Under the pieces are notes generated by a model. The model was given only the letters and a program-made list of their open reading frames with translations, had not been told where the DNA came from and ran no database searches. Position numbers and translations under genes: made by a program. Below, in pieces: positions 1 through 38,498 of a stretch of DNA of 38,498 nucleotides; position 1 is the stretch's first letter, and the number at the start of each line of letters is the position of its first letter. The stretch is taken from the NCBI GenBank assembly GCA_041623375.1, contig JBFJXA010000003.1:1-38498 (forward strand). Reading direction: 5' to 3'. The DNA comes from Gammaproteobacteria bacterium. Lineage in GTDB: Bacteria > Pseudomonadota > Gammaproteobacteria > Steroidobacterales > Rariloculaceae.

Positions 1-1
1 C

Positions 2-889
2 ATGGTGTATGACATCATGAACGATAAGCAACGGAAGGATTTTGAGGAGTTTCTCGAGACCGACTTCTCGTTCGAGATCCCCAAGCTTGCGCGTTTTCGT
101 GTCAACGCATTCAACCAGAATCGCGGTTGCGCCGCTGTCTTTCGAACGATTCCTTCGGAGATATTGACGCTGGATGACCTCGGCGCACCACGTATTTTCA
201 AGGATATTGCGATGCACCCGCGCGGCCTCGTTCTCGTGACGGGACCGACCGGCTCGGGTAAGTCGACGACGCTCGCCGCAATGATCGATTACGTCAACGA
301 CAACAAACCGGATCACGTTCTCACGATCGAGGATCCGATCGAATTCGTTCACGAAAGCAAGAAATCGCTCATCAATCAGCGCGAGGTACATCGCGACACG
401 CTGGGCTTCGCCGAGGCGTTGCGCTCGGCATTGCGCGAAGACCCCGATGTCGTGCTCGTCGGTGAGATGCGTGACCTCGAGACGATACGCCTGGCCCTTA
501 CGGCCGCCGAGACCGGTCATCTGGTCTTCGGGACGTTGCATACGAGCTCGGCTGCGAAAACCATCGACCGCGTCGTCGACGTATTTCCGGCAGCGGAGAA
601 AGAGATGGTCCGCAGCATGCTTTCGGAATCGCTGCGTGCAGTCATCTCTCAGACCTTGCTCAAGCGAACCGGAGGCGGACGGGTCGCCGCACACGAGATC
701 ATGATCGGTTCGCCGGCTATTCGAAACCTCATTAGAGAGGGCAAGATCGCGCAGATGTATTCGGCAATTCAAACCGGCCAGTCGCTGGGTATGCAGACCC
801 TGGACCAGAACCTGCAGGAGCTCATGGGCAAGGGCCTGATCACGAAGGAAGAAGCCCGCTTCAAAGCCGTGAATAAGGAAAACTTCTAG
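2..889 (+). CDS. pilT: Type IV pilus retraction ATPase PilT (5'-truncated by window edge)
   Basis: Walker A GPTGSGKST, Asp box TIEDPIE, Walker B DVVLVGEMRD, His box AETGHLVFGTLH, PilT-specific AIRNLIRE motif. Confidence 0.97.
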   Translation: MVYDIMNDKQRKDFEEFLETDFSFEIPKLARFRVNAFNQNRGCAAVFRTIPSEILTLDDLGAPRIFKDIAMHPRGLVLVTGPTGSGKSTTLAAMIDYVNDNKPDHVLTIEDPIEFVHESKKSLINQREVHRDTLGFAEALRSALREDPDVVLVGEMRDLETIRLALTAAETGHLVFGTLHTSSAAKTIDRVVDVFPAAEKEMVRSMLSESLRAVISQTLLKRTGGGRVAAHEIMIGSPAIRNLIREGKIAQMYSAIQTGQSLGMQTLDQNLQELMGKGLITKEEARFKAVNKENF

Positions 890-921
890 CGTTGCTAGTC
901 GGTATATAGGAGCGCGTCGGT

Positions 922-2085
922 ATGGAACGCGACCAAGCAGTCAGGCTGACACAAAATTTGTTGAAGAAGATGGTCGAGCAGAACGGCTCTGACCTCTTCA
1001 TAACGGCGGGGTTTCCACCGGCTATCAAAGTCGACGGTGCCATCAAGCCGTATGCCGATCGTCCGCTTACGCCGGAGCAAAGCTCTCTCATCGTTCGCTC
1101 AATCATGAACGATCGACAGGCCAAGGAGTTCGATGCGACGAAAGAATGTAACTTCGCCATCGCCCCACAGGGCATCGGCCGTTTCCGCGTCAGCGCGTTC
1201 GTGCAGCAGGGTCGAGTCGGCGCCGTATTGCGCACGATCGTAACGAAGATTCCGACGTTCGAGGATCTGGACCTGCCCGAGCAGCTCAAAGATGTCGCAA
1301 TGACGAAGCGCGGCCTGTGTCTCGTCGTCGGCGGTACGGGTTCGGGTAAATCGACGACCCTTGCGACGATGATCGGGCACCGAAACCAGAACTCGCAGGG
1401 TCACATCATCACGATCGAGGATCCGGTCGAGTATATGCATCCGCACCAGGGCTGCGTCGTCACGCATCGCGAGGTCGGCGTAGATACGGATAGCTGGCAT
1501 AACGCCCTCAAGAACACGCTGCGTCAAGCGCCCGACGTCATCATGATCGGTGAGATTCGCGACCAGGAAACGATGATGTACGGTATCCAGTTTGCGGAGA
1601 CGGGCCATCTTTGCGTTGCGACATTGCATGCGAACAGCGCCAACCAGGCACTCGACCGCATCATCAATTTCTTCCCCGAGGAGCGGCGCCACCAGTTGCT
1701 CATGGACCTGTCATTGAATATTACCGCGATGATTTCGCAGCGGCTGATTCCTCGGGAGAACGGCATGGGTCGCGTCGCCGCCATGGAGATCATGTTGGCG
1801 TCACCTCTGATCAGCGACTTGATCTTCCGTGGAGAAGTCGCGCAGATCAAAGAGATCATGGCGAAGTCCAACCGTCTGGGGATGCAGACATTCGATCAGG
1901 CGCTGTTTCGCCTCTATGAGGACGGTGTGATTTCCTACGAAGAAGCCATGCGCAACGCCGACTCGAAGAATGAGTTGAGGCTCAAGATCAAGCTCGAGAG
2001 CAAGCGCGAAGAAGGCTCTAGCCAGCCGCATGGCGAAAGCCTGGTCCTCGTGGACGACGACGAGAACAAGGCGGTCAGGTTCTAG
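922..2085 (+). CDS. pilU: Type IV pilus retraction ATPase PilU
   Basis: GSDLFITAGFPP N-terminus, GGTGSGKST, LKNTLRQAPDVI, HANSANQALDRIINFFPEE; directly after pilT; AGGAG RBS. Confidence 0.95.
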   Translation: MERDQAVRLTQNLLKKMVEQNGSDLFITAGFPPAIKVDGAIKPYADRPLTPEQSSLIVRSIMNDRQAKEFDATKECNFAIAPQGIGRFRVSAFVQQGRVGAVLRTIVTKIPTFEDLDLPEQLKDVAMTKRGLCLVVGGTGSGKSTTLATMIGHRNQNSQGHIITIEDPVEYMHPHQGCVVTHREVGVDTDSWHNALKNTLRQAPDVIMIGEIRDQETMMYGIQFAETGHLCVATLHANSANQALDRIINFFPEERRHQLLMDLSLNITAMISQRLIPRENGMGRVAAMEIMLASPLISDLIFRGEVAQIKEIMAKSNRLGMQTFDQALFRLYEDGVISYEEAMRNADSKNELRLKIKLESKREEGSSQPHGESLVLVDDDENKAVRF

Positions 2086-2116
2086 CCAGCAGCTCTGGTC
2101 GATATCTCCCGGCGCC

Positions 2117-3172
2117 ATGAACGTCAAGCCACTCTTCAAGCTCATGGTGAATAAGAAGGCCTCCGATCTCTTCTTCACCACGCACGCTCCCGTCATGATC
2201 AAGATCGACGGCAAGATCATGCCCGTCAACAAGATGGAGCTGACCCCGAAGATGGTGCGCCAGGCGGCGCTGGAGCTCATGAACGAGAATCAGCTCGAGG
2301 AGTTCACACGCAGCCTCGAGATCGATTTCGCTGTTTCCGAGCCGGGCCTCGGAAGGTTTCGCGTCAATATCTTCCATCAGCGCGGCAACGTCGCGATGGT
2401 GCTGCGCTATGTTACGCCGGTTTTGCCGACGCTCGAGGAGCTCGGCATGCCCGACTCGCTCAAAGACCTCGTCATGCTGCGTCGCGGACTCATACTCATG
2501 GTCGGCGCGGCGGGCTCGGGTAAGTCGACGACACTGGCGGCAATGATCAATTACCGTAATCAGAACGCGGCCTCGCATATCGTCACGATCGAGGATCCGA
2601 TCGAGTTCCTGCACAGCAATCAGCGATCGATCGTGAATCAGCGCGAAATCGGGCTCGATACGATCTCTTATGAGCGGGCGCTACGCAGCGCGATGCGAGA
2701 GGCGCCGGACGTTATCCTGATCGGCGAGATTCGCGACCGTACGACGATGCAGGCGGCAATCGATCTGGCAGGAACGGGTCATCTGGCCATAGCCACCCTG
2801 CACGCCAACAACGCACCCGAGACGCTCGATCGCATCATCAACATGTATCCGAGCGAGCAGCATGCCCAGGTGTTCATGGACCTCGGCCAGTACATTCGCG
2901 CGATCATTTCACAGCGCCTCGTTCGCAGCAAGCAGGGCAAGCGCGTCGCGGCCGTAGAGCTCATGCTCAACACGGCGCATATTGCCGAGCTCATCCACAA
3001 AGGCGACATCAGCGGCGTCAAAGAGGCGTTCAAGCAGACCAACGAACCGGGCATGCAGGATTTCGACGGCGCGTTGCTGCACCTTTACAGTAGCGGTTCG
3101 ATCAGCATGGAAGAGGCGCTCGCCAACGCCGATTCGCGCGCCGACCTCGAAGCGAAGATCAATTTCGGTTAG
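2117..3172 (+). CDS. Second PilU-like PilT/PilU family ATPase
   Basis: Start moved to ATG 2117 (MNVKPLFKLMV..ASDLFF); GAAGSGKST, TIEDPIE, DVILIGEIRD, GHLAIATLHANN; ends EEALANADS like PilU. Confidence 0.9.
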   Translation: MNVKPLFKLMVNKKASDLFFTTHAPVMIKIDGKIMPVNKMELTPKMVRQAALELMNENQLEEFTRSLEIDFAVSEPGLGRFRVNIFHQRGNVAMVLRYVTPVLPTLEELGMPDSLKDLVMLRRGLILMVGAAGSGKSTTLAAMINYRNQNAASHIVTIEDPIEFLHSNQRSIVNQREIGLDTISYERALRSAMREAPDVILIGEIRDRTTMQAAIDLAGTGHLAIATLHANNAPETLDRIINMYPSEQHAQVFMDLGQYIRAIISQRLVRSKQGKRVAAVELMLNTAHIAELIHKGDISGVKEAFKQTNEPGMQDFDGALLHLYSSGSISMEEALANADSRADLEAKINFG

Positions 3173-3328
3173 CTGAAACGCGCGTTCAGACGCGAGGTGC
3201 CTAGGGCGACGCGTACGCGATTCCGTGCGCGACGGTGGCCGCGCTCGGGGCCCCTCGGTACGGGCCTCATTCCGCTCGTCGCGAACCGCGGCCCAGCGCG
3301 ATCACCGGCACCGACTAATCAATCTCCT

Positions 3329-4204
3329 CTAGCCGGGAAATACCTCTGCGGCGTCGAAGACCGGCCCATCGACGCAGACGCGTTTCATGACGATGCCTTC
3401 GGGCGTGTGCAGCGGCACGATGCACCCTGCGCACCCACCGACGCCGCAGGCCATGAACTCCTCGACTGCGACCTGGCAGGGCAGCTCGAACTCGCGCGCG
3501 AGCGCTGCGGTCGCTTCGAGCATCGCATGCGGTCCGCAGCTGACGATCTGAGTGGCGCCGAGGGACTCAGCCGACTGCGCCTGGAGCCACCTTCGTGCGA
3601 GCGCCGGCGCGAAGCCGTCGAAACAACCTTCGAAACCGGCTTTTGTTGCGAGCGCCGAAGGGATGCCCCACGTCTCCAGCTGTGCGACCGCCAGGCTCGC
3701 GGAGTCGGGGATGCCCGGGAGCGTCGCCGACCGCGTGGTCAGCTCGAATGGAAACGGAACCTCCGAGCCCATGATGACGACGAGCTCGAAGCGATTATCT
3801 GCGCGAAGCGACTCGGCAAGAAAATAGATGGGCGGGATGCCCACGCCACCGGCGACCGCGAGAATGATGGGGCGCCGGGGATCGGGGGTGAAGCCTCGGC
3901 CGATGGGGCCCAGCACGCTGACAGTCTCATCCGTCGCGCGCTCTGCGAGCTTCTCGAGCCCCAGACCGACCGGCTTGTAGAGAAACTCGAGCCAGCCGGC
4001 TTGCGCATCGGCACTCAAGATGGACAAGGGCCGTCGCATCGGAATCAGAGGGTCGCAAGTCAAATGAGCGAACGTGCCGGGCACGGCGCGCTCGGCGCAG
4101 CGCGGCGCGCTCACGCGCAATATGAATTGATCGCCTGGAAACACGGTCTGCGAAAGAATCGGAGCGTCCTCTAGGCAGATCGTTCCTCGGTCGGCTTGGC
4201 TCAC
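3329..4204 (-). CDS. Dihydroorotate dehydrogenase electron-transfer subunit-like protein (PyrK family, FAD/NAD-binding, 2Fe-2S)
   Basis: MRRPLSI flavin motif, AGGVGIPP NAD motif, CGPHAML, MACGVGGCAGC...VCVDGPVF [2Fe-2S] signature; GTG start overlaps pyrB stop. Confidence 0.88.
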   Translation of the reverse strand: MSQADRGTICLEDAPILSQTVFPGDQFILRVSAPRCAERAVPGTFAHLTCDPLIPMRRPLSILSADAQAGWLEFLYKPVGLGLEKLAERATDETVSVLGPIGRGFTPDPRRPIILAVAGGVGIPPIYFLAESLRADNRFELVVIMGSEVPFPFELTTRSATLPGIPDSASLAVAQLETWGIPSALATKAGFEGCFDGFAPALARRWLQAQSAESLGATQIVSCGPHAMLEATAALAREFELPCQVAVEEFMACGVGGCAGCIVPLHTPEGIVMKRVCVDGPVFDAAEVFPG

Positions 4205-5175
4205 GACCGTTCTCCACGCATCGTCAGAACGTGCTCGTAGACGAGCGCCAAAACTGCCATGCGAACTGCGAGACCGTTCGTGACCTGCTCTTGTATGACC
4301 GAGCGATGACCGTCGGCCAGTGCGCCGTCGATCTCGACGCCGCGGTTCATGGGTCCGGGATGCATGACGATCGCATCGGGCTTGGCAACCTTCATGCGCT
4401 CGTCGTTGAGCCCGTAGCGGCGAAAATATTCCTGGGGATCGGGAATCGAATCGAGCTGCGCGAATCGTTCTTTCTGAATACGCAGCGCCATGACGACATC
4501 GGCGCCCTCGATACCGCTATCGAGGTCGGAGTAGCTCTGGGTTCCCTCGAAAGCTTCTTCTGGCAGCAGCTCTTGCGGGCCGACGAGCCGTAACTCGCCA
4601 ACACCGAGCTTCGTTAGCGCCTGCGTCGCCGAGCGGGCCACGCGCGAATGTCTGATGTCGCCGACGATGGCCACACGAAGGTTGCCGACGTCGCCCTTGT
4701 GCTTCTGGATCGTCATTAGATCGAGCAAGCCCTGGGTCGGATGAGACACTTCGGATTCACCCGCATTCAGCACAGAAACATGCGGGAGGACGTGGTCCGC
4801 GATACGCATGGGTACACCCGTGCTCGCATCTCTGACTACGAAAATGTCCACCTGCATGGCCTGCAACGTGTAGATCGTATCGAGCAAGCTCTCGCCTTTT
4901 GCGCGCGCCGACATGTTGACGTCGAGATTCAGCACATCGGCGCTGAGACGCTTCGCCGCGAGCTCGAACGATGCACGGGTCCTCGTGCTCGCCTCGAAGA
5001 AAAGATTCGCGACGGTCTGGCCCTCGAGAATCGTATCTTGCGGCGGCGGTTGACCGATCGGCGTCGAGTAGTGGTGCGCGCGTTCGATGATCCTCTCGAT
5101 ATCGGTCCGCTTCAGATCCGCCAATGTGATGAGATGACGTAGCTGGCCTCGCTCGTTGAGTTGCGCGACCGTCAT
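4201..5175 (-). CDS. pyrB: Aspartate carbamoyltransferase catalytic subunit
   Basis: FFEASTRTRASFE, HPTQGLLD, GDIRHSRVARS, HPGPMNRGVEI; ATG 5175 overlaps ruvX stop (ATGA). Confidence 0.96.
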   Translation of the reverse strand: MTVAQLNERGQLRHLITLADLKRTDIERIIERAHHYSTPIGQPPPQDTILEGQTVANLFFEASTRTRASFELAAKRLSADVLNLDVNMSARAKGESLLDTIYTLQAMQVDIFVVRDASTGVPMRIADHVLPHVSVLNAGESEVSHPTQGLLDLMTIQKHKGDVGNLRVAIVGDIRHSRVARSATQALTKLGVGELRLVGPQELLPEEAFEGTQSYSDLDSGIEGADVVMALRIQKERFAQLDSIPDPQEYFRRYGLNDERMKVAKPDAIVMHPGPMNRGVEIDGALADGHRSVIQEQVTNGLAVRMAVLALVYEHVLTMRGERS

Positions 5176-5597
5176 TGCTCTCTGAGCCACTGTTCGGCAA
5201 TTAGGCAGGCGGCGTGGCTGTCCACGGTTCCTTTACGAATTCGTTTCGGCATGAGCTGATCCCGGCGCGCCATGATAAGTTCGGACTCGGCCGCACGTGA
5301 AGTCAGCGACTCGTCGGTTGTCGCGACGGGTAGCCCGAAGCGGTCCGCGAGCTCGGTCGCGAACGCCGTGGCCGCCTCGGCGATCGGCTCCGCCGAAGGG
5401 TCCGGTAGCCCAACGACGAGCTGAGCGGGCTGCCACTGCTCGATAATCGTCTCGATCTGCTCCCACGGCGGCTGCGAGCCGGCCTCGAGCGTTGTCAGCG
5501 GGGTAGCGGTCCCGGTGCGTCGGTTGGCCGTGGCCACGCCGATGCGGCGCAGACCGAAGTCGAAAGCCAGCAACAGATCGGCCTGCCCGCGCGTCAT
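5172..5597 (-). CDS. ruvX: YqgF/RuvX pre-16S rRNA nuclease
   Basis: LAFDFGLRRIGVA, LVVGLP, DESLTS, VDSHAACLIAEQWL; follows yqgE; start moved to ATG 5597. Confidence 0.93.
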   Translation of the reverse strand: MTRGQADLLLAFDFGLRRIGVATANRRTGTATPLTTLEAGSQPPWEQIETIIEQWQPAQLVVGLPDPSAEPIAEAATAFATELADRFGLPVATTDESLTSRAAESELIMARRDQLMPKRIRKGTVDSHAACLIAEQWLREQ

Positions 5598-5667
5598 GCG
5601 GGGATTTCCGGCAAGCTTGAGGGGGATTCCGGGCGGCAGCGTGGATTTCGAGGAGCGATTGCCGGCG

Positions 5668-6222
5668 TCAAGCGTGTCCTGCATAGCTCGTGAGCTGGCT
5701 GATATTAACGCCGAGCAGACCGGCCGCGGCGGCCCACCGCTGGTCGAACGGCGTGTCGAAGATCAGGGACGGGTCGGCTGGCACGCTGAGCCACGCGTTG
5801 GCGGCAATCTCGGCCTCGAGTTGACCCGCTCCCCAGCCGGCATAGCCCAGCGCCACGAGCGCCGGCCACGGGCCCTCGCCCGCGGCCATGGCCTGAAGAA
5901 TATCCTGGGACACCGTGACCTTCACGGCCGCGTCGTTATCGAGCGTCGACTCGAACGTCCGATCGCCCTGGTGCAGCACGAAACCGGTGCTCGGCTGGAC
6001 GGGCCCGCCGGCCAGCGCCGGCTGCTCCGCCTGGCGTTGATCGGCGACTTCGAGCTCGAGCTGCTCGAAGATATCCGCGACCCGCATGTCGAGCCGGCGG
6101 TTGATGATGATGCCGAGCGCGCCCTCTTCGTTGTGCTTGCACAGATACGTGACCGTGCCGTCGAAGTTCGGATCGCCCATGGCCGGCATGGCGATTAGAA
6201 AGTGATCCTGAAGCGTGCTCAT
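5668..6222 (-). CDS. yqgE: YqgE/AlgH family protein (DUF179)
   Basis: HFLIAMPAMGDPNF, GGPVQ..GFVLH, LGYAGWGAGQLEAE, ends AGHA; start moved to ATG 6222. Confidence 0.95.
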   Translation of the reverse strand: MSTLQDHFLIAMPAMGDPNFDGTVTYLCKHNEEGALGIIINRRLDMRVADIFEQLELEVADQRQAEQPALAGGPVQPSTGFVLHQGDRTFESTLDNDAAVKVTVSQDILQAMAAGEGPWPALVALGYAGWGAGQLEAEIAANAWLSVPADPSLIFDTPFDQRWAAAAGLLGVNISQLTSYAGHA

Positions 6223-6335
6223 GTCGGTCCTCGCCTTAGCAGGCGGGCGTCGGACGCCGCTGCGATAGCTACGATAGTGTAGCTTAGTTGACTGTTTTGG
6301 TCGTGACTGGTTCCCCGGTGCCTCGCACGGCTGCA

Positions 6336-7193
6336 CTAGGGGCGCGCCGGGACCGCCTCGGCGCCGAAGTCCCACTCGTAGGCAAACCGCAGCAACCCGT
6401 ACTCGGCACGGACCGTGTCCGGCAGCGGCTCGAAGGGTGCGGCCGAGCGCAATATGGTCAGCGCGGCTTGATCGAGTGCAGCGTTGCCCGAAGACTCGCG
6501 CACGACGATGGCTTCGAGACGACCGTCGGCATCGATCGTGACCTCGAGCGTCGGGTTGTTGCTGAATCCTCGGTCACGGGCCTCGGCCGGAAAATTCAGC
6601 GTGCCGATGCGCTCGACGCGGCGGCGCCAGCCGTCGAGGTAGTTTGCCAGCACGGACTCGCGCGTGCTCGGGCCCGCCGGCGCGTCGAGCTCGTCGGACT
6701 CGGGATTCTGCGCCTGAAGATCGATCTCTGCGGCGAAGGTTTGCTCGGCTTCGCGTGAAAGCAGGTTCGCTGCCAACTGCGCCTCGTCGGCAGGTTCCTC
6801 CGTGGGGTCGGGGACGGCATCGATCTGTGTCGCGGATTCTTCGCGAGTCACGAGACGGTCGGCCGTCGGCACGGGCTCGCGCGGCGCCGTATCGAAAAGA
6901 TCGGCACCACGTTGGCTGCCCTCTTGTGTAATCAGATGATCGGCGGCGAGCGTCGTCGTCGGCCGATCCCCCGGTGCCGCGCCGCCGGCACCGACGCGGG
7001 TTCGCTGGGCCAGATAGACGTCGTCTTCGGGAACGGCCTGCGTAGGACCGGTCTCCTGCACGAGCGTAACTCGCAGCGTGGGAATCAAATCCGAATCGCC
7101 GATTGGGCTGGCGGTGAACGTCACGCCGAGTATCACGATGCCGTGAAACAATACGGCAACGAAGAATGTCGAGCTCAGCCGGTCGGTGCTCAC
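6336..7193 (-). CDS. TonB family energy transducer (TonB3-like)
   Basis: N-terminal TM with His (AVLFHGIVILG), TonB C-domain YLDGWRRRVERIG..NFP, SSGNAALDQAA, AAPFEPLP; gshB-tonB-algH synteny. Confidence 0.85.
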   Translation of the reverse strand: MSTDRLSSTFFVAVLFHGIVILGVTFTASPIGDSDLIPTLRVTLVQETGPTQAVPEDDVYLAQRTRVGAGGAAPGDRPTTTLAADHLITQEGSQRGADLFDTAPREPVPTADRLVTREESATQIDAVPDPTEEPADEAQLAANLLSREAEQTFAAEIDLQAQNPESDELDAPAGPSTRESVLANYLDGWRRRVERIGTLNFPAEARDRGFSNNPTLEVTIDADGRLEAIVVRESSGNAALDQAALTILRSAAPFEPLPDTVRAEYGLLRFAYEWDFGAEAVPARP

Positions 7194-8254
7194 AGTGGCG
7201 ACTCCTGGCCGGAGCCTATGATTATATCGTGCTCCCGCGGTGCGACATCCAGACGCGCCGCCATCGCCGCAGTCAACTCGACTTCACCGCTCGCATCGAC
7301 ACGCAGGACGGAGCTTACGCCGAGCCGGCTTGCCGCCGCCCGCCAATGGCTCGGACCTGCAACGAATAGAGCCGTTGCCGCGGCGTCCGCGCGCGTCGGA
7401 TCCGTGTCGACGACAGTCAGGGCCTGCGTGTGAACGACGGGTCGTCCGGTCTTGGGGTCGAGCAGGTGGTGGAAGCGCTGGCCCTGAACCTCGTAGAACC
7501 GCTCATAGTCACCGGACGTGAACGCGGCCTCGCCGTCGCTGAGAGAAAGAATACCCAGCAAGCCGTCACCGCGCGGCTCCCGAATGCCGACGAGCCAAGG
7601 CCGGTCGTCGAGCGGCCGGCCCGTGACGGCGAGATCACCGCCGGCGTTTATGAGCGCCGAGTCGATGCCGTGGAGCTTGAGTGATGCGAGTAGCTCGTGG
7701 ACGGCTGCCCCCTTGGCGATGCCGCCGAGATCGAGCATGAGGCCGCGCTCGGTGCTGCGAATGCGCCGGCCATCGATCTCGAGCCGGTCGATGCCGCCGC
7801 TGGCTTCGAGGGTGGCCGCGATCGCCTCGGCGGAGGGCGGTTGTGTAACGGATTCGGCCGTCGTGTGAAATCCCCAGAGCTCCACGAGATTGCCGAGCCC
7901 GGGCTCGAAGAGACCACCACTCGCGCGGGACAATTCGCGCGCCCGGCTCAGCAGCCGGGCCATACCGGCGCTGACGACGATCTCGCGGCCGTCAGCGAGG
8001 GCTTCGTTCAGTCTCGCGAGCTCGCCGGCGGTCCATGGGTAGAAGTCCCGTTCGAACGTCTCGAGCGTCGATTCGATGTCTCCGAGCGCAGCGTCTGTCG
8101 TGACCGGCGACGAACTCACGAAACTGACGTCGACCCACGTTCCCATCGCGAAGAAACGTCTCTCGACGAGCTGTGCGCCCGCATCGGGTTCTTCGCAGCC
8201 GACGGCAAGCAAGCAGCATGCGCCGAGCAGGAATCTTGTCGAAGCCATGGCCAT
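7190..8254 (-). CDS. apbE: FAD:protein FMN transferase ApbE, predicted lipoprotein
   Basis: Lipobox LAVGC, AMGT, DLGGIAKG, NAGGDL, TSGDYER, HHLLDPKTG, ADAAATALF. Confidence 0.93.
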   Translation of the reverse strand: MAMASTRFLLGACCLLAVGCEEPDAGAQLVERRFFAMGTWVDVSFVSSSPVTTDAALGDIESTLETFERDFYPWTAGELARLNEALADGREIVVSAGMARLLSRARELSRASGGLFEPGLGNLVELWGFHTTAESVTQPPSAEAIAATLEASGGIDRLEIDGRRIRSTERGLMLDLGGIAKGAAVHELLASLKLHGIDSALINAGGDLAVTGRPLDDRPWLVGIREPRGDGLLGILSLSDGEAAFTSGDYERFYEVQGQRFHHLLDPKTGRPVVHTQALTVVDTDPTRADAAATALFVAGPSHWRAAASRLGVSSVLRVDASGEVELTAAMAARLDVAPREHDIIIGSGQESPL

Positions 8255-9213
8255 CAGCCGGATAGTCGTCGCTCCACTGCGCTCAGCAGCATATCAGCGA
8301 TATCGATACCGTACTGGCGATCGAGTTCACGAATTCCAGTCGGGCTCGTGACGTTGATCTCGGTGAGATAGTCGCCGATGACGTCGATGCCCGCGAATAT
8401 CACACCCTTGTCTCGCAGCACGGGACCAATCTGGCCACACAACCAACGATCCCGCTCGGTTAGTTCACGTCCTTCGCCTGTCGCGCCCATGACGAGATTG
8501 CCGCGCGGATCTTCCGGGCCCGGGATGCGCGCGAGCGCATACTCGACCGGTTCGCCATCGATCAACAAAATGCGTTTGTCGCCGGCCGTGATCTCGGGCA
8601 CATAGCGTTGGGCGATGGTGTATTTGCTGCCGTAGTCCGTCAGTGTCTCGAGGATGACGTTCGTGTTCGGATCGCCGTTATTCACGACGAAGATAGACCG
8701 CCCGCCCATTCCGTCGAGCGGCTTGAGCACGATCTTGCGTTGCTCGGCAAGAAAGGCCTTGATCTCGTCGATGCTGCGCGTGATCAGATTCGGCGGCGTG
8801 CAATGCGCAAACCAGGCGGTGTAGGCCTTCTCGTTGATGTCGCGCAGACTTCTCGGCTCGTTGACGACGAGCGTTCCGCGATCCTCCGCAAGCTGGAGTA
8901 TGTATGTCGTATAGATGTACTCCATATCGAACGGTGGATCCTTGCGCATGAACACGGCGTCGAGCGTGTCGAGGTTGTCCTTCCATGCACCGCCGAGCTC
9001 GAACCAGCGGTCGGCATCGTCATAAACCGTGATACGCCTGCCGTGGCCGATCGGTACGCCTTCACGTATGAGCAAATCCTGCTGGCGCAGGTAAACGAGC
9101 TCCCAGCCTCTGCGTTGCGCCGCGAGCAGCATGGCAAGTGTGGAATCTTTTGCCGGCGTGATGCCCTCGATCGGATCCATGACCATGCCGAGCCGGCGTT
9201 TCGTGTCTGCCAT
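8254..9213 (-). CDS. gshB: Glutathione synthetase
   Basis: MDPI..KDSTLAML, MRKDPPFDMEY, KPLDGMGG, RGNL, EINVTSPTG; ATG 9213 with GGAGAAG RBS. Confidence 0.97.
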   Translation of the reverse strand: MADTKRRLGMVMDPIEGITPAKDSTLAMLLAAQRRGWELVYLRQQDLLIREGVPIGHGRRITVYDDADRWFELGGAWKDNLDTLDAVFMRKDPPFDMEYIYTTYILQLAEDRGTLVVNEPRSLRDINEKAYTAWFAHCTPPNLITRSIDEIKAFLAEQRKIVLKPLDGMGGRSIFVVNNGDPNTNVILETLTDYGSKYTIAQRYVPEITAGDKRILLIDGEPVEYALARIPGPEDPRGNLVMGATGEGRELTERDRWLCGQIGPVLRDKGVIFAGIDVIGDYLTEINVTSPTGIRELDRQYGIDIADMLLSAVERRLSG

Positions 9214-9543
9214 GCGGTCTTCTCCGTCCTTTTTTGCGCGAACCGTCGCAGTCTGCGGAGCGCGGACGGCGGTACTATACCGTGAGGCGCTGATTCGGGT
9301 TGTCAGAAATCGTTTGCGCACGGAGCGTGGGAGCGGCCAACGACGCTTGGTTCAACGCGCGTTGCCGCCATGGAAGGCGCTCGGCCAATATGTTAAAAGG
9401 CGCGTGGGGCCCGGATGATGCTGTCGCTCGGTGCGGGTCGGCGCATCGGTCGGTGGTGTCGGTGTCGTGGCTCGTGGGAGTGCCGAGCGCGGTCCTCGGT
9501 GTTTCCGCGCAACGATCAGAGTCTTAAGACTCAGGAGGGGTTC

Positions 9544-9951
9544 GTGTCCGGTGACAGTGCTGCGGTTGCGAATAGGGGGCTCGCCGGCCTCAAGATACTC
9601 GTCATCGACGATAGCAAAACCATCAGAAGAACTGCAGAGACCCTATTAGCAAAGGAAGGCTGCGAGGTTTATACGGCCGTCGACGGCTTCGATGCGTTAT
9701 CGAAGATCGCGGACCACCATCCCGACATCATTTTCGTCGACATCATGATGCCGCGGCTCGATGGCTATCAAACGTGCGCTCTGATCAAGCACAACCAGGT
9801 TTTCAAGCAGACGCCCGTCATCATGTTGTCGAGCAAGGACGGGCTGTTCGATCGGGCGCGGGGACGGCTCGTCGGCTCGGAACAATATCTGACCAAGCCT
9901 TTCACCAAGGACGAGTTGCTCGGCGCCATTCAGAGTCATACGGGCCGATAG
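9544..9951 (+). CDS. pilG: Twitching motility response regulator PilG
   Basis: VIDDSKTIRRTAETLL..DIMMPRLDGYQTCALIK..LSSKDGLFDRARGR; GTG 9544 preceded by AGGAGG (9533-9538); divergent from gshB. Confidence 0.96.
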   Translation: MSGDSAAVANRGLAGLKILVIDDSKTIRRTAETLLAKEGCEVYTAVDGFDALSKIADHHPDIIFVDIMMPRLDGYQTCALIKHNQVFKQTPVIMLSSKDGLFDRARGRLVGSEQYLTKPFTKDELLGAIQSHTGR

Positions 9952-9973
9952 GCAGGCGCGAGGTACCCAGCGC

Positions 9974-10348
9974 ATGGCACTCGTAATGATCGTCGACGAT
10001 TCACCGACGGAAGTGCATGTCATGAAGACAGCGCTCGAGAAGCACGGCTTCGAGACCGTTGCCGCGACGGACGGGTCGGAATGCCTGGAGCTCGCAAAGC
10101 GCGTTCGCCCGGACCTGATTCTCATGGACGTCGTCATGCCTGGAGTCAACGGTTTTCAGGCGACGCGGACGCTGGCCCGTGACCCGGCCACGAAAACCAT
10201 ACCGATCGTCATGATCTCGACGAAGAGCCAGGAGACCGACAAGATCTGGGGATTGCGTCAGGGCGCCGTGGATTTCCTCGTCAAGCCGGTCTCGGCGAAC
10301 GCGCTCGTCGCTAAGGCGCAAGAAGTCCTCTCTCGAATCGAGCATTGA
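9974..10348 (+). CDS. pilH: Response regulator PilH
   Basis: IVDDSPTE, LMDVVMPGVNGFQATRTL, KSQETDKIWGLRQGA. Confidence 0.95.
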   Translation: MALVMIVDDSPTEVHVMKTALEKHGFETVAATDGSECLELAKRVRPDLILMDVVMPGVNGFQATRTLARDPATKTIPIVMISTKSQETDKIWGLRQGAVDFLVKPVSANALVAKAQEVLSRIEH

Positions 10349-10929
10349 GCGCGATGACCCTCACCGAGCTGCGTGATCGGCCTTACGAGCTACTTCTCGC
10401 GATGGAAGAGCGGGCACGCGCCGCGGCCGTGCGCCGCGAAGGCGAGCACGCGGAGCGCGGCGGCGAGTGGATCGGCGTCGCTTTCAGGCTCGGTACGGAC
10501 CATTTCGTTGCCGACAGGGCCGACGTCAAAGAGGTCTTGTCGGTACCGGAGCTCATGACGCGCGTTCCGGGGGCCAAATCCTGGCTACGCGGAATCGCCA
10601 ACGTACGCGGTCAGCTAATCACCGTCGTCGATCTCAAGGCGTTTCTCGGGGGCGGGATCTCGATGACGGATCGTCGGTCTCGCGTGCTCGTCGCCTCGAG
10701 TCGTGACGTGCCGACGGGGCTGCTCGTCGACGAGGTGCTCGGTTTTCGGCGGTTCAACACGTCCGACTACCGCAGCGATGCGATCGCACCGATGATTCGG
10801 TGTGAAGGCTACATCGAGGGCAGCTACCGCCGTGGCGCCGAGGCCTGGCCTTACTTTCGGCTACCCAAACTGCTCGCGGACGAACAGTTCCTGAGAGCCG
10901 CCGACGTTATAGAGGCACAGGCAAGCTGA
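10345..10929 (+). CDS. pilI: CheW-like protein PilI
   Basis: [41 protein letters not shown]; start may be ATG 10354. Confidence 0.92.
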
Positions 10930-13016
10930 TGCCGACGGATTTTTGGCCGAAGGTGCTGGCTGGTCTCGCCGTCTTGTTAACGGCCTTGTTGCTGGGTCTT
11001 GCCTATCTCGCCTCGACGGGCGGATCCAGCCCACAGACAGCGGCGCCAGGTCGCTTCGTCGCCGAGACTCAGCGCCTGCGGGCGCAGAGCCGCGCCGCTA
11101 TCGCCGGTGATGCGCAGGCGCTCGACGCGCTGGCAACGGGCCGCGCGGCGCTCGCCCGGCTCGCACAGGCGCTCGGTGCTGCGGCAACGCCCGGCTCGCC
11201 GCTCGCGGCGCTGGCAGCGGGTGCCGAGGCGACCGCTGTCGAATCGAGCGTCGCGGCGATTCTGGACGCACGGGTCCAGCTCGAGTCCGCGGCGAGCGCG
11301 CGCGAGCAGCTTCGTCGTCTCGCGCCCGAACTGCTCGTGGCGACGGGAAACCTTGCGAGCGCCCTGCCGGTTGAAGGCCTCGCGCAGAACGAGCGCTACC
11401 TGGACCGGTTCCAGCTGACGGTGCAACGCATTCGTCAGAGTCTCGATGTTCTTGCCGCTGGCGGCGCGACGACCGAGCTCGTTCAGGAGTTGCGCGAGAG
11501 CGAGCAGTACCTGGGCGACATCCTCGCCGGACTTTCTGGAGACGGTTCGACGTTGGACATGGTGCCGGTCACGAGCGCGGCTTCGGCACAGGCCCTCGAG
11601 AGTGCGGTCGACGTGTTCGCGGACGTCAGAGGCAGTATCGGCACCATCGTCGCGGCCGCCGACACGTTGTTGAGCGCGCGGGCCGCCGCCGACGCGCTCG
11701 ACGAATCGGCCGAGGCAGTGTTTCAACGCTACGAAGACGTCGACGTCGGCAGTGTCGTAGCCGGCAGCGCCGGTAATGACGGCCTGGCTATCGCGCTTGC
11801 AGCCACCGCGGGGTTGCTCGCGCTGCTAATGGCTTTCGCCTATGTCCGCTCGCGAGACTATCGTCGAGTGGGTGACGACCTCGCCAAGCAGAACGAGCGA
11901 AATCAGCAGGCGATTCTGCGCCTGCTCGACGAGCTGTCGAGCCTCGCCGATGGCGATCTGACCGTCCAGGCGACGGTGACCGAAGACATTACCGGCGCGA
12001 TTGCCGATTCGATTAACTACGCCATCGAGGCCCTGCGTGAGCTCGTCGCGACCGTCACGGACTCCTCGCTGCTCGTCGACGCTGCAGCGAAACAGACCCA
12101 GGCGGCATCTGAGCACCTCGTTCGAGCGGCGCAGACGCAGGTCAAGCAGGCAGCGGGCGCGTCGGAGTCGATCGCCCATGTCGTGATGTCGATCGAGGAG
12201 GTCTCGGGTAACGCCGAGCGAAGCTCCGACGTCGCCCGGCACGCCGTCGACGTTGCCCACAAGGGCGGTGAAGCCGTGCGGCGCACCATCGACGGCATGA
12301 ACACGATCCGCGAGCAGATCCAGGACACGTCCAAGCGCATCAAACGGCTCGGTGAGAGCTCCCAGGAAATCGGCGATATCGTAGAGCTCATCGAGGAGAT
12401 TGCCGAGCAAACGAACATCCTTGCGCTCAACGCCTCGATCGAAGCCTCGCGAGCCGGCGAATCGAGCCGCGGTTTTGCCGTCGTCGCCGACGAGGTACAG
12501 AAGCTCGCGGAGCGCTCGAGCAACGCCGCGCGACAGATCGAAGTCATCGTGAGCACGATTCAGTCGGATACGAACGAGGCCGTTGTCTCGATGGAGCGCA
12601 GCACGACGGACGTCGTCGGTGGCGCGCTGTTGGCCGAGAACGCGGGCGCTGCGTTGGTCGAGATCGAGCAGGTGTCTCACCAGATCGCAAGCCTCGTGCA
12701 GAACATCTCGACTTCTACCAAGGCACAGACGCAGGCTGCGGCCGACATCACTGAGAGCATGCGCATCCTCAGGGAGATCAGCTCGAAAACGACCGAGTCG
12801 AGCGCCACGACCTCGAATGCGATCGGCAAGCTGTCGGAGCTGGCAAGCCAGCTGCGCAAGACGGTCAGCGGTTTCACGCTCCCTGATTTCGCGACCGGCA
12901 CGGGCATTCTTAGCGAGTCGCAGATTAGTGAGGGTTTACGAGAAGACCTCGGCGAGGAGTCGGCGGCTGCCGACGCGCCCGAGGATCCACCCGACCAGCG
13001 GCTGCAGTCCGGTTAG
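10929..13016 (+). CDS. pilJ: Methyl-accepting chemoreceptor PilJ
   Basis: Two TM segments, [36 protein letters not shown] hairpin [32 protein letters not shown]. Confidence 0.94.
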
Positions 13017-13031
13017 GTCGTAGAATCCGGA

Positions 13032-16000
13032 GTGATGACGGACACGGCTGCGCAATCGCTCGATCTCGTCAGCGGGGAGCTGACGACGACGCTCGAGACG
13101 GCCCGGGCACAGCTCGAATCCTATATCGAGGGTCAGGCCGGTTCCGAGAGCCTCGTCCGCTGCGCAGACCTGCTGCACCTGACGAGCGGCGCGCTGAAAA
13201 TCGTCGAAGCACACGGCGCGGCGTTGCTGGCCGACGAGATGCACGAGACCTGTAAGTTCCTCGGGGCAACGAAGGATGAGCAAATCCGCGAACGCGGCGT
13301 GGAGACGCTGACGCGCGCGATGGTACAGCTACCTGCGTACATCGACAGGCTGCTCAGTGGGGGCCGTGACGTCGCACTCGTGTTGCTGCCGCTGATCAAC
13401 GATCTGCGCGAGGTGACGAACCGGCCGATCTTGTCCGAGGGTACGCTCGTGCTGCTGAGCGCGGGTCCACAAGGGCGATTCGTTGCCACGCCGTCCGCGC
13501 CGACGTCCGCCGAGACGCGCGAAGAGGTGGATCGACAGGGGCTCGCGGCGCTACGCCCGCTGTTCCAGGCTGCGCTGCTCGGCTGGATACGTGGCGATCG
13601 CGCCGACTCACAGCTCGCGCAGCTCATCGATATCAGCAAACAGGTCGAGCAGGCTGTCAAGACCGAGCCCGGTCGCCAGATATGGTACGTCCTCACGGCC
13701 GTGCTCGAGGCTCTACGTGACGACGGGCTCGAGGAGACAGTCGCCCTCAAGCGGCTCGTCGGTCAGGCCGATCGGCAGCTCAAACGTCTCATCGACGAGG
13801 GTGAGAGCACGTTCGTGCAATCACCGCCGGCTGATCTGTTGAACGGACTCCTTTATTACGTCAGCCGCGCCAGCGGCGACCATGAGCGTCTCGAAGAGCT
13901 GCGCGAGCTCTACAACCTCGATGAGCTCGTGCCTGCAGAAGATCAGCTCGCCAAAGCACGCGATGAGCTGGCCGCCCCGAGCACGAAGCTCATGGATACA
14001 GTCGCGCGAGCCATCAAGGAGGATCTCGGCAGCGTCAAGGATTCGTTGGACATCTTCGTGCGAACCGGCATGGGCGATACGGCAGACCTCGCCCCGCAGC
14101 TGGAGATGCTCAAGAAGATCGCCGACACGCTCGGCGTCCTGGGTCTCAGCCATCTTCGCGATGAGATACGTAGCGAGGCCAAAGAGCTCAAGGCGATCGT
14201 CGTTACAGGCGCCGTGCCGGAGGAGGCGGCGCTCGAGAAGATCGCCGCGACATTGCTCGACGTCGAGGACACGCTCGACAAGGAGCTCGTTCGGGCCGTC
14301 GCACCGGCCGGCGCTAAAACGGACGAGACCGCCGAGACGGATGACAAGGAGCACTATCGCCGGGTCACGAAGACGGTGCTCGGCGAATGCATCGTCAATC
14401 TCTCGCATATCAAAGAGACGGTGATCCAGCTACTCGACGATCCGGGCAACGTCCGCGTTCTCGACCAGGTTCAGCCGCAGTTGCACGGCATTACCGCCGG
14501 TCTTCTCATGCTCGGCAAGTCGCGTGCGGTCGTGATCGTCGAGCGAATCGGCGCGGTGATCAAGGATCGACTTGCCCCGGGCGAGGCGGTCCTGGACCCG
14601 AACGAGCTCGAGCGCCTGGCCGATTCGATCGTGAGCATCGAGTATTACATGGAAACCGTCGCGGCCGGGCGCAGCGACCCCTGGTACATGCTCGACAACG
14701 CCGAACGATGCCTCGACGTGCTCGAGCGATACGTTTCGGCAGCCGCGACCGACCTGCCCGATGAGCCGGCGCTGGGCGGTGCCGACGAGGCTGCGACGGT
14801 CGTCGCCACCAATCTGCCGCCGGCCGAGCCCGAGTCGAAGCGGCCGGTCGTCATGCAGTCGGGCGAGGACAGGCCGGATCCGGAGCTCGTCGAGCTCTTC
14901 ATCGAGGAGGCGAAGGAGGAGATTGCGGGTATCAAGCGAAATCTTCCCGCCTGGCGGCAGGATCTCGATGATACCGACGCGCTGATGGCCGTCCGCCGGG
15001 CATTCCACACGCTCAAGGGCAGTGGCCGCATGGTGGGCGCGCAGCTCATCGGCGAGTTCTGCTGGAGCGTGGAGAAGATTCTGAACCGCATCATCAATAG
15101 AACCTTGCCGGCGACCGAGCCCATGCTCGAGTTTCTCGATGAGGCCGCGGCGGCGTTGCCGGTGCTTGTCGAGCAGCTCGAGATCGGCACGCCACCGAAG
15201 CTCGAGATCGAGAAGCTCATGAGCCGTGCAGACTCTTACTCGGAGACCGGCTCGGAGGCCGTGCTCGCGAGCGAGACGATGCAGATGCAGGTTCTGGAGG
15301 GCCCTGACTTAGGCGCCGCGCAAGCCGATGAGTCGCCGGGTGAGAGCATGGACCCCGTGCTCGCGGAGATCTTCGCTCGCGAGGCCCGCACGCACCTCGA
15401 GGCGATCTCGGATTATCTCGTGAGCGTCGAGCTGACCGAAGCGCCCTACACGATCGAGGAGCCGCTGTTTCGCGCTTGTCACACGCTGCTCGGCAGCGCG
15501 ACGATGGCGTCGTTCGATCCGCTGATCGCTGTTATCGACCCGTTGGCTGCGTATATCGCTGCGGGTTACGAGACGGGCGCCGGTCTCGACGCAACCGGCC
15601 TCAACGTGCTGCAGCGGGCCCTTCTGACGATGCGCGCGATGGTGGCGGCGCTCGAGGCGAGCGAGCCGTTTACGGATGACGTATCAAAGCTGACGGCCGA
15701 GCTGCGCGCTCTTCGCGAATCCAAGCGCGTTGAGAAACCCGAGGACGCGACGTCCGAGGAGCCGGCGCACGAGGAGCCTGCGCAGGAGATCGATCCTGAA
15801 ATCGTTGCAATATTCTCTGAAGAGGCCGCCGAGATATTGGACGGCGCCGAGCTTGCGTTGCAGGATTTTCGACGGGATTCGAGCCAGACGGTCCAGCTTG
15901 CCGAGCTTCAGCGTCTGCTGCATACGCTCAAGGGTGGAGCGCGCATGGCGGGCATGGCGGTAATGGGAAACCTGAGCCACTGTCTCGAAGATCTGCTCGA

Positions 16001-18317
16001 GGGAATGGCCGCCGGGACCGTCCCGCCGAGTGCCGATGCGGTTGACGTTGTCCAGCAGAGTCTCGATCAACTCCACCATATGCGTGATGCGATCGACGCG
16101 GGGCGCCCGTTACAGGCGCCTGCGGCATTGCTCGAGCGAATCGACCGCGTGGCGCGGGGTGCGGCGCCGGCACCGGCGCGGGTCGAATCGAGCTCCGACG
16201 TCGCGGCCGCCGCGCTCGAGGAGACGCCGGCCGAGGTCGACGACGCCGACGTGGTCGACGGCGCAGATGCAGGCTCCGTAGCAGCCGAGGTCGGTAGTGT
16301 CGAGGATGCGGCGCCCGCGCCGGTGACGGACATCGATATCGACGCCCTCGGCACGATGACGCTGACGCCCGATGACCTCGCGCGTTTCGAGGCGGTGCAC
16401 GCGGCAGCGCCCGATGCGTCCGCTGCGGCAGAGCCCTCGAGCGGTGATGAGGTCGGTCCGCAAACGGCGGCCACCGGGGAGGCGGATCAGGAGGCCGCGG
16501 GTACTGCACCCGAGCGCGTTCGCGTCGACGCCGAGTTGCTCGATGCGTTGCTCAACGGTGTCGGCGAGATCAACATCTTCCAGTCTCGACTCGCGCAGCA
16601 GTCAAATAACCTCGAAGCCAACCTCAGTGAGCTCGACGAAACCGTCGTCCGACTGCGCGACCAACTCAGACAGTTCGAAGCCGAGACCGAGGCGCAGATC
16701 CTGCACACTCACCAGGACGATTCCGAGGCGCGTGGACATTTCGATCCGCTAGAGCTCGATCGTTATTCGAAAATTCAGCAGCTCTCCAGGGCCCTGGCCG
16801 AGACGGCGAACGACGTCGCGAGTCTCAACGAGCTGTTGCGCGGTCTGGCGAATGAAACGAGCGCCTTGCTGACCCAGCAGGCGCGCGTCACGACGACCGT
16901 CCAGGATGGGCTCATGCAGACGCGCATGGTGCCGTTTCAGCGCTACGTGCCGCGCCTGGCGAGAATCGTGCGTCAGGCGTGCGCCGATTCCGGCAAATCT
17001 GCAGAGCTAGCCATCGAGGGCGCCCAGGGAGAGCTCGACCGTCAGATCATCGAGCGCATGCTGGCGCCGCTGGAGCATCTGCTGCGCAACGCCGTCGTGC
17101 ACGGCATCGAGCCGCGTGAGGCTCGCGTGGCGAAGGGTAAGCCGGAGGTCGGGCGTATCAGCCTGCAGCTGCAGCGCGAGGGTTCCGAGGTGCTGATCCA
17201 GGTTGCTGATGACGGCGCAGGTCTCGACCTCGACGGTATCCGGCACAAGGCGCGCGAGCTCGGCATGCTCCCGGAGGGCGCAACGCTGTCTGACGGGGAT
17301 GCGATGGAGCTCATTCTGCGGCCCGGATTCACGACAGCCGGTGAGCTCACGCATGCTGCAGGACGTGGTGTCGGCATGGACGTCGTCAACGATCAAATCA
17401 AGAAGCTCGGCGGGTCGTTGCGCATCGAGTCGAAGCGCGATGCGGGCTCGCGTTTCATTCTGCGGCTGCCGTACACGTTGGCAGTCACACATGCCCTGAT
17501 CGTCGACGTCGGCGAGGAGACGTTCGCTCTGCCGCTGCCGACGGTCGAGGGCGTTACGCGCGTGCCGAAAGACCAATTACTCGAGCTGCTGACCGCCGAC
17601 GACCCGAGACTCGAGCACGGCGGCCTCAGCTATCGACTGCAACATCTGGGGTCCTTCGTTGGCGCAGCCCCGTCTTCGCTTCCGGACGATGACAATTTCG
17701 TATCGCTGGTCCTCGTGCGCGCCGGTGAGAGCTCGGCCGCGCTACTGACCGACGCGCTCGAGGGCAGCCGTGAGATCGTCGTCAAGACGCTCGGGCCGCA
17801 CCTCGTCGGGATTCCGGGAATCTCCGGCGCCACGATCCTCGGTGACGGACGGATCATCATCATTCTCGACGTGGGCACGCTGATTCGCAGTCAGAAAGAC
17901 GTCGCCACGCTGGTCCAGCCCGCCGCACAGCCGCAACCGGCGAAAGCCATCACGGCGCTCGTCGTTGACGATTCCATCACCATGCGGCGCGTCAGCCAGC
18001 GCCTGCTCGAGCGGCACGGCGTGCGCGTGCTCACAGCACGTGACGGCATGGACGCCGTAACGGTCCTCCAGGACCATACGCCCGATGTGATATTGCTCGA
18101 TATCGAGATGCCGCGTATGGATGGCTATCAGTTCGCAACGCATGTCCGCAATGACCCCGACGCTAGAGATATCCCGATCATCATGATCACCTCGCGTTCC
18201 GGCGAGAAACATCGCGCGCGTGCCATCGAGATCGGTGTGAACGATTATCTGAGCAAGCCGTACCAGGAGGATCAGCTCATTCGGGCGATCACGGGTTTGC
18301 TGGGGCGTGAGCTGTGA
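13032..18317 (+). CDS. chpA: Chemosensory hybrid histidine kinase ChpA/PilL (multiple Hpt, HATPase, CheW, REC domains)
   Basis: Hpt motifs FHTLKGSGRM, CHTLLGSATM, LHTLKGGARM; EHLLRNAVVHGIE, DDGAG, GRGVGMDVV; C-terminal receiver VDDSITMR..LDIEMPRMDG. Confidence 0.95.
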   Translation: MMTDTAAQSLDLVSGELTTTLETARAQLESYIEGQAGSESLVRCADLLHLTSGALKIVEAHGAALLADEMHETCKFLGATKDEQIRERGVETLTRAMVQLPAYIDRLLSGGRDVALVLLPLINDLREVTNRPILSEGTLVLLSAGPQGRFVATPSAPTSAETREEVDRQGLAALRPLFQAALLGWIRGDRADSQLAQLIDISKQVEQAVKTEPGRQIWYVLTAVLEALRDDGLEETVALKRLVGQADRQLKRLIDEGESTFVQSPPADLLNGLLYYVSRASGDHERLEELRELYNLDELVPAEDQLAKARDELAAPSTKLMDTVARAIKEDLGSVKDSLDIFVRTGMGDTADLAPQLEMLKKIADTLGVLGLSHLRDEIRSEAKELKAIVVTGAVPEEAALEKIAATLLDVEDTLDKELVRAVAPAGAKTDETAETDDKEHYRRVTKTVLGECIVNLSHIKETVIQLLDDPGNVRVLDQVQPQLHGITAGLLMLGKSRAVVIVERIGAVIKDRLAPGEAVLDPNELERLADSIVSIEYYMETVAAGRSDPWYMLDNAERCLDVLERYVSAAATDLPDEPALGGADEAATVVATNLPPAEPESKRPVVMQSGEDRPDPELVELFIEEAKEEIAGIKRNLPAWRQDLDDTDALMAVRRAFHTLKGSGRMVGAQLIGEFCWSVEKILNRIINRTLPATEPMLEFLDEAAAALPVLVEQLEIGTPPKLEIEKLMSRADSYSETGSEAVLASETMQMQVLEGPDLGAAQADESPGESMDPVLAEIFAREARTHLEAISDYLVSVELTEAPYTIEEPLFRACHTLLGSATMASFDPLIAVIDPLAAYIAAGYETGAGLDATGLNVLQRALLTMRAMVAALEASEPFTDDVSKLTAELRALRESKRVEKPEDATSEEPAHEEPAQEIDPEIVAIFSEEAAEILDGAELALQDFRRDSSQTVQLAELQRLLHTLKGGARMAGMAVMGNLSHCLEDLLEGMAAGTVPPSADAVDVVQQSLDQLHHMRDAIDAGRPLQAPAALLERIDRVARGAAPAPARVESSSDVAAAALEETPAEVDDADVVDGADAGSVAAEVGSVEDAAPAPVTDIDIDALGTMTLTPDDLARFEAVHAAAPDASAAAEPSSGDEVGPQTAATGEADQEAAGTAPERVRVDAELLDALLNGVGEINIFQSRLAQQSNNLEANLSELDETVVRLRDQLRQFEAETEAQILHTHQDDSEARGHFDPLELDRYSKIQQLSRALAETANDVASLNELLRGLANETSALLTQQARVTTTVQDGLMQTRMVPFQRYVPRLARIVRQACADSGKSAELAIEGAQGELDRQIIERMLAPLEHLLRNAVVHGIEPREARVAKGKPEVGRISLQLQREGSEVLIQVADDGAGLDLDGIRHKARELGMLPEGATLSDGDAMELILRPGFTTAGELTHAAGRGVGMDVVNDQIKKLGGSLRIESKRDAGSRFILRLPYTLAVTHALIVDVGEETFALPLPTVEGVTRVPKDQLLELLTADDPRLEHGGLSYRLQHLGSFVGAAPSSLPDDDNFVSLVLVRAGESSAALLTDALEGSREIVVKTLGPHLVGIPGISGATILGDGRIIIILDVGTLIRSQKDVATLVQPAAQPQPAKAITALVVDDSITMRRVSQRLLERHGVRVLTARDGMDAVTVLQDHTPDVILLDIEMPRMDGYQFATHVRNDPDARDIPIIMITSRSGEKHRARAIEIGVNDYLSKPYQEDQLIRAITGLLGREL

Positions 18318-18802
18318 CTGGCGAACAGACGGAGCTCTATAGCCTGCTGGTGCCGCTTCAGGGTGAACGTCTTCTCGTTCCACGCGCGTGCGTGGCGGAG
18401 GTCATCGCGTTCGTCGCTCCAGAGCTCGCGAATACAGATCGGACATTGCCGGCGTGGTTTCTCGGTTACATCACGTGGAACGACAGGCGCCTGCCCGTCG
18501 CCTCTTTCGAGGCGATGTCGGGGGAGGAAGCCAAGAGACGGCCGGGACGAACTCGCATCGTCGTATTCAACACGCTCGGCGATGCCTTCGAGGGCGGCTA
18601 CTACGGCATCATTACGCAGGGCTTTCCTCAGCTCGTGCGCGTCAACGCTGACGTGTTGACCGCAGAAACGGAAAAAGGCTGGTCGGACGGTCAGCCCGTC
18701 ATCTGCAGAGCGCGCATGATCAACGAGTTTCCACTCATTCCCGACATGGAACGTCTGGAAGCCATGATTGCCGAGGTTTGTGGCGTCGAGCAGACTGCCT
18801 GA
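18314..18802 (+). CDS. chpC: CheW-like protein ChpC
   Basis: LLVP..RLLVP..VAEVI, PAWFLGYITW..RLPVASFE, QGFPQLVRV; overlaps chpA stop. Confidence 0.88.
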   Translation: MTGEQTELYSLLVPLQGERLLVPRACVAEVIAFVAPELANTDRTLPAWFLGYITWNDRRLPVASFEAMSGEEAKRRPGRTRIVVFNTLGDAFEGGYYGIITQGFPQLVRVNADVLTAETEKGWSDGQPVICRARMINEFPLIPDMERLEAMIAEVCGVEQTA

Positions 18803-18807
18803 TCGGT

Positions 18808-19584
18808 TCAGCGCTCGAGTAGGTCACCCCAGTGGGCTTGCGCCAGGGCACACGCAGCGATCGCGGCTGTCTCGACGCGCAGAATCCGCGGACCGAGCCG
18901 GGCTCTGCCGAAGCCTGCTCTTTCTGCAAGCAGGAAGTCGCGCTCGCTCAAGCCGCCTTCGGGGCCAATCAGAATACGCACCGGCTCAGCGCGATGCGCT
19001 GCGCTCGAGGCGTCGGCGAACGCGGTCTCGGCTTCGGGGTCGAGCACGAGCCGCGTACCCGCCCGCGCCAGCGCATCGAGGCCGTGCTCGAGCGGCTGGG
19101 GTTCGAAGATCAGGGGCGGCGTATGGCGACCGGACTGCTCGCAGGCGCTGTGCGCAATGCGTTGCCAGTGATCGACACGACGGCGGATGCGTTGTGCGTC
19201 CATCTTCACGACCGAATACTCCGTGACGACCGGCACGATCGAGCGCACGCCGAGCTCGGTGGCCTTTTGAACGATGAGATCCATCGCGTCCGACTTCGCG
19301 ATGCCCTGAATCAACGCCAGGTCGAGCTCCGGGTCCGGAATTCGCGCCCGCTCTGACGTGATGCGCAGCTCGGCGCCGTCGCGAGTCAGAGTCTGGATTT
19401 GCGCCAGGTATTCGTTGCCGTGCCCGTCGAAGACGACGACGTCGTTCCCCGACCTCAGCCTGAGCACGTGGCGTAGATAGTGCGCCTGCTTGCCGGGCAG
19501 GGCGATTACCGGACGCTCGAGATCGCCCTCGACGAACAACCGCGGCACGCGTGCGGTCGTAGTTGTAGTTGACTGTATGCTCAT
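18808..19584 (-). CDS. rsmE: 16S rRNA m3U1498 methyltransferase RsmE
   Basis: HYLRHVLRL, IVQKATELGV, ACEQSGR, IGPEGGLS, LGPRILRVETA; start uncertain (ATG 19584 chosen). Confidence 0.95.
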   Translation of the reverse strand: MSIQSTTTTTARVPRLFVEGDLERPVIALPGKQAHYLRHVLRLRSGNDVVVFDGHGNEYLAQIQTLTRDGAELRITSERARIPDPELDLALIQGIAKSDAMDLIVQKATELGVRSIVPVVTEYSVVKMDAQRIRRRVDHWQRIAHSACEQSGRHTPPLIFEPQPLEHGLDALARAGTRLVLDPEAETAFADASSAAHRAEPVRILIGPEGGLSERDFLLAERAGFGRARLGPRILRVETAAIAACALAQAHWGDLLER

Positions 19585-19670
19585 CGAAGTCTGCGCGGGT
19601 GCCGATGGCGCTTGGTATATAGTTGCCGCATCCGCAGCTTCGATCAAATCCGCGTGCTGCGCCTGCGCCT

Positions 19671-20222
19671 ATGAAAATCGATATCGCGACAGGTTGGCTC
19701 GACGGCGTTAGACGCCTGGAGTCTCCGAATTGTGACGAGCGACCCTCGGGCTGTGAGCTCGATCTCATCGTCATTCATGGAATCAGCCTGCCGCCGGGTG
19801 AATTCGGTGGCACGGGTATCGATGAGCTTTTCTCGAATGCGCTGGACCCCGACGCGCATCCCTATTATCGGGAGATATGTCACCTGCGTGTGTCCAGCCA
19901 TGCATTGATATCGAGACGGGGCGAGGTTACCCAATATGTCTCGTTTGCGCATAGGGCCTGGCACGCCGGAGAGTCCAGCCACTGTGGGCGCGAAAAATGC
20001 AACGATTTCTCCGTCGGTATCGAGCTCGAGGGTACGGACGAGTGCGCGTACGAGGCCGTTCAGTACGACCGCCTCGCGCAGCTTGTTCGAGCACTGCGCC
20101 GGACCTATGCTTCGTTGCAGAGAGCCGAAATCGTCGGACATTGCGACATCGCACCGGGTCGCAAGACTGATCCCGGCCCTTTTTTCGACTGGAAGGCGCT
20201 CGACGCGTTGCTGGCTGGCTAG
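19671..20222 (+). CDS. ampD: 1,6-anhydro-N-acetylmuramyl-L-alanine amidase AmpD
   Basis: SPNCDERP, IHGISLPPGEFG, RAWHAGES, NDFSVGIELEG, GHCDIAPGRKTDPG. Confidence 0.96.
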   Translation: MKIDIATGWLDGVRRLESPNCDERPSGCELDLIVIHGISLPPGEFGGTGIDELFSNALDPDAHPYYREICHLRVSSHALISRRGEVTQYVSFAHRAWHAGESSHCGREKCNDFSVGIELEGTDECAYEAVQYDRLAQLVRALRRTYASLQRAEIVGHCDIAPGRKTDPGPFFDWKALDALLAG

Positions 20223-20234
20223 AACGACTCTCGT

Positions 20235-21158
20235 ATGAAACTCATTGCGCTAATTCTCGGTCTGGTTCTCGAGCGCCTCGCTACAGAGCTACTGCATCTG
20301 CGCGAGCTGCGTTGGTTCGACGGCTATTTCGATTTCGCGATCTCGCGGCTGTTAACCGTGCCGCCGTGGCTGCTTTATCCGGGCGTGATCGCCGCTCTGC
20401 TGGTTCCGGTCGTTCCCGTGCTCTGGGCAAGTCTATATCTCGCAGCGGCGTTTACGCCCCTGGGGTGGCCGCAGATCATGACCGCAGTGCTCTGGTCGCT
20501 GCCTTACGTGTTGTTCACCGTGCTGATCTTATTCTTCTCGCTCGGGCCACGTGATCTCGGCAGCGAGGTCGACGAGTACTGCGCTGCAGTCGAGGCGGGC
20601 GATACCGAACAGTCGGAACGCGTTTTGACCGAGCTCTGCGAGGTCGAGCACTCCGGTGCCAGCGAGATCGAGGCCGTGGAAGAGGCGATCTTCGTTCAGG
20701 CGACGAACCGGATATTCGGTGTCGTATTCTGGTTCATCGCACTCGGTCCCGTCGGCGCGTGGCTATTTCGTGCGAGCGATCTTTTTCGACGACGTGTCTC
20801 ATTCAGATTCAACCGGGATCCGGCGGGTCTGGCGGGCGCGGTTGCCGCCGTCGACAACGTTCACGGCATACTCGTGTGGGCGCCGGCGCGGCTCGCGATT
20901 CTCGGATATGCGCTCAGCGGTAGCTTTGACGATGCGCTGAACTGCTGGCGCAGCTACGAGCTCAAGTCCGATCTGCCGTTCCATCGTAGCAACGACGAGG
21001 TCGTGGCCTGCGTCGGCAAGGCTGCGATGACCGGTTTTCTCCAGGAGAGTCCGAACTCGGCAGCCGCGGCACGCAACGCGATGCGGCTCGTCCACAGAAC
21101 CGTCTTCATCTGGTTGACGATCATCGGTCTCATGACGATTTTCGGCTGGGCGGTCTAG
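20235..21158 (+). CDS. ampE: AmpE/CobD-CbiB family inner-membrane protein
   Basis: Several hydrophobic segments, FSLGPRDL, IFGVVFWF..LGPVGA..FR, WAPARL..YALSGSF; directly after ampD. Confidence 0.82.
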   Translation: MKLIALILGLVLERLATELLHLRELRWFDGYFDFAISRLLTVPPWLLYPGVIAALLVPVVPVLWASLYLAAAFTPLGWPQIMTAVLWSLPYVLFTVLILFFSLGPRDLGSEVDEYCAAVEAGDTEQSERVLTELCEVEHSGASEIEAVEEAIFVQATNRIFGVVFWFIALGPVGAWLFRASDLFRRRVSFRFNRDPAGLAGAVAAVDNVHGILVWAPARLAILGYALSGSFDDALNCWRSYELKSDLPFHRSNDEVVACVGKAAMTGFLQESPNSAAAARNAMRLVHRTVFIWLTIIGLMTIFGWAV

Positions 21159-21277
21159 CGGCCGTGGAATGGGTCGTCAGCGCGGCGGGTCGACTCGGGG
21201 TGTCAGAGATAATCGGGCGCGAGCTTTGTTCCAACATCGCTGCGCTTGCAGCCCAATTGACTGTGTTTCCGGCTGAT

Positions 21278-21838
21278 TTACTCTGACCCCTCGCGGTCTC
21301 GATCCCAGAGCGGCTCGTCCGTGCAGTTCTGGCGTGCGAGCACGCGCGCGACGACGAAGAGCAGATCGGAGAGACGATTCACGTACTTGAGTAGTTCGGG
21401 GTTGAGCTCGGCTTCATCCGCCAGACGCCACAGTGCTCGTTCTGCCCGGCGGCAGATCGAGCGGGCCAGGTGGCACGACGCCGCCGAACGCGGTCCGCCC
21501 GGCAGGACGAACTCTGTGAGCGGCGGCAGCGGGCCGTTGAGCCTGTCGAGCTCTCTTTCGAGGTTGGCGACATCGTCGGCATCGGTCGTCGCACGGCCCG
21601 GGAGCGCCAGCTCCGCGCCGATGTCGAACAAATTGTGCTGAACGGCCGTGAGCACTGCCCGGACGCTTTGGGGAATGTCGGCCTCGCAGAGGATCAGCCC
21701 GATCGCGCTGTTCGTTTCATCCAGATGACCCGCAGCCTCGATGCGCGTACCCGCTTTCGGCACCTGCTCGCCCGTCGCGAGGCGCGTTAGGCCGCGATCC
21801 CCGCTGCGCGTGTAGATTTTAGTCAGTCGATTGGCCAC
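21278..21838 (-). CDS. PduO-type ATP:cob(I)alamin adenosyltransferase
   Basis: GTG 21838, then ANRLTKIYTRSGDRG; DETNSAIG, QHNLFDIGAEL, EFVLPGG, ARSICRRAER, YVNRLSDLLFV; the longer upstream ORF extension is spurious. Confidence 0.94.
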   Translation of the reverse strand: MANRLTKIYTRSGDRGLTRLATGEQVPKAGTRIEAAGHLDETNSAIGLILCEADIPQSVRAVLTAVQHNLFDIGAELALPGRATTDADDVANLERELDRLNGPLPPLTEFVLPGGPRSAASCHLARSICRRAERALWRLADEAELNPELLKYVNRLSDLLFVVARVLARQNCTDEPLWDRDREGSE

Positions 21839-21893
21839 CGGAGCCCTTCCGCTTGAGTTCGGGGCGACATGATACTCCCGTAACGTGGCAGCG

Positions 21894-22670
21894 CTACTTG
21901 ATCGGCAGCCAGCCGATCTCCATTGCCGTGATGGGGCCGATGAGTGTCTGGCCGAGATTGCGCGGTATCGCCGCGGTCTGCGGATCGAGCGGGATTCGAC
22001 CGGCCATGAGCTCGGCCTTTTTCTGCGGAAAGCGCGGCTCGGCGGTCGCGTCCGCGTAGCCGTGCGGGTACAGCGGCAGGTTCGTGCCCAGCGCGTACTT
22101 GTCGGTCGAGCCGAGTGTGTGCAGAAGCTCGTGGGCCATGACGACTCTGTTGGAGCCGGCGCTGGCACGGCTGGCGAATACCTTCGCAACGGCAATGAGC
22201 CCTCGCTCGAGTGCCGTCGAGCGATCGAGGACTTGAACGTCCGTGTCGTCGTAGTAGACGGCAAAGAGCTGGATATCCGGGCTAGGACGGTCGCTGGCCC
22301 GTTTTACCTTGATGCCGTACCAGCGCATTTTCAGGCTCCAGACGGCTGCATCGAGAAAGCCAGCCGCGTTCGGCAGGACGGGTACGGGATCGTCGACCTG
22401 CCCGGCGAGCTCGAGCCGGAATGGATTCTCGAGCGTAACGCCGTAGCGGCGAGCCTCTCGGGCGAAATACGTCTCGATCGGATCGAAATCGGCATCGCTG
22501 AGACCGTCGATATACGCTTGCGTGCGCTCGCTGCCGTCGCCATTGATCGGATAGACGTCGACCCAGAGCGTGTTGTCCCAATCAGTGCTACGCGCGGCGG
22601 CCAGGTAGTTGCCGACGGCTGCGAAGGCAAGGATGTAGAGCAAGATGGCGATTCGTAGCTTTCTGAACAT
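21894..22670 (-). CDS. Exported/membrane-anchored hypothetical protein, putative zinc metallopeptidase
   Basis: Hydrophobic N-terminus, HELLHTLGSTD (HExxHxxGxxD) and downstream ELMAG Met-turn-like segment. Confidence 0.7.
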   Translation of the reverse strand: MFRKLRIAILLYILAFAAVGNYLAAARSTDWDNTLWVDVYPINGDGSERTQAYIDGLSDADFDPIETYFAREARRYGVTLENPFRLELAGQVDDPVPVLPNAAGFLDAAVWSLKMRWYGIKVKRASDRPSPDIQLFAVYYDDTDVQVLDRSTALERGLIAVAKVFASRASAGSNRVVMAHELLHTLGSTDKYALGTNLPLYPHGYADATAEPRFPQKKAELMAGRIPLDPQTAAIPRNLGQTLIGPITAMEIGWLPIK

Positions 22671-22848
22671 CGTCTCTCAGACAGCTGGGCCGGACCCTCT
22701 AGTCAAACAGCTCCGAGGCGCAAGAGCAGCGCTTCAGGTCACAGTTCGGCGGACTTGCGCGCGCGGGGGTCGAGCGGGCCGCAAGGCCCGGCGGGTGCGA
22801 GCGTTCTGCCGACAGTGAGCATCGGGCAATAGGGCAGAGCGGCCCCAG

Positions 22849-22881
22849 AAAAAGAAAACCCGGCGGTGGGAGCGCCGGGTT
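22849..22881 (-). terminator. Rho-independent terminator of the predicted sRNA
   Basis: Minus strand AACCCGGCG-ctcccac-CGCCGGGTT, continuing into a TTTTCTTTTT tract. Confidence 0.9.
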
Positions 22882-23121
22882 ACGTTTTTATTGTTATCGG
22901 AGTTTACGGTTTCAATTATGCGGCCTGGCTGCGGGCCGTTTCGCCTTTATTGTCGTTTTTGTCCGTGCAATCCAGCCAATATATCGTTGTTTTCGCAGCC
23001 CTAACGTCTTCTTCTTGTTCTATTTCTTGTTCTAATTCTCGATTTCAAATCTAACAGAAGCGAGCGAAGATTCGCAGCGGTTTCTGCTTATTACGCACTC
23101 AGTTGTCCACTCGGTGGACAT
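22849..23121 (-). ncRNA. Predicted ~273-nt sigma-54-dependent small RNA, CrcZ-like architecture (A-rich single-stranded tracts between hairpins)
   Basis: Bounded by sigma-54 promoter and intrinsic terminator; no convincing ORF; AACAAGAA x2, AAGAAGAA, AACAAUAA motifs; hairpins at 23104-23120, 23053-23088, 22921-22938. Confidence 0.7.
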
Positions 23122-23130
23122 GCTAGATTA

Positions 23131-23146
23131 AGCAAGAGCCATGCCA
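23131..23146 (-). promoter_or_regulatory. Sigma-54 (RpoN) -24/-12 promoter
   Basis: Minus strand TGGCATGGCTCTTGCT: GG-N10-GC spacing, close to TGGCAC-N5-TTGCW consensus; predicted TSS ~23120-23121. Confidence 0.85.
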
Positions 23147-23165
23147 TCGTTGGTTTATTAATTAA

Positions 23166-23178
23166 AAACAATCACTTA
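23166..23178 (+). promoter_or_regulatory. Putative IHF site (promoter-proximal)
   Basis: AAACAATCACTTA, one mismatch to WATCAANNNNTTR, about -46 to -58 from the predicted TSS, in an AT tract. Confidence 0.6.
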
Positions 23179-23219
23179 AATGAGAAATCTACGAATACAC
23201 CGAGAACGGCCTCAATGTT

Positions 23220-23270
23220 TGTAAATATTTCCGACGATGATGTTACATAATGATTCTGAAAACGTTGTAA
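23220..23270. promoter_or_regulatory. Candidate enhancer (UAS) region for a sigma-54 activator
   Basis: TGTAA(23220)-N18-TTACA(23243)-N18-TGTAA(23266); GTAAATATTTCCGAC box; about -100 to -150 from the TSS. Confidence 0.5.
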
Positions 23271-23281
23271 TAAAGTTATTT

Positions 23282-23294
23282 TAATTAATTGATT
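23282..23294 (-). promoter_or_regulatory. Putative IHF site (distal)
   Basis: Minus strand AATCAATTAATTA, exact match to WATCAANNNNTTR. Confidence 0.65.
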
Positions 23295-23351
23295 TTAAAG
23301 GCTGCGCAAATTTGTTTAGAAGGCGTCTAAAGTTGCGCGCCCGATCAGCCG

Positions 23352-23371
23352 TGTCGTAAAGGGTATCGACA
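23352..23371. promoter_or_regulatory. Palindromic candidate activator site
   Basis: TGTCG-N10-CGACA inverted repeat containing GTAAA-N5-TCGAC, similar to the box at 23221-23235. Confidence 0.45.
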
Positions 23372-23386
23372 AGCCCAGGTCCCGCC

Positions 23387-26062
23387 TCAGTTCGAGTCGA
23401 GCAACGCCGCACGATCGAACCACACGCCCCCGCGGATCACGGCCTCGATCTCGAGGGAGTCTGATATATCGATCAACGGGTTACCGTCGATTATCACGAG
23501 ATCGGCCAGCTTGCCGGCCTCAACGGTGCCGATCTCGCGCTCCAGGCCGAGTGCCAGGGCGGCCTCCGCGGTTGCGAGTCTGAGCGCCCGGTCGTTCGGT
23601 ACGCCGGATTGTGTCAGCAGCATAAGCTCGGCGTGCAGGCCCAGCCCATACGGGACGCTCGGCGCGTCGCTGCCGGCGGCTACGCGGCCCCCGGCGCTGA
23701 TGAGTGCAGCAACGGTATCGCGTACGCCATCGGCCGCTGCCGCGGTTGCGCTGGGCTCACGCCAACGTGCGCGCTCGGCAGCCGAGTACAGGTTGCGATA
23801 GGCCGGCTCCGTCGACCAGGAAGGACGCTGCGACGCCAACGCACGAAATCCTCCGAAGGCGGCCAGCGTCGGTGTCACAGCCGTGCCGCTGTGCATGAGC
23901 AGACTCAAGACGTCGGCGTAGCTGCGGCTCACGGCCGAGCGTTCGAGGTCATAGGGATCTGGGAGCCGGCCACCGATGTGCTCGAGTCCGTTGATGCCGA
24001 GCCGCACGCCCGCAACCAGATCCTCGCTGAATACCGGGATACCGAACTGCCGTGCGTCGCGGATCAGTGCGCGGTGCAGCTGCGACGGTTGGCCGCGATA
24101 GATCTCGAGAACATCGTAGCTCGGGCGAATGGACACAGCGCGCGCCGGCCAACCGCTCGTGTCGTCGTGCCGGGCGCTCAGCAGCAGGCGCGGGCCGATC
24201 CGGCGACCGCTCGCCCAGGACTCTTTGCGTTCCAACCCGTCGTCCCTGACGCTCGCAACCTCGCGGACGGTCGTGACACCGTAGGCGAGCCAGATTCTGC
24301 CAAGCCGCTCGCCCGTCAACGCGGACTGGTGGGCATGCGAATCGATCAGTCCGGGAATGACCGTCCGACCGCGCGCGTCTATGACGCGCTCCGGCGATGG
24401 GAGCAGTCCGCGCGCTACGACCGCCGTGATGCGATCTCCCTCGATGTGGACGTCCATATGCCGGCGGTATTGCGTCGATACGCCGTCGAACAGGCGGTCC
24501 ACCTGGATGACGTAGGGTTCTGCGGGTTCAGGCGGGGTCCAGGTCAGTGCGGGCGCGCCCTCGTCATCGACGAGCGCACGGCCCGGCAGGGTCACGGCGT
24601 TGTTCCAGATGGAGCTGCGGGTTTGCATGTCGATCTCGAATCGAGCCCGCGTCGCCGCAGCTGCGGAGCGCGGATCGAGCGCCCACAACGTCACAGCGTC
24701 TCCGGACGCATTCCACGCGAGCTGACCCGCGCCGCGCAGATTCCGAGTCAGTGTCTGCGGCCTCGAGCGCGTCGTCAGATCGATGAGCCGAAGCTCGCCG
24801 GGCGCCCACGGGCCGAATCCTCGCGTCGATAAGTACGCGACATGCCTACCATCCGGCGATACGGCGGGCGCATAGTCCTTGGATGGATCGTTCGTGAGCC
24901 GGACGAGTAGTCCCGTTTCCGGGTCAATGGCCCACAGGTCCATGCTGCCGCCGCGGTCGCTCGCAAATATCACGCGGCCGCCGTCGGCCTCGAACGTCGG
25001 ATCGATGTCGACGAAGGCGTCGTTCGTGAGCTGCCGGAGATTGCCATCCCGGGTTTTCAGCCAGATATCGCCGAGAGCGGTGAATACGGTCCGTTCACCC
25101 GAGGGTGACGATCGCGGTGCGCGCAGTCCGAGGACCGGGTGCGGACCCGGACCCGCAGAGACCGAAGTTCGCAAAGCGCTCGGAGCGCGATTGACCGCCA
25201 CGCCCGCGAACACCGGAATCGGATACCGCGTCGCGTTCGCGAGCGTTCTCGACCAGATCTGCCCGTCGGACGTGTAGAGAAACTCCGCCGGGGACCGCCA
25301 CGCCGCTCGAAAGCCGAAAACATCCTCCTCGCTCGTCAGCGTCTTGATGACGGGCTCGTCGGATAGCACGACCATACGCAGATCGCTGTCCGCGGCACCG
25401 CGCAATTCGTTGAAGAGCACGACGCCGCCGCCCGGCCGCCAGCTCGGTGCCCGCAGCGGATTCGCGCTCGTGAGCAACGTCGTGGTGGCGCCCGTCCGCG
25501 CGCGTAATGCGAGCCGCCATTCGCGTCCGCGCCGCTCTACGTAGAGAAGCTCGCCGCGCTCAGAGACGGCCGGCCACGACGCCTCACCGCCGTATGTGAG
25601 ACGCGAGACGGTTTCGGTGACTATGTCGATTTGGTGTATTGCGCTGCCGCCGCTGCGATTCGATACGAAAACGACGGCGCGCCCGTCCGCGGAAAAGTCC
25701 GGGTCGCGTTCGTCATACGGTGGACCCGTCAAACGTCGTCGCGTCAGTGTGGTGAGCTCGAGCAGCCAGAGATCCCATTGTCCTCGGGAGTACGCCTGAT
25801 AAACGAGACGGCGACCGTCGGGCGAGAAGCGCGGATTGCGAGCAGTTTCCTCGGCCGGCAGGAGCGGCCGCGCGCCGCCACCGGTTGCAGGCAATGACCA
25901 CAGCTGGCCCAGGAGGTCGACAACGAGCGTCTCACCGTCCGGCGAGAGGGCGAGTGCCATGTTCGTGCCCTCATTGACGCTCGCAACGATCTCCTGGCCA
26001 GCGACCGGGCCGCCGATCAAACAGCAGCCGATTGCGACAGTAAATAAGGAGCGGATCGCCAC
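23387..26062 (-). CDS. Exported TolB-like (PD40) beta-propeller plus amidohydrolase-superfamily protein
   Basis: Signal peptide; repeats SPDGETL, PRFSPDGRRL, PDFSADG, PAVSPDGR; C-terminal IPGLIDSHAH, YGVTTVRE, GSDAP, IGTVEAGKLADLVIIDGNP. Confidence 0.88.
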   Translation of the reverse strand: MAIRSLFTVAIGCCLIGGPVAGQEIVASVNEGTNMALALSPDGETLVVDLLGQLWSLPATGGGARPLLPAEETARNPRFSPDGRRLVYQAYSRGQWDLWLLELTTLTRRRLTGPPYDERDPDFSADGRAVVFVSNRSGGSAIHQIDIVTETVSRLTYGGEASWPAVSERGELLYVERRGREWRLALRARTGATTTLLTSANPLRAPSWRPGGGVVLFNELRGAADSDLRMVVLSDEPVIKTLTSEEDVFGFRAAWRSPAEFLYTSDGQIWSRTLANATRYPIPVFAGVAVNRAPSALRTSVSAGPGPHPVLGLRAPRSSPSGERTVFTALGDIWLKTRDGNLRQLTNDAFVDIDPTFEADGGRVIFASDRGGSMDLWAIDPETGLLVRLTNDPSKDYAPAVSPDGRHVAYLSTRGFGPWAPGELRLIDLTTRSRPQTLTRNLRGAGQLAWNASGDAVTLWALDPRSAAAATRARFEIDMQTRSSIWNNAVTLPGRALVDDEGAPALTWTPPEPAEPYVIQVDRLFDGVSTQYRRHMDVHIEGDRITAVVARGLLPSPERVIDARGRTVIPGLIDSHAHQSALTGERLGRIWLAYGVTTVREVASVRDDGLERKESWASGRRIGPRLLLSARHDDTSGWPARAVSIRPSYDVLEIYRGQPSQLHRALIRDARQFGIPVFSEDLVAGVRLGINGLEHIGGRLPDPYDLERSAVSRSYADVLSLLMHSGTAVTPTLAAFGGFRALASQRPSWSTEPAYRNLYSAAERARWREPSATAAAADGVRDTVAALISAGGRVAAGSDAPSVPYGLGLHAELMLLTQSGVPNDRALRLATAEAALALGLEREIGTVEAGKLADLVIIDGNPLIDISDSLEIEAVIRGGVWFDRAALLDSN

Positions 26063-26076
26063 CGTCTTGCTGTACC

Positions 26077-26751
26077 TCAGGGCTGCAGGTGAAAATGCCG
26101 CCAGCTTCCGCTGCGAAAGCTATACGCGTCCGACGCCTCGAGGACGCGCTCGTAGCGCACGCGCTCGTGAAAGCGGTCGCGTCCCGATAGCCAGATCTCA
26201 ACGGCGGCGAGCCAGAAGCGGTAGCCGCCCCAGAACGCCGGTCGCGGAACTACGACGCCATCAGCGGCGGTATCGGTGGCGTCGAACGGGTCGGGCGTGC
26301 CGAAGCGTTTCGCGAGCGCCCGCGCCTTTGTCTCGAGCGTCGTCGGATCGGTTACGGGATGACTCTGCCGGCTCGCCCAGGCGTTGACCTGACTGCGCCA
26401 GGGGCGCCGCGCGAAATACGCATCGCTGTCGGCCGCCGGCGATCTGACGACGGGCCCCTCGAATCTGAGCTGCCGGCCGAGGGCATCCCAGTGCATGACG
26501 CCGGCCGCCCAGCTATGGTCGGCAAGCTCGTGCGCCTTACGCGAATCGTAGTTCGTATAAAACTCGACGTAGCCGCGCGTACGCTCGAGCCCTTTGACCA
26601 GCACGACGCGTGCCGAGGCTCTGCCGTTCTTCCCGACAGTCGCAAGCGTCATCGCACCGGGATTCGGTTGTGTGGCTGCCTCGACGGCGTCATCGAGCCA
26701 ACCGCCGACAAGGATCATCGGATCGTCGAGGTCGGGAATCGTGGTCGTCAC
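26077..26751 (-). CDS. pdxH: Pyridoxamine 5'-phosphate oxidase
   Basis: PGAMTLATV, SARVVLVK, FYTNYDSRK, YFARRP..SQVNAWASRQS, RPAFWGGY, RFHER. Confidence 0.93.
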   Translation of the reverse strand: MTTTIPDLDDPMILVGGWLDDAVEAATQPNPGAMTLATVGKNGRASARVVLVKGLERTRGYVEFYTNYDSRKAHELADHSWAAGVMHWDALGRQLRFEGPVVRSPAADSDAYFARRPWRSQVNAWASRQSHPVTDPTTLETKARALAKRFGTPDPFDATDTAADGVVVPRPAFWGGYRFWLAAVEIWLSGRDRFHERVRYERVLEASDAYSFRSGSWRHFHLQP

Positions 26752-26900
26752 GTCGCAGGGGATGTCGATGCAGAGTGTTGGCTGCGCAGATTAGCCGCTG
26801 CAATTGGCCTTGGCTACCCTCGTCCCAGCTCGCTTCGCGTCGGGCAGGCTTGCGCCGCGGGTTGGCAGCGAGTACAAACCGCAGCCACAGGGGAAATCAC

Positions 26901-28010
26901 ATGAGCTTGGAAGAACTGAGACAGCGCCTGTCGGCGATAGACGCGGCGCTCATCGAGTTGATCGCGCAACGTCAAGAGATCGTCTCGGACGTCAGCGCGC
27001 ACAAGATCAGCACAGGTGCGCCGACGCGCGACTATGCGCGCGAGCGCGAGATTCTCGAGCGCGTGCGAGAGCAAGCTGCCGAGCTCGGTGCCGAGCCCGA
27101 CGTCGCTGAGCAAATCATGCGGCTGCTGATCCGCTCCTCGTTGACCAAACAGGAGCAGAGGCGTGTAGCGGCCGAGAGCTCCGGAATCGGCAAACGCGCG
27201 CTCATCATCGGCGGCGCCGGAAATATGGGTACCTGGATCGCGGAATTCCTCGCATCGCAAGGCTATGGGATCGAGATCGCGGATCCGAAGCCCGCCGAGA
27301 CGCCCTTCCCGCGGCTCGACGATTGGCGCGCGAGCGCGCTCGATCACGACATCATCGTCGTTGCCGCACCGCTGCAGGCAACCGCAAAAATTCTGGTGGC
27401 GCTCGCCGAGCGCGAGCCCGCCGGGTTGATATTCGATGTCGGATCGCTCAAAACCCCCCTAAAGGCCGGTCTGGAGAAGCTGCGCGAAGCCGGGTGCCAC
27501 GTCGCATCAGTGCATCCGATGTTCGGCCCGGATACGCAGCTCCTGTCAGGCCGACACATCATCTTCGTCGACGTCGGTGATCCCGAGGCCGCGAGTCACG
27601 CCCGTGCCTTGTTCGCATCGACGATGGCCGAGCTCGTCGACATGAGCCTGGAGGAGCACGATCGCCTCATCGGTTACGTGCTCGGACTATCGCACGCCCT
27701 GAATCTCGCGTTTTTCACGGCACTCGCCGGGAGCGGCGAACTCGTGCCCAAGCTCAGGGAACTGTCCAGCACGACGTTTGACGCACAACTGTCAGTCGCG
27801 AGTCGCGTCGCGGGCGAAAATCCGCATCTGTATTACGAGATCCAGGCGCTCAATGAATACGGAGCCGCTTCGCTCGATGCCCTCGTCGCAGCCGCGCAGC
27901 AGATTCGTGATCTCGTCAGTAGCAATGACGAGGCCGGTTTCGTTAGCCTCATGGAGGCGGGGCAGCGCTACCTCAGGGCAGACTCGGCGCCCGCTCGCCG
28001 GCAGGACTAG
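26901..28010 (+). CDS. tyrA: Bifunctional chorismate mutase / prephenate dehydrogenase
   Basis: AroQ N-domain LEELRQRLSAID..RDYARE; IIGGAGNMG, DVGSLK, HPMFGP, EEHDRL; ATG 26901 with AGGGG RBS. Confidence 0.9.
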   Translation: MSLEELRQRLSAIDAALIELIAQRQEIVSDVSAHKISTGAPTRDYAREREILERVREQAAELGAEPDVAEQIMRLLIRSSLTKQEQRRVAAESSGIGKRALIIGGAGNMGTWIAEFLASQGYGIEIADPKPAETPFPRLDDWRASALDHDIIVVAAPLQATAKILVALAEREPAGLIFDVGSLKTPLKAGLEKLREAGCHVASVHPMFGPDTQLLSGRHIIFVDVGDPEAASHARALFASTMAELVDMSLEEHDRLIGYVLGLSHALNLAFFTALAGSGELVPKLRELSSTTFDAQLSVASRVAGENPHLYYEIQALNEYGAASLDALVAAAQQIRDLVSSNDEAGFVSLMEAGQRYLRADSAPARRQD

Positions 28011-28083
28011 GATCGACCCCCTGGTGCCGCTCGGCAGGCTCGACGTATGGAGTAGACTCTAGCTCCATCGGAGCGTCTCGAAA

Positions 28084-28656
28084 ATGGCGCCGGACGATTT
28101 CGATCGCAGCATCATGGATTGGATAGACGCGGAAGGTTATCGGGCAAACGTTGGCATTATTCTGACCGACGGCGTGGGCCGCGTGCTCATCGGAGGGCGG
28201 GTCGGCCGCTCCGGATGGCAATTCCCCCAGGGCGGAATTGCGCCGGACGAATCGACAGAAGAGGCGATGTATCGGGAGCTCAATGAGGAAGTCGGTTTCG
28301 AGCCCGACGATGTCGAGACGCTCGGACGGACTCGCGACTGGCTGCGCTACCGGCTTCCCGATCAGTTTATCCGTCGCGAAAAACGTCCCGTCTGCATTGG
28401 CCAGAAACAGTGTTGGTATTTGCTGCGATTGATCTCGGACCCGGATCGCGTCCGGTTCGACACGACGGATACACCGGAATTCGATCGATGCCGTTGGGTA
28501 GACTATTGGCGTCCCGTCAAAGAGGTCATCTATTTCAAGCGCCGGGTCTACGTGCAGGCATTGACCGAGCTCGGGCCGTTAGCCTTTCCGGACCAGGGAC
28601 CGCCGCCGCCGCCGTCCTGGTGGCCGCGGCGCTGGCAGGTCCGGACGAGCGAGTGA
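28084..28656 (+). CDS. rppH: RNA pyrophosphohydrolase RppH (NudH)
   Basis: IDAEGYRANVGIIL, WQFPQGGI, Nudix box EAMYRELNEEVG, CIGQKQ.W, VIYFKRRVY; start may be ATG 28114. Confidence 0.95.
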   Translation: MAPDDFDRSIMDWIDAEGYRANVGIILTDGVGRVLIGGRVGRSGWQFPQGGIAPDESTEEAMYRELNEEVGFEPDDVETLGRTRDWLRYRLPDQFIRREKRPVCIGQKQCWYLLRLISDPDRVRFDTTDTPEFDRCRWVDYWRPVKEVIYFKRRVYVQALTELGPLAFPDQGPPPPPSWWPRRWQVRTSE

Positions 28657-28757
28657 AGACGCTGGCTGTGACCTGATCGTAGGTCAGACGGCGCCCGACC
28701 GGGCACAATTGCGGGCCTGGTCTGGGCACGAGCAGGCATCTAAGGGTCTGAAGTGTA

Positions 28758-38498: not shown

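Follow-up and report, generated by a model that had tools for sequence, protein, structure and literature searches.

A unit of about 270 nt on the minus strand, running from 23120 to about 22849 of the 38,498-nt stretch of DNA that was analysed (the window), is a real, conserved and undescribed small RNA (sRNA) gene of an uncultured gammaproteobacterial lineage. An earlier note on this DNA had postulated an unannotated, stand-alone RNA gene of this size behind a sigma-54-type promoter. That claim was borne out: each element that the note described was found in the sequence at its position, although a CGGCC hairpin and one A-rich tract called for correction. The host belongs, as had been supposed, to a non-pseudomonad lineage, Ca. 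Rariloculaceae (family f1), and the RNA is absent from Rfam, since scans at gathering and at permissive thresholds returned no relevant family. The gene, its conservation and structure, the architecture of its promoter and enhancer, and its co-occurrence with the regulator PrsR were all observed directly in the genomes compared. With roughly even confidence, we read the locus as encoding a trans-acting regulatory sRNA that is activated through sigma-54 and PrsR and acts chiefly through titration of Hfq.

Conservation and structure of the RNA gene

Among 77 loci in Ca. Rariloculaceae, 59 unique homologs were found in fixed synteny. The 3′ 85 nt of the sRNA are ~90% identical across genera (about 88–92%), versus 35–83% identity for the flanking protein over the compared part. 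With a covariance model, weaker homologs were also recovered from a further four families of the order, whereas 150 other families of the class yielded none; in all, the sRNA was detected in 29/151 genomes of the order. Families f1, f15, f10 and f13 all keep the promoter, enhancer, AAN tracts and terminator. RNA-library contigs (178–217 nt, from four studies) map inside 22847–23094 with ~93% likeness, show neither strand nor ends, and may be of DNA origin. None of these metatranscriptome contigs covered 22700–22846 or 23095–23400, which does not speak for absence of transcripts there.

The 5′-terminal hairpin H1, TGTCCAC-cga-GTGGACA (23120–23104, minus strand), starts at the predicted +1 (~23120), where the earlier note had placed it. 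When stems were counted sequence by sequence, an approach that leans towards the structure, a hairpin of 5–8 bp was seen in 39/39 homologs of the sigma-54 type, built from 21 different 5′ strands with several Watson-Crick pair types per position. The second stem-loop, H2 (23087–23054, minus strand), was also present and joins a conserved outer stem, CAGAA/UUCUG, to a covarying inner stem. In an RNAalifold run on the whole alignment the 5′ hairpins disappeared, since MAFFT had set their stems in different registers. Across the family the 5′ hairpins covary. Folded as a single sequence, the window RNA is moderately better than its shuffles (z −2.27), of which 2/200 were equally good.

RNAalifold on 58 sequences gave a long-range stem on the minus strand, GGCUGC (23000–22995) with GCAGCC (22932–22927), that encloses A-rich tract 2, the variable tract 3 and one variable hairpin. 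The family does not preserve the CGGCC..GGCCG hairpin proposed for 22938–22921; what it conserves is the long-range GGCUGn/nCAGCC stem. The paired positions of this stem hardly vary and show few compensatory changes; like the terminator, the stem is too invariant to show covariation. On its 3′ side follows a near-invariant single strand of ~40 nt, AGGCCGCAUAAUUGAAACCGUAAACUCCGAUAACAAUAA (22926–22888, minus strand), which is unpaired, not A-rich, and immediately precedes the terminator; A-rich tract 4 forms its end, and the strand may be a seed or a protein-contact site. The intrinsic terminator claimed for the end of the unit was confirmed at 22881–22847 of the minus strand, with a 9-bp stem and a U tract, and its stem and loop sequences are nearly invariant.

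It is barely credible that there is no RNA gene and that the conserved features are DNA-level regulatory elements or the coding sequence of a small protein so far unrecognised. Although the plus strand has a 62-aa ORF at 22866–23054 and a 29-codon ORF starts from +2 of the window RNA, the AUG of the window is missing in other homologs and the conservation is not codon-like, with its invariant 40-nt runs and compensatory hairpin changes. Read on the RNA strand, the AAN repeat varies at the third base of A-A-N, the unit is bracketed by a promoter and a terminator, and RNA-library contigs match it.

We also weighed whether the RNA is no free sRNA but a leader or attenuator that acts in cis on the downstream genes. 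The RNA is co-oriented with these genes, a PduO-type adenosyltransferase that adjoins it in 42/59 loci and a 258-aa HExxH ORF (orf258) that lies beside it in 30/59. Against a leader, the terminator is strong and invariant and its U tract is long, roughly half of the loci gave no orf258, and the distant homologs keep the RNA. At one of these 17 loci (L124), inspected by eye, the downstream flank has an ATG and a −10-like TACAAT, a sign that the gene which follows there may have a promoter of its own. No alternative antiterminator pairing was noticed, and AAN periodicity has no known role in attenuators. We regard a leader as very unlikely.

Promoter, enhancer and presumed activator

The sigma-54 −24/−12 element, TGGCATGGCTCTTGCT, is present at 23146–23131 of the minus strand as claimed, and it is conserved in homologs. 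Taken alone, the box has no significance in the window, where 2 matches at ≤1 mismatch were found versus 0.86 expected and 23/100 shuffles gave at least 2. We accept it as real because its position is conserved in homologs: in 39/59 unique homologs it falls between −189 and −233 relative to the 3′ motif, and it is present in 16/17 distant ones. The box is missing from the other 20/59, and sigma-54 input is therefore not universal. A search of the window genome (G000, 72.8% complete) found rpoN as well as hfq. Hfq and RpoN are near-universal in the order (hfq in 40/41 relatives), so their co-occurrence with the sRNA is not discriminating. As an exception, one genome (G009) gave no rpoN match, and its copy of the RNA is without the sigma-54 box.

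Upstream of the promoter, a 17-nt motif of the form YGTCG-N7-TTACA, CGTCGGAAATATTTACA (23236–23220, minus strand), ends in TTTACA 73 nt before the TGGCA of the sigma-54 box and is preceded by a conserved TTATGTAAC (23250–23242). It is predicted to be a PrsR site (PEP-CTERM box). A distal copy, TGTCGATACCCTTTACG (23371–23355, minus strand), lies ~225 nt upstream of the −24 box and occurs at the same position in 24/39 sigma-54-type homologs of the family. The motif itself was found in 36/39 sigma-54-type homologs versus 0/19 of those without the box, and it stands at exactly −92/−93 in 14/17 distant homologs. Between the two copies, a conserved block, TTTGCGCAGCCTTTAAAATCAATTAATTA (23310–23282, minus strand), holds TGCGCA, present in 31/39 sigma-54-type homologs (as [TC]GCGCA in 13/19 homologs without the box), and in the window an exact IHF-type WATCAANNNNTTR. 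The strict IHF consensus was found in only 6/39 homologs at the upstream site and 3/39 at the downstream site, and for this reason IHF involvement is not claimed.

This arrangement matches motif 1 of PEP-CTERM genes as it is described in the text of Haft et al. (2006; PMC1569441), a 17-nt element ending in TTTACA, sometimes repeated, followed by a spacer with a mean of 62.8 nt (range 32–92) and then a sigma-54 motif. According to that text, motif 1 precedes 99/167 proteobacterial PEP-CTERM genes and is the predicted PrsR site, its phyletic profile matching PrsR, PrsK and PrsT. By comparison with this published description, the sRNA promoter has the TTTACA end, the repeat copy, a spacer (73 nt) inside the published range and then GG-N10-GC. 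The enhancer appears to be PEP-CTERM motif 1 (the PrsR box) and not a pair of CbrB subsites. The same box precedes PEP-CTERM genes of the relatives and co-occurs with PrsR. Unlike those genes, the unit described here is non-coding and yields no secreted PEP-CTERM protein, and the RNA persists behind a different promoter in lineages that gave no PrsR match.

Genome searches with the corrected box-plus-promoter pattern gave 15 matches in 10 genomes, versus 1 for the backward control pattern. Nine of the 15 are sRNA loci, and in 6/10 genomes the sRNA locus is the sole match. Of the six other matches five were inspected, and all five lie upstream of ORFs whose starts, judged by eye, are signal-peptide-like; four of these ORFs have a PEP-CTERM motif and one is PagP-like. 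A mis-specified pattern, TGTCR-N6-TTTACR, showed no enrichment over its backward control in 5 genomes and revealed no site common to the 9 sigma-54 promoters of the window genome, and the enhancer pattern with wrong spacing gave 0 matches.

PrsR, called by TIGR02915 over its cut-off, was found in 12/14 f1 genomes with a sigma-54-type RNA versus 0/8 f1 genomes whose copy lacks the box and promoter. It was also found in 15/17 RNA-positive genomes outside f1 and in 4/4 genomes of the genus to which the window genome belongs. The contigs of the window genome itself, 72.8% complete, held no PrsR or PrsK over the cut-off. Its enhancer-binding proteins are NtrC, PspF, a PilR-like protein adjoining pilA, a FleQ/FleS/FleR-like cluster (so assigned from gene order alone) and one with a PAS domain, none of which reaches the PrsR cut-off. 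Four RNA-positive genomes (G012, G019, G034 and G085) gave no PrsR match. PrsR is present in 83/151 genomes of the order, far commoner than the RNA; one f1 genome (G018) is PrsR-positive yet gave no RNA match.

Because the enhancer corresponds to motif 1 of PEP-CTERM genes, the most likely activator of the sigma-54 promoter, acting from the YGTCG-N7-TTACA element, is PrsR together with the kinase PrsK, whose genes would lie elsewhere in the genome. For the PrsR-type regulator DVUA0057 of D. vulgaris, a DNA-affinity assay (DAP-chip) is described as enriching predicted PEP-CTERM targets (PMC3333781). Activation in trans, as the earlier note had suggested, is supported. The neighbourhood is conserved (the upstream amidohydrolase is kept in 56/59 loci) and contains no gene for an enhancer-binding protein, and the note was correct that cbrAB is not adjacent. 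A location apart from the regulator is not unusual among the Crc sRNAs of pseudomonads as described, where CrcY also maps away from cbrB (PMC5113210). Since the enhancer is motif 1 and not a set of CbrB subsites, an exopolysaccharide/PEP-CTERM programme under PrsK/PrsR is the more likely upstream signal than carbon catabolite control.

Relation to CrcZ and other known systems

The earlier note had likened the RNA to CrcZ, which acts in the CbrAB-Crc-Hfq circuit of catabolite repression. CrcZ-type RNAs are described as carrying several A-rich AAnAAnAA motifs (PMC5113210), and the window RNA likewise has such motifs (5 matches in 3 clusters) behind a sigma-54 box. A single GTAACA, which is the ‘R’ subsite of CbrB as described in PMC6296734, lies at 23246–23241. 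A CbrB-dependent crcZ was taken to have TGTTAC/GTAACA subsites 12–16 nt apart, CbrAB in the genome and a position downstream of cbrB, an arrangement not found here; the positioned, conserved enhancer is instead PEP-CTERM motif 1.

The Rfam CrcZ model (RF01675) aligned to a 49-nt A-rich stretch of the window RNA at 8.7 bits (E 7.9), against a gathering score of 95, and exceeded its cut-off in 0/151 genomes of the order. Five complete or near-complete genomes of the family yielded no CbrA-type SSF-kinase and hold no SSF-kinase longer than 724 aa; two papers describe CbrAB as confined to pseudomonads (PMC6296734, PMC8871633). The only Crc-like protein of the window genome (contig C134, 264 aa) scores 287 bits to the Neisseria nuclease 2jc5 versus 242 to Crc 4jg3. 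It has ELK, GDFN and SDH where Crc has DTR, GSLY and SQH, and it keeps the AP-endonuclease catalytic residues that Crc lost. No Crc partner was found in this genome at 72.8% completeness. We therefore set the CrcZ/CbrB framing aside; a true CrcZ/CrcY homolog acting in that circuit is scarcely conceivable.

CrcZ, CrcY and CrcX of the Pseudomonadaceae are still among the closest known systems. In both cases a sigma-54-type promoter under a distant two-component enhancer-binding regulator, here a presumed one, precedes an otherwise structured RNA of a few hundred nucleotides with several AAnAAnAA/ARN motifs and an intrinsic terminator. Some genomes carry paralogous copies (two of the sRNA in G131), which is also the case for CrcZ and CrcY, and the proposed action is Hfq titration. 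Unlike CrcZ, the sRNA gives no sequence or structure match, has another enhancer with PrsR and not CbrB as its presumed activator, and does not lie beside its regulator. No Crc or CbrA was found, the sRNA has a long invariant strand that is not A-rich, and its likely input would be the PEP-CTERM/exopolysaccharide programme, not carbon quality.

Other sRNAs are driven by a two-component enhancer-binding regulator from a −24/−12 promoter and serve as a post-transcriptional relay, namely Qrr1–5 (LuxO) and GlmY (GlrR/QseF). Neither Qrr nor GlmY was matched in the Rfam scans. Both are shorter and are not known to be AAN-repeat RNAs; Qrr acts by base-pairing, and GlmY is a decoy for RapZ.

A-rich tracts and the proposed titration of Hfq

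All four A-rich tracts listed in the earlier note are present in the window RNA, at 23033–23007 (the main (AAN)n tract), 22994–22984, 22962–22946 and 22898–22884 of the minus strand. The third aligns to a gapped, variable stretch and is missing in most homologs outside the genus. In the family alignment of the main block, the AA columns have at most 0.55 bits, and every third column is variable (1.28–1.76 bits) or mostly G. This 3-nt periodicity fits protein recognition of A-A-N, not a base-pairing seed, and the main tract is the predicted ligand for Hfq at its distal face. Family sequences have a median of 7 AAnAAnAA matches in 4 clusters versus 0.4 in mononucleotide shuffles. ARN runs cover a median of 55.5 nt per RNA and exceed the shuffles in 58/58 family sequences and 17/17 distant homologs, with at most 17/200 shuffles reaching the observed value. 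The Hfq of the window genome presumably matches the E. coli type in its N-terminal core. The periodicity of the AAN block and a canonical Hfq in the genome together make sequestration of Hfq by the sRNA plausible.

An ARN tract followed by a U-tailed terminator is the layout of class II Hfq-dependent sRNAs, and the RNA has both. As in ChiX and MgrR, ARN motifs would serve the distal face and the U-tailed terminator the proximal face; unlike these, the sRNA is much longer and has several long AAN tracts in place of one short one. The RNA might accordingly be an sRNA of this class that acts by base-pairing, in which the AAN tracts and U tail are only an anchor on Hfq and the invariant strand (GAAACCGUAAACUCCGAUAAC) pairs with Shine-Dalgarno sequences (GGAG) of particular mRNAs. 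We consider this possible but less likely than titration. The strand is near-invariant, unpaired and just upstream of the terminator, it contains CUCC, the complement of GGAG, and a site on contig C6 of the window genome has GGAGTTTACG 2 nt before an ATG. However, the AAN triplets go far beyond what one Hfq hexamer needs, and the putative seed is not kept between f1, f15 and f10, whereas the AAN tracts are. In crude and weak tests on the window genome, the best duplex reached −32.1 kcal/mol versus shuffled minima of −28.3 to −34.7, and 22 complementary 10-mer matches were found versus a mean of 21.3, so that neither search rose above its shuffles. Titration alone, on the other hand, leaves the invariant, non-A-rich 40-nt strand unexplained, and the two modes of action could coexist in the sRNA.

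We favour titration as the chief activity and infer dependence on PrsR, binding of Hfq and its titration from the comparative data. From its 5′ end the RNA would offer a protective hairpin, a second hairpin, the long unstructured (AAN)n tract with two to three shorter ones, the near-invariant strand and the U-tailed terminator. Hfq would be engaged on two sides, at its distal face by the AAN tracts and at its proximal face by the U tail. When PrsK/PrsR switches on the PEP-CTERM/exopolysaccharide programme of aggregate or biofilm formation, a burst of the RNA would occupy Hfq and reprogramme post-transcriptional control, chiefly by titrating Hfq from A-rich mRNA sites, as with CrcZ. The invariant 3′ strand might add base-pairing or contact with a partner protein.

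The CbrAB-CrcZ circuit of the Pseudomonadaceae is, to our knowledge, the only one from which Hfq-titrating RNAs of this kind have been described. PrsK/PrsR has so far been linked only to PEP-CTERM proteins and to exopolysaccharide or floc formation. Tentatively, and with less confidence than we place in the reading of this locus, we suggest an order-wide regulatory layer in which the most conserved direct target of PrsK/PrsR is a sigma-54-driven RNA that titrates the distal face of Hfq, a Crc- and CbrAB-independent analogue of CrcZ that arose separately. If so, a cell that turns to an aggregated, matrix-producing life style would at the same time alter its Hfq-dependent translation globally, and the analogue would have been retained, behind an exchanged promoter, even in lineages that gave no PrsR match. 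The locus itself is a well-defined candidate for the logic of two-component system, sigma-54, A-rich decoy RNA and Hfq in an unrelated, largely uncultured lineage with a different input. It is also the first candidate non-coding member of the PEP-CTERM/exosortase regulon, which has been described as important where flocs and biofilms form, in activated sludge, soils and sediments. The family merits entry in RNA family databases, which would end the non-annotation of the gene. Related families, f15 and f10 among them, include single-contig genomes, which may be those of cultured isolates.

An RNA gene with a sigma-54-type promoter and its relatives

Comparative analysis establishes a conserved, structured non-coding unit that has a sigma-54 promoter with a PEP-CTERM-type enhancer and co-occurs with the response regulator PrsR. 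A 716-nt intergenic spacer houses the unit on the minus strand, bounded by the stop of a PD40/amidohydrolase gene (891 aa, 23387-26062, minus strand) and by an HELLH-containing ORF of 258 aa (21894-22670, minus strand). The elements that an earlier note had read from this strand were all found: the sigma-54 box TGGCATGGCTCTTGCT (23146-23131), a perfect 7-bp hairpin where the sigma-54 start would fall (23120-23104), A-rich tracts, and a terminator made of a 9-bp GC-rich stem and a U tract (22881-22847). A second hairpin lies at 23087-23054, also on the minus strand, and a promoter scan returned no sigma-70-like promoter in 22400-23600. Within the window by itself, the sigma-54 box does not reach significance (two matches with at most one mismatch vs 0.86 expected; two were reached by 23 of 100 shuffles), and the RNA fold gains only modestly over shuffles (z -2.27). 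It is therefore the comparison with relatives that carries the case.

A DNA search of 41 related genomes located the RNA stretch in 22; the same family accounts for 20 (of 24 genomes) and other families for 1 (of 16). With an exact pattern, a scan of one genome per species (185,579 species) gave 55 loci, all from MAGs and, save six, labelled Gammaproteobacteria or Candidatus Rariloculaceae, which the NCBI taxonomy places within Ca. Rariloculales; the six carry the labels Rhodospirillaceae/Rhodospirillales (five) and Pseudomonadota (one). Removal of duplicates left 59 unique homolog sequences. Synteny of the RNA gene is fixed: 56 of the 59 loci have the amidohydrolase upstream, 42 a PduO-type adenosyltransferase beside the RNA and 30 the HExxH 258-aa ORF next to it, counts that are bounded by locus length. 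The 3′ ~85 nt of the RNA are 82-92% identical across genera, and flanking protein is only 35-83% identical in other genomes over the part compared, so that the RNA is far better conserved than its neighbours. The conservation in relatives that the earlier note had proposed to look for is thus seen in 59 unique homologs, of which 39 keep the promoter, and in a conserved AAN block.

Rfam 15 holds no family matching the RNA. Among the titles and abstracts found under the family name none concerned an RNA, and no such RNA was described among the literature matches listed for CrcZ-like RNAs outside pseudomonads, for RpoN-dependent ARN sRNAs, or for PEP-CTERM combined with sRNA, Hfq or small RNA. 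The RNA is a new sRNA family, a possibility that the earlier note had raised.

In the family alignment, a 5′-end hairpin is followed by the conserved GUGAGUGCGCAA and by a hairpin whose outer stem is CAGAA/UUCUG. The middle consists of an (AAN)n block and then a long-range GGCUG/CAGCC stem enclosing more A-rich sequence and a variable hairpin. Between the long-range stem and the terminator, whose stem and loop are both nearly invariant, runs the near-invariant single strand AGGCCGCAUAYUUGAAACCGUAAACUCCGAUAACAAnAA. RNAalifold retains only the long-range stem, a small hairpin and the terminator, with few compensatory changes because those elements barely vary. Since the MAFFT alignment placed the 5′ hairpins in different registers, we tallied these sequence by sequence. 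A 5′-end hairpin of 5-8 bp was present in 39/39 sigma-54-type sequences (those with a -24/-12 box), with 21 distinct 5′ strands and as many as four kinds of Watson-Crick pair at a position, and the inner stem of the second hairpin covaries too; being derived from per-sequence folding, these counts lean towards structure. They point to the stem covariation that had been put forward as a check.

A small share of the words of the stretch occurs in eight RNA runs from six studies. Contigs were placed for four of the eight runs, one per study, and yielded six pieces, all within 22847-23094. The four main contigs (178-217 nt) are ~93% alike to the window, which points to relatives as their source, and word depth reached 106 in one contig. 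The contigs are weakly consistent with a discrete, abundant small RNA; they give neither strand nor ends, and library DNA is a possible source of 178-217-nt matches.

Several observations concern the surroundings. The 258-aa ORF (21894-22670, minus strand) has a hydrophobic N-terminus and HELLH at residue 180, and no Pfam match was found for it. It is overlapped by a 328-aa frame (21278-22264) with a Cob_adeno_trans (PduO-type) domain; this domain spans residues 150-309 of the frame, which makes a later start of the true adenosyltransferase gene probable. A bacterial 16S rRNA gene begins at 38311-38498 and runs off the window end (Rfam SSU, 115 bits).

The PEP-CTERM-type enhancer and PrsR

Upstream blocks in the family sit at fixed distances from the sigma-54 box. 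In 36 of the 39 sigma-54-type homologs a 17-nt motif, YGTCG-N7-TTACA, mostly ending in TTTACA, precedes TGGCA by ~90 nt, and 24 of the 39 have a second copy ~225 nt upstream. The motif was found in none of the 19 testable box-less homologs, which indicates that enhancer and promoter were gained or lost together. A further conserved block, TTTGCGCAGCCTTTAAAATCAATTAATTA (23282-23310, minus strand), precedes the -24 box by ~160 nt and is shared by both promoter types.

According to Haft et al. (2006; PMC1569441), a 17-nt 'motif 1' that ends in TTTACA and is at times repeated precedes 99 of 167 proteobacterial PEP-CTERM genes, followed by a spacer (mean 62.8 nt, range 32-92) and a sigma-54 motif, and its phyletic profile matches response regulator PrsR, kinase PrsK and PrsT. 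The enhancer-spacer-sigma-54 architecture of the sRNA gene is exactly like that of the promoters described there, and its enhancer is, judged by sequence, the PEP-CTERM box. DVUA0057, a PrsR-type regulator of D. vulgaris, enriched predicted PEP-CTERM targets in DNA-affinity DAP-chip (PMC3333781). A combined pattern (17-nt box, 60-90 nt, sigma-54 motif) searched in 10 genomes gave 15 hits vs 1 for a backward control. Nine of the 15 are sRNA loci, the sole hit in 6 genomes; in the genome of the window the box was found at the sRNA only. Five of the other six hits (all but that in G021) were examined, and all five precede ORFs whose starts look by eye like signal peptides, four with a PEP-CTERM motif (PF07589) and one PagP-like. 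The last, an outer-membrane protein gene with enhancer and sigma-54 promoter (locus L154 of G008), is not a PEP-CTERM gene; locus L168 of G021 has a promoter sequence resembling that of L154. The known theme of a two-component system acting through sigma-54 on a regulatory or decoy RNA takes a new form here, with an unexpected link to the PEP-CTERM regulon.

PrsR, scored as a TIGR02915 match over cut-off, occurs in 12 of the 14 family genomes with a sigma-54-type RNA, the two misses (G012, G019) being fragmented assemblies, and in 0/8 genomes whose RNA copy lacks box and promoter; the eight cover genera g4, g6, g13 and g14, and two are single-contig. Related genomes are not independent; split by genus, the counts are 8/8 vs 0/4. 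Outside the family, 15 of 17 RNA-positive genomes have PrsR. Counter-examples are G034 and G085 (RNA without a PrsR hit) and G018 (PrsR without an RNA hit), and PrsR is far wider spread than the RNA (83/151 vs 29/151 genomes). One unpublished genome, G039, enters the 41- and 151-genome tallies and the PrsR counts; no conclusion hinges on it. Neither PrsR nor PrsK scored over cut-off in the 72.8% complete assembly to which the window belongs; PrsR is present in 4/4 genomes of the same genus. In genomes with both, the RNA and PrsR genes are far apart (3.75 Mb and 1.80 Mb in G010), which argues for activation in trans, in agreement with the earlier note.

The box-less copies (20 of 59 unique homologs, including L006, L007, L018, L020-L022, L122 and L123) lack both sigma-54 box and 17-nt enhancer and retain the RNA body and an upstream TGCGCA...AAATCAA block. 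Their genomes gave no PrsR hits, and one (G009) no rpoN hit either. The RNA is kept under another promoter in PrsR-less lineages, which suggests a role that is not bound to PEP-CTERM proteins as such.

A covariance model of the RNA 3′ 177 positions, applied to 151 genomes of the order, regained the family in 11 of 14 genomes and gave weaker full-length matches in families f15 (11/13), f10 (4/14), f13 (1/4) and f11 (1/1); elsewhere in the class, 0 of 150 other families matched, at one genome each. In 16 of 17 distant loci compared, a consensus sigma-54 box stands 87-111 nt ahead of an AAN-rich RNA of ~200-230 nt with a terminator at its end, and in 14 of the 17 the 17-nt motif stands exactly at -92 or -93 from TGGCA. 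One f15 genome (G131) has two diverged copies, L126 and L131, each with its own sigma-54 box and enhancer, which recalls the paralogy of CrcZ and CrcY.

A-rich repeats and the comparison with CrcZ

The A-A columns of the main AAN block (alignment columns 102-132) hardly vary (≤0.55 bits), and each third column is either free to vary (1.28-1.76 bits) or mostly G. The alignment thus reveals AAN repeats under periodic selection, a 3-nt pattern that would be expected from selection on A-A-N triplets and not from a base-pairing seed, and the tracts look like protein-read repeats. In pseudomonads, Hfq together with Crc binds the motif AAnAAnAA (PMC5113210). The repeated A-rich motifs of the earlier note are borne out: the window RNA has five AAnAAnAA matches in three clusters, and the family median is seven in four clusters vs 0.4 in shuffles. 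ARN runs exceed shuffles in 58/58 family sequences and 17/17 distant homologs. Hfq and RpoN, which the note had proposed to search for, are both encoded in the same genome as the window and near-universal in relatives (40/41 and 39/41). The N-terminal 65 residues of this Hfq are presumably of the E. coli type, distal-face residues included.

The note's CrcZ/CbrB framing did not hold up. The proposed cmscan against Rfam yielded no matching family; CrcZ identity is rejected at 8.7 bits vs a gathering score of 95, and no CrcZ match over cut-off was found in 151 genomes of the order. CbrAB is called exclusive to pseudomonads in the abstracts of PMC6296734 and PMC8871633. No SSF-domain frame above 724 aa was found in five complete or near-complete family genomes, hence no CbrA-like fusion in these five. 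Two ExoIII-family proteins are encoded in the same genome as the window; the Crc-nearer one is closer to the Neisseria nuclease entry 2jc5 (287 bits) than to Crc (4jg3, 242 bits), and at the positions where Crc carries DTR, GSLY and SQH it has retained ELK, GDFN and SDH, so that it reads as a nuclease. CbrB subsites are TGTTAC/GTAACA, 12-16 nt apart (PMC6296734); the window has one GTAACA, but its positioned enhancer is the 17-nt motif. As a separate observation, the Crc-nearer protein (contig C134, L093 866-1660) is an NApe-type AP endonuclease with its catalytic residues intact, its 242-bit similarity being to P. aeruginosa Crc, and Crc seems to be derived from such nucleases.

Proposed action and the invariant 3′ strand

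We propose that PrsR and RpoN would activate the sRNA gene and that the RNA would bind Hfq, with the distal face taken up by AAN tracts and the proximal face by the U tail. The RNA may act mainly by occupying Hfq, given AAN triplets far beyond the need of one hexamer and a tightly switched promoter. Titration leaves the invariant 3′ strand unexplained. This strand may be a base-pairing seed, as it contains CUCC; crude target searches in the genome did not rise above shuffles, a result compatible with pairing. Alternatively, the strand may be a contact for another protein. Titration of Hfq and base pairing may also operate side by side. The word CGGAGTTTACGG at three sites of the genome (contigs C55, C70 and C123) is a perfect complement of CCGUAAACUCCG of the RNA; these sites are not at obvious start codons, and the overall complementary-word count is not above shuffles. 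Elsewhere in the genome, contig C73 (L086 1-900) shows a PilS/PilR-pilA arrangement: genes for a histidine kinase and for a response regulator of the sigma-54 type, then a consensus sigma-54 promoter ahead of a type IV pilin gene (MRKMQHGFTLIELMIVVAII...).
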